A stretch of 64,000 bases of DNA from an uncultured Acidobacteriota bacterium (GCA_963822445.1 CAWGHO010000001.1:448001-512000); one strand, 5' to 3'. Numbered from the stretch's first letter, positions 1 to 64,000 are shown. Program-made: numbers and translations. The notes: a model not told the origin generated them from the letters alone.

Positions 1-644
1 TCAGGGATCGACGCGCGGAAGTCGGTGAATGCGATCTCGTACACCGGCGACTTCGTCGGATCCTCGAAGATCTGATTGCCGATCGACTCCGAGACTTTGC
101 CGAGGATCGCGCGCGGTGGAGTCAGTCCGGCCGCGAGACCGCGGCGCGCGAGAGCGATGGTTTCATCGACCGATCGCGGAAAGGCGCGCATGCGCTTCAG
201 AAAGTTTTCGTGGTCTTTGACCGTGTCCCGCGGGATCGCCTGCGCGAGCTCGCTGAGGTTGTCGTGAATGCCGCCGCGCTGGCTGAGCGGCATGAGCTCG
301 CGCGGGAAGCGATCCCCTTCGATCGCGTTCCGCGTTTGGAGCAGATAAAGGTCGTAGTTGAGCTTGTCGTCCGCGGAAAGCTTGCTCCGGTCGATTGCCT
401 GGATGCGCGCGAGGACTTCCCGGTTGTGCGCCCGCCATTTCTCAAACGCCCCCTCGGAACGATCGGTCAGGCGGTCGTCATATCGCCTGTCCCCGACGCT
501 CGTCGCCCCCTCGGGATCTTCCCGGAGCTCGTACTCCCACTCGTCCGCGAACAATTGGCGAAGCTTGTCAGTTTCCTCAGAACCAGGCTGCGCGAACGAG
601 ACGAAAGCGAACGCGAGAGCGAGCACGGCGGCGGTTTTGCGCAT
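1..644 (-). CDS. DUF885 family exported protein, 5' part (runs off window start)
   Basis: Manual translation from ATG 644: MRKTAAVLALAFAFVSFAQPGSEETDKLRQLFADEWEYELREDPEGATSVGDRRYDDRL..., signal peptide; resembles the N-terminus of the DUF885 protein at 5688-7460; no stop before base 1. Confidence 0.85.
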   Translation of the reverse strand, partial: MRKTAAVLALAFAFVSFAQPGSEETDKLRQLFADEWEYELREDPEGATSVGDRRYDDRLTDRSEGAFEKWRAHNREVLARIQAIDRSKLSADDKLNYDLYLLQTRNAIEGDRFPRELMPLSQRGGIHDNLSELAQAIPRDTVKDHENFLKRMRAFPRSVDETIALARRGLAAGLTPPRAILGKVSESIGNQIFEDPTKSPVYEIAFTDFRASIP

Positions 645-697
645 GAAGCGGATTGTACGGTCCGGTGGCGTACCGATTGCTAGAGAAAGGTCACGAC

Positions 698-1390
698 ATG
701 ACCACAAATAACCCGCGGCTTACTCTCGCGCTCGCTGCAGTTCTATTGCTGCTTCCGTTGCGGGCCGAGGCGACGCTCGCCGAGGCGAAGAGCTTCGACG
801 ACAAGGTCGAACATGCGGCCTCGATCGTGGTCGGGAAATGCGTGTCGACGGAGTCGCGCTGGGACGACGCGAAGCGCTGGATCCTCACCTACAACAAGTT
901 CGAGGTCGAGAAGTCGCTCAAAGGCTTCCAGGGCCGCGAAGTCACGATCGTGACGCCGGGCGGCGTGGTCGGCAACATTCAGCAGGACACGGTCGGCGTC
1001 CCGAAGTTCGAGGTCGGCGACGAGCATGTCCTGTTCGTCCGCAACACCGCGGCCGGACCGACGGTCCTTTACTTCGAACAGGGCGCGTATGACGTCGTGC
1101 GCGACGGTCGCAACGATCCGCTGGTCATGCCCAAGGTTTCGTCGGCAGTCCTGATCGACACCCAGGCCGGCCGCGCGGTTCCGCGCGAGGAGCCGACGAC
1201 GCTGAAGGCGTTCGAAGGACGCGTGCGCGAAACGATCAAGCGGCGCGAAGCGATCCGCATGAAGATGATCGAGCGCGAGAAGAAAGAACAGAACTCGCTC
1301 ATCGGCGTGCTGCAGCGCAACAAGGCCCTGGTCCTGCTCGCGCTCATCGGCGCGGTGCTGGCGACCTGGCAGATCGTGAAACGCAGATAG
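698..1390 (+). CDS. Exported hypothetical protein with C-terminal TM anchor
   Basis: Signal peptide, PGGxVG motif, C-terminal hydrophobic helix followed by KRR; GAAAGG upstream of ATG. Confidence 0.75.
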   Translation: MTTNNPRLTLALAAVLLLLPLRAEATLAEAKSFDDKVEHAASIVVGKCVSTESRWDDAKRWILTYNKFEVEKSLKGFQGREVTIVTPGGVVGNIQQDTVGVPKFEVGDEHVLFVRNTAAGPTVLYFEQGAYDVVRDGRNDPLVMPKVSSAVLIDTQAGRAVPREEPTTLKAFEGRVRETIKRREAIRMKMIEREKKEQNSLIGVLQRNKALVLLALIGAVLATWQIVKRR

Positions 1391-1395
1391 CCGGC

Positions 1396-2187
1396 ATGGC
1401 TGACCACGCGGGGCAACAGGCGCTCGATCGCGCAATCGACGGCGAGACCGAGCTCCTCCTTCTCTATCAGCCGATTCACGATCTGCGGACGCGCGCGATC
1501 TACGGCGCCGAGGCTCTGCTGCGGCAACGGCGGCAGAGCGGTGAGATCCGCGAGGCCACCGCAATCACCGACGCGGCCGAAGACAGCGGCGGCCCCGATC
1601 TGTACACGCTCGACCGCATGGTCGTGAAGAACGCCTACACCGACGCGGTGCACTGGCAGGCGGAGTTTCCCGATGTGCGGCTGCACGTGAACCTTTCGCC
1701 GCGCGAGTTTCAGGAAGGGAACGTCATCAAACGGCTGACCGACCTCGTCACGTCCTGCGGCATCGATACGACAAAGGTCAACCTGGAGATCACCGAGACC
1801 AGCTACATCGAGCATCCTCGGGAAACGATGAAGGTGCTCGACGCCATGACCGAGCTCGGCGTCGGCCTCTGGCTCGACGACTTCGGGACGGGCCACTCCT
1901 CCCTCACCCACCTCCAGCACTTCACCCTCGACGGCGTGAAGCTGCCCGGCGCGTTCGTCAAAGACGTCCCGAGCAATGACCGTTGCGCGGCCATCGTGCG
2001 GGCGATCGTCTCGCTCGCGCACGAGCTCGACCTGCAAGTGATCGCCGAAGGGGTCGAGCGCGAGGCGCAGCTGCGCTTCCTGGCGGATCTGAACTGCGAG
2101 TACGTGCAGGGGTTCCTGTTCAGCAGGCCGATGACGGTCGAGGCGTTCTACGCGACCTTGGCCGGCCGATCGTCTTCGGGGCAGTAG
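1396..2187 (+). CDS. Stand-alone EAL-domain c-di-GMP phosphodiesterase
   Basis: YQP, EALLR, VNLS, LEITET, DDFGTGHSSL, AEGVE, QGFLFSRP motifs. Confidence 0.9.
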   Translation: MADHAGQQALDRAIDGETELLLLYQPIHDLRTRAIYGAEALLRQRRQSGEIREATAITDAAEDSGGPDLYTLDRMVVKNAYTDAVHWQAEFPDVRLHVNLSPREFQEGNVIKRLTDLVTSCGIDTTKVNLEITETSYIEHPRETMKVLDAMTELGVGLWLDDFGTGHSSLTHLQHFTLDGVKLPGAFVKDVPSNDRCAAIVRAIVSLAHELDLQVIAEGVEREAQLRFLADLNCEYVQGFLFSRPMTVEAFYATLAGRSSSGQ

Positions 2188-2864
2188 AGATCGCGACGGC
2201 GTTCGAGGTCGCGGATCACGCTCTTCTTGAACTGCTCCGGCCCGCCTTCGGCCATCCGCTCGCGGATGTAGTCGGCGATCTCCAGGATCTCGACGCGCAG
2301 CCGCACGGTCTTGAAGACGTTCGGAACATGACCGGGAATCTGCACGTGATGCAGGCCGCCGCTGTAGGCGATCAGCATCCGCCCTTCCTCGAGCGCGAGG
2401 AGGATGTCCGCGACGCCGCCGCGAACGGTCATCGGATTCCCGTTGAGATCGAGACCGGTGGCGCGCTTCATCCGCCCTTCCGGCGCGATGGTCACCATCG
2501 AGTTCTTCTCGATCGTGCTCATGACCTGGGACCAGGTGTCATCGCGCTGCCGGGTGATGGCGATGACGCGATGGGCGATGAATTTGAAGACCATGCCCAC
2601 GAGCGGCCGGTCCGTGGTCTTGTCGGCCGCGGGAACGACGCCGTGAGCGGCGAGTCGCCAGATGAACCGCGCCGGGGTAACGCCCAGGAAAACCGGCTCG
2701 AATAGGCTGGTGTGGTTCAGAAACACGACCAGCCGCAAGCCTTTCCACGGATCGCCGGGCGGCAGATTGCCCACGAATCCGAAGTCGTGGCGGTAGAAGA
2801 TCTTGCTAAGGATCTTGAGTGAAAAGAGGATCGTGAAAACGATCGCGCTCCTCAGGACGGTCAC
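2148..2864 (-). CDS. Lysophospholipid (PlsC-like) acyltransferase
   Basis: NHTSLFE (HxxxxD/E) and APEGRM (PEGxR-like) motifs. Confidence 0.8.
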   Translation of the reverse strand: MTVLRSAIVFTILFSLKILSKIFYRHDFGFVGNLPPGDPWKGLRLVVFLNHTSLFEPVFLGVTPARFIWRLAAHGVVPAADKTTDRPLVGMVFKFIAHRVIAITRQRDDTWSQVMSTIEKNSMVTIAPEGRMKRATGLDLNGNPMTVRGGVADILLALEEGRMLIAYSGGLHHVQIPGHVPNVFKTVRLRVEILEIADYIRERMAEGGPEQFKKSVIRDLERRRDLYCPEDDRPAKVA

Positions 2865-3571
2865 GAGCGCGAAGGGTAACCTGCCAGGAACCTCTTCGCA
2901 AAGGCCGGCCCCTTCCCTTCGTCCTCATGCTTGAAGAAGACGTAGGCATCGAGCCAGTTCTGCGCGTCGATCCGGCCGGCCCAGGCGCTCAGTTGCTCGT
3001 CCGAGTACTCGGTGCGGCGGAGGCGGAGGTAACCCCAGGACGCGGTGGACACGAGGAGCTTGTCCGGATCGGTCACCTCGTCGGTGTCCGAAGCGCAGAG
3101 CGCGGCGTCGCGGCCGCGGAGAACGTCGTAGACCTCGTCGTCCGACCAGGACTCGTGACGGAACTCCATGGCCACGCGATACGGCCGCGGCACGTGCGCG
3201 AGGAAGTCGCTCAGCCGCGGGACGTCTTTGCGAAAGTAGGGCGGCAGTTGAAAGAGGAGCGGACCGAGCTTCGGGCCCAGCGAGGCCGCGACCTCGAGGA
3301 AGTAGCGGAGGTCATCCTCCACGCCGGCGAGCTTTTTCTGATGGGTGATGCGCTGCGGGGCCTTGAGGACGAACGTGAATCCGTCCGGGACCTCCCCCGC
3401 CCACTTGGCGACGACCTTCTCGTCCGGCATCCGGTAGAAGGTGTTGTTGATCTCGACCGATCCGAAGTGGCCCGCGTAGAAGGACAACATCCTCGCGGCC
3501 GGAAGGTCGTCGGGATAGAAGGTGCCCTTCCATTCCTTGTAGCTGTAGCCGCTGGTGCCGACGACGATCAT
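2861..3571 (-). CDS. DUF72 family protein
   Basis: VGTSGYSYKEWKGTFYP, VEINNTFYRMP, LFQLPP, EFRHESW signatures. Confidence 0.92.
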   Translation of the reverse strand: MIVVGTSGYSYKEWKGTFYPDDLPAARMLSFYAGHFGSVEINNTFYRMPDEKVVAKWAGEVPDGFTFVLKAPQRITHQKKLAGVEDDLRYFLEVAASLGPKLGPLLFQLPPYFRKDVPRLSDFLAHVPRPYRVAMEFRHESWSDDEVYDVLRGRDAALCASDTDEVTDPDKLLVSTASWGYLRLRRTEYSDEQLSAWAGRIDAQNWLDAYVFFKHEDEGKGPAFAKRFLAGYPSRS

Positions 3572-3577
3572 CGCTGA

Positions 3578-3690
3578 AGTTTATCCCGCGCGAAGACGCG
3601 GGATCTCTGCGTGCACGAACGAGCATCGCGCAACGGAGTGACTGTCGCGGGTATGACCGGGAGATCCCGCGTCTTCGCGCGGGATAAACT
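3578..3690. repeat. REP-like element with perfect 30-bp inverted arms
   Basis: AGTTTATCCCGCGCGAAGACGCGGGATCTC (3578-3607) and its exact reverse complement (3661-3690). Confidence 0.85.
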
Positions 3691-3696
3691 CAAAAC

Positions 3697-4035
3697 CTAC
3701 ACGCTGATCAGGCCGTTGCGGATGCCGTAGCGGTACAGGCCGAGGTTGTCCTCCACGCCGAGCTTGCGGAGAAGGCGCGAGCGGTGGGTGGTCACGGTCT
3801 TCACGCTGATGTCGAGCGTGGCGGCGATCTCTTTGAGGCGGCGGCCGCTGAGGATCATGGTCATGACCTCGCGCTCGCGGGGCGACAGTTTCTTGTGGCG
3901 CCCGTCGCCGTCACCGTTCGGGTGAAACGGCACCAGGGCCTGAACGAGCTCCAGAAGCCGTGGTTTCTGTTCCTGCAGGTTTTCGGGGACGAGGGTCTCG
4001 ACGGCTGTGTGGAGCTGAAGCAGAAGGGGGTTCAT
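3697..4035 (-). CDS. LuxR/NarL-type HTH regulator without receiver domain
   Basis: LSPREREVM...KEIAATLDISVKTVTTHRSRLLRKLG. Confidence 0.9.
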   Translation of the reverse strand: MNPLLLQLHTAVETLVPENLQEQKPRLLELVQALVPFHPNGDGDGRHKKLSPREREVMTMILSGRRLKEIAATLDISVKTVTTHRSRLLRKLGVEDNLGLYRYGIRNGLISV

Positions 4036-4127
4036 CAGGCTTGTCCATCCTCCGCTGCTTACAGTAACGATGTCAGATTACGCCTCGGTTACTAGCCGGC
4101 TGGTCGGTTTTCCCCGTCGGCGGCGGC

Positions 4128-4718
4128 CTAGGCCGAGGATTCGGCGGCGGCCGGGGCCTCGCGGGCGAGCGCGGAGGCCACGAGGGCGGCAAACGCCAGC
4201 GCGGTCTGCTGATGGCTGACCGTGTAAAAGTCCGGTTCGGCCTTGTCCAGCCCGAGCATCCCGTAGACCCGCTCCTCGTGCAGAAGCGGAACACCGAGCC
4301 AGGAGTGGATGCCCGCTCCGACATGCAGACCGCGGCGGAAGGCGCGGTATTGCTCGGTATCGCCGACGATGAGCGGGCGGCGGCGATACACGACCTCGCC
4401 GTTCGGGATCTCGATGTTGTTGATGTCGAACGTCTCGCCGAGGATGACGTCGAGATCGGCGAAGCCGACGCCGCCGATGATCACCAGCCGCTGGCCGCGG
4501 AGTTCCTGCACCGAGCAGCTGTCGTACGGAACTTCCTTGCGAAGCTCGGCCAGCACCAGGCGGATGACGCTGCCGCTCGCGTCGGACCCTTCGGTGACCA
4601 CGGGCGAGCCGTCCGCGCGCGCCGCCACAGGGACGCCGCCACGCAAAAGCTCCGCGATCTGAACCTTGAGCTCCCCGATACGCTCGTCGAGCATCCCTCT
4701 GTCTTCCTCGCGAAACAA
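4128..4718 (-). CDS. Stand-alone GAF-domain protein
   Basis: SWLGVPLLHEERVYGMLGLD...FYT GAF C-terminal signature; start codon uncertain. Confidence 0.8.
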   Translation of the reverse strand: MFREEDRGMLDERIGELKVQIAELLRGGVPVAARADGSPVVTEGSDASGSVIRLVLAELRKEVPYDSCSVQELRGQRLVIIGGVGFADLDVILGETFDINNIEIPNGEVVYRRRPLIVGDTEQYRAFRRGLHVGAGIHSWLGVPLLHEERVYGMLGLDKAEPDFYTVSHQQTALAFAALVASALAREAPAAAESSA

Positions 4719-4733
4719 CGAATTCTAACGCAG

Positions 4734-4813
4734 AGTGATTAGTCGTTAGTCGTTAGTGATTAGTAGAACCGTTTCGCCTCTACTAACGACTAATCACTAA
4801 CCACTAACCACTA
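4734..4813. repeat. Inverted pair of 7-mer tandem repeats (TTAGTCG/TTAGTGA)
   Basis: GTGATTAGTCGTTAGTCGTTAGTGATTAGTAG...CTACTAACGACTAATCACTAACCACTAACCACTA. Confidence 0.8.
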
Positions 4814-5596
4814 TTTCTGGTGCTTTGCGCAAAAGTACGTCGTCCGCCCAAATACCACCGTGCGCTTGATCGTGCCGCCGCACTTCGGGCAGCGGTCGCC
4901 TTCCTCGCGATGCTGGGACAGATACCGGTGCGGCCACTCGGCGCCGCGATCGTGGGCGGCGATGACGTCGCGCAGGATGCGTCGTATGGTCGCGTAGACC
5001 GCGCGCTTCTCCGTCTCTTTCAGCTTATCCACCGGCCGCCGCGGATGAACGCCGGTTTGGAAGAGCGTCTCGTCGGCGTAGAGATTGCCGAGGCCCGCGA
5101 GGATTTCCTGCGACATGAGCAGCGACTTCATCGCTCCTTTGCGCCGGTCCAGCAACGCCGCGAATTTCGCATAGGTGAACGACGGATCGAGCGGGTCCTG
5201 GCCGAGGCCTTTTTCGGCGATGAAGTCGTCCGGTGAATCGACCAGGTCGGCGAGACCGAACAAACGCATGTCCTCGAACGCGAGATGGCCGCCGCCGTCG
5301 AAGTGGAAAACGATCTTCGCGAATCGCGGCTCGTTCTCGCGATCGGTGTAGTACGCGAGATCGCCGGTCATCCCGAAATGGAGATGCAGCCAGACACCGC
5401 CCGCGTCGGCAAAGAGATGCTTGCCATGCCGCCGCGCCGACTTGAACTCACGCCCGCGCAGCTTCTTCGCGAACGTCTCCCTGCGGATTTCGCCAAGAAT
5501 GCGCTCGTCGCGGACATCCACCTTCGCGATGCGCTGGTCGAGCGCGTGTTTCGCGAAATAGCGGCGGTAGGTTTCGACTTCGGGGAGCTCGGGCAT
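4811..5596 (-). CDS. mutM: Fpg/Nei family DNA glycosylase/AP lyase
   Basis: MPELPEVE start, RHGK, HFGMTG, GLGNLYADE H2TH, C-terminal CPKC..CAKHQ zinc finger. Confidence 0.92.
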   Translation of the reverse strand: MPELPEVETYRRYFAKHALDQRIAKVDVRDERILGEIRRETFAKKLRGREFKSARRHGKHLFADAGGVWLHLHFGMTGDLAYYTDRENEPRFAKIVFHFDGGGHLAFEDMRLFGLADLVDSPDDFIAEKGLGQDPLDPSFTYAKFAALLDRRKGAMKSLLMSQEILAGLGNLYADETLFQTGVHPRRPVDKLKETEKRAVYATIRRILRDVIAAHDRGAEWPHRYLSQHREEGDRCPKCGGTIKRTVVFGRTTYFCAKHQK

Positions 5597-5598
5597 GT

Positions 5599-5686
5599 GG
5601 TTGCGGGGTTACGGGGTTACTGGGTTACGAGGAAGCAAAGGCTGGGAATCTACTTCGTAACCCCGAAACCCCGAAACCCCGTAACG
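5599..5686. repeat. Inverted pair of 8-mer tandem repeats (GGGGTTAC / GAAACCCC)
   Basis: GGGGTTACGGGGTTACTGGGTTACGAG...CGTAACCCCGAAACCCCGAAACCCCGTAAC. Confidence 0.75.
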
Positions 5687-5687
5687 A

Positions 5688-7460
5688 TTAGAGCTTTTCC
5701 CCAGCAATCCACCTCTCAATCCTCTCCTCCAGCGTCTGCAGCGGCAGTGATCCGGCGCCGAGGATTTCGTCGTGGAATTCGCGGATGTCGAAGCGGGTGC
5801 CGAGCTCGCGTTGGGCGCGGTCGCGGAGCTCGACGATCTTCAGCTGGCCGATCTTGTACGCGAGGGCCTGGCCGGGCCAGACGATGTAGCGGTCCGTTTC
5901 GCTCTGAATCTCCACCTCGTCGATCGCGGAGTGGTCACGGAAGAACTGCACGACCTGATCGCGCGTCCAGCGCTTCGAGTGCAATCCCGTATCGACGACC
6001 AGGCGGATGGCGCGGAGCATTTCATCGTTGAGGCGTCCGTAGTCGCTGTACGGATCCTGATAGAAGCCGACTTCCTTCCCGAGACGCTCGGAGTACAACG
6101 CCCATCCCTCGACGAACGCCGTCTCCCCACCCTGCTGGCGGAACTTCGGCAGATCCACGAGCTCCTGCTGAATGGCCAGTTGCATGTGATGGCCGGGCAC
6201 ACCCTCGTGATACGCGGTCGACTCGAACGGGAGCGTCTTTCGCGTCTCCGCCTCGTACGTGTTCACGTAAACGCGCCCGGGACGCGAGCCGTCCGGCGCG
6301 GGCGTGTTGTATTCGGCACTCGAAGCCTGAGCCTCGCGGAATGCGGGCGTGGGCACGATCTCCATCGGCGCCTTCGGCAGGCGGCCAAAGAGCTGCGGCA
6401 GCTTCGCGTACATCTGGTCCGTGTATTTCTTGTACGAATCGATGATGTGCTGCGGCGACTTCGCCTGCACTTCCGGGTTTGTTTTCAGCGACTCGTTGAA
6501 GGTCTTCAGATCGTTGTAGCCGAGCTTCTTCGCGATCTGCAGCATCTCCCCTTCGATCCGCGCCACTTCGTTCAGTCCGATCTGATGAATCTCCTCGGGG
6601 GTCTTGTCCGTCGTGGTCTGGTTCCGGACCATGAACGCGTAGCGCTCCTTGCCGTCCGGCAGCGCCCAGACGCCGACTTCCGTGCGTCCCTTCGGCGCGT
6701 ACCCGTCGCGCACGAAGGCGGCGAATTTCGCGTATGACGGAAGGACGTGCTTTTCGATCGCCGCGATCAACGCCGCGCGAATGCGCTCTTTCTCCTGCGC
6801 GGATAACGACTCGGGCATCTTCTCCAGCGGTCCGGCGAACGGCGACTTATCGGCCGCGGTTCTGGCGATGTTGTCGGCCTGTTCCGCGACTTTCGTCAGC
6901 AGGAACTGCGGCGGCATCAGCTTGTTGGCCATCCCTTTCCGCATGTTGGCGATGGTGTCGCTCATGCTCTTGGGGAACTTGCCGAGGCGGGCGATGTAGT
7001 CGTCGTAGTCCTTCGCCGTCTGGAACCCGAGCAGCGACGGCAACTGCGCCGCGCCGAGATGGATGCCGCCCATCTGGTTGACCGGCATCTGCCAGTTGCG
7101 GAACTTCGCCGACTGCACGCCCTGGCGAAGATCGCGGACCATGAGATCGCGATTGAGCTTCTCGGTCTCGGAGAAGGCGCGAGTGTCGATCGCTTCGAAC
7201 CTTGCCAGCCAGCGCTTCGTCTCCGCCTGCTCTTTCTTCACGGCCGCTTCCGAAACGTCGCTGACCTCGGCGTTGTAGCGCTTGTCGCCGAGGATCGAGG
7301 CGTATTCGGGGTTCTGCTTCATCGTGTACTCCCAGTGCTCGTCGAGCAGATCCATCAGCGCCTTGCGGCGGCGATCGAGATCCGCGGCGGAGAGCTCCTG
7401 AGCCGCCAGCGACGCCCCGGTGAGGACAGCGACGAACAGAGCGAGCAGAAGCGTTTTCAT
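5688..7460 (-). CDS. DUF885 family exported metallopeptidase-like protein
   Basis: Signal peptide; HEGVPGHHMQ, EGWALYSE, RLVVDTGLH, PGQALAYKIG. Confidence 0.92.
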   Translation of the reverse strand: MKTLLLALFVAVLTGASLAAQELSAADLDRRRKALMDLLDEHWEYTMKQNPEYASILGDKRYNAEVSDVSEAAVKKEQAETKRWLARFEAIDTRAFSETEKLNRDLMVRDLRQGVQSAKFRNWQMPVNQMGGIHLGAAQLPSLLGFQTAKDYDDYIARLGKFPKSMSDTIANMRKGMANKLMPPQFLLTKVAEQADNIARTAADKSPFAGPLEKMPESLSAQEKERIRAALIAAIEKHVLPSYAKFAAFVRDGYAPKGRTEVGVWALPDGKERYAFMVRNQTTTDKTPEEIHQIGLNEVARIEGEMLQIAKKLGYNDLKTFNESLKTNPEVQAKSPQHIIDSYKKYTDQMYAKLPQLFGRLPKAPMEIVPTPAFREAQASSAEYNTPAPDGSRPGRVYVNTYEAETRKTLPFESTAYHEGVPGHHMQLAIQQELVDLPKFRQQGGETAFVEGWALYSERLGKEVGFYQDPYSDYGRLNDEMLRAIRLVVDTGLHSKRWTRDQVVQFFRDHSAIDEVEIQSETDRYIVWPGQALAYKIGQLKIVELRDRAQRELGTRFDIREFHDEILGAGSLPLQTLEERIERWIAGEKL

Positions 7461-7515
7461 GCGCGAAAGTCTACGCTGCGACGGAACGGGAGTTTCACGT
7501 AGACTGCGCACTCGC

Positions 7516-7914
7516 ATGGCAGCCGAGCAGACCGCGACGCGCTACCGGGCCCTCGTCGTGGAGGATGACCCGGCCATCCGCCGTCTGGTGGAAAAACTGC
7601 TGCGGCGGCACTCGATCGAGATCGATACCGCCGGTGACGGCCGGACGGCGATCGAGAAGCTGAAAGTGAATCGCTACTCGGTGCTCGTGCTCGACCTGAT
7701 GGTGCCCGAGCTGAACGGCTTCGACGTGATCGAGCACCTGAAGAACGAGGGCAATCCCGTGCCGGTCGCGGTCGTCTCCGCGGTCTCGCAACAGGCGTTG
7801 ACGAAGCTCGATCTGGACGTGGTGAAAGTCGTGATCTCGAAACCGTTCGACGTGGACGAATTCACCAAAGCCATCCTCACGCTGTGCGCCGAGAGCGAAG
7901 CCGCCGCGAATTAG
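7516..7914 (+). CDS. Single-domain response regulator
   Basis: LVVEDD, LDLMVP, KPF. Confidence 0.9.
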   Translation: MAAEQTATRYRALVVEDDPAIRRLVEKLLRRHSIEIDTAGDGRTAIEKLKVNRYSVLVLDLMVPELNGFDVIEHLKNEGNPVPVAVVSAVSQQALTKLDLDVVKVVISKPFDVDEFTKAILTLCAESEAAAN

Positions 7915-7937
7915 TTATTGCGCGTATGATTGCGCAC

Positions 7938-8954
7938 ATGTCCCGCCGGGCCCTCGCTCTCGTAGTTCTCTCGATCCTCCTCAGCTTGCCTGCTGCGGCT
8001 TTCGACAAAGGCGACGTGCTGTTCGAATACCGGGCGCATACACCCGGCGACGCCAATTCGAGGTCCTACGAGCTTTGGGTGCACAACATCGGGTGGCGTT
8101 ACGCCGTCATGCAGGGAAGCGCGCTGATTTACAAGCCCGTTCCGTACAGTGGATTGGGCGGACATCTTCTGATTCCCTCGCCCAACGAGATCGTCTTTCA
8201 CCATCAGCGGACAGTCTCACTTTGGGATGGTGTGCCGACGCGGGGCAATCTTCCCGGCAAGGGTTACACGGAGATCTTCACGGCCGACACGGAGCTGAGC
8301 GAGATTGCCCCGATACGCTCCGGCAATTACCTGGTCGCAGAACGGTGGGCGGAGCAGAGCGCGAAGCTGATCGAGTTCAACATCCACGGACGCATTGCGG
8401 AGCATCCCTTCCCCGAAGTGATCGACCCCGCGACGAACCGCGCCCTCGGGGCGATGCACATCGAGTTACTGAGCGACCAGTGCACGGTCCTGTACACGCT
8501 CGGCAGCGAAGATCCGGCTGGAAGCCGCGTGCGTCGGATGAATGTCTGCACGAATCAGGCGCAGACCGATTTCGCAACGTTGTTGCCGGGGCAATACGCA
8601 GGCTCGATTCGCCAGCTGCCCAATGGCAACGTCCTCGTCGCGAACGGCACGGCCGTCCTGCAGTTCGACGCCGCAGGCTCGCTGGTTCGTACCTACGAGA
8701 ATCCCGGCGTCACGCATCTCGCGCTGAGCACCGACGGGAAAGCGTTCTGGGCAGCGAGCGTCGACCTCGAGAAGGCGCATCTCCGCCGCTTCGATTGGAG
8801 CGCAGTGGATGCGACGACTCCGCCGTCGATCCAACTGGGCAACGACGGGATGCAGATCGGGACGGTTCCGCTGGAAACGAGCGATCTGGTCGTGGTCGGT
8901 GAATGGCGGGCATCGACCCGCGCGGCCCGGCGCGGCCGTGCCATCCGGCATTGA
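7938..8954 (+). CDS. Secreted beta-propeller-like hypothetical protein
   Basis: Signal peptide, blade-like repeats (LPNGNVLVA, LSTDGKAFW), basic C-terminal tail RRGRAIRH. Confidence 0.7.
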   Translation: MSRRALALVVLSILLSLPAAAFDKGDVLFEYRAHTPGDANSRSYELWVHNIGWRYAVMQGSALIYKPVPYSGLGGHLLIPSPNEIVFHHQRTVSLWDGVPTRGNLPGKGYTEIFTADTELSEIAPIRSGNYLVAERWAEQSAKLIEFNIHGRIAEHPFPEVIDPATNRALGAMHIELLSDQCTVLYTLGSEDPAGSRVRRMNVCTNQAQTDFATLLPGQYAGSIRQLPNGNVLVANGTAVLQFDAAGSLVRTYENPGVTHLALSTDGKAFWAASVDLEKAHLRRFDWSAVDATTPPSIQLGNDGMQIGTVPLETSDLVVVGEWRASTRAARRGRAIRH

Positions 8955-9490
8955 TTGTCCTGATCAACGGCGCGTTCGGAATCGGCAAGACGACCGTCGC
9001 TCGTGCGCTGGTTGCCCGTCTGCCGCGCGCGGTGCTTTTCGACCCGGAGATCATCGGCATCGCTCTTCAACGTCTCCTGCGACTCGCCGGCCTGCATATC
9101 GACGATTTTCAGGATCTGAAACTGTGGCGGCGGCTCACCGTTGCCGGCCTTCGGATCGCGCGAGCGTTCCGGCCCAACGTCGTGGTTCCCATGGCGTTTT
9201 CAAACGGCGCGTATCTTCAGGAGATCCGCTCCGCACTCCATCGCTTCGAGCCCGACGTGTTTCACGTCTGCCTCGTCGCACCGGTGGAAGTGGTGCATGA
9301 GCGCTTGCGAGATCGCGGAGCGGATCCTACAAAGCACGCCTGGCAGTTTCGGCGAGCATCCGAGTGTTGCCGGATTCACGAAAGCGGAGACGAGTTTGGG
9401 ACGCGCGTGGATGCGAGCGGCCGCGATCCCCATCAACTGGCCGCGGAAGTGCTCGACCTGGTTCGCCGGGGCACGTCACTTGCCTGCTGA
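8951..9490 (+). CDS. P-loop kinase / AAA family (TmrB-like)
   Basis: LINGAFGIGKTT Walker A, FDPE, DFQD..WR; TTG overlaps the upstream stop. Confidence 0.8.
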   Translation: MIVLINGAFGIGKTTVARALVARLPRAVLFDPEIIGIALQRLLRLAGLHIDDFQDLKLWRRLTVAGLRIARAFRPNVVVPMAFSNGAYLQEIRSALHRFEPDVFHVCLVAPVEVVHERLRDRGADPTKHAWQFRRASECCRIHESGDEFGTRVDASGRDPHQLAAEVLDLVRRGTSLAC

Positions 9491-9765
9491 TGCGACCCAT
9501 GGACGACGATGTAAATCAGATGTCCCGCGACCAGCTCATCGCGGAGGTCCAGCGTCTCCGCGATGGAGTCCGCGAGCATCGCGACAGCTCCGGACAGGAC
9601 CTCTGCTGGTTCCATCCGAAGCTGTGGAGCCTTCTGCCGGAGAAGACCGATCCTCTTCCCGACGTGCCGCCGTGGCCGGAGTTTCTGCGCGGCTGCGTGA
9701 AGTACCGCGAATCGCTCGACAAATCTCCTCGGCCCGCTACTGCGTCCCCGCCCGAAGCTCGGTGA
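9490..9765 (+). CDS. Small hypothetical protein
   Basis: Translationally coupled; HRDSSGQDLCWFHPKLWSLLPE...FLRGCVKYR. Confidence 0.7.
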   Translation: MRPMDDDVNQMSRDQLIAEVQRLRDGVREHRDSSGQDLCWFHPKLWSLLPEKTDPLPDVPPWPEFLRGCVKYRESLDKSPRPATASPPEAR

Positions 9766-12700
9766 TGTGCGCAGCCTTGATCGTCGTGCTCCCCGCGACC
9801 GGGCTCGGATCGGTGTAGCTGATCGCGGGCAGACCGATGGCCGCGCGCGCGGCATTCAAGTGCGTGCGCAGCTCGATGAGGTGTGAGAGCCGGATCGTCG
9901 CGCCCGTCGTCACCGCACTGAACGTAAAGGCCGACAGATTCCCGGCGGCGCGCATGGCATTGACCGCGGTCTGCAGTTCGGTGATGTGCACCGCCTTCGC
10001 GATGACTCCCGTAAGCGACGCGTCAGTGAAGACGAGCGTGGTCGCCGCGTCTGTCGCCGAGAGCGTCGATTCCGACCCCGACGCTACCGCGCTGACCTTG
10101 TACAGATAGGTCGTGTTCGCGCTCCGGCCGCCATCGTTGAACACCGTGGCGGCGACTTCGCCGATCGGCGCGAATACCCCCGACACCGACGTCGCGCGAT
10201 AGACGCGGTATGACGCAGCCCCGCTGACGGTCGACCAGCTCACGGTGACAGACGACGTGCCCGTAGCCGTTGCCGCGATGAACGGCGGCGGTCCGAACGA
10301 CGCCGGGTTCACGGTCTGCGTCAACGTCGACGACGTGCTGCCGTTGAAGTTGACGTTGCCGCCGTATTCGGCGGTGACCGAGTGCGAGCCCGTGCTCAGC
10401 GAGGACGTCGTGAACGTCGCGACGCCGCCGGAGATCGTGCCCGAGCCGATCGTCGTCGAGCCGTCCTTGAACGTGACCGTGCCACTGATCGTGCCGGAGG
10501 TTGCCGACGACACCGTCGCGGTGAACGTCACGCTCTGGCCGCTCGTCGACGGATTCTGCGAGGAGACGACCGACGTGGTGGTGTCGCCCTTCGCCGCGGT
10601 GAAGACGACCGATGCGTTGTCGAGGATGTTCGCCCCGTTGACCGTGCCGGTGATCGTGGCCGTCCCGGCGGAGGTCGACGACAGCGTGGCCGTGTAGGTG
10701 CCGTCGAGATTGTCGGTGATGGCGCTGAGCGTGCCGACCGTGGTCGCGAGCGTGACCGTGTCGCCGCCGTAGTTCATGGCGAAATTGCCGCTGTCCCTGA
10801 CTTCCACGGTGATCGCCGTCGATTCACTGGTGTCCAGCGACGTGTCCGCCGCGGTGATCTGACTGAGCCCGGCCGACGCGAGCTGGTTGCCCGCGGAAAA
10901 CCAGAGGTCACCGTGCGGAGGAATGTCCGTCGCGGAAATGGACTGTTCCGCCGGGGTCGCGGCCGTGTCGATCCACGCGTTTCCATGACGCGCGCGCAGA
11001 ACGAATTGCAACGGAACGGCGCCGGCGTCAGGCAGGAAGAAGAACGTGGCCTGCACGTCATAGCTGCTGTGCGTGAGGGTGTGAGTGCTGCGCCAGTAGA
11101 CGTTGGCGTCGCGGTTCGAATTGATTCCTGAGCCCGCGCCGCGCACGCCGAACGACGCTGCCGTGTGCGCCGAGAACTGCACCTCGCCAGGCGCGGTGAC
11201 GCCGTGATACGTCACGGTGACCGGCGCCGCGCCGGTCGCGAGTCCGACCGGGAAAAGATACGAGCCCGTTCCCGTCGCGATCCAGCGGCTGAATCCTTCT
11301 CCCTCGATCCAGCCGTCGGTACGCACGACGGCGGATGGAGACGTGTTCGTGACCTCGAGTTCGCCCACACCGCTCGGGGACACGGTCACCTTGCCGGCCT
11401 GCAGGTGCAGCGTGCCCGACACCCTGGCCGTAGTGTTCGGCGCGATCGAAGCGCCAGCGCCGTTGTTGATGGTCAGGTTGAAGTAGTCGAGTGTGTCGAT
11501 CGACTGCGCCGCGCTTCCTTCGAAGTGCACGGTCAGATTGGTGAGGGTCTTCGCGCCGTTGTACTGGCTGGCGAATGAATTGGAGGTGGCGATGCCGGTG
11601 ACGTAGGCCGTGCCCGTTCCGGTCAGCGCTCCGGTGATGACCGCATCCGCCACCGGAACGAACGTGCCATCGACGTTGATCGACGTCGCGCTGAAACTGT
11701 TGAACGCGGTGACTGTTGCGCCAGACGGAATCGACAACTGCGCGAACTGCAGCGTGCCGGCGTTGGCGATCGACGAGTGCACGGTGACGAGATCGATGAG
11801 GTTGAATGTCGAACCCGGCCCGACCATCAATGCGTTGAAGACCGTGATCTGCCCGCTCGACACCGAGCTCGCGCCGGTGATGCTGAGGTTGTAGTAGCTC
11901 AGCGCGGGCACGACCTGCGTGGGTCCGGAGAACTGCAGCGTGCCGAGGCCGCGGATGAAGAGGAGACTGGCGGCGTTGAAGTGGCCGGAGATGTCGAGCG
12001 TTCCGCCGCCGGTCATGGTGATCGCTCCGTTCCCAGCGGCGCTGGTTACGCGTAACGGCGTTGAATGGTTGGCCGTCCACTGCAACGTGCCGCCGGCGGC
12101 GACGGTCATCGCGCCGTAGCGGTGCGTGACCCCGCTGTTGTCGAAGGTGCAGGTGCCCTCGATGCGGAAGTTCTCGCCAGCACCAGGAAGAGTGTTGTTG
12201 CTCCAGCGCGCGCTGTCGGTGAAGTTGCCGGTGCCGGTGAAGACGTGCGTGCTGACCGTCACCGGCACCGCGGCGCTCGTGCTGCCGTCGTTGAAGTCGT
12301 CTCCGCTGTACGTCGCGGTGATCAAGTGGGATCCATCGGTGGAGAACGTCGTCGAGCACTGGGCCCGATCGTTCTCGACCGGTCTCGCATCGCAGCCGGT
12401 GATCGGCGAACCGTTGTCGAAGAATGCGACGGTGCCCGTGGCCGAATAGCCATCCGCGATCGTCGCGGTGAGCGTCACGTCCTGACCGCTCCAGGGCGTG
12501 TCGTCGGAGATCTGCACCGTGGTGATCGTCGTGTTGCGAGCGACCGCAGTGACGACATCCGACGGCTCGGACGTTCCATCGCCGGGATTCGAGCAGCTGG
12601 CGTCCTGATACGCGGTGGCCATCAGCAGGAACTCGTCGCCGGGGTCGTACTCACCGGACAGCGTCCAGTTCGTGGTCATGGAGTTGCCGCTGAAGCAGGG

Positions 12701-14395
12701 CGAGGCCGCGAGATGGACTTTCGGTCCGGAGACGTTCGCGTAGAGATCGAGCTGCAGGCTTTGCGTCGTAGCGAGGACGTTGCTCGAGGTGGTACTGAAG
12801 CGGATCAGCAGCGAGTCGCCGTCAGCCACCGCGCGGATGACCGTCGGCGCCGGCTGCCCGCCGGTGACGTCGACGGCGTTGTCGAAGATCGAGTTTCCGC
12901 GGATGACGTTGCCGGGGCCGACGCCGATCGCGCCGCCGGTGTTGTTGGCGATGACGTTCGGCGCGGTGAGGCTGCCGATGGTCGCGTACTTCACACCGGT
13001 GATCCCCGCTCCCCCGTTTCCGAGTGCCGCGTCGGTCGTCGCCGCGACGCCGATGCGGTTGCCGAGGATGGTCACGCCCGTGGAAAACGTGTCGCCGGCG
13101 ATGGCGGGTCCGGTGTTGCCGCTGATGACGTTGCCCTCACCTGACTCGCCACCGATCACGATGCCCGGCGCATCGCCGAAGGCAATGCCCGTGTTGTTGC
13201 CCGCGGCGATCGCTCCGCTGGCGTCGACGCCGAGGTAGTTGTTCTGGATGACCGTGCCGGTGGCGTTGGTGACGTTGATGGCGGTGTCGTTGCCGTTGAT
13301 CAGGTTGCGATCGGCATCGGACGGACCGCCGACCACGCAGGCCTGGCATCCATCGATGTTGACGCCGATGAGGTTGGCGATGCTCGTGCCGATCTGGTTC
13401 GCGGCCACGGTGTTCGCCGAGCCGTCATCGATCCTGATCGCGCTCTGGAAATCCTGCAGCGACAGGCCGCGCACGATGGCGTTCCTCACGTCCACGAGGT
13501 GCAGGCCGGTCATGCCGGCGACTCCGTCGAGGACGGGCATGGCCGTGTCGGTCGTGCCGTCGATGGTGACCGTGCGAGTGATGTCCGGCAGTGCCGAGAG
13601 CATTTGGACGGTGCCGCCGGCGAGGCCGAAGGTGATGAAGCGCTTCGCCGAGTCCGCGTCGGCGCTGGACAGGGTGATGGCGTTGCGCAACGTGTTCGTG
13701 CCCGAGTCGGCGGTGTCGGTGACCCGGAAGTTGAGATGGCGGACGGAAAAGGGATTGGTCGACTCTGCCGCGGTCATATTCGCCACCGACCAGAAGTAAT
13801 GAAGCGTCGTTGCGGCCGCGGGGATCGCGGGAGGCGTGGCGTTGCTCAGCGACGTCGTCAGGCCGGCAGCACTGAGCTGATATCCCAGCCAGTTGAAGGC
13901 AGCCGGCCGGCCGGAAAGGCCGGGGATGCCATCCCAGCGGATCCGCAGCTCGATCGCATTCGTGCCGGCCCAGCCCGTCCAGTCGCCGCCGTCCCCCTCC
14001 ATCCAGTCCCCGGCGCCGTCGCGAATCATGAGCGAGCTGGCGCCGCCGCCGAGGAGGAGCCGCGCATCGCCACGGAAGGGCAAGGTCACGCCGAAGCCCG
14101 TGCCTCCGCAGCAGACCTCCGAGGGGCCGGCGACATTGCCGTTCGCGGCCGTGCCACCAGTCGGCGTCGACGGCAGCGGATCGGTGTCGAGCTGCACGGA
14201 GATCGCAGTGCTCGACGCGGCGTTGATCTTCGCGACGTAAAGGTAGGTGTCGTCCCACGCCATCGACCAGTCGCCGCTGGCGTACGTGTACTCGCCGGAG
14301 TCGACAGTTCCATTGATGACGGGCTGTGCAGCCGCGGTCAGTCCGGCCAGGGCCAGCAGACAGGTGTAGAACGCGCGGAGACGCCAGACGTGCAT
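9737..14395 (-). CDS. Large secreted surface protein (CBM9/DOMON-like N-terminus, parallel beta-helix, Ig-like domains, FN3, C-terminal HITELR-repeat domain)
   Basis: Signal peptide; AWDDTYLYVA; VTDTADSGTNTLRNAI; GNVISGN beta-helix repeats; VTFTATV/GTVTFKDG/YGGNVNF Ig-like; VSWSTVSGAASYRVYR FN3. Confidence 0.85.
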   Translation of the reverse strand: MHVWRLRAFYTCLLALAGLTAAAQPVINGTVDSGEYTYASGDWSMAWDDTYLYVAKINAASSTAISVQLDTDPLPSTPTGGTAANGNVAGPSEVCCGGTGFGVTLPFRGDARLLLGGGASSLMIRDGAGDWMEGDGGDWTGWAGTNAIELRIRWDGIPGLSGRPAAFNWLGYQLSAAGLTTSLSNATPPAIPAAATTLHYFWSVANMTAAESTNPFSVRHLNFRVTDTADSGTNTLRNAITLSSADADSAKRFITFGLAGGTVQMLSALPDITRTVTIDGTTDTAMPVLDGVAGMTGLHLVDVRNAIVRGLSLQDFQSAIRIDDGSANTVAANQIGTSIANLIGVNIDGCQACVVGGPSDADRNLINGNDTAINVTNATGTVIQNNYLGVDASGAIAAGNNTGIAFGDAPGIVIGGESGEGNVISGNTGPAIAGDTFSTGVTILGNRIGVAATTDAALGNGGAGITGVKYATIGSLTAPNVIANNTGGAIGVGPGNVIRGNSIFDNAVDVTGGQPAPTVIRAVADGDSLLIRFSTTSSNVLATTQSLQLDLYANVSGPKVHLAASPCFSGNSMTTNWTLSGEYDPGDEFLLMATAYQDASCSNPGDGTSEPSDVVTAVARNTTITTVQISDDTPWSGQDVTLTATIADGYSATGTVAFFDNGSPITGCDARPVENDRAQCSTTFSTDGSHLITATYSGDDFNDGSTSAAVPVTVSTHVFTGTGNFTDSARWSNNTLPGAGENFRIEGTCTFDNSGVTHRYGAMTVAAGGTLQWTANHSTPLRVTSAAGNGAITMTGGGTLDISGHFNAASLLFIRGLGTLQFSGPTQVVPALSYYNLSITGASSVSSGQITVFNALMVGPGSTFNLIDLVTVHSSIANAGTLQFAQLSIPSGATVTAFNSFSATSINVDGTFVPVADAVITGALTGTGTAYVTGIATSNSFASQYNGAKTLTNLTVHFEGSAAQSIDTLDYFNLTINNGAGASIAPNTTARVSGTLHLQAGKVTVSPSGVGELEVTNTSPSAVVRTDGWIEGEGFSRWIATGTGSYLFPVGLATGAAPVTVTYHGVTAPGEVQFSAHTAASFGVRGAGSGINSNRDANVYWRSTHTLTHSSYDVQATFFFLPDAGAVPLQFVLRARHGNAWIDTAATPAEQSISATDIPPHGDLWFSAGNQLASAGLSQITAADTSLDTSESTAITVEVRDSGNFAMNYGGDTVTLATTVGTLSAITDNLDGTYTATLSSTSAGTATITGTVNGANILDNASVVFTAAKGDTTTSVVSSQNPSTSGQSVTFTATVSSATSGTISGTVTFKDGSTTIGSGTISGGVATFTTSSLSTGSHSVTAEYGGNVNFNGSTSSTLTQTVNPASFGPPPFIAATATGTSSVTVSWSTVSGAASYRVYRATSVSGVFAPIGEVAATVFNDGGRSANTTYLYKVSAVASGSESTLSATDAATTLVFTDASLTGVIAKAVHITELQTAVNAMRAAGNLSAFTFSAVTTGATIRLSHLIELRTHLNAARAAIGLPAISYTDPSPVAGSTTIKAAHITELRAGTQ

Positions 14396-14535
14396 CGGTA
14401 GAACTCGCTTTCTTCGGGGGTTTGTCGGAACGACGGATGAGCAAAAACGCGTGAGGTCGCGCAAGAAATCCAGCGACAACCCCGTCACGGCCTTGTTGCA
14501 AACGCGGCCGCTGACGCCATGCGATCATTCGCGCC

Positions 14536-15057
14536 ATGCGCAAACTGACCACGGTCGCTCTCTCGATTCTCGTCCTCTTCGCCTTTGCCGCTACGGCTGA
14601 CCACGACACGGCCAAGAAGCCGCTCAGCCCGCCGCAGGAAGTGAAGTACTCCGTCGGCACCAACAAGAACGTCACCATCAACTACAGCGCGCCGTCGAAG
14701 CGCGGCCGCGCGGTCATGGGCGCGCTCGTGCCGTACGGCAAGGTCTGGCGCACCGGCGCGAACGCCGCGACGACGCTCACCACCACCACCGACCTGATGA
14801 TCGGCAGCCTGCACGTCCCGGCCGGCAAGTACACGCTCTTCACGATTCCCGGCGAGAAGGAATGGACGCTGATCGTGAACAAGCAGACCGGCCAGTGGGG
14901 CACGAATTACGACGAGAAGCAGGACCTCGGCCGCGTGAAGATGACCGTCACGCCGCTGAAGACTCCCGCCGAGCAGTTCGGCATCGGCATCAACGCCAAA
15001 GCCCTGACCATGTCCTGGGAGAACACGCAGGTCAGCGTGCCGGTGATGGTGCATTGA
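14536..15057 (+). CDS. DUF2911 family exported protein
   Basis: YSAPSKRGR, LVPYGKVWRTGANAAT, GKYTLFTIP, QWGT. Confidence 0.9.
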   Translation: MRKLTTVALSILVLFAFAATADHDTAKKPLSPPQEVKYSVGTNKNVTINYSAPSKRGRAVMGALVPYGKVWRTGANAATTLTTTTDLMIGSLHVPAGKYTLFTIPGEKEWTLIVNKQTGQWGTNYDEKQDLGRVKMTVTPLKTPAEQFGIGINAKALTMSWENTQVSVPVMVH

Positions 15058-16121
15058 AACGCGCGCTGATCGCGCTGCTCTCGCTCCTCGCCTTCCCCGT
15101 CTTCGCCCAGGAGACGATGTCGTTCGAGGAGTACGACCCGAAGTCGACCCTCGTCGTTCCGGAGCATCCGCGAACGCGCGCAAAGTTCCCGTTCATCGAC
15201 GTCCACAACCATCAGCGGAACGCGACCGACGTGGCGAAGCTCGTCGCGGACATGGATCGCATCAACATGGCCGTGATGGTGAACCTGAGCGGCGGGAGCG
15301 GCGACACGCTGGCAGCAGGTCTGGCGAAGCTGAAGTCGCCGCGGTTCATGACCTTCGCGAACGTCGATCTCCGCGCGATCGATGAACCGGACTTCGGCGC
15401 GAAGGCAGCGGCGCAACTCGAAGCGGACGTGAAGAACGGCGCGGCCGGGCTGAAAATCTTCAAGAACCTGGGGATGTCGCTCACCGACAAGTCGGGCAAG
15501 CGCGTTCGCACCGACGATCCGCGCCTCGATCCGATCTGGAAGAAGGCCGGCGAGCTGGGGATCCCGGTGCTGATTCACACCGGCGAGCCGGTGGCGTTCT
15601 GGTCGCCGGTCGACAAGCACAACGAGCGCTGGCTGGAGCTGCAGCAGTTCCCCGATCGCCGCCGCACCGATCCGAAGTTCGCGTCGTTCGAAGAGACGAT
15701 GACCGAGCAGCACAACGTCTTCCGCAAGCATTCGAAGACGAAGTTCATCAACGCCCACCTCGGATGGCTCGGCCACGACCTGACCCGCCTCGGCAAACTG
15801 ATGGACGAGCTGCCGAACATGTACACGGAGATCGGCGCGGTGCTCCACGAGCTGGGGCGGCAGCCCCGCGCCGCGCGCGCGTTCCTGATCAAGTACCAGG
15901 ACCGCGTGCTGTTCGGCAAAGACATCTGGAATCCGGAGGAGTACGCGACGTACTTTCGCGGGCTCGAGACCGAGGACGAGTACTTCGATTACTTCCGCAA
16001 GCGCCACGCCTTCTGGAAAATGTACGGCCTCGGCCTGCCGGACGACGTCCTGAAGAAGATCTACTACAAGAACGCGCTGCGGATCATCCCCGGGATCGAC
16101 AGGAGCAGATTTCCGCAGTAG
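15054..16121 (+). CDS. Exported amidohydrolase (Amidohydro_2)
   Basis: IDVHNH metal motif, LKIFK, PVLIH, NAHLG, DRVLFGKD. Confidence 0.88.
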   Translation: MKRALIALLSLLAFPVFAQETMSFEEYDPKSTLVVPEHPRTRAKFPFIDVHNHQRNATDVAKLVADMDRINMAVMVNLSGGSGDTLAAGLAKLKSPRFMTFANVDLRAIDEPDFGAKAAAQLEADVKNGAAGLKIFKNLGMSLTDKSGKRVRTDDPRLDPIWKKAGELGIPVLIHTGEPVAFWSPVDKHNERWLELQQFPDRRRTDPKFASFEETMTEQHNVFRKHSKTKFINAHLGWLGHDLTRLGKLMDELPNMYTEIGAVLHELGRQPRAARAFLIKYQDRVLFGKDIWNPEEYATYFRGLETEDEYFDYFRKRHAFWKMYGLGLPDDVLKKIYYKNALRIIPGIDRSRFPQ

Positions 16122-16246
16122 AGCCTGGCCCGATCCGTGCTATACGCCTCACGAATCGTTTACTGAACAGAGAAGGGATGTGATCGGGCAACCAGCGCTG
16201 CATAGCCGAACTTTCCGAGCTGTATGACTTAAGGAGAGATTTTCAA

Positions 16247-16501
16247 ATGAAGAAGTTCATCACGTTGCTGTGCGCAGTTCTTCTCGTCACGGTCGTTGCC
16301 TGCAAGAAGGATGAGGTCGAGTCGACCGACACCGTCACCACGGACACCGTGGCCACGGACACCGCCACGGTGACCACCGAGACCACTTCCACGACGACCA
16401 TCTCGTCCGAGACCGACACGTCGGTCCAGACGAGCACCGACGCGACTGCCGGTACGACCGACACGTCTGCCACGGGCACCGTTTCCACCACCACCACCTA
16501 A
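16247..16501 (+). CDS. Small Thr-rich lipoprotein
   Basis: AAGGAG RBS, lipobox VVAC, T/D/S-rich tail. Confidence 0.8.
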   Translation: MKKFITLLCAVLLVTVVACKKDEVESTDTVTTDTVATDTATVTTETTSTTTISSETDTSVQTSTDATAGTTDTSATGTVSTTTT

Positions 16502-16511
16502 CCGTTCCGCA

Positions 16512-16542
16512 ACGCTCTCCCCGCTCCGGCGGGGAGAGCGTC
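16512..16542. terminator. GC-rich hairpin, probable terminator/stabiliser
   Basis: ACGCTCTCCCCGC-TCCG-GCGGGGAGAGCGT right after the lipoprotein stop; no strong U-tract. Confidence 0.55.
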
Positions 16543-16549
16543 ATTTAGA

Positions 16550-19500
16550 ATGCGCCGACCTATGAGCGCATCGAGACCGGCGGCCCTCCTCCTCTCGCTC
16601 CTCCTCACCACCACAGTCCCCGCTCAAACAACGGGCCAGATCGATCCCGAGCTCCTCGCCGGGATGAAGGCCCGCACCATCGGGCCCGCGGCGATGAGCG
16701 GCCGCATCGCGGCGATCGACGTCGTCGAGTCGAACACCGACATCGTGTACGTCGGCGCGGCCACGGGCGGCGTCTGGAAATCGATGAACGGCGGATTGAG
16801 CTTCGCGCCGCTCTTCGACGATCAACCGGTCGCGGCGATCGGCGCGTTGAAGATCTTCCAGCCCAGTCCGGAGATCGTCTGGGTCGGCACGGGCGAAGGC
16901 AATCCGCGCAACTCCATGTCCGTCGGCAACGGCGTCTACAAATCCGTCGACGGCGGCAAGACCTGGCAGCACCTCGGCCTCGAGAAAACCGAGCGCATTC
17001 ACCGCATCGTCCTCCATCCGCGCGATCCCAACGTCGCTTGGGTCGCGGCGATGGGCCAGGCCTGGGGACAGAACGCCGACCGCGGCGTCTTCAAGACAAC
17101 GGACGGCGGCAGGACGTGGACGAAAGTCCTCTACGTCAACGAGCGCACCGGCGCGGCCGATCTGGTGATCGATCCCGTCAATCCGAACAAGCTCTTCGCG
17201 GCGATGTGGGAGTACCGCCGCTGGCCCTGGTTCTTCAACTCCGGCGGCCCAGGCTCCGGCCTGCACGTCTCGTACGACGGCGGCGCGACCTGGAAGAAAT
17301 TCACGGAAGAAGACGGGATGCCGAAAGGCGACCTCGGACGGATCGGCATCGCCATCGCCCGCTCGAATCCGAGCATCGTTTACGCCCTCGTCGAAGCCGA
17401 GAAGAGCGCGTTGCTTCGCTCCGATGACGGCGGCCGGAAGTGGACGGCCGTCAACACCGAGTACAACGTCGCCAGCCGCCCCTTCTACTACGCCGAGATC
17501 CACGTCGATACCGAGGATCCGAATCGCGTTTACAACCTGTATTCGCTCGTGTCACTGTCGACGGATGCAGGGAAGAGCTTCAAAACCCTGGTTCCCTTCG
17601 CCAAGGTCCATCCCGACTATCACGCTATGTGGATCAACCCCAGCGACGCGTCGCACATCTTCGTCGGCAACGACGGCGGCGTCGCGGAGAGCGAGGACCG
17701 CGGCAACAGCTGGCGCTTCGTGGCCACGCTGCCGCTCGCGCAGTACTACCACGTCGCCGTCGACAACGAGACGCCGTACAACGTCTACGGCGGCATGCAG
17801 GACAACGGCTCGTGGAAAGGGCCGAACACGACCTGGGAAACGACCGGCATCCGCAACTGGGACTGGCAGGAAGTGGGCTTCGGCGACGGCTTCGCCACTC
17901 TGCCGATTCCCGGCGATCCGATGACCGGATACGCGATGAGCCAGGAGGGCTACCTCGTCCGCTGGAACCTGCGCACCGGCGAGCGTAAGGACATCCGCCC
18001 GCCCGCGCCGGACGATGCGAGCGAGCTGCGCTTCAACTGGAACGCGGCCATCGCCCTGGATCCGTTCGACGCGAACACCATCTATTACGGCAGCCAGTTC
18101 GTGCACAAATCGACGAACCGCGGCGATTCCTGGACGGTGATCAGCCCGGATCTCACCAGCAACAGAAAGGAGTGGCAGCATCAGGGCCGCAGCGGCGGAC
18201 TGACGCTCGACGTCACCGGTGCCGAGAACTTCACCACGCTGATGACCATCGCCCCGAGCCCCATCGAGCGCGGCGTGATCTGGACCGGTTCGGACGACGG
18301 CCGCGTGCACGTCACGCGCGACGTCGGCGGAACCTGGACGAGTGTCGAGGCGAACATCAAAGGCGTGCCCGCGAACACGTGGGTCCCGGAGATCACCGCG
18401 TCTCGCCACGGAAACGGCACGGCCTTCATCGTGTTCGACGATCACCGCCGCTCGAACTGGACGCCGTACGTCTACCGCACCACCGATTACGGCAAGACCT
18501 GGACGTCGCTGGTTACGAAGACGATCCAGGGCTACGCGCTGTCGATCGAGCAGGATCCCGTCGATCCCGATCTCCTCTTCCTCGGCACGGAGTTCGGTCT
18601 CTGGGTGAGCAACGACGCCGGCAAGTCCTGGCTGAAGTGGACCCACGGCGTGCCGACGGTTTCGGTGATGGGGCTGGTCGTGCATCCGCGCGATCACGAT
18701 CTCGTCGTCGCCACGCACGGCCGCTCGGCGTTCGTGCTCGACGACATCCGTCCGCTGCGAACCGTGTCGAAAGAGACGCTCTCCGCGCCGCTGCATCTCT
18801 TCGAAGTGCCGGACGCGCAGTCCTACCGCACCCGCCAGAAGGAAGGCTCCCGATTCCTCGGCGACGCCGAATTCCGCGGCGAGAACGAGCCGTACGGCGC
18901 GCTCCTCACCTACTCGCTCAATCTCCCCGGCCTGCCCCATCCGACCGAAGAGAAGGAACGCGAGCGCAAGGAACAGGAGCGCGAGGCAGCGCGCAAAGTG
19001 CGCGTGCCGGAGACCGGCGTGCCGGTCGTGGTGGAGGATGTGCCGAAAGAACCGGAGGCTTCCGCGAAACCCGCGCCCAAACCGGAAACGCCTTCCGACA
19101 AACCGCCCCAGGTCGACATCGAAGTGAGCGACGCCAGCGGCAAAGTGATCCGCAAGTTCAAAGGCCCGGCGAAGCTCGGAATCAATCGCACGACCTGGGA
19201 CCTCGGCCGCGATCAGTTCAAGCGTCCCAAGAGCGACGACCCTCCGTCGGAGTTCCAGCCGCAGAGCGGACCGGAAGTGCCGCCGGGGACGTACACCGTG
19301 ACGGTGAAGTTCCGCGGCAATGAGGCGAAGCAGACCGTGCGGATTCTTCCCGATCCGCGCCATCCGATCGACGCGACCGCGCGGCAGGCAAATTACGACG
19401 CCGTCGTGCGCGCCGGAGCGCTGTACGAGGCCGTCACGAACGGCATCGAGCGCATCCGCCAGACCCGCACGGACATCGACGCCGTGCTGGCGAAACAGAA

Positions 19501-19876
19501 GAAGGACGACGATCCCGCCGCCGCTTCGACAGCGGAGAAGACACCCGACCCGATCACGAAAGCGGGCGGGGATCTGAAGAAGAAGCTCGACGCGATGGAG
19601 AAGCGCCTCTGGGTCCCGCCCAAGACGAAGGGAATCGTCGCGGAGACGGACGTCCTGAACAAGATCACCTACCCGCTGTTCTCGCTGCAGTCGTCGTGGG
19701 ACGCGCCGACCCCGTCGCAACTCGCCTACCTCGACCGGGCCGAGGCCGAACTAAGGAAGATCCTGGCGGACTACAACCGCCTCTTCGCCGAAGACGTCGC
19801 CCGCTTCCGCGAGGAAGTGAGGAAAGGGAACGTGCAGTTGTTGCCCGAGGTCGAGCCGATCGAGATCAAGAAGTAG
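16550..19876 (+). CDS. Secreted VPS10/sortilin-like BNR-repeat glycosyl hydrolase family protein
   Basis: RTIGPAAMSGRI start, many S/T-x-D-G-G-x-T-W Asp-box repeats. Confidence 0.9.
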   Translation: MRRPMSASRPAALLLSLLLTTTVPAQTTGQIDPELLAGMKARTIGPAAMSGRIAAIDVVESNTDIVYVGAATGGVWKSMNGGLSFAPLFDDQPVAAIGALKIFQPSPEIVWVGTGEGNPRNSMSVGNGVYKSVDGGKTWQHLGLEKTERIHRIVLHPRDPNVAWVAAMGQAWGQNADRGVFKTTDGGRTWTKVLYVNERTGAADLVIDPVNPNKLFAAMWEYRRWPWFFNSGGPGSGLHVSYDGGATWKKFTEEDGMPKGDLGRIGIAIARSNPSIVYALVEAEKSALLRSDDGGRKWTAVNTEYNVASRPFYYAEIHVDTEDPNRVYNLYSLVSLSTDAGKSFKTLVPFAKVHPDYHAMWINPSDASHIFVGNDGGVAESEDRGNSWRFVATLPLAQYYHVAVDNETPYNVYGGMQDNGSWKGPNTTWETTGIRNWDWQEVGFGDGFATLPIPGDPMTGYAMSQEGYLVRWNLRTGERKDIRPPAPDDASELRFNWNAAIALDPFDANTIYYGSQFVHKSTNRGDSWTVISPDLTSNRKEWQHQGRSGGLTLDVTGAENFTTLMTIAPSPIERGVIWTGSDDGRVHVTRDVGGTWTSVEANIKGVPANTWVPEITASRHGNGTAFIVFDDHRRSNWTPYVYRTTDYGKTWTSLVTKTIQGYALSIEQDPVDPDLLFLGTEFGLWVSNDAGKSWLKWTHGVPTVSVMGLVVHPRDHDLVVATHGRSAFVLDDIRPLRTVSKETLSAPLHLFEVPDAQSYRTRQKEGSRFLGDAEFRGENEPYGALLTYSLNLPGLPHPTEEKERERKEQEREAARKVRVPETGVPVVVEDVPKEPEASAKPAPKPETPSDKPPQVDIEVSDASGKVIRKFKGPAKLGINRTTWDLGRDQFKRPKSDDPPSEFQPQSGPEVPPGTYTVTVKFRGNEAKQTVRILPDPRHPIDATARQANYDAVVRAGALYEAVTNGIERIRQTRTDIDAVLAKQKKDDDPAAASTAEKTPDPITKAGGDLKKKLDAMEKRLWVPPKTKGIVAETDVLNKITYPLFSLQSSWDAPTPSQLAYLDRAEAELRKILADYNRLFAEDVARFREEVRKGNVQLLPEVEPIEIKK

Positions 19877-19949
19877 GCGGTACGGCGCTTCGCGCCTCGC
19901 GGTAGGCGGTAGGCGGTGGCCTGAAACGGTCTCCCGCCTACCGCCTACT
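19872..19949. repeat. Inverted pair of 7-mer tandem repeats (GGTAGGC / CCTACCG)
   Basis: GCGGTAGGCGGTAGGCGGT...CCGCCTACCGCCTAC. Confidence 0.65.
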
Positions 19950-20006
19950 GACTCTGTGTAACGTTTCCGCTCCCCTCGTCACTACTCCTGAAAACAGGAG
20001 GCATTC

Positions 20007-21266
20007 ATGGCTGGCAAGCGTGGACAGGGCGGCGGCGACATTCCTACCAACGACAACTACTCCGGCGGCGAGTACCGCAGCAGCGGTGACGTGCGCACCG
20101 GTTTGATCCAGCGTGCGAAAGGAACCATTCCGGTCCAGTACGCGGTCGTGGACGGATTGGCCATCTTCGAAGGCGACATCGTCCTCGGCACGGCGGCCGA
20201 AGTTCAGAATGAGACCGAAGTGCTGCGCAATCCGGAAGGGTTCGCGTCGGCGGTCGTGATCGTCGGCGCGCAGTTCCGCTGGCCGAACTGCATCGTCCCC
20301 TTCACCATCGACCCGGCGCTGCCGAATCAGGCCCGCGTCACCGACGCGATCGCGCATTGGGAAGCCACCACGAACTATCGCTTCCCCGCCAAGACCTCGG
20401 TACACACGGACTGGATCACTTTCCGTCCCGCGGGCGGCTGCTCCTCGCACGTCGGCCGTCAGGGCGGACAGCAGTTCATCAACCTCTCCAACGCCTGCTC
20501 CACCGGCAACACCATCCACGAGATCGGTCACGCCATCGGCCTGTGGCACGAGCAGAGCCGCCAGGACCGCGATCTCTTCGTCAACATCATCTGGGCGAAG
20601 ATCGACCCCGCCCTCGCGCATAACTTCAACCAGCACATCACCGATGGCGACGACGTCGGTCCGTACGACTACGGCTCGATCATGCATTACCCCCGCACGG
20701 CGTTCTCGATCGACGGCAGCGACACGATCGTGCCCATCAATCCCGCAGGCGCGATGATCGGCCAGCGCAACGCGCTCAGCCCCGGCGACATCGCCGCGGC
20801 GAACTCGCTCTGCACGCCGGTCGTGACCACGAAGAAGGAGCTCACGTCCGATCCGATCACCAAGAAGGAGCTGGTCAAGGACGTCCGCCTGGACACGAAG
20901 AAGGAAGTCATTCACGACACGCGGAAAGAGTTCATCAAGGACAAGTTCAAGGACGTCTCCTTCGATCCGATCAAGCGCGTCGGGCTCGACCCGCCTTTCA
21001 CCAAGCCGGGCGGCCGCGTCATCAATCCGGCGATCATTCGCCGGCCGGGCGAGGCCGTTCCGTTCGCCGTGGCCGCACCGCATCAGGCTCCGGGTGCCGA
21101 AAACGAGGAGACCATCAACGCCATCGGGCAGCTCGACGCGCAGTTGCAGCAGATCGCGGATGCGCTGAACGAGACCGAAATGCAGCGCGACTCGCTGCAG
21201 CAGCAATACGACGAGACGCTGGCTCTGCTCAATCAGCATCTCGACAGCGCCGATCCCCAGGGCTGA
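20007..21266 (+). CDS. Astacin (M12A, LegP-like) metalloprotease fused to a putative graspetide precursor tail
   Basis: CAGGAGG RBS; FEGDI propeptide motif; HEIGHAIGLWHEQSRQDRD; SIMHY Met-turn; tail TTKKELTSDPI-TKKELVKDVRLD-TKKEVIHD-TRKEFIKD, then PFAVAAPH and a coiled coil; no signal peptide. Confidence 0.9.
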   Translation: MAGKRGQGGGDIPTNDNYSGGEYRSSGDVRTGLIQRAKGTIPVQYAVVDGLAIFEGDIVLGTAAEVQNETEVLRNPEGFASAVVIVGAQFRWPNCIVPFTIDPALPNQARVTDAIAHWEATTNYRFPAKTSVHTDWITFRPAGGCSSHVGRQGGQQFINLSNACSTGNTIHEIGHAIGLWHEQSRQDRDLFVNIIWAKIDPALAHNFNQHITDGDDVGPYDYGSIMHYPRTAFSIDGSDTIVPINPAGAMIGQRNALSPGDIAAANSLCTPVVTTKKELTSDPITKKELVKDVRLDTKKEVIHDTRKEFIKDKFKDVSFDPIKRVGLDPPFTKPGGRVINPAIIRRPGEAVPFAVAAPHQAPGAENEETINAIGQLDAQLQQIADALNETEMQRDSLQQQYDETLALLNQHLDSADPQG

Positions 21267-21275
21267 GGGCTCGCG

Positions 21276-22217
21276 ATGATCGTCGTGATCTCCCATCCCG
21301 ATGACGTGCATGCCGGGCACGTGCTCGGCCTGCTCGAGCGCGACGGCAGCGAGGCGATGCTTCTCAACATCGCCGAGCTGCCCGAGCGCGCGACCATGAC
21401 CATCGACTACGGCCGCGGCGAAACGCCGCGGCTGTCGTACGGCAACAACGGGCATTCGATCGATCTGTCGAACGCGAAGTCCGTGTGGTGGCGGCGCCCG
21501 CAATCGCCCGACCTCGCCGCGGTCGGCAACGACGACGTGTACGCGTTCGCGCAGAACGAGTGGCAGGAAGCGCTGAACGGGATGTGGCAGCTCGTCGATG
21601 CGCCCTGGATGAATCCACCGGCGCGCGACGAGGTGGCATCGCGAAAGGCGTTGCAGTTGCGCGTCGCGAATGAAGTCGGTCTGCGCACCCCGCGGACGAT
21701 GATGACCTCCGATCCCGACGCCGCCCGCCGCTTCATCCAGGACGAAGGCCTCGGCAAAACGATCTTCAAGACCTTCTCCTGCACGCACAAGATCTGGCGG
21801 GAAACGCGGCTGGTGCGCGCGGAAGAGCTGGAGATCCTCGACCGCGTCCGCTACGCGCCGGTGATTTTTCAGGAGTACATCGAGGCCGAAGCCGATCTGC
21901 GGGTGACCGTGGTCGGCGACAGGATGTTCCCGGCGGCGATCCACTCACCGGGAACGGACTACGAGGTCGATTTCAGGATGTCGCTCGGCCAGGCTCGGAC
22001 CGAGGCTTGTGAGCTGCCGCCGGCGATCGAGCAGGCAGTCTTCGCCCTCATGAAGCGCCTCGGGCTGATTTACGGAGCGATCGACATCCGCCGCACGCCC
22101 GCGGGCGAGCATGTCTTCCTCGAAGTGAATACTGCGGGGGAGTTTCTCTTCGTCGAGGAGCGCACCGGCCAGCCGATCGGGAGGGCGGTGGCGGACTGGT
22201 TGGCTCGGCCGGCCTAA
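21276..22217 (+). CDS. MvdC/MvdD-family ATP-grasp peptide ligase (graspetide synthetase)
   Basis: DDVHA, VWWRRP, WMNPP...RKALQL...GLRTPRT, PVIFQEYI, DLRVTVVG, VDFR, YGAID, FLEVNTAGEFLFVE. Confidence 0.9.
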   Translation: MIVVISHPDDVHAGHVLGLLERDGSEAMLLNIAELPERATMTIDYGRGETPRLSYGNNGHSIDLSNAKSVWWRRPQSPDLAAVGNDDVYAFAQNEWQEALNGMWQLVDAPWMNPPARDEVASRKALQLRVANEVGLRTPRTMMTSDPDAARRFIQDEGLGKTIFKTFSCTHKIWRETRLVRAEELEILDRVRYAPVIFQEYIEAEADLRVTVVGDRMFPAAIHSPGTDYEVDFRMSLGQARTEACELPPAIEQAVFALMKRLGLIYGAIDIRRTPAGEHVFLEVNTAGEFLFVEERTGQPIGRAVADWLARPA

Positions 22218-22390
22218 TCGGCGGCTTCGTTTTCGGCGGGGGAAAAGACGTCGTCGTCCGGGATGATCTCGGGGCCGCCCGACTTCTCACCGGTCTTCTT
22301 CTGGGCGCGTTTTTCGGCCTTGGCCGCGGCACGCTCGCGCCGCTGCTGCTCTCTCTGTCGCTTGACGAAACTGGCTTGCGGTCTACCCAA
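22214..22390 (-). CDS. Small basic protein downstream of the cold-shock gene
   Basis: TTG start with GAGGTG RBS; MGRPQASFVKRQREQQRRERAAAKAEKRAQKK... 58 aa; not in the ORF track. Confidence 0.65.
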   Translation of the reverse strand: MGRPQASFVKRQREQQRRERAAAKAEKRAQKKTGEKSGGPEIIPDDDVFSPAENEAAD

Positions 22391-22427
22391 CTCTCACCTC
22401 CGGAAACGTAACTGGATGATGCCACAC

Positions 22428-22462
22428 AAAAACAGAAACGGGCAGGATCACTCCTGCCCGTT
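22428..22462 (-). terminator. Rho-independent terminator after the cold-shock gene
   Basis: Minus strand AACGGGCAGG-AGTGAT-CCTGCCCGTT followed by TCTGTTTTT. Confidence 0.75.
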
Positions 22463-22485
22463 CCGGATGTAGGTCGACTTTTCAG

Positions 22486-22689
22486 TTAGACCGGGACGAC
22501 GTTCGCCGCCTGAAGGCCTTTCGGGCCCTGCACGACATCGAACTCGACCGCGGCGCCTTCAGCCAGCGACCGGAAGCCGCCGCCCTGAATGGCCGAGAAA
22601 TGGACGAACACGTCGTCACCCTTCTCGCTCGTGATGAAGCCAAAGCCCTTAGCGTCGTTGAACCACTTCACATTTCCAGATGTTCTCAT
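22486..22689 (-). CDS. cspA: Cold-shock protein
   Basis: [15 protein letters not shown] (RNP1), DVFVHFSAI (RNP2); AAAGGAG RBS. Confidence 0.95.
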
Positions 22690-22800
22690 TGAATCTCCTT
22701 TCTGTGTTGCCTCAGGAGATCCGTGCGACGTTTCTCGAGCTGCATATCACTTGTGTAGACTCAACCTAACCGGTCACCAGTGCTTCTAATTCCGTCCGGG

Positions 22801-22971
22801 TCAGCTTGCGTTCGCTTTTGCCGACTTCTTCGGCGCCGGCGCCGCCGGAGCCGCTTCCTCGGCCTTGCCGCCCTTGATCTGGGCGAGTGCGGCGCGATCC
22901 TTGACGCGCTGGGCCGTCCGGCGCTTCCTGGTGATCGCGGAACGCGCCTTTTCTCCATTGATCTTCGACAT
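22801..22971 (-). CDS. Small basic hypothetical protein
   Basis: GAGG RBS, MSKINGEKARSAITRKRRTAQRVKDR... 56 aa. Confidence 0.6.
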   Translation of the reverse strand: MSKINGEKARSAITRKRRTAQRVKDRAALAQIKGGKAEEAAPAAPAPKKSAKANAS

Positions 22972-23035
22972 CGATGTTTCCTCCTGTGGACCGCAGTATC
23001 GCAGCCGGGATGTGTTCTTGCACTCAAAAGACCAG

Positions 23036-23395
23036 ATGGAAAGGCGTGTACTGGTCGTGGAGGACGAGGACAACATCCGCTCGATGATGCGGACATTCCT
23101 CACCCGGCGCGGATTTGCGGTCGAGACCGCTGTCGACGGCCAGGAAGGCATCGAGCAGCTGGCCGACGCGAATTTCGACGTCCTGGTCCTCGATCTGATG
23201 ATGCCCCGCGTCTCCGGTCTGGGCGTCCTTCAGTACCTCGACCGCGCCCATCCGGACATGATCAACCGCACCGTCATCGCCACGGCGTACACCGGCGCCC
23301 TGCCCGCCGATCAGCTCAAACGCGTCTGCCGCGTGATCCGCAAGCCGTTCCAACTGGAAGAGCTGCTCGACGCGATCGAGTCATGCGCCGCGTGA
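23036..23395 (+). CDS. Single-domain response regulator
   Basis: VLVVEDE, LDLMMP, TA, KPF. Confidence 0.9.
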   Translation: MERRVLVVEDEDNIRSMMRTFLTRRGFAVETAVDGQEGIEQLADANFDVLVLDLMMPRVSGLGVLQYLDRAHPDMINRTVIATAYTGALPADQLKRVCRVIRKPFQLEELLDAIESCAA

Positions 23396-23399
23396 CACA

Positions 23400-25475
23400 G
23401 TGACCAGCTCCTCCCTCGATTTCAAACTGCTGTTCGAATCCGCGCCCGGCCTGTATCTCGTGCTCGACCCCACCCTTCGCATCGTGGCCGTGAGCGACGG
23501 ATACCTCGCCGCAACCATGACCCGGCGGGAGGACATCGTCGGCCGCAATCTCTTCGACGTCTTCCCCGACAATCCCGACGATCCCGACGCAACCGGCACA
23601 CGCAATCTGAGAGCGTCGCTGGAGACCGTTCTCCGCACCGGCGAGCCGCACACGATGGCCGTGCAGAAGTACGACATCCGCCGGCCCGCGTCCGAGGGGG
23701 GCGGGTTCGAGGAGCGGTTCTGGAGTCCGGTGAACTCGCCGGTGATTGCCGGCAATCAGCTCACCCACATCATTCATCGCGTCGAAGACGTGACCGGCTT
23801 CGTCCGCCTCGACCGGGAGACGAAGGAACGCGAGCGGGCAAATGACGAGCTGCGCTCGCGAGCCGAGACCGTGCGCGCGGAGCTGTACCTGCGCACGCAG
23901 GCTCTCGAAGAGGCGAATCTGCGCGGATTCGTGGCCACGTCCAGCCGGGAGCTCGGCCTCATTCCGCGGGCGAATCTGTACCTGCTGCTCATGCAGGCGC
24001 CGGCCGCGGTCTGCATCGTTCGCGGCGCCGATCACATCCTCGAGCTGGTCAATCCCGTCTTTCAAAGCCTGACCGGTGGTGAGGAGCTTCTCGGCCGCCC
24101 GGTCGGGGAAGCACTGCCCGATGCGATCCGCGAGCTCGTCGTCGAGCCTCTCGATCGCGTGCTGACGACCGGCGAGTCGTGCGTGCGCAACGAGGTCGAG
24201 CTGCGCGAGGGGGCCTTCTTCACGCTGATGTACCAGCCGTTGCTCGGCGTCGACGGACTCGTGGAAGGGGTGGTCTTCTTCGGATTCGACATCTCTGACG
24301 AGGTGAAGTCGCGGCGGAAAGTCGAAGAGCTCGCGCGCGAGCTGCGCGACGCAAACCGCGCCAAAGACGAGTTCATCGCCATCATTTCCCACGAGCTCCG
24401 CACGCCCATGACCTCGATCCTCGGATGGACGCGCATGCTCGGCCTGGGCGGACTCGATGAAGAAACGCACCGCACTGCCCTCGACGCGCTGGAGCGAAGC
24501 ACGCGTGCGCAGGCGAAGTTGATCGAAGACCTCCTCGACGAGTCGCGAATTGCCGCGGGAAAACTTCGGCTCGACCTTCGCGCCCTCGACCTCGTGACCG
24601 TCGTCCACGCCGCCGTGTCGATGGCCAAACCGTCGGCGGACGCAAAGGGCCTGGCGGTTTCCATCGAGCGCGATGGCGATCGCTACCCCGTCTTCGGCGA
24701 TCCGCTCCGCCTGCAACAGATGATCGGCAACCTCCTCGGCAACGCCATCAAGTTCACGCATGAGGGCGGCCATGTGACCGTGAGGCTGCGGCAGGAAAAC
24801 ACGCGCGGGTTCATCGAGGTCATCGATGACGGCCGCGGCGTTCCGCCCGCGCTTCTGCCGCACGTCTTCGACCGTTTCCGCCAGGGGGACGATCAGCTCA
24901 GTGATCGCCAGAGCGGCCTCGGACTGGGCCTGGCCATCACCCGCCATCTGGTGGAGATGCACGGCGGCGAGGTGACGGCTGCAAGCGACGGCGACGGGCG
25001 CGGCTCGACGTTCACGATCAGCCTGCCCCTGCATCAGACCACGATGACCTCCGCGCAACTGATCGGACGCGATTCCGGGCGCGTGCGCCAGATGCCGCAA
25101 CTCGCGGACGTCCGCGTTCTCCTCATCGAAGACGAGGTCGACAACCGCAACGTTCTGGCCACGGCGCTCAAGCAATGCGGCGCCGAAGTTCATTGCGCGG
25201 GAACGGCGGCGACGGCGCTCGATCTCATCGGGCGCTGGAAACCGGACGTCGTGATCTGCGACATCGCCCTCCCCGATCTCGACGGCTGCTCTCTGCTCGG
25301 CAAGCTGAGAGCCGTGCCGGAGCGGCGCGAGATTCCCGCGCTAGCCCTCACCGTCCTCGGCCGGCCGAACGAACAGGCGCGCATCACCGCGGCGGGCTTC
25401 CAGGTCTTTCGCCAGAAGCCGATCGACCCTGTCGATCTCGCGCATGAAGTGTCGCGCCTGGCGACGCTGCCTTAG
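23400..25475 (+). CDS. Hybrid sensor histidine kinase (PAS-PAS-HisKA-HATPase-REC)
   Basis: ISHELRTP, NLLGNAIKFT, DDGRG, GLGLGL, C-terminal receiver. Confidence 0.95.
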   Translation: MTSSSLDFKLLFESAPGLYLVLDPTLRIVAVSDGYLAATMTRREDIVGRNLFDVFPDNPDDPDATGTRNLRASLETVLRTGEPHTMAVQKYDIRRPASEGGGFEERFWSPVNSPVIAGNQLTHIIHRVEDVTGFVRLDRETKERERANDELRSRAETVRAELYLRTQALEEANLRGFVATSSRELGLIPRANLYLLLMQAPAAVCIVRGADHILELVNPVFQSLTGGEELLGRPVGEALPDAIRELVVEPLDRVLTTGESCVRNEVELREGAFFTLMYQPLLGVDGLVEGVVFFGFDISDEVKSRRKVEELARELRDANRAKDEFIAIISHELRTPMTSILGWTRMLGLGGLDEETHRTALDALERSTRAQAKLIEDLLDESRIAAGKLRLDLRALDLVTVVHAAVSMAKPSADAKGLAVSIERDGDRYPVFGDPLRLQQMIGNLLGNAIKFTHEGGHVTVRLRQENTRGFIEVIDDGRGVPPALLPHVFDRFRQGDDQLSDRQSGLGLGLAITRHLVEMHGGEVTAASDGDGRGSTFTISLPLHQTTMTSAQLIGRDSGRVRQMPQLADVRVLLIEDEVDNRNVLATALKQCGAEVHCAGTAATALDLIGRWKPDVVICDIALPDLDGCSLLGKLRAVPERREIPALALTVLGRPNEQARITAAGFQVFRQKPIDPVDLAHEVSRLATLP

Positions 25476-25577
25476 CGTACGGCGGGCGTCCCGCCCGCAT
25501 CCCGCGGAGCGTCCCGCTCCGCGGTCGAAGCGACGGCCGGGACGGCCGCCGCGAGCGCGCGAGACGCGCGCCGTACG
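25476..25577. repeat. Nested palindromic REP-like element between convergent genes
   Basis: CGTACGGCG...CGCCGTACG outer arms; inner GCGGGCGTCCCGCCCGC and CCGCGGAGCG..CGCTCCGCGG hairpins. Confidence 0.7.
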
Positions 25578-25994
25578 TCAGTGCCCTTCGCTGACGATGC
25601 GTGACTTGCGCCGGTCGCGATGTCCTAGCTCGCACGAGGCCTTCACGTACGCCGCGAGTTGCACGATGTCGAACGGCTTGAAGATCACGGCGTTGACGAC
25701 GGTCGGATCGAGGTTCTGCAGGAGCGAGCGCTCCGTGGCCGTGATGACGATGACCGTGTTCGGCTTCCGCTCCGGATGCTCGGCGAGCCAGGAGATCACT
25801 TCCCAGCCCGTGACGGTGGGCATCATGAGGTCGAGGACCAGGACCAGCCATTCCTGCCGCTGAAGCAGCTCCAGGGCTTGCTGTCCGTCGCTGGCGGTGG
25901 CGAGCTTCAGCCTGCGTCGCCGGAACGCCGCCGCCAGCAGATTGCGGATGGACGGGTCGTCCTCGGTCACCAGAACCGAACAGTTCTCCGTCAC
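25578..25994 (-). CDS. Single-domain response regulator
   Basis: VLVTEDD, LDLMMP, KPFD; GTG overlaps the upstream stop. Confidence 0.88.
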   Translation of the reverse strand: MTENCSVLVTEDDPSIRNLLAAAFRRRRLKLATASDGQQALELLQRQEWLVLVLDLMMPTVTGWEVISWLAEHPERKPNTVIVITATERSLLQNLDPTVVNAVIFKPFDIVQLAAYVKASCELGHRDRRKSRIVSEGH

Positions 25995-26374
25995 GCCCGT
26001 ACCTCCTCGCGACTCAGGACACTGTCCACGATCGCGTCGAACTCCAGGAGATCGAATGGTTTGCGGAGAACCGCCGCGACCTTTACCGGCAACGCGCCGA
26101 CGGACGCGATCTGGCACGCCGTGACCACGATGATCCGGTCAAGCAGCTCGGCGCGCTCACGCCAGAGGAGATCGAGCACTTCGTAGCCGCTGACGTGAGG
26201 CGTGAGCAGGTCGAGAAGGATGAGGTCGTACGTCCTGCGCCGGATCCGATCGATGGCTTCCTTGCCGGTCGCTACGCTGTCGACAGCCAAGCCGTGTCGG
26301 CTCAGCAACTTATCGAGAAGACCGCGAATCGCGCAGTCGTCCTCGCAAATGAGCACCCGTTGGCCGTTGCCCAT
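25991..26374 (-). CDS. Single-domain response regulator
   Basis: VLICEDD, LDLLTP, KPFD; AAGGAGAGG RBS. Confidence 0.88.
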   Translation of the reverse strand: MGNGQRVLICEDDCAIRGLLDKLLSRHGLAVDSVATGKEAIDRIRRRTYDLILLDLLTPHVSGYEVLDLLWRERAELLDRIIVVTACQIASVGALPVKVAAVLRKPFDLLEFDAIVDSVLSREEVRA

Positions 26375-26440
26375 GACTGCCTCTCCTTGTTAGCGCGGAG
26401 ATCGGCAACAGAACGGTTACTGCAAATAATTTCAAGGAAG

Positions 26441-26773
26441 TCACACGCGGCGCACTTCGACCTGCATCTGGCCGCCGCGGCAGGGATAGGACTGCATGGT
26501 GATGAAGTCGCCCGCGCTGACTTTGCCGTCGCCATCCACGTCGATGTGGACGTAAATCGTCGGCCGCGCGCCCTCCTGGTCAGGGACGTCCAGCTCGGCA
26601 ACCGCCACCGGCGCTCCCGTGGCAGTGCTCTGGACGGTTCCGGTCGTTTCGGCCATGACCGTGGACGGCGCGTCCTGCAGACCAGTCTCGAGGACGCGCA
26701 CGAGCACCGGAGATCCCGCCGGCGGAGGATCTCCGCCGGCGGTGACGATTTCCACTCGAACGCGCATGGTCAT
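26441..26773 (-). CDS. Hypothetical protein, YbaY/YscW-like
   Basis: PPAGSPVLVRVLETGLQDAPS, HIDVDGDGKVSAGDFITMQSYP; ATGA overlap with the upstream ATPase stop. Confidence 0.6.
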   Translation of the reverse strand: MTMRVRVEIVTAGGDPPPAGSPVLVRVLETGLQDAPSTVMAETTGTVQSTATGAPVAVAELDVPDQEGARPTIYVHIDVDGDGKVSAGDFITMQSYPCRGGQMQVEVRRV

Positions 26774-29094
26774 TTGACTGCGATCGCTCTCGCCTGCTTG
26801 ACGTCGGTGACGCCCTTGAACGCCTTCTCGATGCGCGTCCTGCAGAAGCGTGCGCATCCCCTGCTGCATGGCCAGGCTGCGCAGCTCGCTCGATGGTGGC
26901 CTTGTTCTGGATGGCTTTCTTCATCTCGTCGGTGCCGACCAGCAGCTCGTGCACGCCCATGCGGCCTTTGTAGCCGGTGTTGTTGCACTGCGGGCAGCCC
27001 TTCGGCTTGTACAGCATCAGTTCCGGCGAGTAGGTGATGCCGGTCGACGGCCAGTAGTCGTAGCCGTAGACCTCGATGATCTCCTCGAACTCCTCCGGGG
27101 TCGGGTTGTAGCCCTCCTTGCACTTCGTGCAGAGCACGCGGATCAGGCGCTGGGCCATGATGCCGAGGAGCGCGTCGGCGAAGTTGAACGGGTCGATGTC
27201 CATGTCCAGCAGACGGGTGATCGTCTCCGGCGCCGAGTTCGTGTGCAGCGTCGAGAACACGAGGTGGCCGGTGAGCGAGGCCTCGATGCCGATGGCCGCC
27301 GTCTCGTGATCGCGCATCTCGCCGACCATGATCACGTCCGGATCGGCGCGCAGGAACGAGCGCATGGCCGCGGCGAAGGTGAAGTCGATCTTCGGGTGCA
27401 CCTGCACCTGGCGCAGGCCGCGCTGCGTGATCTCGACCGGGTCCTCCGCGGTCCAGATCTTCATGTCCACGGTGTTGATGAAGCCGAGGGCCGAGTGCAG
27501 GGTCGTGGTCTTGCCGGAGCCGGTCGGGCCGACGACCAGGGCGATGCCGTACGGCTTCTGCAAGCAGCGTCTTGAAGCGCGGCGAGGTTGCGGTCGCTGA
27601 AGCCCATCTTCTCGAGGGGCAGCGGTTTCGATGCGGCGAGGATGCGCATGACCACGTCTTCGTTCTGATTCGCGGTCGGGATGGTGGCGACGCGCAGCTC
27701 GATGGTCCCCTTCGAATACTTGAAGCGGATCTTGCCGTCCTGCGGCTTGCGCTTCTCGGAGATGTCGAGCTTGGCCATGATCTTGAGGCGCTGGACCAGC
27801 GCGTTGCGGTGCGCGCCCGGGATCTCCATGAACTTCTGGCAGTCGCCGTCGATGCGCAGGCGGATGCCGCACGGATGGCGCGGCCCCGTCGGGCTCGATG
27901 TGGATGTCCGAGGCGCCGCGCGCGTACGCCTCGATGATCAGCTGGTTCGCGAGCTTGACGATGCCCGAGTCGGTCTCGTCGAGCTCCGGCTCGTCCGGCT
28001 TCGGGTTGTCGTCGAGCTCGACCTTCTCCCCTTCGCCCAGCGAGTCGAGGATCTTGGCCCAGTCCGCGCCGTCGGCGGTCGAGCCATCCTGCTGGATCTG
28101 CTCGCCGTACGACAACGGCGATGTAGGCCATGATGTCGTGCTTCATCGCCACCTGGAACTCGTAGCGCGGCGCAAGGTTCATGGCCCGGATGCCGTCGAT
28201 GCGGGTCAGGTCCTGGGGATCGTCGACGGCGATGACCATGCAGTCCCGGCTTGCGCTCGATCGGCGCGGCTCCGTGCTTCTTCCAGATGTCGGCGGTGAC
28301 CCGGTCCCGCAGGTCCTGCGGGGATGGTCTGGACGCCGTCGAAGTTGAACCAGGGCACGGAGTAGTACGTGGCCAGCGAGCGGCCGATCTCATCGCGGGG
28401 GATGTTGCATGTCGTCGATGAGGACCTTCTCGACGTTCACGTTGTTCACCCGGGCGTTGCTGACGGCTGTGTCGAGGTCTTTCTCGGAGAGGACGCCCTT
28501 GTCGATCAGGACGCCGAACCGCGACGGCTTCGTCTGGCGCGTGACGCGGTGCTGGTTGTAGAAGGCGATGCCCAGGATTCGCGCGATTTCTTCGACGCCG
28601 TCCTCATCCTGTTCGGTGAAGGCAGGGCCGCGGCGCTTGTTGATCATCTGCACCACGCCGAGGAGGTATTTCTCGAAGAGGATCGGCACGGCGAGAACGG
28701 TGCGGGTGCGGAAACCGGTCTGTTTGTCCCAGCGCTGGTCGAACCGGAGGTTGGGATGGAACTTCTGGAGCTCGGCCGCGTCGTACGCGTCCTTGATGTT
28801 GATGGTCTTGCGGGCCAGGGCGGTGAAGCCGGCGATGGAGGCGAAGGACTTCGGGACCCGGATCTCCTTCGGCATGTCGCCGACCTTCTGCAGCGAGTAC
28901 AGCTCCTGGTTCTTGGTGTCGATGGCGTAGATGGTCAATCGCTCGGCATCGAGGAGCTCGAGGATCTTGTCCTTCAGCGTCATCAGGATGTGAGGAATGG
29001 ACTCCGCGGAGTTGATCTGGTTCGCGATTCCGGTGAGCTTCTTCCTGAATTCGAGCTCTCGCTCCATCGAGGAAGGCGCGGCCTGAACGGTCAT
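26770..29094 (-). pseudogene. GAF-domain GspE/PilB ATPase, broken by multiple frameshifts (likely sequencing errors)
   Basis: Fragments in different frames: GAF N-terminus (28390-29094), ASDIHIEP, KLDISEKRKPQDG, GPTGSGKTT, EDPVE, RADPDVIMVGEMRD, STLHTN, CxxC..GYKGR. Confidence 0.88.
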
Positions 29095-29248
29095 CTTTGA
29101 GGTCTCCTGACTGGCCGGTAAACGACGAAAAAGAATAGCACGCGGTCCTGCGCGTCCCTCCGCGACGGGAAGCGCGTCGTCTCGCCAAAATGACCCGATG
29201 TGACCCAGGTCACACCGTGGCGTGGGACTTGCCCGTATCGGTTACTTC

Positions 29249-30940
29249 ATGTCCGTCGCCGAAGTTGCAGCGAGCTCCATCCGCCTGCTGATCGTCGAAG
29301 ACGACCTCGCCACCGCGACGCTCTTACGCGATCTCCTGGAATCGACGGCCTCGCCACCGATCGAGACGCGGCACGCGGCCAGTGCGTCTGCCGCATGCGA
29401 GATTCTCGAGCGCGGCGATGCCGACGTGGTGCTTCTGGACCTCGGCCTCCCCGACGCCCGTGACCTCGAAGCGCTCGAGCAACTGCGGCGCTGCAGGCCG
29501 GACATCCCTCTCGTGATTCTCACCGGCAACGGCGATGAGCGGACGGCGCTCGAAGCCCTGAATCATGGTGCCGAGGATTATCTGGTGAAGGCCACCGTCG
29601 ACCGCGCGGGCCTGGTGCGATCGATCCGCTACGCGATCGAGCGCCACCGCAACGTGCGCGAGCTCGAATCCATGAAACGCCAGCTGGAGGACGCGAACGA
29701 GAGCCTCGAGCGGATGACCCTGCACGATCCGCTGACCGACCTGCAGAACCGCCGCGGCCTGCAGCAGGCGCTTTCGCGCGAGATCGAGCGCGTGCAGCGG
29801 TACGGCGAGGCCGTGGCCGTGCTGCTGATCGACATCGACGACTTCAAGCAGGTCAACGAGAAGCTGGGACACGCGGTCGGCGACGTCGCCCTGCAGGAAC
29901 TTGCGCGGCGCATCCGCGGCTCCGTTCGCGGCGTCGACTGCATCGGCCGCCTCGGCGGCGACGAGTTCATGCTCCTCCTTCCGAACGTCGACGACACGTC
30001 CGAAGTCGTTCGCATCGCCGAGCGCGTTCGCCTCCTGATCGCCACGAGCCTCATTCAGCACACCGGCGGCACGATCTCGCTGACCGCGTCGATCGCCGTG
30101 CTCATGCTCACCACCGACACTCCGTCGGTCGATGAGCTGCTCGCGCGGATGCACGAGCTGCTATCGCGCGGAAAACGTGAAGGGAAGAATCGCGTCGTCT
30201 TCGAGCTGGGCAACTTCGACGACACCGACCGGCGTCAGCGCGCGCAGGCGGACATGTGCACGCACCTGGCGAAAGGCACTCATCTGCTGACCATCAAACA
30301 GCCGATCATCCGGCTGGCCGACGAGAGGCCGATAGCGTACGAGTTCCTGAGCCGCTACTCGAACGGCCACTTCGAAGTGCCGGACACGTTTTTCCGCGTC
30401 TGCGCCGAACGGAACATCCTCACCCTCGTCGACCACTTCTGCCTCAAGCGCGCGGTCACCGCCGCGAAGACGCTGCCGCCGTACCTGCGCTTCCACATCA
30501 ACGTGTTCCCGTCAACGCTGCTGGCCATCCCCACCGAACATCTTCTCGCGTCGTTCCCGGCTGACATTCCCCGCGACACGTTTTGCCTGGAGATCAGCGA
30601 GCAGCAGATCATCGGCGACCCGTCGCATCTGCTCCCGCCGGTCACGGCGGCACGCAATGCGGGGTTGTTGATCGCCATCGACGACGTCGGCTTCGGCAGC
30701 AGTTGCCTGGAGAGCCTGATCGTGCTCGAGCCGGACGTGATCAAGATCGACAAGCGGTGCGTGATCGGCATCAGCTCCGACCCCAGCCTGCGCAAGCAGC
30801 TGAACCGCTACATCGGCCTCACCAGCGTCCTCGGCGCGGAGTTGGTGGCTGAAGGCGTCGAGAACGCGCAGGACCTGGCGGTATTGCGCGATTTCGGGAT
30901 CGAGTACGCGCAGGGCTACTACTGGGGCCAGCCGGCGTAA
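29249..30940 (+). CDS. REC-GGDEF-EAL c-di-GMP enzyme
   Basis: LLIVEDD/LDLGLPD receiver, HDPLT, RLGGDEF, EFLSR, DDVGFG, IKID, EGVE, QGY. Confidence 0.93.
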   Translation: MSVAEVAASSIRLLIVEDDLATATLLRDLLESTASPPIETRHAASASAACEILERGDADVVLLDLGLPDARDLEALEQLRRCRPDIPLVILTGNGDERTALEALNHGAEDYLVKATVDRAGLVRSIRYAIERHRNVRELESMKRQLEDANESLERMTLHDPLTDLQNRRGLQQALSREIERVQRYGEAVAVLLIDIDDFKQVNEKLGHAVGDVALQELARRIRGSVRGVDCIGRLGGDEFMLLLPNVDDTSEVVRIAERVRLLIATSLIQHTGGTISLTASIAVLMLTTDTPSVDELLARMHELLSRGKREGKNRVVFELGNFDDTDRRQRAQADMCTHLAKGTHLLTIKQPIIRLADERPIAYEFLSRYSNGHFEVPDTFFRVCAERNILTLVDHFCLKRAVTAAKTLPPYLRFHINVFPSTLLAIPTEHLLASFPADIPRDTFCLEISEQQIIGDPSHLLPPVTAARNAGLLIAIDDVGFGSSCLESLIVLEPDVIKIDKRCVIGISSDPSLRKQLNRYIGLTSVLGAELVAEGVENAQDLAVLRDFGIEYAQGYYWGQPA

Positions 30941-31074
30941 TTGCGGGCAGTGGGCAGCGGACAGTGGGCAGGCAGTCACTAATGTCAGGCGCGTTGCGCC
31001 GCCCGGAGCCGTGAGGGCGCGGCCGGGAAGTTCGTGCCGCAAGGCGCAGCAACCGACGCAGCGGCTCGTAGCCG

Positions 31075-32880
31075 CTAAATCCCCGTAACCCGCACGACTT
31101 CCTCGAAGCTCGTGATCCCCTCGGCCAGTTTGCGCAGCGCGCTTTGCCGCAGGGTGCGCATACCGCGCTTGATGGCCATGTCCTTGATCTTCAGGAAGTC
31201 TTCCTTGCGATCGATCATGTCCCGGATGGCGTTGTCGACCGGCAGGATCTCGAAGATGCCCGTGCGGCCGAAGTAACCGGTGTTGCGGCAGCGGATGCAG
31301 CCCGCGCCTTCCTTCACGATGATCCGCTTGCCCTGCGGCGCCTGCAGGTTGAGCATCCCCGCTTCTTCGATCGTCAGCGGCCGGTTGGTCTTGCAGTCGT
31401 TGCAGATCTTCCGCAGAAGGCGCTGGGCCATCGTGCCGATCAGCGACGACGAGATCAGGAACGGCTGGATGTCGAGATCCACGAGACGCGTGATCGAGGT
31501 CGCCGCGTCATTCGTGTGCAGCGTGGAGAAGACCAGGTGCCCCGTGAGCGCGGCCTGAATCGCGTTCTGCGCGGTCTCCGTGTCGCGGATCTCGCCGACC
31601 ATGATGATGTCCGGATCCTGGCGGAGGATCGTGCGCAGCGCGGCGGCAAAGGTGATCCCGAGCTTGGTCTGGACCGCGGTCTGATTGAACTCGTCGGCCA
31701 CCATCTCGATCGGATCTTCGATGGTGGTGATGTTGATCTCCGGCGAGGCCAGCGACTTGAGCGCCGAATACAGCGTGACCGTTTTACCCGATCCGGTCGG
31801 TCCGGTGACCAGGATGATTCCGTGCGGCCGCTTGATCCAGTCGGCGAACGTCTTCAGCTCGTCTTCATAGAACCCGAGGCCGCTGAGGTCGCGGATCATG
31901 ATGTCCGGGTCGAAGATGCGCATGACCACCTTCTCGCCGAATGCCGTCGGAAGCGTGGAAACGCGCAGCTCGATCTCTTTTCCCTCGCGCTCGGTTTTGA
32001 TGCGGCCGTCCTGGGGGCGGCGCTTCTCGGCGATGTCCATGCGGCACATCGTCTTGAGGCGCGAGGTGATGGCGAGGTTCACGAGCTTCGGCACGCGCTG
32101 GATCTCGTGCAGCACGCCGTCGATACGGAAGCGGATGTTGGCGTGCTCGCGCTTCGGCTCGATGTGAATGTCGGACGCGCGCGAGTCGTACGCGTGCTGC
32201 AGGAGGAAATCGACGGCATTGACGATGTGCGCGTCGCTGGTCTCGATCTCCGTGCCCGACTTGAGCTTGATGTACTGCTCGAGGTTGCCGAGGTCGATCG
32301 CGCCTTTGCTCAGGTCGCGCTCGGCCTTGGTGACCGACGCGCGGAAGCCGTACTGCTCGTTGATCACCCCCATCACGTCCGACTCCGACGCGACGACGAT
32401 GTCGAGCTCCTGCTTGGCCATCGGCTTGTACGAATCGATGGCGCCGGTGTCGAAGGGGTTGACCACGGCCACGACGAGCTTTCCGTCGCGAACGGCGACC
32501 GGAATCATTTTGTGCCGCCGGGCGAAGGGGCGGGAGATCTTCGACTCGATCATCTCCACGTCGAGCTTGAGCGCGTCGATCTTGTAGAACGGCAGATGGG
32601 CGTCTTCGGCGATGAGACGCGCCATCAGAAAGTCGTCGATGCGCGTTCCGTTGCCGCTGGCATCGGTGAGGTTCATCGCCGCGATCACGCGGAACGGACT
32701 GCCGTCCTCATCGGACCGCGATTTGGAGCTGCGAGCCAGCGTGCGGAAGTGACGGTCCGCCGCTTCGATGTCGGCGCGCTGGCGCTCGTCGACGAAACCC
32801 GCCCCGCGAAGAAGATCACCGAGATACGAGACCGTAATCTCGCGCGCGGACTTGGGGATGGGGATGTTGGTGACCGTCAT
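31075..32880 (-). CDS. GspE/PilB family secretion/pilus ATPase
   Basis: ASDIHIEP, AEKRRPQDG, GPTGSGKT, LRQDPDIIMVGEIRD, STLHTN, CxxC motifs. Confidence 0.95.
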   Translation of the reverse strand: MTVTNIPIPKSAREITVSYLGDLLRGAGFVDERQRADIEAADRHFRTLARSSKSRSDEDGSPFRVIAAMNLTDASGNGTRIDDFLMARLIAEDAHLPFYKIDALKLDVEMIESKISRPFARRHKMIPVAVRDGKLVVAVVNPFDTGAIDSYKPMAKQELDIVVASESDVMGVINEQYGFRASVTKAERDLSKGAIDLGNLEQYIKLKSGTEIETSDAHIVNAVDFLLQHAYDSRASDIHIEPKREHANIRFRIDGVLHEIQRVPKLVNLAITSRLKTMCRMDIAEKRRPQDGRIKTEREGKEIELRVSTLPTAFGEKVVMRIFDPDIMIRDLSGLGFYEDELKTFADWIKRPHGIILVTGPTGSGKTVTLYSALKSLASPEINITTIEDPIEMVADEFNQTAVQTKLGITFAAALRTILRQDPDIIMVGEIRDTETAQNAIQAALTGHLVFSTLHTNDAATSITRLVDLDIQPFLISSSLIGTMAQRLLRKICNDCKTNRPLTIEEAGMLNLQAPQGKRIIVKEGAGCIRCRNTGYFGRTGIFEILPVDNAIRDMIDRKEDFLKIKDMAIKRGMRTLRQSALRKLAEGITSFEEVVRVTGI

Positions 32881-32886
32881 GGTGAA

Positions 32887-32975
32887 GGCAGAAAGCAGAA
32901 GGCAGAAGTCAGAAGGGCAGAACTGAGAATTTCATGCGATTGTACTTCTGCCCTCTGCCTTCTGCCCTCCGCCTT
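32887..32975. repeat. Inverted pair of 7-mer tandem repeats (GGCAGAA / TTCTGCC)
   Basis: GGCAGAAAGCAGAAGGCAGAAGTCAGAAGGGCAGAA...TTCTGCCCTCTGCCTTCTGCCCTCCGCC. Confidence 0.8.
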
Positions 32976-34154
32976 TCAGTGGACCTCCAGCAAAAATCCC
33001 TTGAGGTACTCCCCTTCCGGGCAATACAGCGACACCGGATGATCGGGCCCGGCCGTGAGCCGGCGCACGATCGAGACGCGCCGTCCCGCATCGACCGCAG
33101 CCGCGAAGATCACCTTCTGAAACAGGTCGAGGGACATGTGACCCGAGCAGGAGAACGTCATCATCAATCCGCCCGGCTCGGCGAGACGCATCGCGTGAAG
33201 GTTGATGTCTTTGTAACCGCGCGCCGCGCGATCGACTTCGCCGCGCGATTTGGCAAAGGCCGGCGGGTCGCAGACGATCAGGCCGTACTGCTCGCGATGC
33301 TGCCGTACCCACTGGAAAGCGTCAGCGACGGTGAGCTCCGCCTCGGAATTGTTCAGCGCATGGTTTTCGCGCGCGACTTCGATCGCATCCTTCGACACAT
33401 CGACATTCGTCACCGACGCGGCTCCGCCCGCCGCCGCATACACGCCGAACGCTCCGGTGTACGAAAACAGATTGAGGACGCGTCGTCCCGATGCGAGTGT
33501 TCCCGCGAGCCGGCGGTTTTCGCGCTGATCGAGAAAGAAGCCTGTCTTCTGCCCTTTGCCCGCGTCCACGCGAAATGCAAGGCCGCTTTCGAGAATGCGC
33601 ACCGGCTCGACCGGCTCTTCCTCGGTCGGCAGCCGCTCGATCTCCCGCACTGGAAGATCGTTCTTGAAGTGGATGGCGCGCGGCGCGAGGTCGCGCTCGA
33701 GCGTCTCCACGATCAGCGGTTTGATCAGCTCCACGCCGCGATTGGCGATCTCGACCACGAGGAGGTCGTCGTAGCGATCGATCACCAGACCGCTGAGCTC
33801 ATCGCCGTCAGCGTGGACCAGCCTCGCGCAGTTCGTCGTTTCGTCGAGGATCGGCCGGCGACGCGCGATCGCCCGCGTCAAACGCGCAGCAATCACATCC
33901 GCGGTCAGCTCTTCTTCACCGAACGTGAGCGCCCGCAACCGGATCTGCGAATGACGCGAGTAAAAACCCGAGGCGATGCGCGTGCCTTCGCCGTCCACCA
34001 GATCGCCGATGGCCGCGTCTTCGGGCCCCTTTTCGGTGTGAATCGCACCGGCGAAGATCCAGGGATGGCGATTCGCGACGACACGCTCTTTTCCGCGTTT
34101 CAGAACAAGCGTTCGCCTTTGTTTCGAATCGAACACGTTCGGAAGGTTGGTCAT
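32976..34154 (-). CDS. rlmI: 23S rRNA m5C1962 methyltransferase-like (PUA + SAM MTase)
   Basis: HPWIF PUA, GQKTGFFLDQREN, VLNLFSYTGAF, DPPAF, FSCS, DHP..PEGEYLK. Confidence 0.9.
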   Translation of the reverse strand: MTNLPNVFDSKQRRTLVLKRGKERVVANRHPWIFAGAIHTEKGPEDAAIGDLVDGEGTRIASGFYSRHSQIRLRALTFGEEELTADVIAARLTRAIARRRPILDETTNCARLVHADGDELSGLVIDRYDDLLVVEIANRGVELIKPLIVETLERDLAPRAIHFKNDLPVREIERLPTEEEPVEPVRILESGLAFRVDAGKGQKTGFFLDQRENRRLAGTLASGRRVLNLFSYTGAFGVYAAAGGAASVTNVDVSKDAIEVARENHALNNSEAELTVADAFQWVRQHREQYGLIVCDPPAFAKSRGEVDRAARGYKDINLHAMRLAEPGGLMMTFSCSGHMSLDLFQKVIFAAAVDAGRRVSIVRRLTAGPDHPVSLYCPEGEYLKGFLLEVH

Positions 34155-34170
34155 CGGTATAATCGCCGCC

Positions 34171-34674
34171 ATGCCATCGCTGGCGACCAAGCAGTTCCAC
34201 ACCCAGTGCCAGGAAGAGGTCTACCGGCAGGTGAAGTCGTACCTCGATGAGCTGGTGGACGAGCACTTCGATGACGCATCGCACTGCGACTTCTATCTCA
34301 AGTACGGCTCGACCGTGCTGGAGATCTCGATCGATCCGTACGAGGAAGACGACGCGGTCATCGAGATCCTCGCCTTCTGCGTGCAGGGTGCCGACCCCAC
34401 GTTCGAGCTGATGCAGGAGCTGCTGCTGCTCAATGCCGAGGTGCCGCTGGGGGCGTTCAGCGTGGTCGGCAATGACATCTACTACTCGCACTCGTTCCTC
34501 GGCCGCCGCCTCCGTCCGGAGCAACTGATCGCCTCGCTCGACAGCGTGGCCAGCATCTCCGACCTCTACGACGAGCGCCTCGTTGCCAAGTACGGCGGCG
34601 AGACCGCGCTGGAGCGTATCCGCAGCAATGCGGACATCGGCCGCGCCGCCGCCGCTCACGCGCAGAACAACTGA
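34171..34674 (+). CDS. YbjN / T3SS-chaperone-fold protein
   Basis: KYGSTVLEI, ELLLLNAEVPLGAFSV, SDLYDERLVAKYGG. Confidence 0.7.
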   Translation: MPSLATKQFHTQCQEEVYRQVKSYLDELVDEHFDDASHCDFYLKYGSTVLEISIDPYEEDDAVIEILAFCVQGADPTFELMQELLLLNAEVPLGAFSVVGNDIYYSHSFLGRRLRPEQLIASLDSVASISDLYDERLVAKYGGETALERIRSNADIGRAAAAHAQNN

Positions 34675-34688
34675 CCGAGCGAAGCGAG

Positions 34689-34716
34689 TGTCATCCTGAG
34701 CGCAGTCGAAGGATCT
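34689..34716. repeat. Single REP-like arm
   Basis: TGTCATCCTGAGCGCAGTCGAAGGATCT, loosely related to the arms at 3578-3690. Confidence 0.55.
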
Positions 34717-34746
34717 ACGGCACATCGATTGCTCTCTAAAGCCGTA

Positions 34747-35361
34747 ATGACGACTCGAATCGGAGCCGCAGCGGCGATTCTCACACTCGCGCTCGCTTCC
34801 ACCGCCTGCACCGGCGGCAGCGAGACGAATGCCGCAGAAGAGGCGCCGAAAGCCACGACCGCAGCTGTTGCGGCCCAGGAGAAGATCGACGCGCGGCGCG
34901 AGCTCGAATCGATCAGCCGGGCCATCCCCATCTATCACGGCGCCCAGTTCAATCCCGACCTCAGCAAGCGCGACGAGATCACGATCCGCAATCAGTTCGG
35001 CCCGAATGCCGAGGTCTACACCCTGGCCACGGACGACTCGTTCCCCCAGGTCTTCCACTACTACACGACCTACCTCGGCCAGTTCGGCGGATATCAGCCC
35101 CAGGACACCTATCCCCCGAAACAGCAGAACTGGCGCAATCTCGAGGTGCAGCTCAATCAGGCCATGCAGGACCCCTTCATCCCCGGCCAGGGCATCGATC
35201 CCACCGGCCGCCAGGTGACCCTGCAGATCGCGGAGACCGAGGCCGAGCCGAAGACGGTGATCCGGTACGTGGTGACGCCGTATTCGCCGCCGGCGGCCGC
35301 GCCGCCACCCCCGGTTGCCGCAGTGACGACTCCGGCGCAGACACAGCCTGTGACACGATAG
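34747..35361 (+). CDS. Hypothetical lipoprotein
   Basis: Signal peptide with STAC lipobox. Confidence 0.75.
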   Translation: MTTRIGAAAAILTLALASTACTGGSETNAAEEAPKATTAAVAAQEKIDARRELESISRAIPIYHGAQFNPDLSKRDEITIRNQFGPNAEVYTLATDDSFPQVFHYYTTYLGQFGGYQPQDTYPPKQQNWRNLEVQLNQAMQDPFIPGQGIDPTGRQVTLQIAETEAEPKTVIRYVVTPYSPPAAAPPPPVAAVTTPAQTQPVTR

Positions 35362-35438
35362 AGGCTCAAAGGCGCAAGGGCTCAAAGGCGCAAAGCTTTG
35401 AGCCTCTGAGCCTCTGAGCCTCTGAGCCTTTGAGCCTT
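35361..35438. repeat. Inverted pair of 8-mer tandem repeats (AGGCTCAA / CTGAGCCT)
   Basis: AGGCTCAAAGGCGCAAGGGCTCAAAGGCGCAAAGCTTTGAGCCTCTGAGCCTCTGAGCCTCTGAGCCTTTGAGCCT. Confidence 0.8.
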
Positions 35439-35439
35439 C

Positions 35440-36216
35440 ATGTTTTCCCGCATCCTCATCCCCACCGACTTCTCGACCGCTTCCGAGTGGGTCTTCGACG
35501 ATGCCGTGCGCATTGCCGGCGCGTCGGGGGCGGAGATCGTCATCCTCCATGTGCGCATGACGCGCACTTCGCATCCCGACGAATTGCGCTTCCCCGCCGA
35601 CGCGTCGATCTACGAGTATGCCGAGCAGCAGGAGCTCGATCGCCTTCGCGATCGCGTGCGGCGCGCCAACGCGACCGTCGCCACGCGGCTGATCGTGCGG
35701 CAGGCGCCGGATCCGGGGCATGAGATCTGTCGGACTGCCGAGGCGGAGAACGTGGACCTCATCGTCATCGCCACGCACGCGCGGCATCACGTCTCCCACC
35801 TGTTCATCGGAGCGACGACCGTGGCCGTGATCGAAAACCCTCCTGCACCGGTGCTCGCCATCCGCTACGGAATTCGCAAGCGATCCGAGCTTCATCGCGT
35901 GATCGTGCCGGTGCATTTCGAACAGACCTCGCGCGCCGCGCTGGAGCTCGCGACGCGCATGAACCTCGAAGTACAACTCGTGATCGTCTGTGATGAGAAA
36001 GACACGGCGCGCGCCGAAGCTCACTTGCGGTCGCTCGATATCCCGAGCGCCACGACGCGCGTGATCCAGGGCGACGATGCTCACAAGGAGATCGTCCGCT
36101 ACGCCGCGAAGTCGGACGTCGACGCGATTTTCCTGAACGCCGCGAAAGAACCGACCGAGGGGAAGCTGGACATCATTCGCCACGCGCCGGTGCCGGTCAT
36201 GGTCGTTCCGGCGTAG
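35440..36216 (+). CDS. Universal stress protein (tandem USP)
   Basis: ILIPTDFS, DLIVIATHAR, HAPVPVMVV. Confidence 0.9.
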   Translation: MFSRILIPTDFSTASEWVFDDAVRIAGASGAEIVILHVRMTRTSHPDELRFPADASIYEYAEQQELDRLRDRVRRANATVATRLIVRQAPDPGHEICRTAEAENVDLIVIATHARHHVSHLFIGATTVAVIENPPAPVLAIRYGIRKRSELHRVIVPVHFEQTSRAALELATRMNLEVQLVIVCDEKDTARAEAHLRSLDIPSATTRVIQGDDAHKEIVRYAAKSDVDAIFLNAAKEPTEGKLDIIRHAPVPVMVVPA

Positions 36217-39007
36217 TGCGCATCGTCTCGATCAGCTCTGCAACGCTCTCGAATCGCTCCTCCGCCTTTTTCGAGAGCGCGCGCTCCAGCGCGTCGGACA
36301 CGTGCTGCGGGATGTCGGGGACGACTTCGCGGATCGGCGGAAACGGCACTTCCGTGTGGCCCCGGACGACGGACGCCAGATCGGTCGAGCGTCCGAGGGG
36401 ATGTTCGCCGGCGATCAGTTCATAGGCGATCAAAGCGAGGCTGTACTGATCGGATTTCGGATCGGCGTTCTTCCCGCTGAGGACTTCCGGCGCCATGTAC
36501 ATGAGCGTCCCGACGACGCCCGCGCTGTGACCCGATTGCACGAGCGTGGCCTCGTCCTCACCGATCGGGCCTGTGAGCTTGGCCAGGCCGAAATCGAGCA
36601 CGCGCGGCGCGAGGACCGAGTGCGAGCGCACGATCATGATGTTCTCCGGCTTGAGATCGCGATGGACGACGCCGACTTTGTGAGCCGCGTCGACGGCCTC
36701 ACCGACCGGCGCGAGGATGCTCAACGCGGCGCCGAGCGGCTGCGGCCCCGAGGCGATCGTCTTTCGCAGCGTGTCGCCGTCGAGATACTCCATCACAAGG
36801 TACGCGTGGCCCGAGGGCAGCACCCCGAAGTCGTGAATGGTGACGATGGCCGGGTGCTTGAGACGCGCGACGATCCGCGCTTCGCGCTCGAACCGAGTGC
36901 GCATCGAAGCACTGCCTACCAGATGCGCGAGGAGCACTTTGATCGCGACCGGCCGGTTGAGCCGCTTCTGCGTCGCGAGATACACCGACCCCATTCCGCC
37001 GCGTCCCAGAAGCCGCGTAACGACGTACTTCTCCTCGATGACGTGCGGCACGCCCGATTCGGAAACGAGATCCTGCTGATCGAGCTCGCACTTCACCGCG
37101 TCCGGCGCGTAGCAGCGGTCGCAGCGCGGACAAAGCCGGACGACGTCGCTCATCTGCAGATGGACCGGCGCAGGCGTCGGCGGCGACCAGACCAGCGACG
37201 GCGAATGCTTGAGCCGCGTGTAATCGAGGGTGAGCGCGAGCTGCCCGCCCAGCATCCGCAACAGCTCGCGATCCTCACCCCCGTACGGCTCCTCGGACAT
37301 CCGCTCGCCGAGCACCATCACGCCGGCGAGCCGGCGATCGATCAGGAGCGGCACGATGAGATGCGCGTCGGCGAGTCGCAGCCACTCCCGTTCCTCGTCG
37401 GACAGCCGTTGCAGCAACACTTTGGTCTGCCGCCCATGCACGTCCAGCGGCTCCTCGTCGTTCGCGAGCAGTGCGGCGAGCGTTCCGTTCGCGCTCAGCG
37501 GTGGGACGTCCGCCGGTACCTCACCGCGATGAAAGCCGCGATGCAATTGGGCGCCCTCCGGATCGAGCGGCCAGAGGGAGATGTGTTTCGGGTGCAGGGC
37601 TTTGTCGATCTCATCGAGCGACGCGCGAGAGATCGCGAGCACGTCCGATCCGCCGCGCACGATCGATACGACGTGCAGGAGCAGGCGCCGGGCGTCGTAC
37701 TGCTCGCGGAAGAAGCGGCGATCGAGCGCTTCGAGGAGGCGGTTGCGATAGCGGATGACAGCGATCAGCGGAAGGATGAGCAGCAGGTAAACGCCGGGCG
37801 TGGCGATCAACAGGTCCGCCAGCGAGTCGCGACGATGACGGTACAGGAAGAACGCCAGGCCGAGGATCGGCAGCGACATCAGCACGAGCAACGTGCTGCG
37901 AGCCAGCGCGTACTGCAGGCTGCGCCGCACCAGGACGCGGATGTTGTACATGCGGTGCCGGACGACCGCGTACGCGTAAAGAGCCGAGCCGATCGCCGTC
38001 GCCGGCATCTGCAGGAGCCGTGAGACCTGGCTCCAGCCGAAGCCGAGGTTCAGGGTGTTCACCGTGTAATCGAAGATGAACGCGCCGGCCCCAGGCAGCA
38101 GCGACAGGAAAACGAGCTTCACGCGGCGGCGCGCATTCGCGTCCTCCATGCGCCGAAAGCGCACCACCAGGATGACCAGCGACGCGAGCAGGAGCAGCGC
38201 GCCGGTCGGCGAATACGCGTCCGTCCACGGTAATGGCGCACGTCCCACATTGCCGCGGAGTCGCTCGAAGCTGTGGGCGACAATTTCGATGAACGTCGGA
38301 ATCACTGCGATGTAGGGCAGCCACTCCCACCACCGCCGCTTCTCGGACCGCTCGCTCGGGAAGATCAGCGCGAAGTGCACGACCACGGAGAAGAAGAACG
38401 ACGCGAAGGCCGCGTCGATCAGCACCAACGGGACCCGCAACGGCTCCGGAATCGCACGCCACACGATCCCGAAGCCGGAGAGGTTGAACATGAACATGCA
38501 GCCGGCCCAATAGACCAGCGACATGGCCGAGATCCGCGCGTCGCGATAGTCCGGCCGCAGGAGCAGCAGCGCGACGCCGAGGCTGATCATGAAGACGTGC
38601 AGCGGATAGGAGAGGTAATTCGCGATCGCCGAGACCGTCCGCGCGCCGCCCGCGCGGAAGCTCCGCCAACGGAGTGTGTTGTTCGCGACGGTCGTGATCC
38701 GCAGTGTCTTCGTCGTGCCGTCGCGCTCGATCACCACCGGCACCGTGTCGCCTGCTTTCACGAAGTAGAGAGGCACGACCTCGACGCCGACGGGATGTCC
38801 GTTGAGCGAGACGATCGTGTCGCCGACCTTCAGACCCGCCTCTTTCGCCGGACCGTCGGCGGTGACGTGCAGGACTTTGCCGGTGCTACGCGCGTACTCG
38901 GCGCCGATCGTCGGGCGCGTGGTGAGACTGTAGAAATTGAGCGTGAGAATCGCTGTAGCGACGATGACCTGTGCCCAGCAGAACATCACCAGCGGACGCG
39001 TTTTCAT
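36197..39007 (-). CDS. Membrane Ser/Thr kinase (PDZ - multi-TM - GAF - Cys motif - Hanks kinase)
   Basis: GPAKEAGLKVGDTI PDZ; TM helices; LIVPLL..GVMVLG GAF; CPRCDRC; LGRGGMGSVY, VAIK, HRDLKPEN, DFG, YMAPE. Confidence 0.93.
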   Translation of the reverse strand: MKTRPLVMFCWAQVIVATAILTLNFYSLTTRPTIGAEYARSTGKVLHVTADGPAKEAGLKVGDTIVSLNGHPVGVEVVPLYFVKAGDTVPVVIERDGTTKTLRITTVANNTLRWRSFRAGGARTVSAIANYLSYPLHVFMISLGVALLLLRPDYRDARISAMSLVYWAGCMFMFNLSGFGIVWRAIPEPLRVPLVLIDAAFASFFFSVVVHFALIFPSERSEKRRWWEWLPYIAVIPTFIEIVAHSFERLRGNVGRAPLPWTDAYSPTGALLLLASLVILVVRFRRMEDANARRRVKLVFLSLLPGAGAFIFDYTVNTLNLGFGWSQVSRLLQMPATAIGSALYAYAVVRHRMYNIRVLVRRSLQYALARSTLLVLMSLPILGLAFFLYRHRRDSLADLLIATPGVYLLLILPLIAVIRYRNRLLEALDRRFFREQYDARRLLLHVVSIVRGGSDVLAISRASLDEIDKALHPKHISLWPLDPEGAQLHRGFHRGEVPADVPPLSANGTLAALLANDEEPLDVHGRQTKVLLQRLSDEEREWLRLADAHLIVPLLIDRRLAGVMVLGERMSEEPYGGEDRELLRMLGGQLALTLDYTRLKHSPSLVWSPPTPAPVHLQMSDVVRLCPRCDRCYAPDAVKCELDQQDLVSESGVPHVIEEKYVVTRLLGRGGMGSVYLATQKRLNRPVAIKVLLAHLVGSASMRTRFEREARIVARLKHPAIVTIHDFGVLPSGHAYLVMEYLDGDTLRKTIASGPQPLGAALSILAPVGEAVDAAHKVGVVHRDLKPENIMIVRSHSVLAPRVLDFGLAKLTGPIGEDEATLVQSGHSAGVVGTLMYMAPEVLSGKNADPKSDQYSLALIAYELIAGEHPLGRSTDLASVVRGHTEVPFPPIREVVPDIPQHVSDALERALSKKAEERFESVAELIETMRTTPERP

Positions 39008-39046
39008 CTCTGGATGGGGACCTGTCCCGATTGTACGATGCGGCTC

Positions 39047-39562
39047 ATGAGCAACGAGTTACGGATCCGCGCCGCGACCGAGGAGGACGTCCCGCTGATC
39101 CTCCGCTTCATCCGCGAGCTGGCGGAGTACGAAAAGCTGCCGCACGAATGCGTGGCCACGGAAGATTCGGTGCGATCGACGCTGTTCGGCACTCCCCGCT
39201 TCGCCGAGGTGCTGATCGGTGAGATCGACAGAGAGCCGGCCGGTTTCGCGCTCTTCTTTCACAACTACTCGACCTTCCTCGCGCGTCCGGGCATCTATCT
39301 CGAGGATCTGTACGTCCGCCCCGAGTGTCGCGGGAAAGGCTACGGCCGGGCGCTGCTGGTTCGGCTGGCGGAGATCGCGCGCGAGCGAAATTGCGGCCGT
39401 CTGGAATGGGCCGTTCTCACCTGGAACGAGCCCGCCATCCGCTTCTACAAAAGCCTCGGCGCGCGCCCGCTCGATGAGTGGATTACGTTCCGCCTGACCG
39501 GGAAAGAGCTGGCCGATTTGGCCGTGTTATCCTCGACGGCCTCACCTGACGTGCGGGGTTAG
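39047..39562 (+). CDS. GNAT family N-acetyltransferase (SSAT-like)
   Basis: IRELAEYEK, FFHNYSTF, YLEDLYV, RGKGYG, AIRFYKSLG. Confidence 0.92.
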   Translation: MSNELRIRAATEEDVPLILRFIRELAEYEKLPHECVATEDSVRSTLFGTPRFAEVLIGEIDREPAGFALFFHNYSTFLARPGIYLEDLYVRPECRGKGYGRALLVRLAEIARERNCGRLEWAVLTWNEPAIRFYKSLGARPLDEWITFRLTGKELADLAVLSSTASPDVRG

Positions 39563-39627
39563 CTCAGCGGTAGAGCATCTCGTTTACACCGAGGGGGTCG
39601 GGGGTTCGAATCCCTCACTCCGCACCA
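39553..39627 (+). tRNA. tRNA-Val(TAC)
   Basis: GCGGGGT/ACTCCGC acceptor stem, TCTCG-TTTACAC-CGAGG anticodon arm, GTTCGAAT T-loop, encoded CCA. Confidence 0.95.
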
Positions 39628-39635
39628 ACCCCCAA

Positions 39636-41618
39636 TCACCACCAACGCTTGAAGTTCTTCGGCTTCCGCGCGGGCGCTTCCGGCGTCGTGACGGTCGACG
39701 ACTGCTCCGATCCTTTCGGCACGCGCACCGTCACGCTGCTTTCGCTTGCGTTGCCTGAGAAGTCAGTACAGCGAACGTGAACGAAGTACAGCCGCTCGTC
39801 ACCGTCGTCGCGTTCCGCGCGCAGTTCCAGGCTCAGATCCGACACGAGGTTGAAGTCGTCATCGAGAGTCTGGTTGGACGTCACGTCGAACACGGCACAA
39901 CGGGGCATCGGATCGACGACGTCGCTGGCTTCGACAGTCACCGTCACAGTTGCGAACTTGCTGTTCGGCGGCGAGAGCTCGTCCGGCGTCGCCTTGACGT
40001 TGGAGATCATCGGTGAAAGCGAATCGACGACGGTGACGTCGAAGTCATCCTCGGCGTTATTGCCGAGATCGTCCGTCGCGACGCAATGAACCGTCGTCGT
40101 TCCGAGCGGGAACGTCGAGCCGGACTGCGGATCGCGTGTGATGTCCGGATCCGGATCCGACGTTCCGCCGGCGGTGACAGTGAACGTGACCATGGTGCCG
40201 TCGCCACTCTCCGCTTCCGCAACCACCGCATCCGGCACGTCGATCACGAGCGTCTCGGCCGGCTTGTCTTTCGGTACGCGCACCGTGACGCTGCTCTCGC
40301 TTGCATTGCGCGAGCTGTCGGTGCAGCGAACGTGAACGAAGTACAACCGCTCCTCGCCTTCGAGCTCAGCGCGCAGTTCGATGTTCAGATCCGACACCAG
40401 CTTGAAGTCGCCGTCGATGGTCTGGTTCGACGTTACGTCGAACACCGCGCAACGCGGCATCGGATCGACGAAATCGCTCGCTTCGACCTTGATCGCCACC
40501 GCCACGAATTCGTTGTTCGGCGGCGAGAGTACGTCCGGCGTCGCGGTGACGCTGGAGATCGCCGGCGACACCGTGTCGGCGACGGTGACGGTGAAGGCGT
40601 CCTCGGCCGTATTGCCGAAGTCGTCTTTCGCTACGCAATGAACCGTCGTCGTGCCGATGGGGAAGTTCGAGCCCGACTGCGGGTTGCAGGTGATTTCAGG
40701 ATCCGGATCCGAGGTTCCGTGTGCGGTGACGGTGAACGTCACCACGGCACCATTCGCCGTCTCTGCTTCCGCGGTGATCGGATCGGGAACGTCGATCACG
40801 AGTCTTTGCTCGTCGCTCGTGACTTCGACGGTGAACGTCCCCGTGCCTGTGTTGGCAGACGAATCGGTAGCGCTGCAGGCGACAGTCGTCTTGCCGATCG
40901 GGAAGCGCGACCCTGACGCAGGATTGCACGTCACCTGGAGATTGCCATCGATCGTGTCCGTGGCAGTGGCTTCGAACGTCACGACGGTGCCATCCGGTCC
41001 ATCGGCGCGCACGACGATGTCCTCGGGCACAGTGACGATCGGAATCCCGACGTCGTAGATGAAGATCGACAACCCGCCCTCGGCGCGCTCGCCGAACGAG
41101 TTCGTGGCCACGCAACGCACATGCGTGGTTCCCAGCGGGAACACCGAGCCGGAAGGCGGTTCGCAGGTGACCTGCGGATTCGGATCCCTTCCGCCGTAGG
41201 TCTGAACCTCGTACGTGACCTTCGCGCCTTCCCTGCTCGTCGCGACCATGGCGATCGGGTCCTGCCCAAGGATCATGAGCCGCTCAGGCTCGGGATCGAA
41301 GACCTTGAACGTCGCCGGGCCGGAGTCGCCTGTCGGCCCGCCGAGCACGGTCACGCTGTACGTCCCCGCCGTGACGGCCACCTCGGTAGGCACCCAGACG
41401 TCGACTTTGTCGCCGCTGGCGGCACTACCCTCGACCTCGATCTCACCCGCGGGGCCGGAAAAACGCACCCGATCGCCGAGCTCGGTTCCGTAGATGATCA
41501 AGAGTCGTTCACCGCTGTTCACTGCGATCGTGTCGGGGTCGATGAGGCGAATCGTCCCAGCCGTTGCAGTTGATGCCGCGAGGATCATGAGAAGGCCGAA
41601 CGCGACGTTCTTCATCAT
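39636..41618 (-). CDS. Secreted HYR-domain protein with internal duplication
   Basis: Signal peptide; repeated VTCxPxSGSxFPxGxTxVxCxAxD; duplicated HYR + (PPNxxF) module. Confidence 0.88.
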   Translation of the reverse strand: MMKNVAFGLLMILAASTATAGTIRLIDPDTIAVNSGERLLIIYGTELGDRVRFSGPAGEIEVEGSAASGDKVDVWVPTEVAVTAGTYSVTVLGGPTGDSGPATFKVFDPEPERLMILGQDPIAMVATSREGAKVTYEVQTYGGRDPNPQVTCEPPSGSVFPLGTTHVRCVATNSFGERAEGGLSIFIYDVGIPIVTVPEDIVVRADGPDGTVVTFEATATDTIDGNLQVTCNPASGSRFPIGKTTVACSATDSSANTGTGTFTVEVTSDEQRLVIDVPDPITAEAETANGAVVTFTVTAHGTSDPDPEITCNPQSGSNFPIGTTTVHCVAKDDFGNTAEDAFTVTVADTVSPAISSVTATPDVLSPPNNEFVAVAIKVEASDFVDPMPRCAVFDVTSNQTIDGDFKLVSDLNIELRAELEGEERLYFVHVRCTDSSRNASESSVTVRVPKDKPAETLVIDVPDAVVAEAESGDGTMVTFTVTAGGTSDPDPDITRDPQSGSTFPLGTTTVHCVATDDLGNNAEDDFDVTVVDSLSPMISNVKATPDELSPPNSKFATVTVTVEASDVVDPMPRCAVFDVTSNQTLDDDFNLVSDLSLELRAERDDGDERLYFVHVRCTDFSGNASESSVTVRVPKGSEQSSTVTTPEAPARKPKNFKRWW

Positions 41619-41693
41619 GGGCGGTGGCTCCTTGGGGTCAGGCGTGTCCGGCAGCAAAACGCGGGCCGGAGCGAGGTAAGATCGCGCCTCTTC

Positions 41694-42068
41694 ATGTTCC
41701 TCAAGCGCAAGGCGCGCCTTCTCCTGCTCGACGATGACCCCTCCATGCAGCGCCTGATGGCCGCTCTCCTGCGTCGCGACGGTCATCGCGTCGATGTCGT
41801 CAGCGAGGCCGCGCAGGCCATCGAGAAAATCGGCCGCTACGCGTACGACGTGCTGCTGCTCGACATCATGACTCCCACCGAAGGCGGCCTCACCGTGCTC
41901 AGGCATCTGCGCAAGACAAAGCCGGAGTTGATGAAGCGGGTCCTGCTCGTGACCGCGTCGCCCGACTCGATTCTCAAAGGCGTGAGCGGCGACGTCTTCG
42001 GAGTCGTGCGCAAGCCGTTCGAGGCCGAGGAACTGATGACGGCGATCCGCAAGGTCGTTGCGAGTTGA
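41694..42068 (+). CDS. Single-domain response regulator
   Basis: LLLDDD, LDIMTP, TA, KPF. Confidence 0.9.
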   Translation: MFLKRKARLLLLDDDPSMQRLMAALLRRDGHRVDVVSEAAQAIEKIGRYAYDVLLLDIMTPTEGGLTVLRHLRKTKPELMKRVLLVTASPDSILKGVSGDVFGVVRKPFEAEELMTAIRKVVAS

Positions 42069-42451
42069 AGCTGACGCTTCTCCCCGAGCGTCTCGCCGTT
42101 TGCAGACTGCCCGCGGATTCGATGTTGCCGCCGTGGCCAACCGGCGAATTCATCTCCATCACGCGAACGCCGGACGAACTGTCGGTGGTCTGTGAAGAAT
42201 CAGCAGTGCCCGATGACGTCGTGGCTGAGCGCGGGTGGCGCGCGCTGCAACTCGAAGGTCCGATCCCGTTCGACGTAACCGGCGTCGCGGCATCGCTGAC
42301 GGCGCCGCTGGCCGCGAAGGGCATCAGCCTTTTTCTGATCTCGACTTACGACACCGATTGGCTGCTCGTGAAAGACGCGGTGCTAGACCGCGCGATCGCG
42401 GCGCTCGGAACCGCCGGCTTCGACATCGCGGTCCCGCCGCGGCGCGGTTGA
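42065..42451 (+). CDS. ACT-domain (CASTOR-like) protein
   Basis: SITRTPDELSVVC, GPIPFDVTGV, ISTYDTDWLLVK. Confidence 0.88.
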   Translation: MKLTLLPERLAVCRLPADSMLPPWPTGEFISITRTPDELSVVCEESAVPDDVVAERGWRALQLEGPIPFDVTGVAASLTAPLAAKGISLFLISTYDTDWLLVKDAVLDRAIAALGTAGFDIAVPPRRG

Positions 42452-42811
42452 GCTTCGCACGCAGCTCGAGATCAGGTCGACCAGCTGGGGCACGTTGACC
42501 GGCCGCCGCAACACGATCTGCACGATCTCCACATCCAGCGACCGCGCCGCCTCGACCGTCCCCGCCAGAACCAGCACGATCGGCCGTTTCGCGCGCTCCA
42601 TCGCCGCGATCCTGCCGACGACCTGCTCGATTCCGCGCGAGGCCAGCTCGACGTCGGCGATCACCAGACCATACGGCGCGTCGTCGAGCTTCTGGAGAGC
42701 GTCCGCAGCCGTGCCGACGCAATCGGAAAAGACGTCGAAATCCAGAAGACGGCCATAGAGCCGTTGCCGCAATTCGGCGTCCGTGTCAGCTATCAGTACT
42801 CGTGAAATCAG
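42383..42811 (-). CDS. Degenerate receiver-domain protein, probable non-canonical start
   Basis: RVLIADTD...YGLVIAD...RRPV; the receiver beta1 lies upstream of the first TTG (42772). Confidence 0.65.
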   Translation of the reverse strand: MISRVLIADTDAELRQRLYGRLLDFDVFSDCVGTAADALQKLDDAPYGLVIADVELASRGIEQVVGRIAAMERAKRPIVLVLAGTVEAARSLDVEIVQIVLRRPVNVPQLVDLISSCVRSSTAPRRDRDVEAGGSERRDRAV

Positions 42812-42878
42812 TGGTGCTTCCTGTCTTGTCCGCCGTGGGATACAAATAACCTGCCAAACCGCACAGCCCGGTGTGCAC

Positions 42879-44009
42879 CTACCCCGTGACGATGCCCGGC
42901 GGCGCCGTCGCCGAAAACGATCGTTTGTAGATGTCGATGATCGCCATCAGGAACGAAAAGACCAGCGGCCCGATCACCAGACCGACGAATCCGAACGCCT
43001 GCATGCCGCCCAGGACCGCGAACAGAAGCGGAATCGCGGGAAGCTGCGCTTTGCCGCGCATCGCCCACGGCCGGACGACGTTGTCGACCAGCGACACCGG
43101 GATGGCACCCCACAACGCGAGAAAGATCGGCTGCCACCAGCCGCGGTCGCCCATCGACGCGGAGATGGTCAGGTAAATCGTCGCCGGGACCCAGACCGCG
43201 GCCGCGCCAACCATCGGAATCAGCGAAAGCAGCGCTGCAACCGCGCCCCAGAATCCGGCACCCGGAACCTGGGCGATGCCCATCCCGACGCCGGTCATGA
43301 TCCCCTGCGCCAGCCCGGTGAAAAGCTGACCGCGGAAGGTCGCGTCGATCACGTCCTTGAATCGCGCGCGAAACTCCGCGTCATACCGTTTTGGCAGCGG
43401 CGACAGAATCGATAACTGGTCGACGATCTCCTCCCCTTCGACATAGAAGAAGTACATCGAGAGCAACACCAGCACGAAGCCGAGGAACATGCCCGCCAGG
43501 CCGCCGACGAGCGCGCCGCCGTGACGCGCGACCCAGCCCGGGAACTGGCGGATGGCCGGCAGGAACATGCGCTCCGGGCTCAGTGTCGCCGGATCGAAAT
43601 TCGGCGCGATGCGTTTCACCCATTGCAGATGCTGCGCGAGGTCGATCCGCCTGACCATCGCCTGCGCTTCGCCCGATTGCAGTTTCTCGACGACGACGTT
43701 GGCCTGTTGCACGAGCATCACCCCGAGAATCAGTGCGGGGATGACCAGCACGATGGTGATGCCGAGGAGCATGAGCAGCGCCGCACGAGGCGAGCTGCCT
43801 TTCTGCCTCGCCCGTATGCGCTGGAACGTCGGGAACGTCAGCGTCACCAGAATCGCGCCGATCAGGATGGCCGTGATGAACGGCCAGATGATCATGAACG
43901 CGGCGTAGAGCAGCAGCAGCGCCAGCAGCCCGAAGAAGATCACCCCCGCGAGCCGCCATTGCGGCTTGCGCTCCAGATGGGTTTCAGACAGCTCACCGGT
44001 TTCGATCAC
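42879..44009 (-). CDS. AI-2E family transporter
   Basis: Multi-TM; LSPL, IPMVGAA, VDNVVRP, GGMQAFGFVGLVIGP. Confidence 0.92.
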   Translation of the reverse strand: MIETGELSETHLERKPQWRLAGVIFFGLLALLLLYAAFMIIWPFITAILIGAILVTLTFPTFQRIRARQKGSSPRAALLMLLGITIVLVIPALILGVMLVQQANVVVEKLQSGEAQAMVRRIDLAQHLQWVKRIAPNFDPATLSPERMFLPAIRQFPGWVARHGGALVGGLAGMFLGFVLVLLSMYFFYVEGEEIVDQLSILSPLPKRYDAEFRARFKDVIDATFRGQLFTGLAQGIMTGVGMGIAQVPGAGFWGAVAALLSLIPMVGAAAVWVPATIYLTISASMGDRGWWQPIFLALWGAIPVSLVDNVVRPWAMRGKAQLPAIPLLFAVLGGMQAFGFVGLVIGPLVFSFLMAIIDIYKRSFSATAPPGIVTG

Positions 44010-44919
44010 GGACGCCTCCTTCGAATGCTTCCCGCCGCGCAGCGCTCGTGATCGCGCCGACGAGCGGGTTCTTCACTTTTCGTTCCGCGGACACTGCGTA
44101 AAACCGTTCCCGCACCGCCGGCAGCCGCCCGACGACGCGCACACCATACTGACTTTGAATCTCGTCTTCGATGACCGTCGGCGCGGGAAAGATACCGATT
44201 CCGCCGCGGCCGAAGGCGGTCATCAACGCCAGATCGTCGAACTCGCCGACGCGGCGCGGCTCGATCGCGTTCGCATCGAGAAAGAGCTCGAGCGCGCGGC
44301 GGATCTGTGTCGCTGCGCCGGGCAGCAACAGCGGTGCGCCGGCAAGCGACCGAGGAAAGTCGTTCTTCACGCTGTTCGCGAGCGTGGCCGTGCCGAAGAA
44401 GGTCGTCCCGCTTTCGCCGAGGAAATGGTTGAACGCGCGAATCGGTGTCGCGGACGCGGGAGCATCGGTGAGTACGAGATCGACTTCGTGCTGGCCGAGG
44501 AGGTTCAGCAGCGTTTCCGGGGAGCCTTCGCGGCAGACGATCTCGATGGCCGCGCCGCCTGCGAACGCCGGCCGCAGGATGCGATAGGCCACGAGCTTGG
44601 GGACGACGTCGGCGATGCCGACGGTGATCCGCGACGGCCGGCCCGTGGGGCGATCGCGCAGGGTGTCGCGAAGCTCGCGGCCGAGCGCGAAGATCTCGTC
44701 GGCATAGCGCAGGGCGATTTTTCCGGCCTCGGTCAACGCCAGCCCGCGGCCCGATTTCGCGAACAGGCTCTCGCCCAGCGATCCCTCCAGCACCTTCAAC
44801 TGCGCGCTGATGGTCGGTTGGGTCAGGTTGAGTTTCTTCGTTGCCGCGGCGATGCTTCCCTCCCGGGCCACGACCCAGAAGTAGAAGAGGTGGTTGTAGT
44901 TGAGCCACTCCACACTCAT
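43993..44919 (-). CDS. nhaR: LysR family activator, NhaR-like
   Basis: WLNYNHLFYFW, TQPTISAQLK, GIADVVPK, EFDDLALM, FYAVSAERK. Confidence 0.9.
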   Translation of the reverse strand: MSVEWLNYNHLFYFWVVAREGSIAAATKKLNLTQPTISAQLKVLEGSLGESLFAKSGRGLALTEAGKIALRYADEIFALGRELRDTLRDRPTGRPSRITVGIADVVPKLVAYRILRPAFAGGAAIEIVCREGSPETLLNLLGQHEVDLVLTDAPASATPIRAFNHFLGESGTTFFGTATLANSVKNDFPRSLAGAPLLLPGAATQIRRALELFLDANAIEPRRVGEFDDLALMTAFGRGGIGIFPAPTVIEDEIQSQYGVRVVGRLPAVRERFYAVSAERKVKNPLVGAITSAARREAFEGGVRDRNR

Positions 44920-45000
44920 AGAATAATTCAATTCGTTACGACGAATCTATCCATCTGATCTATGAATGTGGATGAGCCGCCGGCGGTTATCCCCGACGCT

Positions 45001-45855
45001 ATGAAGAACCAGATCCGAACCATCCTCCTCCTCGGAGTCCTCTCCGCGATCCTCATCGGATTCGGAGCGCTCCTCGGCCGGCAGTGGGTCGCCACCTTCA
45101 CCATCCTGGCGATGGTCATCAACTTCGCCGCCTACTTCTGGTCGGACAAGCTCGTTTTGCGCATCCATCGCGCGCAGCCGGTGAGCGAGGCCGACGCACC
45201 GCGGCTTTACGCGATCGTCCGGGAGTTGGCCATGCGCGCGCAGATTCCGATGCCGCGCGTTTATCGCGTCGCCTCGCCGCAGCCGAATGCCTTCGCCACG
45301 GGACGCGATCCGGAACATGGCGTCGTCGCCGTGACCGACGGCATCCTGCAGATCCTCAACGAGCGCGAGCTGCGCGGCGTGCTCGCGCACGAGATCGGTC
45401 ATATCCGCAATCGCGACATCCTCGTGTCGACGATCGCGGCCGCGGTGGCCGGGGCGATCGCGTACATCGCGAACATGCTGCAATGGACGGCGATCTTCGG
45501 CGGCGCGTCCGATGATGACGGTCCCGATCCGATCGCCGCGCTGGGCCTGGCGATCATCGCGCCGATCGCGGCGACGATCGTTCAGCTGGGGATCTCGCGT
45601 TCGCGCGAATATCTCGCCGATGAAACCGGCGCGGGACTCTGCGTCGATCCCGAGGGGCTCGCGTCCGCGCTGGCGAAACTCGAGCACGCAGCGCAGGTCG
45701 TGCCGCCGGCGACGGCCGCGCCCGCGACAGCGAGCCTGTTCATCGTCAACCCGTTCGCGGGCACTCGCGGGCTCGCCAATCTCTTCTCCACCCATCCTCC
45801 GATGGCCGAGCGCATCCGCCGGCTGCGCGCGATGCGTCTCGGGCGGGTGGTCTGA
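45001..45855 (+). CDS. htpX: Zinc metalloprotease HtpX (M48)
   Basis: PNAFATGR, LAHEIGH, SRSREYLAD, FSTHPP. Confidence 0.93.
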   Translation: MKNQIRTILLLGVLSAILIGFGALLGRQWVATFTILAMVINFAAYFWSDKLVLRIHRAQPVSEADAPRLYAIVRELAMRAQIPMPRVYRVASPQPNAFATGRDPEHGVVAVTDGILQILNERELRGVLAHEIGHIRNRDILVSTIAAAVAGAIAYIANMLQWTAIFGGASDDDGPDPIAALGLAIIAPIAATIVQLGISRSREYLADETGAGLCVDPEGLASALAKLEHAAQVVPPATAAPATASLFIVNPFAGTRGLANLFSTHPPMAERIRRLRAMRLGRVV

Positions 45856-45858
45856 TCG

Positions 45859-46835
45859 ATGGAGACCATCGCCACACCGCTGCTCTGGACGGTCTTCAGC
45901 GTCTTCGTCCTGGGCATGCTGGCGCTCGACCTCGGCGTCTTCAGCCGCAAGCCGCATGAAGTTCATCATCGCGAGGCGCTGACCTGGAGCGGCGTGTGGG
46001 TCGGCCTCGCGCTGGTCTTCAACGGCTGGATCTACCTGCGATTCGGGAGCGGCAAGGCCCTCGAGTTCCTCACCGGCTACGTGATCGAGAAGGCGCTGTC
46101 GGTCGACAACATCTTCGTGTTCGTCGTGCTCTTCAGCGCGTTCGCGGTGCCGAAGATCTACCAGCACCGGGTCCTGTTCTGGGGCGTCATCGGCGCGATC
46201 GTCCTGCGCGCGATCTTCATCGTTCTCGGCGCGGCGCTGCTCGAGCGCTTTCACTGGGTGATGTACGTCTTCGGCGCGATCCTGATCTTCACCGGGCTTC
46301 GGCTGATGATCAAAGCGGACGTCGAGCCGCATCCGGAGCGGAACCCGATCTATCGCGGCCTGCGGCGCCTGATTCCGGCCGTGCCGGAGTACGACGGCAA
46401 GAAGTTTTTCGTGATCAGGAACGGCCGCCGCTTCGCCACGCCGCTCTTCCTGGTGCTGCTCGCGATCGAGGCGACCGACGTGGTGTTCGCTGTCGATTCG
46501 ATTCCGGCGATCTTCGCGGTCACGACCGATCCGTTCATCGTCTACACCTCGAACATCTTCGCCATCCTCGGCCTTCGCGCGATGTATTTCCTGCTGGCCA
46601 ACGTGATCGACCGCTTCCACTGCTGAAGTACGGCCTCGCGCTGGTGCTGCTGTTCGTCGGCACGAAGATGGTGATCGCGGAGTGGTACAAGATCCCGATC
46701 GTGGTCTCGCTGGGCGTGATCGCCTTCATCCTGGCCGGCTCGGTGGTCGCCTCGCTGCTATCATCCGCGCCGCTTGCAAACGAGGGAAACGACGCTTCCG
46801 GGAGTGATGATCCTCGAGCCGGCGGTCTTCGGTGA
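45859..46835 (+). CDS. terC: TerC/Alx family membrane protein, one frameshift near 46621
   Basis: EKALSVDNIFVF, DVVFAVDSIPAIF, SNIFAILGLR; continues in another frame as LKYGLALVLLFVGTKM (probable missing C in CAC CTG). Confidence 0.88.
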
Positions 46836-47316
46836 CGACCGGGGCTGGTTCATGGAGACGTTCAACGCCGCGAAGTTCGCTGACGCGGGCCTGCCGGCGG
46901 AGTTCGCGCAGGACAACCACTCGAAGTCGCGCCGCGGCGTCGTGCGCGGCCTGCATTACCAGTTGCACGAGCCGCAGGGAAAGCTGGTGCGCTGCGTCCA
47001 GGGGTCGATCCTCGACGTGGCCGTCGACATCCGCCGCAACTCGCCGCATTTCGGGAAGTGGACCGGTGTCGAGCTCACGGCGGAGAACAAGCTCATGCTT
47101 TGGGTCCCGCCGCGCTTCGCCCACGGCTTTTCCGTCCTGAGCGAGACGGCGGAGGTGATCTACAAATGCACGACGCTCTGGCATCAGCCTTCGGACCGTT
47201 CGCTTCTGTGGAACGACCCGGCGATCGGGATCGACTGGCGCGTTTCGGCTCCCCTCCTCGCCCCGAAAGACGCCGCCGCCCTCCCCCTGTCCGAGGCGGA
47301 GATTTTCGAGGGTTGA
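46774..47316 (+). CDS. rmlC: dTDP-4-dehydrorhamnose 3,5-epimerase
   Basis: DDRGWFME, QDNHS, RGLHYQ, QGKLVRC, DVAVDIR, AHGF, YKC. Confidence 0.93.
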   Translation: MQTRETTLPGVMILEPAVFGDDRGWFMETFNAAKFADAGLPAEFAQDNHSKSRRGVVRGLHYQLHEPQGKLVRCVQGSILDVAVDIRRNSPHFGKWTGVELTAENKLMLWVPPRFAHGFSVLSETAEVIYKCTTLWHQPSDRSLLWNDPAIGIDWRVSAPLLAPKDAAALPLSEAEIFEG

Positions 47317-47402
47317 CACCCCCCCACCCCCCGGTTACGATGCGCCGCTCCTCGGGGAATGCACCTCCCACCCTCCCCGGTTAGCAAGTTTTCCTACGAC
47401 GC

Positions 47403-47479
<77 letters not shown>

Positions 47480-47495
47480 ATCTAAAGCACTCACC

Positions 47496-47524
47496 AGCCG
47501 CCACTTCGGCGGCTTTCGTGTTTT
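47496..47524 (+). terminator. Hairpin after tRNA-Asp
   Basis: AGCCGCC-ACTTC-GGCGGCT followed by TTCGTGTTTT. Confidence 0.6.
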
Positions 47525-47666
47525 CAGAGGGTTGCGCTTAGAAAGTTGTAACTCGCAAGCTGACTCGCAAGGTCGCGATTCTCGGACGCGAAAACCTGCA
47601 CGGAAACCGCCGCGAAAGCGCGCGATGTTTCACAAATCGCAGCGAGTGTTCCACGGAAAAAAAGCG

Positions 47667-48032
47667 TCAAAGCCGCTTCGGAAATCGGCCGGCGATCGGC
47701 GGCGGAACGTGCGGCCGGAGCGATGCGAGAGAGAGCGCGCCGCTAACGCGCGCTGACTGCCGCTGAAAGCGCGAACGGCGCACACCCGAAGGTGTACGCC
47801 GTTCCCCTGCGCGCGGCGGCTGGCGAGGCGGCAGGGCGTCACGCCAGCGACTCCTGAATTTTGGCGCATGCGTGGCGTAGTTGGTGAGGATCAAGCGACC
47901 CTGTGCGGCTTCGACGTAGACCTCTACCTCGATGCTGAAGCCGTGCTGCTTGAGCCAGTGGCCCGACAGGCGCAGCAAAGGGACGGTCTCACCGCCGGGC
48001 GTCGATGTGTAGCGGAGACCGCGATGCGACTT
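47667..48032 (-). pseudogene. SymE-family (type I TA toxin-like) gene, start disrupted
   Basis: ETVPLLRLSGHWLKQHGFSIEVEVYVEAAQGRLILT fits the SymE pattern PxLxLxGxWLxxxGF; in-frame TGA at 48033-48035 upstream. Confidence 0.6.
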
Positions 48033-48328
48033 TCACGCAGGACGGCGTGCGCGTGCGGCGTGGCTTCGGCGTTGCCGCAGCGGGCGCCACGGGCGCGATG
48101 GAATCGGGCGCGGCCGGGACGGGCTGCGCCTCGACGGCCGGCGACTGCGGCGCGGCTGCAGCGCGGCGGCGCGGACGCGAAAGCTTCGGGTGACGGTGAA
48201 GCGCGGAAAGAAGACGTGAGGGCATGACTTGTTCACCTCCGTTGGTGGCCTCGCGAATCTCGGGCGTGTGAGCGGAGCGGCGCGGTTTCATGGCGTGTTG
48301 ATCCTGAAGGTGAAGCGGTGCGGGGTGC

Positions 48329-49701
48329 CTAGCTGGCGAGGCCAGCGGTACGTCGCAGATCGGCGTTTGCTCGACGCCGAAGACTGTGGGCGATGCCGAC
48401 GACGGCACCGGAACGTCAGGACGTTCCCAACCGAGCACCATCTCCTGCATCAGGTCGAGCTCGATGTTGAAGTAGTGCTTGTTCACGGTCGCGACGCTCG
48501 TATCGCCCATCATCTTCACGACGGCGAGCAGGTGTGCGGGCGTTTTGCCGCGCTGCGCGATGTGCGAGGCGCCGGTGTGGCGGAAGTTGAAGAACTGGCC
48601 CTTCTTCCCTTCGAGGTCGTAGCCGAGCATGCGGCCGGCGATTTCGAGCGAGGCGATTCCACTGCTTGCGGATGTCGACGTACGGCTCGCCCGTTGAAGG
48701 GTTGACGTGGATCGGCCCGGAAGCGTTCGCGGGCCGAATGGACGCGAGGTAGTCGACCAGTTCCGCGGCGAGAGGGCCGCGCGCCTTGATGCCCTTGTTG
48801 ACGTTCTTGTGCTTGTCGAGCTGATACCAGCCGGTGCGGCTTGCGGGGTCTAGCGTGACCTCTTCCCACGTGAGGAAGCGATTGCACTTCGGCCGCATCA
48901 GCGTGTAGTAGCCGATGAGGCACAGCCCGCGGAGCGGGATGTACGAAGGCGACCGAAGGCCGCGGTTCTTCTTTTCCTGCGCAACGCGGGCGTTCCAGGC
49001 GGCTTGCTCGGCTTCGTACTCGCGGAGCGCTGGCCCCATGAGGATGCCGAGCTCCAAACGTGACCACGGCTCCGGCTCGTCATCGTGCACGACTTGCGGC
49101 ACCGGCACACCCTCTAAGTGATGGCGCGGGATGATCCGCTGCGCCTTCGCGCGGTTGAGCATCGCGAGGAGCATGTTTGCGTAATGGCGTTGCGTCTCAG
49201 CGCTGAGGCACCCGACCTCGGCGATCAGCTCCTCATAGAGCGGATAGGTCAGCGTCTCGATATCGCGCTCCGCGTCCGTAGAACGCTTCGATGGCGTCGA
49301 TGCGCGATTTGGCGTGGTCGTAATCCTTGCTTGTTGTCGATGAGGTACCGGCGATAGTTCGACGTGACGGCGAGGAAGCGAACGATGCTTGCCTCTTTAA
49401 CCTCGGCCGCTTTGGCGCGCACGACGCCAGCGTTCAGCTTCTTCTCCTCCGCCTCTTTCACCTGCTGCGCGGCGAGCTTCGATAGCTTCTTGTTACGAGG
49501 GTACGGCGAGTAACGCTTGATGCGAATGTCGATCGGCTCGGCTTCGATCTCCTCGATCGGCCGGCCCGTCTTCGCGGCGCGTTTCGCGCGGTACGGCGGA
49601 CACTGGTCGCACGTGCAGAAGGCGGGATGCGTAATCGGCGGCTCGATGCAGAGGCTACCGATGCGGCCCGAAACCCAGCTCGGCTCGGACTTATACGCCA
49701 T
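48329..49701 (-). pseudogene. Tyrosine recombinase/integrase, frameshifted (3' end approximate)
   Basis: Fragments: MAYKSEP..., LLAMLNRAK, GYYTLMRPK (Arg I), FFNFRHTGASH (HxxR box), MMGDTS...KHY (catalytic Tyr); adjacent to the tRNA. Confidence 0.8.
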
Positions 49702-49890
49702 GTGTGTCTCCCTTACCCGCCGCGCGCGGCCGATCGCTCGCGGCGAGGTCCGCAAGGATCGGCCGCTGTTGGGTCACGCCGGAATGGAGGTTGAACCGGC
49801 GCGGCGCGGCGGAGGTGAAAGTGACGGCGAGTCCCTTACCTGCGGCCTGTCGTGAGTTGCGCTCGACCATCGATCACCTGTCAAGCGTTA

Positions 49891-49919
49891 ATTATAGGTT
49901 CTCACTTGTGAGAAGACAA
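49891..49919 (-). promoter_or_regulatory. Sigma70 promoter toward the integrase with an embedded palindromic operator
   Basis: Minus strand TTGTCT-17 nt-TATAAT; overlapped by TTCTCAC-TT-GTGAGAA (49899-49914); CAAGCGTTA direct repeats on either side. Confidence 0.7.
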
Positions 49920-50000
49920 GCGTTATCATGACTGAGAAGCATGCGAAAGCGGTCGTCGAGTGGACGGACTCCGCGCGGAAGCAGGGCGATACTTTCGCCG

Positions 50001-50414
50001 ATGGCAACGCGCACGCCGAGGGGCAAGGGAAAGACGTTCACGGAGGAGTTCGGAGAGCGGCTGCGGAGCGCGCGGGAGCGGCGCGGCTTCACGCAGGAGC
50101 AGCTCGCGGAGATGGTCGGCATCACCGCTTCGCGCGAATCGGAGTATGAAAGCGGACGCTTCGCGCCGCAGCTCGAGAAAGCGGCAAAGCTGGCGGTGGC
50201 GTTAGAGGTGTCACTCGATGCGCTGGTTGGACGCGACACACCCGAGGTGACCGAGGACATCCGCGATCCGAAGTTGCGGGCAAGCGTGCGAGAGCTGGAG
50301 GCGACGGCGAACGCGCGCTACCTCGACGCGGCAAGCCTGGCGGTGGAAGGCTTCGCATCGCTCGCGCGACATGACGAATTCGAGTCACGCCGGCCGAGGC
50401 GCCGGAAGCCGTAG
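50001..50414 (+). CDS. XRE-family HTH repressor
   Basis: FGERLRSARERRGFTQEQLAEMVGI...YESGRFAP...LAVALEVSLDALV. Confidence 0.9.
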   Translation: MATRTPRGKGKTFTEEFGERLRSARERRGFTQEQLAEMVGITASRESEYESGRFAPQLEKAAKLAVALEVSLDALVGRDTPEVTEDIRDPKLRASVRELEATANARYLDAASLAVEGFASLARHDEFESRRPRRRKP

Positions 50415-50785
50415 CCCGGACGGGCGGGCGGCACGTGGTTCACGCCGAGCAGCCAGACGGAGCAGCCGACGCATAACTGCACGTCCTCTGCGCGTCACCG
50501 GCAGGGGTCAAGCCGGCCGGGCGGTGGAGGGCTTGACGCCTGCCGGTGACGCGCTATCACGTTGCATGCGTCGGCTGATTCGGCGCCCGCAGCATGGAGG
50601 CGGGGCGGCGGACGAGCGATGCTCCAGAGGTCAGAGCACGTCGCGCTCCGTCGGCCATCGCTGCACTCACCCACGCGTGCTGCAGCGCACCGTTGTCAAG
50701 TCTCCCCGGCGAGAGACTTGATAACGGTGGGCTGCGGCACGACGTCCTAGCGCGATGGCCGACGGTCGTGTTTGCGAGTTAGTCG

Positions 50786-51223
50786 TTACGGGGTTTGAGA
50801 AGTGCGGCGCTTGCCGATGGCGGCAATCTCGAGCCGTTGCCGCAGTTCGTCTGTAGGCGTCCACGTACCGTCCTGGCGACGGCGAGCATCGAATCGCTCG
50901 CGGCCGTCGAGAACCGAGGGCGGCGAATCGACAGTCGGAAGCTCCCACGTCCGAATCGTGAAGTCGGAGTCTTCATCCCACTCCCCTGAGTCGAAGAAGC
51001 CATCGTCGCGGAAGGTCATGTAGTTGAACGTGGCGCCCGCGACCGAGACGGGACGCCGGCCGTCGAGTCGAACGTGGATCGTGGCGAGGCGGACGCGTTG
51101 GCCACTCAGCTCAGGGAACGGCACGACGACCTTCTGGAGGATCAGATCGTAGAACGCGGATCGAGCGAGCCGATGAATCGTGCCGTCCTCCGCGAGGAGG
51201 TAGTACCGCGGCGACGTCGCCAT
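50786..51223 (-). CDS. Hypothetical protein
   Basis: 145-aa ORF with protein-like composition, co-oriented with the upstream defence genes. Confidence 0.65.
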   Translation of the reverse strand: MATSPRYYLLAEDGTIHRLARSAFYDLILQKVVVPFPELSGQRVRLATIHVRLDGRRPVSVAGATFNYMTFRDDGFFDSGEWDEDSDFTIRTWELPTVDSPPSVLDGRERFDARRRQDGTWTPTDELRQRLEIAAIGKRRTSQTP

Positions 51224-51308
51224 GCCGCAATTTTACCTCGGCGGCCGCGATGCTCACTCAGCGCGGGAGGGCGGCACCCGCGGTGACAGGACAGTCGTGC
51301 GAACAGCG

Positions 51309-51851
51309 TCAGAACATCTGAGGCTGCGCGAACTCGGCGACGTGATCGTGGATGTACTCCTCGGCGCGCGAGCGCACGTCGGCGTCCGCGGACGAGAGAA
51401 GCGTCACGAGGTCGTCGGGCGTCTTCAGCGTCGAGAACGTCTTCGTCGGCGCGACGTACACGACCGCTGGTTTCGAGCGCGCGACGAGACGCGCGACGTT
51501 CACGAGTGTGCCGGTGCTCTGCCCGTCCCACAACGCCAATCCAACGTCGGCTTCTTCGGCCATCGCGGCGTCCTTCGCCGTGAAGAAAGCAAAGTCGCGG
51601 GCACGATGCGGCGCATCGATCGCACGCACGCGCCAGTTGCCGATGTTGTTCCGACAATCGCCGGCGGTGCAGAAGACGAGGACGTTCGGGTAGCGCTGGT
51701 CGGCGAAGTAGGTCTGAATCGCTTTGTCGGCGCCGTTGGCATCGCCGACAAGGATCGTGAGCTCCCGGCGGATCATCTCTTCGAGGCGCGACTGAACCTC
51801 GGCCGGAAGCCGGGAGATTCGTCGAGAACCGGAAAGGAACACTTTCTTCAT
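51309..51851 (-). CDS. SLOG-superfamily (DprA/YspA-like) protein
   Basis: VFLSGSR, LVGDANGADK, KDAAMA..D, WDGQSTGT. Confidence 0.75.
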   Translation of the reverse strand: MKKVFLSGSRRISRLPAEVQSRLEEMIRRELTILVGDANGADKAIQTYFADQRYPNVLVFCTAGDCRNNIGNWRVRAIDAPHRARDFAFFTAKDAAMAEEADVGLALWDGQSTGTLVNVARLVARSKPAVVYVAPTKTFSTLKTPDDLVTLLSSADADVRSRAEEYIHDHVAEFAQPQMF

Positions 51852-52432
51852 ACGCGCCGCGTCTTGGTCAGAGCGAATGCAAAGATGATAGCCGCTCCGG
51901 CGTTGGCGAGCGCAGCGGCGACGGCACCGAGAGTCGCGCCCGAGCGGATCAGGTCGTCCACAAGCAGCACGCGCTTGCCGCCGATCGCCCGCGCGTTCAC
52001 GGTGAGTGCGTCTTTCAGCACGGCTTCGCGTTCGTGGAACTCGCGAAGGTCCTTCAACTCAGCCGCGCCCGGGGCTTTCTTGGAGACCGCCTTCACGACG
52101 GGCACGTTAAAGCGGCGCGCGAGCTCGTCGGCGATCTGGTGAAGCGGCTGAACGCGACGCGTTCGTGTCGGCGGCGCGGGAACGATCACGTCGAACTTGA
52201 TGCGCCAGGTGCGGATGAATTTCTCGGCGATGGTGCCGATCTCCTCGAGCGCGGACGCGTCGTTTCGATACTTCAGGCGGTAGAGCAACTCCCCGACCTC
52301 GGTGCGATGCGTGTCGAATTGCTCACGCCCGAATTCGTCGTGGCCGAGGAACTCGCTGCCCGTGGAGTGAAGGTCAAGGACTCGGCCGTCTGCCCATGGG
52401 CCGTCAATCTTACGAGGGTTCGTTTTAGTCAC
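51848..52432 (-). CDS. ComF-like phosphoribosyltransferase
   Basis: GELLYRLKY, IVPAPP, VLLVDDLIRSGATL PRPP loop; stop overlaps the SLOG start (ATGA). Confidence 0.88.
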   Translation of the reverse strand: MTKTNPRKIDGPWADGRVLDLHSTGSEFLGHDEFGREQFDTHRTEVGELLYRLKYRNDASALEEIGTIAEKFIRTWRIKFDVIVPAPPTRTRRVQPLHQIADELARRFNVPVVKAVSKKAPGAAELKDLREFHEREAVLKDALTVNARAIGGKRVLLVDDLIRSGATLGAVAAALANAGAAIIFAFALTKTRRV

Positions 52433-52483
52433 GCTTAAATTGTAGCTGCCGTGGACCAGTGAACATCGCGTCTTCGAAACAGT

Positions 52484-53338
52484 TCACGTGTTAGCGCTTC
52501 GGGCATTCCACTCGGCGGATAGGCGAGCGCGATTGCGCTCGTGTATAAAGCTCGGAATGAGCGGTGCAGCGGCTCGCCGGACGTGATACTCCGACATCAT
52601 CGCGGCCGCTTCAAGAACCGAAATATCCTGTCGTTCCAGAAGCCGGCGAGCTTTTCGCTCACACGCTTCGGCACCGTCGCGAAATCCCTTATACCCGAGC
52701 GCCTGCCGGCCAACGGTGGCAGAAAACGCGAAAACAACAACCGCAATCGCAACACGCGCAGTTGTGTCGAGCGCTGCAACCTGATCCGCCATCTCGATCG
52801 CCACTATGAGACTAATGAAACCAAATGCAAGGAGCATCACGAAGGCGACCGCATATGAGCGGAACATCTCGGCCGCCAAATATTTGCTCCACCACGCAGA
52901 CTCGTGAGTCTGGCGGACAGCACGCGTGGAACCGTGAGCGTCGTTCGCGGCGGCGAAGTATGGCTGGACTGCAGTCTCTCCGGCCTGGCTCTTCGACGTG
53001 ACCCTGGGCAGCGTGAGCCTGAGGTCGGCGATCTCCTCGATTGGAAGTGGCTGGCCGAAGCCTTCGTGCAAGTCGAGTTGCCGGAGTAGCCACTCTGCAA
53101 CGCTCTTGCGTTTCTCGGCCAAGTACGCGGCTATTTCTGCAGCAACTGCAGCCGCGGCGACAATCCAAACAGCGCCACGCGCGTACTCTGCGAAGACAAC
53201 GACCGTCAGACCAATGACGAAAGTGAGAATGCGCAGCACTACCGAAACGATCCAGCGATTCTTCGCCGACTCGAAAAGCAGCCGCAAAAAGATGCGAACA
53301 GAGGTGAGACTGAGCTCAGGTATAGATTGGGAACTCAT
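52484..53338 (-). CDS. 4-TM membrane effector (S-4TM-like), CBASS effector candidate
   Basis: Two pairs of TM helices separated by a soluble segment (QPYF...ESAWWS); start overlaps the CD-NTase 3' end. Confidence 0.75.
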   Translation of the reverse strand: MSSQSIPELSLTSVRIFLRLLFESAKNRWIVSVVLRILTFVIGLTVVVFAEYARGAVWIVAAAAVAAEIAAYLAEKRKSVAEWLLRQLDLHEGFGQPLPIEEIADLRLTLPRVTSKSQAGETAVQPYFAAANDAHGSTRAVRQTHESAWWSKYLAAEMFRSYAVAFVMLLAFGFISLIVAIEMADQVAALDTTARVAIAVVVFAFSATVGRQALGYKGFRDGAEACERKARRLLERQDISVLEAAAMMSEYHVRRAAAPLIPSFIHERNRARLSAEWNARSANT

Positions 53339-54320
53339 TGCCGAACACCGCACGCCAAGTTGTCTTCGCAGCCATGGAATGCCCGCGACGGTCGAGCGCT
53401 ACGGCGCGTTGCACCGCCTGGGAAGTCTTTCGTACTGCGAAGCGGTATCGTGCCTTCGTAGCGAGATTCACGTCGCGATCAAGCGCAGGTCCAAGATTCT
53501 TAGGATCGGGACAGGCCGCCATCAGGTGCGGATCTATGTTGGCAAAGAACCGAGCGAGATAGTCAGGAACAGACAAAGACGGAGGCGCGCCGTCAAAGAG
53601 ATTCAGTACTAGCGTCTCCAGATGGTACGACCCGAGCACCGGCTTGTGAGTTCGCTTGTTCCAGTACTTGATGAGTCGAATCGTGGGCCGCAGGAGACCG
53701 CCGTGGGCAGCATTGCAGCGGTCGATTCGTGCTGCATCAAGGCGCGGATCGGTCAGTGACCACTGCGCGCGGCCGTTGGGGATCGCGAAGACGAGATCGC
53801 CGGATTCGAGACGAATCGGGATCGCTGGTGCGATATCGAATGCCCAAGGCGTTGATGAGAGGTCAACGTTTACGACGTGCATATCTTTGCGAACGTCAGA
53901 GCGTCTGTAATGCGGCAGAGCCTGTACGTGATCTCGGAGCGCAAAAAGAAGCCGAGTCGAATTTAAGAAACCATTCTGCGCAAGCGTTGATAACGGATTC
54001 AGCGGATGCACGTGCAGCTGGTACCCGCCAAACGGCCAAGTCCTCAGCTCCGTACCCCAACCATCAAACAGCAGGAGGAGATCGAGATCGTCGAGAGGTT
54101 GCAGTTTCGTTCCTCGAGCGAAAGATCCGGACGGCAACCAGTAGCCGGTCGGAGCCGGGAACATAGTGCTGTCGAGGATGCGGTCGATGAGAAACTGCTG
54201 ACTGGATTTGGCGCGTTCCACTTGGGTTGATTCGAGATCGACGTGCTCGCGTCGGAACCTTGCGAATGCGTCGGCCACAGGAAAAAGGGACGGAGGAGGA
54301 CGAAGCGCGAATGTGCTCAT
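53316..54320 (-). CDS. cGAS/DncV-like nucleotidyltransferase (SMODS/CD-NTase)
   Basis: SGSFARGT..PLDDLDLL (GS...DxD), FDIAPA third Asp, IPNG..W.LTDP, IRLIKYWN, SYHLE, DPK. Confidence 0.88.
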   Translation of the reverse strand: MSTFALRPPPSLFPVADAFARFRREHVDLESTQVERAKSSQQFLIDRILDSTMFPAPTGYWLPSGSFARGTKLQPLDDLDLLLLFDGWGTELRTWPFGGYQLHVHPLNPLSTLAQNGFLNSTRLLFALRDHVQALPHYRRSDVRKDMHVVNVDLSSTPWAFDIAPAIPIRLESGDLVFAIPNGRAQWSLTDPRLDAARIDRCNAAHGGLLRPTIRLIKYWNKRTHKPVLGSYHLETLVLNLFDGAPPSLSVPDYLARFFANIDPHLMAACPDPKNLGPALDRDVNLATKARYRFAVRKTSQAVQRAVALDRRGHSMAAKTTWRAVFGNEFPIYT

Positions 54321-54330
54321 CTACATGATC

Positions 54331-56202
54331 TCACTCTGCCGGTACCGACTCAGGCGTCAGCTGAGCGACTCCTGATGCGGGCTGCAGTTTGCCAAGTTTT
54401 GAGCCGAGTTCGCGCTTCACAGAGTTGTACACGTGGTAGCGGGGCATTACGACCGCAGTTAGTGCTTCTTCGGAGATGGCCTTCTCGATGTGTTCTGGTG
54501 ACCATTCGCGTGAATTACGAAGAGCTTGAGCGCCAATGACGGTCTCGACCAGAGATTGCTCGAACCACCCATGAACAGCCTCCGTCACTAGATCGCGGAT
54601 CGCAGTGGACGTCGGAAGGTCATGGCACCATTTATCGATCATGTCAGTGAAGACTCGAAAATCGGCATTGATGAGAAGGTGATTGAGTTCGGGAATGTAT
54701 CGTCCTGCGCGATCCTCAAAGTCCCCCGGCTCGCGCGTACCGTTCTTAACGCTGACCCAATCAACTTTGGGGAATAGATCCGGCCGGACGCGATCTCCCG
54801 GCGCACCGTCTGTTTTAAGAAAGACGGCATATATCCCTCCCGCCTGGCCACCCTTTGTCCCGGACCGTGAAGTTGATGCGGTCGTTGAGCCACCGGCACC
54901 TCTCGGTTCACCACCGCGAACCGTTTCGTCGGGGTCGACCCGCAGAGACCCGTTTGGCGTTACCCGATAGCGGCTGACTTTATAGAGATCTAGAATTTGC
55001 TTGAGCCGTTCCCGGATGGATTGAGAGTGATCCGATGCGGAGGATGCTGCCGCTTTTTCTTCGATCAATTGCTGAATTGCCTTGGGCATGGCAGCTCGAA
55101 ATTCCGAGGCCCAGTCGCTCCACGGCAAGGGTTCTCTATGGATGAGAAGCTGCGTGCGAGCCGTGTTCGTCGTAATGAGCTTGCCATCCTCGCCCAGCGG
55201 TTCAACGTAGATGACAACTTGCCGATGGCCAAAAAGTACCCCGAACTGCTGTAGCTTCGCCATTCCTGGGCGCGCCGTCGCAAGTTCATAAAGCTCACCG
55301 CGGTAGAGCGCGGCGACATGACCGGATGATTCGATAAAGCCGGAGTTCTGAGATAGCGAGTCGTCGTCGCGAAGAATCCACCAATGAGCTGTGGCATTTG
55401 ACAGGGAGACCGTGCCGGATCCGACAGCGTGCTTCTGCAGATACTCGCGCTGGCCCGTTAGCGTGCGAAGCAAGTTGCGATCTTTGTCGGAGCGTGGTGT
55501 TTTCCAGCCCTCGCGCGCCTTGACTGTTATGCCGGAAGGAAATTCAAAAAAGCGACTGTTGAGATACTTGCTGATCCATCGCGATGGAGAGGAGGCCCCG
55601 GGCGGCGCTGTCATCGTATCGGCATTCGGCGAATTGCCCATGAGCAACACCATGGTGCCGTGATCAGCGATTAGCGGTGGACGAACGGTATCGTCAACTT
55701 CGACAAAGTGAGTCCAACCGCCATCGGGTAGCGGAAACTGCCGCAGTCCGTACTGACCGGTTTCAGGATCGCGCCACAAATGAAGCATCGTCCCGCGGCC
55801 GTTCTTCCAAGATAGGTAGATGAGGCCGTGGTGATTGCGCGTGGCAGCGGCGATCTTTGCTCCGACACCAAAGTTCCCCGTGAGTGACTGCTCGGAAACG
55901 GACGACGAGAGCTGGTTAAGGTACTTAACCATTTCGTCGCCTGTCATCCCCTCGCCGGTGTCGGTAATTGAGAGCTTGTAGGCGCCCGTTTCGTCTAGCT
56001 CAAACGAGTTCCAGTCAACGTCCCATACGATCTCGCCCGTACGATCAGGCGTGCGCTGAATGGCCTCGATGGCATTTTGGGTCAGCTCACGGAGAAACTG
56101 CAGGGGATGACAGTCTTCGCCCAGACGGTCGAGCAGGAAACCAGTGTTGGCTACTTTGAGTGGGTAAGTCTTCTCGGACGACAAGCGGAGCGGCTTCGCC
56201 AT
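54331..56202 (-). CDS. GHKL (HSP90/MORC-like) ATPase-domain protein
   Basis: FLRELTQNAIEA (ExxxN), ITDTGEGM (DxGxG), GNFGVGAK; GGAGG RBS; stop 10 bp before the CD-NTase. Confidence 0.85.
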   Translation of the reverse strand: MAKPLRLSSEKTYPLKVANTGFLLDRLGEDCHPLQFLRELTQNAIEAIQRTPDRTGEIVWDVDWNSFELDETGAYKLSITDTGEGMTGDEMVKYLNQLSSSVSEQSLTGNFGVGAKIAAATRNHHGLIYLSWKNGRGTMLHLWRDPETGQYGLRQFPLPDGGWTHFVEVDDTVRPPLIADHGTMVLLMGNSPNADTMTAPPGASSPSRWISKYLNSRFFEFPSGITVKAREGWKTPRSDKDRNLLRTLTGQREYLQKHAVGSGTVSLSNATAHWWILRDDDSLSQNSGFIESSGHVAALYRGELYELATARPGMAKLQQFGVLFGHRQVVIYVEPLGEDGKLITTNTARTQLLIHREPLPWSDWASEFRAAMPKAIQQLIEEKAAASSASDHSQSIRERLKQILDLYKVSRYRVTPNGSLRVDPDETVRGGEPRGAGGSTTASTSRSGTKGGQAGGIYAVFLKTDGAPGDRVRPDLFPKVDWVSVKNGTREPGDFEDRAGRYIPELNHLLINADFRVFTDMIDKWCHDLPTSTAIRDLVTEAVHGWFEQSLVETVIGAQALRNSREWSPEHIEKAISEEALTAVVMPRYHVYNSVKRELGSKLGKLQPASGVAQLTPESVPAE

Positions 56203-56436
56203 CAAAATCCTCCATCGCGGGTCGGTAGGTGTGCGACCTCCCCACGTTTGAGTGTCGCGGCCGGCCGGCGGCAATGGGGAGCAACTCGCTCGCGATCGCG
56301 TGCCGGGCCAAGTCAACGACTGTTACAGCAAAGTATACCTGACGCAGCGGAGGGTCGAGCGGAGATGATCGCTACGAGGGAAGCTACGAGTTGCCGCACC
56401 GGCGAGATGCCTCAAATGCCAACGCGGGGGGGCGCC

Positions 56437-56746
56437 GGCGCGGCGCTTGCCCGCGGGACACGCGCGTGCACCACACGGACACCCGCTGCAAGCGACGTGA
56501 CGGCGCATGGGCGGTGGAAACGTGCGGCCGCGACGAGCGAACCCACAGGCGATGGGAGGGTGGGAAGTGGCGGCGCCGTTTTTGCGGCCGAGCCGCGCCG
56601 CTTTCATCCCATCGTTCTGCAAAAACGGTGACGCCACGAGGGGGCCGGCGATCTACACCCGGTGGACAACGCGACGCGCACGCAAGGTGCGTTGAACGAT
56701 CGACGAAGCGACCCATGTGCGTGATGGGCGGGCCGTGGGCGGAACA
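56437..56746. repeat. Hairpin-unit module A (2 units + terminal motif)
   Basis: GGCGC-N5-TTGC..GCAA-N5-GTGAC at 56437-56501 and 56572-56632; TGCGTGATGGGCGGGCCGTGGGCGGAACA at 56718-56746. Confidence 0.8.
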
Positions 56747-56807
56747 TAAGAGAGAACTGGCGATCCCCGCGGCAACACCGCTCCATGCGATGCGCGTGCG
56801 GCTGCAA

Positions 56808-58295
56808 TTAGGTCGTCCGGCACGGGCATTGTGCGTAAATCTCACCACTGCCGCATGGGCAGGGACCGTCGGCGACTTTACGAGCCAGGGTTTGGAGAAA
56901 TTCCGGCGGTCTTTCGTTATATTCCGCGGGAAAGATCATTTGCGACTCGACTGGGCGTCTCTTACGGTGGAGTTCTCCCGCGGTTTGTGCGTCTTCTGCC
57001 GACCAGATGCGTGCGTTGAAGTACATGAGGTCTTCGGAACGATCAACATGATTGAATCCGGCCTCCCCCGCGATCCCAATGATGTCCGTGGCGCTGGGGT
57101 GGCGATGCTTGAGAAGGCGGCACTCGGTTTCCAGGATCGCGGCACGACGTTCGCGATATTCTTCGTACGTCATTGACGCAAGTCGCGGAACGAATAGGAA
57201 GATCCAGCACGTCTCGTCTGCGTCACTTGGCACCAAACAACGTGTGTACGTATCGGTGGGAGTTGATTTCGTAAGACCTTCTAGCCACATCCGCCCCAAT
57301 GTTCGGCGACGCACTCGGCCCTCGCGAGCCATGAAGCGAAGAATAAGCTCTGAATCACTAAAGGAATCGTGCGGGTATGCAAACCATCGCCGGTCGTCGA
57401 GCGTGTTCGTAGCTGAAGCGTCGATCATGCGGTCCCACGCATAACTGAGATCGTTCAGTTCTTGCTCGTGCTTCCACCAACCGGAAGCCTCTAGTTGTTG
57501 CCACTGACCTTCGTCAATTTGGATCCCTTCCGACGTTAACTCCACGGCGAAAACACGCTGACCGAAGGGGCCGACGTTAGGCAGGTAGGCCGCCAGAAGG
57601 TCCTCCTCTGAACGCGCAAGCAAGGGTATCGGCGACCGCAAAAGTTCTTCCTTCGCGGCAAGATAGTCGACGAAATCTGTGATGGTGTCGAGAGAACGCA
57701 GCACGATTGGAAGGGACGCGTCGTCGAAGATGTGGACGAACGTTTTTGTGGGACATAGTTCCCCGGCCGTGAAAGGTTTTTTCAGGAGGTCGTCTTCTGC
57801 AAGCATGTTTGTGACTACGAGTCCGCCGGTACCGCCGAGAGCTTGGCGGGTTCGCTGGACTGAGCCGTGCGCCACTACTAGCAGATGGTATTTTGCGTCT
57901 GCGAATGAAGGGATGGACACCGGGAATCTTTGCTTACAAGCTCGGTCAACAAAGATTCGATCAGGATGATCTTTGACCCATCGTTCGGCACCCCGCAGTT
58001 GCTTCTCCGCGGCAAGGACACTTCGTCGGTACCACCGACTCCAGTCGAGTTCTGAGTTCTCGGTCGATGGGAAAACGCAATGTTTGTCGGAAAAGATCAG
58101 TATATGGTTTTCAAACACGACCAAGAGGTCGCAGAGTTCCTTCCCCTCACCGGTTTGACTGACACCCTTGTCTTGGTAGACGCAAGGGTAGCTCCATAGA
58201 CGTAGAAACGTGCCTTCGCAGAGTTCAGCGACAAATCTTTCGGATTCCGTTGTCGGCGAAGACTTCCTGATCGGATCGCGTTCTCGTTCGTCCAC
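56808..58295 (-). CDS. Putative PD-(D/E)xK/NERD-like nuclease with a C-terminal SEC-C zinc motif
   Basis: E..ELCDLLVVF..ILIFSDK..Q; C-terminus PCPCGSGEIYAQC. Confidence 0.7.
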   Translation of the reverse strand: MDERERDPIRKSSPTTESERFVAELCEGTFLRLWSYPCVYQDKGVSQTGEGKELCDLLVVFENHILIFSDKHCVFPSTENSELDWSRWYRRSVLAAEKQLRGAERWVKDHPDRIFVDRACKQRFPVSIPSFADAKYHLLVVAHGSVQRTRQALGGTGGLVVTNMLAEDDLLKKPFTAGELCPTKTFVHIFDDASLPIVLRSLDTITDFVDYLAAKEELLRSPIPLLARSEEDLLAAYLPNVGPFGQRVFAVELTSEGIQIDEGQWQQLEASGWWKHEQELNDLSYAWDRMIDASATNTLDDRRWFAYPHDSFSDSELILRFMAREGRVRRRTLGRMWLEGLTKSTPTDTYTRCLVPSDADETCWIFLFVPRLASMTYEEYRERRAAILETECRLLKHRHPSATDIIGIAGEAGFNHVDRSEDLMYFNARIWSAEDAQTAGELHRKRRPVESQMIFPAEYNERPPEFLQTLARKVADGPCPCGSGEIYAQCPCRTT

Positions 58296-58432
58296 GAGAG
58301 GCGCAATGCAAGGGTGCCGTCATTTCTTCCGCTAGTTCGGTCGAGCTTACTAGTTCGGCGGCTTCCACTCAGCGTAGAACAGTGCAGTGTGCATAGCGCT
58401 ATCGAGCCCGAAGGAGAGCGGGTGATGTTGAA

Positions 58433-58771
58433 GTGAAGCGGGACATTTCCGCAGAATTTCCCACGATGGCTGCGGAAATCACCACACGGAAGGTCGGAAC
58501 GAAGTGGCACGGCTACATCGCTGGCCGGCCGGACCTCGATGAGACCGCGCTGACGGAAGAAGCGGTGCGGCGGAAGATGGAACAGTTGCGCGATCGCATC
58601 GGAGCATGCGGCGCGAAGACGAAGATGTTCGGTGGACGAACGTGTGAACTGATCGCGGGCCACCACGAGCACGGCGAAAGGTACAACGTTCATCGAAGCG
58701 GGACCATCACATGGTTCGATGTGCCGCCGGATGAACCGCGCGATCGCGAGAAGGTTGGGCGGGCGGCATAG
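58433..58771 (+). CDS. Small hypothetical protein
   Basis: Plausible ORF with C..C..HH..H cluster (CGAK..CELIAGHHEH..H); start may be ATG 58466. Confidence 0.55.
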   Translation: MKRDISAEFPTMAAEITTRKVGTKWHGYIAGRPDLDETALTEEAVRRKMEQLRDRIGACGAKTKMFGGRTCELIAGHHEHGERYNVHRSGTITWFDVPPDEPRDREKVGRAA

Positions 58772-59670
58772 GCCCCGGGCGGGAGCCGCGCCGCCGGCGC
58801 CGGGGGCCGCGGAGCCGATGTGCGGCCGAAGCTGCGGCCCGAGGGCGGGCGGTGGCGGACGGGCCGCGCTCGGCCGCACATGGGCTCCGCGGCGGGAGGG
58901 CGGAAGCGCCGGGCCGCGGAGCGCAGCTTCGGCGGCAGGGGGCGCGGGCGGCGGCGCGGCCGAAGGTGCGCGGAGCGGCAGCGCGCGAGCCGAAGGCGAG
59001 CGCGCGCGGCGCGGCGAGGGGGAAACGTGCAGCGCCGATGCAGCACGCCACCGACGGCGAGGCGCACCGCGACCAACGGAAGCGGTGCGCCGGTCAAGCC
59101 GCTGGTGGCGCTGGCGAGACAGTTTGCTGCGCTCTCGGCAGAGAAATGGCCACTGGTTGACGGAACCCCGCGAGGTTGGGGCGCGGCGGCGTGAGCCGCG
59201 CCCCAACGAGCGGGCGGGGGCCTGGGTGGGAGCCGCGGCGCAGGGCGCTGCGAAGCTGCGCCCTGCGAGCAGCGCGCGGCGGACGCGCGCGGAGGTGGAG
59301 CCGGGGGGCGCGCCGCCTGCGCTGCGGCCGCGGCGAGGGGGAAGCTGCGGCCGCGACGCAGTAGCGGACGACGACGCACGCGGCGAATAAGGGTTGGGCG
59401 GTGGAGGGTGCGGCCATGGAAAGCGATCGCGCCTAAGGCTCGGCTAAGCTGCGTGGACCGCTTGAAAGTGATTCGCAGCGGGAACCTCCCCAGCGCGCTG
59501 CACGCGAGCGAGTGGAAACGCGCGGAGCCACGAAGCAGCGGGCCACGACAGCTTCAGCCGCGACCGTTAGGCGCAGCCACAGGCGCACACGTCGCGCATG
59601 CACGAGGACGGGCGTGGAAGCGCGCGGGCTCCGGGACGCCCGAAAGGCCACAGGCGAGGCGGCGCGGCGT

Positions 59671-60161
59671 GGCGCGACCGTTGCCGCGCGCACGGATCGC
59701 ATTCCTTTTCGCGCGCGCCTGCAACGGGCGTGACACGGCGCGGGCTTCACGAGGATCCGGGAAACGTGACGAGCTCGCGGGGTCGGGCGCGGGCAGCAAA
59801 AGCAATGTCGTCGGCGCGCCGGCGCGGCGTTTGCCCGCGCTGACGAGGCGCCACGCGAAAGAAGCCCGCTGCAAACGGCGTGACCGCGCGCGGGAGGGGG
59901 AAACGTGCAGCCGCGCAGAGCAAACCGACGGCGCGGGAGGGCGTGCAGCTGGCGGCGCCGTTTTTGCGGCTGGGCCGCGCCCGTTTCACCATGCCGATCT
60001 GCAAAAACCGTGACACCAGCGAGGGGGCGCGCGCTACCGCGGTAGCAGCGCACTGTAAACGAAACTTGCGCGCCGCGCGGGCGCGCGAAGGTGCGCTGCG
60101 CGTCGCGCGAACATCGCCATGCAACGAGCAGTTGCGTGATGGGCGGGCTGTGGACGGAACA
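59671..60161. repeat. Hairpin-unit module B (3 units + terminal motif)
   Basis: Units at 59671-59734, 59821-59884, 59954-60014; GCAGTTGCGTGATGGGCGGGCTGTGGACGGAACA at 60128-60161. Confidence 0.82.
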
Positions 60162-60343
60162 AAAAAAATGAACGAACAACAATAGGGATTGTGACTATGG
60201 GACAAGCGTGCTCGCCGCGCGAGCGCGAGGACCCCGGCGCACCAGGAGCGCGGACAACCTCATGACCCGCACAAGCCACACGGGCGGGCGGTGGAGCGGT
60301 GCCTGTCGCGATGCCCTTCCCTACTTGCGGGGGCGGGAGCCGC

Positions 60344-60771
60344 GGCGCGGCCGTTGCGTGCGGGCGGCGCGCGACAGCGCGACGTCCCGCATGCAACGGA
60401 CGTGACGCGGCGAGGGCGGGGGGCGGGCGGGTGGTCCGCGATGCGCGTGCCACTCGCGCGGGGGGAAGCGGCGCGCCCGTTGCCGCGAGCACGGCGGCTT
60501 CATCGCGGTCCGAGCATGCAACGGGCGTGACGCGAGGGCGGGCGGGTGTCGCATCCGCGCCGAACGTGCCACTCGCGCGGGCGGGAGCCGCGCGGCGCGA
60601 CCGTTGCCAGCGAAGCACGGCCGCTTCATCGCGGTGCAAGCGTGCAACGGGCGTGACGCGGCGAGGGTGGGCGGGGTCGGGTCGGACGTGTTCGCGAGCA
60701 ACACGCGCCGCGGATCGGCGCATGTCGATCGGAGCGTGCAGTTGCGTGATGGGCGGGCTGTGGACGGAACA
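60344..60771. repeat. Hairpin-unit module C (3 units at 124-126 bp period + terminal motif)
   Basis: Units at 60344-60406, 60470-60531, 60594-60657; 34-bp motif at 60738-60771 identical to that of module B. Confidence 0.85.
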
Positions 60772-61453
60772 GAAAAGCCTCACGCGGCATCACGTGCTGC
60801 TGCATCAATGTCGGCAAATGTTCCTCTTCGACGACATCCGTGTCATACGCGATGACTTCACGTTGCCGGTTTCGCTGCGCGAAGTGATCGCGGGTCGGAA
60901 TCGCTCGTGCGGCTCTCGGCGTAAAGCGTCGGCGAATCGCACGTATCTGCGCGTCGATCGGATTCAAGCGACGCGGTGTGGTTTTCGCTCGTCAAGCCGT
61001 CGACGCGAAACGACCCGGCATCGTCCGCTATCGATCCCGGCGCGCTTTTAAGTCGTCGCCGGTGGCTTCGCGGTGCTCGAGCTGGTGCGCGAAACGGCTC
61101 CGGCGCACGTCGAAATGACGCTTGGGGCTTCCGGGTGATGCCGGGGCACTATTTTTTGGCCGTGGGGCACTTCGCGGTGATGCCCGGAAAGCTCTAATCG
61201 ATGTCCCGGGAGCTGTTTTTGAGGCCCCGGGAGCCGTTTTCGAGGGCCGGGCGGCCGTTTCCGCGGCCGGCGCGCTTTTAAGTGATGTGGGCGATGGATG
61301 GTGGAGGTCAGGCCATGGCCATCACCGCGTCTCCCATGCCGGCGACAGCTTGCCTATCCCGATACTCCCCACGATCTGCACGGCGATCATCCCGAGATAT
61401 GCGGTGCAGTAGAGACACGTCGGCATACCGGGTATGAGCATCAAAGCTTCTGA

Positions 61454-64000
61454 CTATGCCGGGATCAATTCATTGTCGACCGCTTTGATCACGATCCCAT
61501 CCACCGCCGCGAGCAATTGAGGCGTGAGGTTGTTGCGCACAACGGTTAGGGGCTCGAAGGACATCGGTTCAGCTTCTTCGATCATCCTGCGCAACGTTGC
61601 GAGAAACTCCATCAAATTGCGAACGGACTCGGCCCCGTCATCGAAGAGCGATACAGGCAGCATCTCCGCGATCTCAGACGACCTCTGCAAACGATGAATC
61701 AGTTCCGATGTCGCATTGCTCCAGTGCTCTTGCAGCACCACCGTTCCGACACCAGTCGGAGGTGGAGCTTCGTCGATCCCGAGTAGCGCTTCGACCTCGG
61801 CGACTGCGAGCGCGATCTCCGCACGAAGATTCCGCGCCGTCTCTGCGAGCGTCTGCGGATGCAGCGGAATGCCGAGTCGTGTCCAGACGGAATCGTCGAT
61901 GGGAAGAGGCAGGAGCCGCCATCCCGGGAGTTCGTCATCAGGCTGCGGAAGCGTCGAAATCATGAGCGTGCGGCGCGTCGGCTCGAGCGCCTTCCCGCGA
62001 ATCAGGCCGACAAAATGAACTTCTCCCCAAACGAGGTCGAGCGCGTAGCGTTCGACTGCTTCGAAGTCGGGCGGTGGACGAAGGGTGTCGATGGTTGTCG
62101 CAATCACCGCAGCAAGACCAGCGTCGGTGTCAGCCGCGGTATCCACGTCGAGGACGACCCACAGTCCCGCTCCATCCGACCACCGGTCGATCTCCGCATG
62201 AATTCTGGAGCGTGCTTGCGTTAGCGCTTCGAGCCGGCGCGTGAGCTCACGCCGGTACTTCGAGATGACCTGATCGATCTTGGCGCGGGATTCCCGCGTA
62301 GCATCGGTCGGGTATTGCCGTGGGTCGTAGGCGAACTGATACCAGACGGCCCAAAGATTCCATAGCCATGTCTGTTCCTCGTCTTCCAGCGACGGAAGAG
62401 AACCTTGCGCGAACCGCCCGAATCGGGATCGGAACTCATCCTGAAACCGTCGAAGTGCCTTCACGGCATCGGCCAGTCGCCACGTGGGCAGGTGGGGAGT
62501 TTTTCCGCCGGCATGTTCTTCGAGGAGGGCTTGCGCGCGCTCAATCCCGTCGGGAGAAGGACGCCCCAGATCTGGGTTCGCGCGAAGATATGGAATTGCA
62601 GCGCTCATGAAATCGGAAAGCGCATTCGCGTAGTCGTAGAGCGCTTTCAGAAACTCGCCAATCTCATCGCGCGGGTCGACCGTTCGCGCTTCGCTGCGCA
62701 GCCTCACCTCGTAGCCCAGCTCGTCCACAGCCGCGTTCGGAGGCTTCGGAAGCCGGCGCAGCGCTTCGTTGAGCGCAAGCCACTCATCGAGGTTCGCTCC
62801 GAGCTCGAAGATGTGCTTGGGTTTGTCGCGATTGAAGTACTTGCGCAGCGCGGAAACGACATCACGCGCGAGCGCGACGACACGCTGGCGCAATTCCAGA
62901 ATCGCTTTCGCGTATTCACCCCAAGGCAGATAGACGCGCGCGGCGTGCGAAAACAGAAGATGCAGACGTGTGGCCCACGGTACGGGAAACGACTGCTTTG
63001 GAATGCCCTTCTTCTCAGACGGATCGTGCGCGAAGATGGCCATCCCCGCGACGCCGCATGCTCGAGCGCCGAAGGTGCTCTCGTCCGGGAAGAGACGGCG
63101 CAAGACATCGACCCGCCGGATGGTCTCTCCATGAAGATCCAACGGCGCAGACGGAGCGGGCGACATGACGTAGTACGCCATGACTTCACCATCGTCGATG
63201 TCAATCGCGAACGTCGCTGACTCCTCCTGGAACCGCGCGATCAGCGTCTGACGGAGAGACTCAAAAGCCTCCGGCCGCGCGTCACGGGATTGGAACGAGA
63301 GCGCGAAGACGAAGTCGGCACATGTCTCCAGCGAAACATCTGTCTGGCTTGCCGTCAGACGTTGGGTCGCACTCGCCATCGCCGCCGGGTCAACGACGTT
63401 CCAGGCGATCGCCCAGAAGAGCATTTCCGCCACCGCTGACCAATCGGATGAAGGAGTCGCGAGCACGGACTTGCCCGCACCTCCGAGCCAAGCGCGCGCT
63501 TCTTCGAACACAGGCTCGTTCGATGGAATCCGCGATTGCACATCGGCGTACCACTCCCGCTGACTCGGCACCATTCCGAAGATCGTGTCGAAATTGTCCG
63601 AGAAGCCGGGGATGAATTGTTTCAGGCCTGCAGGGTCGAGGATGCCCCATGCGATCTCGGCTCCGCCCACATGCACGCGAATCTCCTCGAGGATGGCCCC
63701 ATGTTGCGCGCGGTATCGCTGGATTCCGCGCCAGAGCAACGCGCGAACGACGCCGACGGCCCCCGTCATCGTTTCGGGTTTGAATGTGCGAACGTGCAGC
63801 AAGATCGCCTCGGCTTCCGCTTCAGACCGGCGCGCGAATCCGTGCAGGAGAAACGCTTCGAGGTCGGCCTCATCGAGCGACGCCATCGCTGCAATGGCCG
63901 CCTCGGACCACGATGGGTCGAGCTCATCCCGTGTGAGGAGATCGGCCGTGAGTTGCGACCGCAGAGGATGTAGCCCTTCGGCATAGAGTCGGTCTTTCGA
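61454..64000 (-). CDS. Large hypothetical protein, C-terminal part (5' end outside the window)
   Basis: Frame stays open from 64000 (SKDRLYAEGLHPLRSQL...) to the stop at 61454; mostly helical. Confidence 0.8.
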   Translation of the reverse strand, partial: SKDRLYAEGLHPLRSQLTADLLTRDELDPSWSEAAIAAMASLDEADLEAFLLHGFARRSEAEAEAILLHVRTFKPETMTGAVGVVRALLWRGIQRYRAQHGAILEEIRVHVGGAEIAWGILDPAGLKQFIPGFSDNFDTIFGMVPSQREWYADVQSRIPSNEPVFEEARAWLGGAGKSVLATPSSDWSAVAEMLFWAIAWNVVDPAAMASATQRLTASQTDVSLETCADFVFALSFQSRDARPEAFESLRQTLIARFQEESATFAIDIDDGEVMAYYVMSPAPSAPLDLHGETIRRVDVLRRLFPDESTFGARACGVAGMAIFAHDPSEKKGIPKQSFPVPWATRLHLLFSHAARVYLPWGEYAKAILELRQRVVALARDVVSALRKYFNRDKPKHIFELGANLDEWLALNEALRRLPKPPNAAVDELGYEVRLRSEARTVDPRDEIGEFLKALYDYANALSDFMSAAIPYLRANPDLGRPSPDGIERAQALLEEHAGGKTPHLPTWRLADAVKALRRFQDEFRSRFGRFAQGSLPSLEDEEQTWLWNLWAVWYQFAYDPRQYPTDATRESRAKIDQVISKYRRELTRRLEALTQARSRIHAEIDRWSDGAGLWVVLDVDTAADTDAGLAAVIATTIDTLRPPPDFEAVERYALDLVWGEVHFVGLIRGKALEPTRRTLMISTLPQPDDELPGWRLLPLPIDDSVWTRLGIPLHPQTLAETARNLRAEIALAVAEVEALLGIDEAPPPTGVGTVVLQEHWSNATSELIHRLQRSSEIAEMLPVSLFDDGAESVRNLMEFLATLRRMIEEAEPMSFEPLTVVRNNLTPQLLAAVDGIVIKAVDNELIPA

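Follow-up and report, generated by a model that had tools for sequence, protein, structure and literature searches.

Integron attC sites are treated in the literature drawn on here as structure-specific, and as conserved only in their AAC/GTT triplets. In the sections of Nivina 2016 (PMC5027507) used for comparison, the arm carrying the extrahelical bases is the one across from the AAC triplet of the recombined strand. For the terminal structure, the corresponding sections of Cury 2016 (PMC4889954) give a variable sequence and a length of 20-100 nt; there, a cluster of attC sites without an integron integrase is termed a CALIN. Here we describe an array of eight hairpin units in a defence island of an uncultured Acidobacteriota bacterium, contained in a stretch of 64,000 nt (the window, i.e., the whole stretch of DNA that was analysed). 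The units are bare copies of the attC central hairpin, not complete attC sites. Whereas the terminal structure described for attC sites is variable, the boxes of this hairpin are invariant across phyla, and the whole attC site in which it occurs measures about 200 nt. Such very long sites, with an invariant and mismatch-bearing apical hairpin recurring in several phyla, make up a class of attC that departs from this description. A further departure is the occurrence of the same hairpin without attC arms, under strong constraint in the array of a defence island and dispersed as a repeat in another bacterium.

Hairpin units and integron attC sites

The pattern GGCGC-N5-TTGC-N30-40-GCAA-N5-GTGAC is matched exactly, on the plus strand, at all eight places (8/8) given by a sequence-only reading; dinucleotide-preserving shuffles (100) gave 0 matches, with a chance expectation of 0. 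The units are organized in three modules. Module 1 comprises unit A (56437..56501, with a stem reaching about 56432-56506) and unit B (56572..56632, with a stem about 6 bp longer at either side) and is closed by the plus-strand tail motif GCGTGATGGGCGGGCYGTGGRCGGAACA (56717..56746), directly 3' of which variable DNA begins. Module 2 comprises unit C (59671..59734), unit A' (59821..59884, a paralogue of A), unit B' (59954..60014, a paralogue of B) and a tail motif (60131..60160, plus strand) showing 95% identity with that of module 3. Module 3 comprises unit D (60344..60406), unit E (60470..60531), unit F (60594..60657) and the last plus-strand tail motif (60740..60770). The spacing of 124-150 nt within modules was confirmed as 135 nt in module 1, 150 and 133 nt in module 2, and 126 and 124 nt in module 3, two of the five values not being multiples of three. 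The claim that no credible CDS overlaps the units stands insofar as none of the overlapping ORFs passed a crude GC3 filter, but long ORFs do run across them (e.g., 59408-60013 on the plus strand and 60034-60783 on the minus strand).

On another contig of the same genome the unit motif is found as the apex of attC sites of about 200 nt with canonical RYYYAAC/GTTRRRY ends. Genome-wide, the exact pattern occurs 46 times and a reversed-pattern control 0 times; the 57 relaxed matches are divided among the window (8), full-length attC sites (44) and integron cassettes (5), the last being hairpin-plus-tail elements within the cassettes. A scatter like that of ordinary REPs, which the sequence-only reading had named as an outcome that would speak against its proposal, is not seen in this genome, all 57 of 57 relaxed matches lying in the island, in attC sites or in cassettes. 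The chromosomal integron spans 106 kb (C2:2120561-2226597) and adjoins an intact IntI gene (456 bits against a cut-off of 265). It holds 87 full-length sites, 86 of them on one strand, spaced 477-3729 nt apart (median 1126 nt), as against 124-150 nt in the window modules; ordinarily a cassette has a single attC site behind its ORF, with 0.4 to a few kb from site to site. The long sites fold as a hairpin of which the unit is the apical branch, and the only 3-nt bulge of the MFE fold stands on the same arm as AAC. In a duplicated cassette, read on the ORF-sense strand, the two copies are identical up to and including the GTT of the R box and diverge from there on, which identifies the strand of the sequence-only reading as the attC bottom strand.

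The analogy with attC that had been drawn from the window is thus closer than was then known, as the unit corresponds box for box to the apex of 44 genuine attC sites of this genome. In common with these sites, the window units are imperfect palindromes with fixed unpaired positions, all in one orientation, and fold from the strand matching the recombined bottom strand. Unlike them, they are without R''/R' (AAC/GTT) or L boxes, no cassette ORFs lie between them, and their order is kept across genomes. The R''/R' boxes with their AAC and GTT triplets are present in 100 full-length sites elsewhere in the genome, whereas an attC profile built from this genome's own sites covers only the apex of the window units (profile positions about 55-133; unit E is the top match in the window, again for the apex part only), so that the reported absence of RYYYAAC/GTTRRRY is borne out. 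The profile does not run on through the window tails to an R' end, no conserved AAC was found 5' of unit A in six genomes, and blastn of the window units against the attC sites detected no similarity beyond the box pattern. The window copies have no R/L arms, and the units are not a novel type of attC in which another consensus has been substituted. A CALIN is called from two or more attC sites found by the IntegronFinder covariance model with no intI close by. The array resembles a CALIN, as delimited in the sections of Cury 2016 (PMC4889954) used here, in that attC-related hairpins are clustered at a distance from intI while the genome holds a complete integron as well; it differs in that its hairpins, judged by the R/L boxes, are not attC sites. 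Several integrase-less attC clusters are also present in this genome.

Folding constraint and the island backbone

In all eight units 4-5 of the 5 N5 positions are paired (G-T counted), as the sequence-only reading had it. Covariation was determined for 41 units from this genome and five relatives, 37 of them distinct. All five N5 pairs vary on both sides, with 59 cells against 21.3±4.7 in shuffles (0/500), and the covariation score is 0.269 against 0.069±0.011 in shuffled sets (0/500), slid controls reaching at most 0.152. The G.A mismatch and the G.U/G.T pair are each fixed in 37/37 distinct units, and in 25/37 the bases at the second N5 position do not pair. Box invariance in this set of 41 is by ascertainment; pattern-free, synteny-cut alignments of orthologues, however, give 144/144 and 431/432 identical box positions (575/576 overall), while the linkers between orthologous arrays show 75% and 71% identity. 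The stems extend 5-6 bp past the boxes first described, with compensatory changes, and the plus strand folds more stably in 8/8 window units and in 42/49 units elsewhere. The boxes are under purifying selection, and selection on a folded single strand, as proposed from the window, is supported by the covariation, the changes in the stem extensions, the box identity and the greater stability of the plus strand. Loops differ between paralogous units, as noted earlier, and are conserved among orthologues.

The island is attached at a tRNA-Asp gene (47403..47479, plus strand), a 45-nt direct repeat of whose 3' end lies 30 kb downstream, beyond the window. Next to it are the broken remains of a divergent tyrosine recombinase with a 168-aa ORF (47989..49755, minus strand); the recombinase is intact in two relatives (506 and 446 aa). 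The backbone continues with an HTH repressor-like gene (49941..50414, plus strand), which is RstR-like below the cut-off. Variable defence cargo occupies 51309..56316 on the minus strand, left of module 1, and encodes a PRTase (PsyrT/ShosT-like), a 4TM effector, a CBASS cyclase and a HATPase protein. Between module 1 and a conserved 112-aa ORF lies, in this genome only, a 495-aa gene (phrog_18195; 56808..58295, minus strand). The ORF (58433..58771, plus strand) is located between modules 1 and 2 and has 66-79% amino acid identity in three relatives and no family match. It is followed by a G-rich, hairpin-rich non-coding stretch (58772..59640, plus strand), conserved in relatives, which contains a palindrome of 88 nt (58806-58893) and, at about 59431-59575, what weakly resembles the relic of an attC arm (profile hit 59539-59571, E 0.48). 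The right part of the conserved block covers 60777..61300 (plus strand), likeness to the relatives stopping after ..GGCGCGCTTTTAAGTGATGTGGG.

The three modules are syntenic in at least five congeneric genomes, among them G005, G007, G008 and G018. The cargo of the tRNA-Asp island, CBASS here, consists of RM, Gabija-like or TIR genes in relatives. Similarity begins 8-10 nt 5' of unit A, beside unrelated DNA, in 6/6 genomes, and modules 1 and 2 are direct repeats around a segment of variable length. Unit order is constant between genomes, as in vertically inherited DNA, and no cassette-like shuffling was seen. The sequence-only reading had asked whether the units flank variable defence genes and co-occur with the integrase. 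They do so in the relatives, where the array is always syntenic with the divergent tyrosine recombinase of the island, the intact copies being those of G005 and G007. The arrays are independent of detectable IntI; at a threshold of 1e-30 none was found in the array-bearing genomes G007 (97% complete) and G018, which are drafts (90 and 500 contigs), and G008 carries the array with IntI only as fragments. Sharp borders at the cargo could also stem from homologous exchange between conserved flanks.

Occurrence in other phyla

Among the matches listed from other phyla, all on MAG contigs, 63/91 have at least four of five N5 pairs, and several of these hairpins are placed centrally between CCTAAC..GTTAGG ends, i.e., in attC-like sites. 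In an unrelated genome (G051) the family is a REP-like dispersed repeat of 31 copies. Fourteen of 16 loci examined there are intergenic dyads whose orientation to the neighbouring genes is not fixed, and 4/14 loci lie between convergent genes; at 4/14, no sense transcript of the element could come from a gene on either side. At its feet the hairpin reads CTGGCGC../..GTGACAG. Neither a GTAG nor a CGTC tag is present, and G051 has a single Y1_Tnp gene, with no hairpin within 1.5 kb of it.

For comparison with REP/BIME/REPIN elements the properties of E. coli BIMEs were used. Like them, the units are imperfectly palindromic, lie clustered in tandem and are joined by conserved linkers, and in G051 they are dispersed in intergenic regions as doublets. 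Unlike them, the units measure 61-80 nt, as against 20-40 nt for REPs in the sections of Di Nocera 2013 (PMC3733652) on which this comparison draws, no tag and no flanked RAYT gene were found, the window copies are all in direct orientation, and the present genome, other than G051, has no dispersed copies.

Proposed role and alternative explanations

Our leading explanation, put forward tentatively and at somewhat less than even odds, is that the units are a strand-specific, putatively protein-recognised hairpin module that also occurs in attC sites, most likely acting in cis. The units would fold from one strand only, here the plus strand (= the attC bottom strand), when it is single-stranded, and the folded form is more probably DNA than RNA. 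A sequence-specific factor would read the boxes GGCGC/GTGAC, with their fixed G.A and G.T, and TTGC/GCAA. The role of the module within attC sites would be to initiate the folding of the recombined strand and to bias it. Repeated in tandem in the island, and together with conserved G-rich linkers and the tail motif, it would form a non-coding backbone bordering segments of defence cargo exchange, a role resembling that of REP/BIME clusters or of accessory sites in recombination. Because the apex is invariant across phyla and naked copies of the hairpin exist, the data point to a putative second reader of attC sites. If found, such a reader could bear on the folding and strand choice of long attC sites, on cassette expression in large arrays, on the origin of attC, and on the swapping of defence cargo in islands.

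A structured ncRNA array is possible but clearly less probable. Here a plus-strand transcript, for which the 112-aa ORF might supply the promoter, would cover about 58.8-60.8 kb as well as module 1, and the hairpins, with constant stems and unit-specific loops, would serve the island as a scaffold, a sponge or a source of processed small RNAs. Covariation, the invariant G.U pair, strand asymmetry and the contrast between orthologous and paralogous loops are all compatible with RNA, as is the position of the stretch immediately 3' of a conserved small ORF that reads in the same direction; the linkers, conserved, single-stranded and rich in GGGA/GGAG motifs, fit RNA equally well. However, the Rfam 15 covariance models gave 0 matches at E<=1 (window 54000-64000 and 11 loci from other genomes), there is no sigma-70-like promoter, terminator-like sites are no commoner than in shuffles, loop complementarity to the genome is at chance level, and the attC folding strand is antisense to the cassette genes. 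The unfixed orientation in G051, with 4/14 loci lacking a neighbour able to transcribe in sense, argues for a DNA-level element.

It is rather unlikely that the modules are true crossover sites, i.e., variant attC-like or att sites at which IntI in trans or the island recombinase exchanges cargo. The variable DNA touching the 5' foot of unit A and following the tail motifs would suit such sites, as would the direct repeats formed by modules 1 and 2, the constant synteny with the recombinase and the hairpin-plus-tail elements of integron cassettes. Against this, no AAC/GTT R-box pair surrounds the units, the island recombinase does not resemble IntI, having only the box II region in common with it and giving no NCBIfam hit, the arrays are kept where IntI was not found, and the conserved unit order shows no shuffled arrangement. 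Nor is recombination at the apex indicated, since 0/4950 attC pairs had discordant arms and no apex-level mosaics occurred among 100 sites.

Of similarly low probability is that the left arm is a -24/-12 element of sigma-54 RNA polymerase, either in duplex DNA or where the stem of the hairpin, folded from a single strand, restores the promoter and the loop serves as a region opened in advance. The sigma-54 consensus is TGGCACG-N4-TTGC, with its GG and GC doublets ten bases apart. The likeness first noticed in the window is real at the sequence level: all eight units read GGCGCS-N4-TTGC (sixth position G in six units, C in B and B'), GG-N10-GC is in exact register, and GGCGCG-N4-TTGC agrees with the consensus at 9/10 positions in all eight units. 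GGCAC itself is read by eight relaxed-match units elsewhere in the genome, all in the C2 integron region, and in hairpins of other phyla, preceded by T, the likeness is closer still (CTGGCGCG-N4-TTGC), so that 9-11 of 10-12 consensus positions agree overall. The mismatch sits directly 3' of TTGC, and rpoN is present in this genome (PF04552, 226 bits, C3:1663596) and in 5/5 other hairpin-bearing genomes tested, as against 4/14 controls. On single-stranded DNA, transcription would, by the geometry, head to the downstream cassette or to the minus-strand cargo left of module 1. In duplex, however, the integron element points antisense into its own cassette, and eight promoters 125-150 nt apart with no genes between them would be odd. 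Directly after TTGC, 39/41 units have C or G instead of A/T, the A of GGCAC is G in every window-type unit, and 4/14 loci of G051 lie between convergent genes. The inner box variants GTGC and ATGC are compensated, as a stem would predict; unlike ordinary sigma-54 promoters, which stand before a gene or operon, point into it, work with an enhancer-binding protein and start transcripts about 12 nt past the GC, the unit lies in a covarying hairpin, with unfit orientation and spacing. A literature search joining attC with sigma-54 gave nothing relevant.

More doubtful still is a sigma-54-type promoter that would exist only in folded single-stranded DNA and fire the next cassette and the minus-strand defence cargo. 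The -24/-12 duplex would be restored by the stem, and a pre-opened fork would be provided by the loop together with the fixed mismatches; after passing round the loop, the polymerase would continue into the sequence 5' of the hairpin. Each long attC site would thus fire sense transcription of the next cassette and the island modules that of minus-strand defence cargo, active only while the strand is single-stranded (e.g., during transfer, transformation or on the lagging-strand template). Signals read as hairpins on single-stranded DNA include Frpo-type promoters, single-strand origins and the end hairpins of IS200/IS605. The units share with these strand-specific, imperfect hairpins with one active orientation, and two similar hairpins per element correspond to the dyads; they differ in that no transfer, rolling-circle or Y1-transposase gene is linked to the array. 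If true, this would parallel, for sigma-54, the Frpo-type single-strand promoters in the leading regions of plasmids, and would give the 'variable' terminal structure of attC a sequence-specific job.

That the units are the decaying remnant of an ancient cassette array, or a selfish repeat currently without function, is the least probable explanation and is already disfavoured: the attC-arm-like relic at 59539-59571, the integrase-less attC clusters and the dispersal in G051 would be in keeping with it, but boxes identical in 575/576 orthologous comparisons beside linkers at 71-75%, and pairing maintained through changes on both sides, speak for continued constraint.

The hairpin units and their modules

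The pattern GGCGC-N5-TTGC-N30-40-GCAA-N5-GTGAC, which a sequence-only reading had reported at eight places in the window, C1:448001-512000 of the source genome, was recovered exactly at all eight, always on the plus strand, with none expected by chance. Also borne out were the spacings within the modules, which are 135 bp in module 1 (units A and B), 150 and 133 bp in module 2 (units C, A' and B') and 126 and 124 bp in module 3 (units D, E and F), and the pairing of the N5 spacers at 4-5 of 5 positions. Each module closes with a tail motif. Open reading frames (ORFs) come from a crude calling script.

Covariation of the spacers, proposed from the window, was assessed in an alignment of 41 units (37 distinct) from the source genome and five relatives, which scored 0.269 versus 0.069 ± 0.011 in shuffles (reached in 0 of 500) and at most 0.152 in slid controls. 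All five spacer pairs vary on both sides, the second being unpaired in 25 of the 37 distinct units, and the outer-box G.A mismatch and G.U/G.T pair are, as had been claimed, fixed (37/37). Because the invariance of the boxes in this set is a product of how the set was collected, orthologous blocks were cut by synteny alone; here the positions of all boxes, outer (GGCGC/GTGAC) and inner (TTGC/GCAA) together, proved identical in 144/144 and 431/432 comparisons, with identities of 75% and 71% for linkers, 81% and 78% for loops, and 93% and 82% for spacers. The stems extend 5-6 bp beyond the boxes, with compensatory changes, and in predicted folds using DNA parameters the plus strand is the stabler of the two strands in 8/8 units (-27.8 vs -22.5 kcal/mol). 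The eight loops, searched with blastn-short against the whole genome, gave chance-level matches only (best E 0.025), and blastn of 56200-60900 against the genome matched only the region itself.

Long attC sites of the chromosomal integron

Genome-wide, the exact pattern was matched 46 times (57 times when each outer box was permitted one mismatch) and the reversed pattern 0 times. On contig C2 of the source genome, an integron integrase (IntI) at 2118113-2119048 matched TIGR02249 with 456 bits (cut-off 265). In aligned copies beside it, the 61-nt unit proves to be just the central portion of a far longer repeat, which starts with GYCTAAC and ends with GTTAGSC, the canonical attC R boxes, where the similarity between copies stops. 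A profile of the long site gave 123 matches; 100 are full-length, with a median of 203 nt when short flanks are counted, and 87 of these lie within C2:2120561-2226597, 86 on one strand, at spacings of 477-3729 nt. The region C2:2118113-2226597 is a large sedentary chromosomal integron whose sites span 106 kb. The predicted fold of the long sites is a long hairpin with the unit as its apical branch (z = -5.5), and 44 of the 49 units outside the window are inside full-length attC sites.

The likeness to attC sites noticed in the sequence-only reading divides in two: the unit is the apex of the real attC sites of this genome, but the window copies are not themselves attC sites. With all filters off, the attC profile matched the eight units in the apex part only and left their tails unmatched; a weak arm-like match was seen at 59539-59571 (E 0.48). 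The tail motif had looked like a degenerate L'/R' end in a MAFFT alignment, where its columns matched the cassette-borne elements described below; the attC profile did not confirm this.

Long cassette ORFs are opposite in strand to the unit pattern and end 0-90 nt before the attC site. In a duplicated cassette, identity stops exactly after the R-box GTT on the ORF-sense strand, and therefore the strand carrying the unit pattern is the attC bottom strand, which is the strand recombined in characterised integrons according to Nivina 2016 (PMC5027507). The arrangement corresponds to the 'inverted' type noted in Cury 2016 (PMC4889954). At about 200 nt, the sites exceed the attC sizes implied in the publications consulted (terminal structure 20-100 nt). 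The only 3-nt bulge of their MFE fold lies on the same arm as AAC (e.g., C2:2221468-2221668), a placement that, in the MFE fold only, is opposite to the rule for extrahelical bases in Nivina 2016.

The remaining five units outside the window belong to cassette-borne elements (C2:2150406, 2164145, 2169102, 2199487 and 2202037), in which a long-stemmed hairpin is followed by CGAGGGTGGGCGG and by a tail of GTTGTGATG, and which resemble the window modules. Their extended stem of ~27 bp surrounds the core hairpin common to the units. No gene family linked to them was found, the neighbouring ORFs showing no relation to one another or to the 112-aa ORF of the window.

Cassettes of ~480 nt without a convincing ORF (e.g., C2:2154926-2155618, 2177488-2178645 and 2180977-2182632) are repeated a dozen times at 85-92% identity, sometimes back to back. 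A 1.1-kb element with a 311-aa ORF, probably an insertion sequence, is present in four copies of 98-99.8% identity, in both orientations and inside or beside attC sites (C2:2203348-2204447, 2211810-2212883 and 2220421-2221522; C1:1226992-1228095).

The tRNA-Asp island and its cargo

The window units sit in a 30-kb island at tRNA-Asp (47403-47479), with a 45-nt direct repeat of the tRNA 3' end beyond the window. The island contains a broken divergent tyrosine recombinase, an HTH repressor-like gene, CBASS genes, a PRTase, a HATPase protein, a STAND NTPase and other cargo. Direct repeats of the tRNA 3' end are found at C1:525597 (45 nt) and C1:567900 (35 nt), i.e., window coordinates 77597 and 119900, both outside the window, which suggests a tandem pair of islands at this tRNA.

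The relatives compared are draft genomes and MAGs. Four same-genus genomes (G005, G007, G008 and G018) share the order recombinase/HTH, variable DNA and module 1, and in each of them the order continues with a G-rich stretch full of hairpins, then module 2, module 3 and a 450-nt block. The 112-aa ORF (58433-58771, plus strand) follows module 1 in G005, G008 and G018, its position being taken by other DNA in G007. Similarity sets in 8-10 nt 5' of unit A, abutting unrelated DNA, in 6/6 genomes, and stops at ~61300, after the tail-like GTGATGTGGG. Whether variable defence genes flank the units had been raised as a question, and the slot left of module 1 differs in cargo from genome to genome: HATPase and CBASS in the source genome, a BsuBI/PstI-type RM system and a Gabija-like pair in G008 (L053), a TIR protein in G007 (L054) and unknown genes in G005 (L051). 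This slot fits a defence-island hotspot.

Intact copies of the recombinase are present in G005 (506 aa) and G007 (446 aa); its match to PF00589 is below cut-off and it has no NCBIfam match. The 112-aa ORF had no match in Pfam, NCBIfam, PADLOC or Atlas and a weak PHROG match only; by eye, its N-terminal half (KWHGYIxGRPDLDETALTEEA) resembles, without a profile match, the HicB/UPF0150 antitoxin motif. Directly 3' of it, 58772-59400 is hairpin-rich with 70-74% GC and positive GC skew, is 74-83% conserved in relatives and includes an 88-nt palindrome (58806-58893). Within 61040-61300, GGCGCGCTTTTAAGT is present twice, 230 nt apart, and three tandem CCGGGAGCYGTTTTYGAGG-like hairpin units occupy the right-hand end of the conserved block.

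Occurrence in other genomes and possible role

The exact pattern was found in 15 of 24 same-genus genomes sampled (14/23 without the unpublished G002) and in 0/16 sampled genomes outside the genus, with 0 in controls. With 150 candidates scored per genome, the covariance model built for the unit matches at least 31 of 35 genus genomes (at least 29/33 without G002 and G041), and IntI is above cut-off in 20/35 (18/33 without these two); unpublished genomes carry no conclusion. Tandem arrays of the window type were present, among the matches listed, in the source genome, G005, G007, G008, G014, G018, G023 and G048. Regarding IntI in array-bearing genomes, G007 (97% complete, 90 contigs) and G018 gave no match at 1e-30 and G008 has fragments only.

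A cross-phylum scan with one genome per species yielded at least 141 stretches, of which 80 loci were examined; at least four of five spacer pairs are formed in 63 of the 91 matches among the 80 loci listed, against ~7% by chance (an arithmetic estimate). MAGs labelled Steroidobacteraceae, Pyrinomonadaceae, Treponema and Bacteroidales carry the unit hairpin at the centre of a longer one whose ends are of the CCTAAC..GTTAGG type, often with several of these on one contig, kilobases apart; in Planctomycetota and Eisenbacteria MAGs the unit hairpin is bounded by AAC..GTT ends. An IntI scoring 453 bits is present in the Steroidobacteraceae genome. Hairpins outside the genus usually have T before GGCGC and A after GTGAC.

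An unrelated genome of 3.1 Mb and lower GC (G051) carries 31 exact copies on both strands, and no IntI was detected in it at 1e-20. Doublets of two hairpins in intergenic position make up 14 of its 16 loci examined, with a gap of 17-19 nt in 13 loci and of 58 nt in one. All four classes of neighbour-gene orientation are represented (4, 3, 3 and 4 loci, among the 14 in which both neighbours were called). In the first hairpin of these doublets, the 14+14-nt arms are identical to those of unit A' in G005, G007 and G008, including the purine-purine mismatch.

The identity between the units and the attC apex stands on far firmer ground than the full reading of their role that follows. Tentatively, we regard them as a cis-acting folded single-strand module, in which two invariant boxes in a one-strand stem would be read by a factor in three settings, the attC apex, the cassette-borne element and the island array; this factor would not depend on a detectable IntI. 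DNA is considered likelier than RNA because in attC sites the module occupies the recombined strand and is antisense to the genes, and because the G051 copies ignore gene orientation. A structured RNA is unlikely; Rfam gave 0 family matches at E ≤ 1 in positions 54000-64000 of the window or in 11 loci of other genomes.

The resemblance of the left arm to a sigma-54 site, also pointed out from the sequence, is striking, with GG-N10-GC in register and 9-11 of 10-12 positions matching the consensus, and rpoN is present in 6/6 hairpin-bearing genomes tested. A sigma-54 site is nevertheless improbable, the orientation of the element within the integron, the tandem spacing of the units, the C/G after TTGC and the convergent gene settings in G051 all being at odds with an ordinary promoter. 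Neither a conserved motif at the attC apex nor a sigma-54 site carried by attC turned up in the consulted portions of the literature.

It is similarly doubtful that the units are true crossover sites for IntI or the island integrase: regarding recombination at the apex, 0 of 4950 attC pairs combined an arm of ≥95% identity with one of ≤75%. One apparent attC chimera was rejected as merely weak family similarity, and the island integrase was rejected as an IntI relative, being similar around box II only. Decay or a selfish repeat is a very remote explanation for a folded module of this kind.

A cognate Y1 transposase was considered and rejected: no hairpins were seen beside the Y1_Tnp genes examined, and the one Y1 gene of G051 has no hairpin within 1.5 kb. 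The G051 hairpin family (e.g., L200-L215) comprises at least 31 dispersed two-hairpin elements of ~170 nt with AT-rich, partly conserved loops; inspection by eye showed neither terminal inverted repeats nor target duplications. The 3' end of these elements resembles, again by eye, the tail motif of the window modules.
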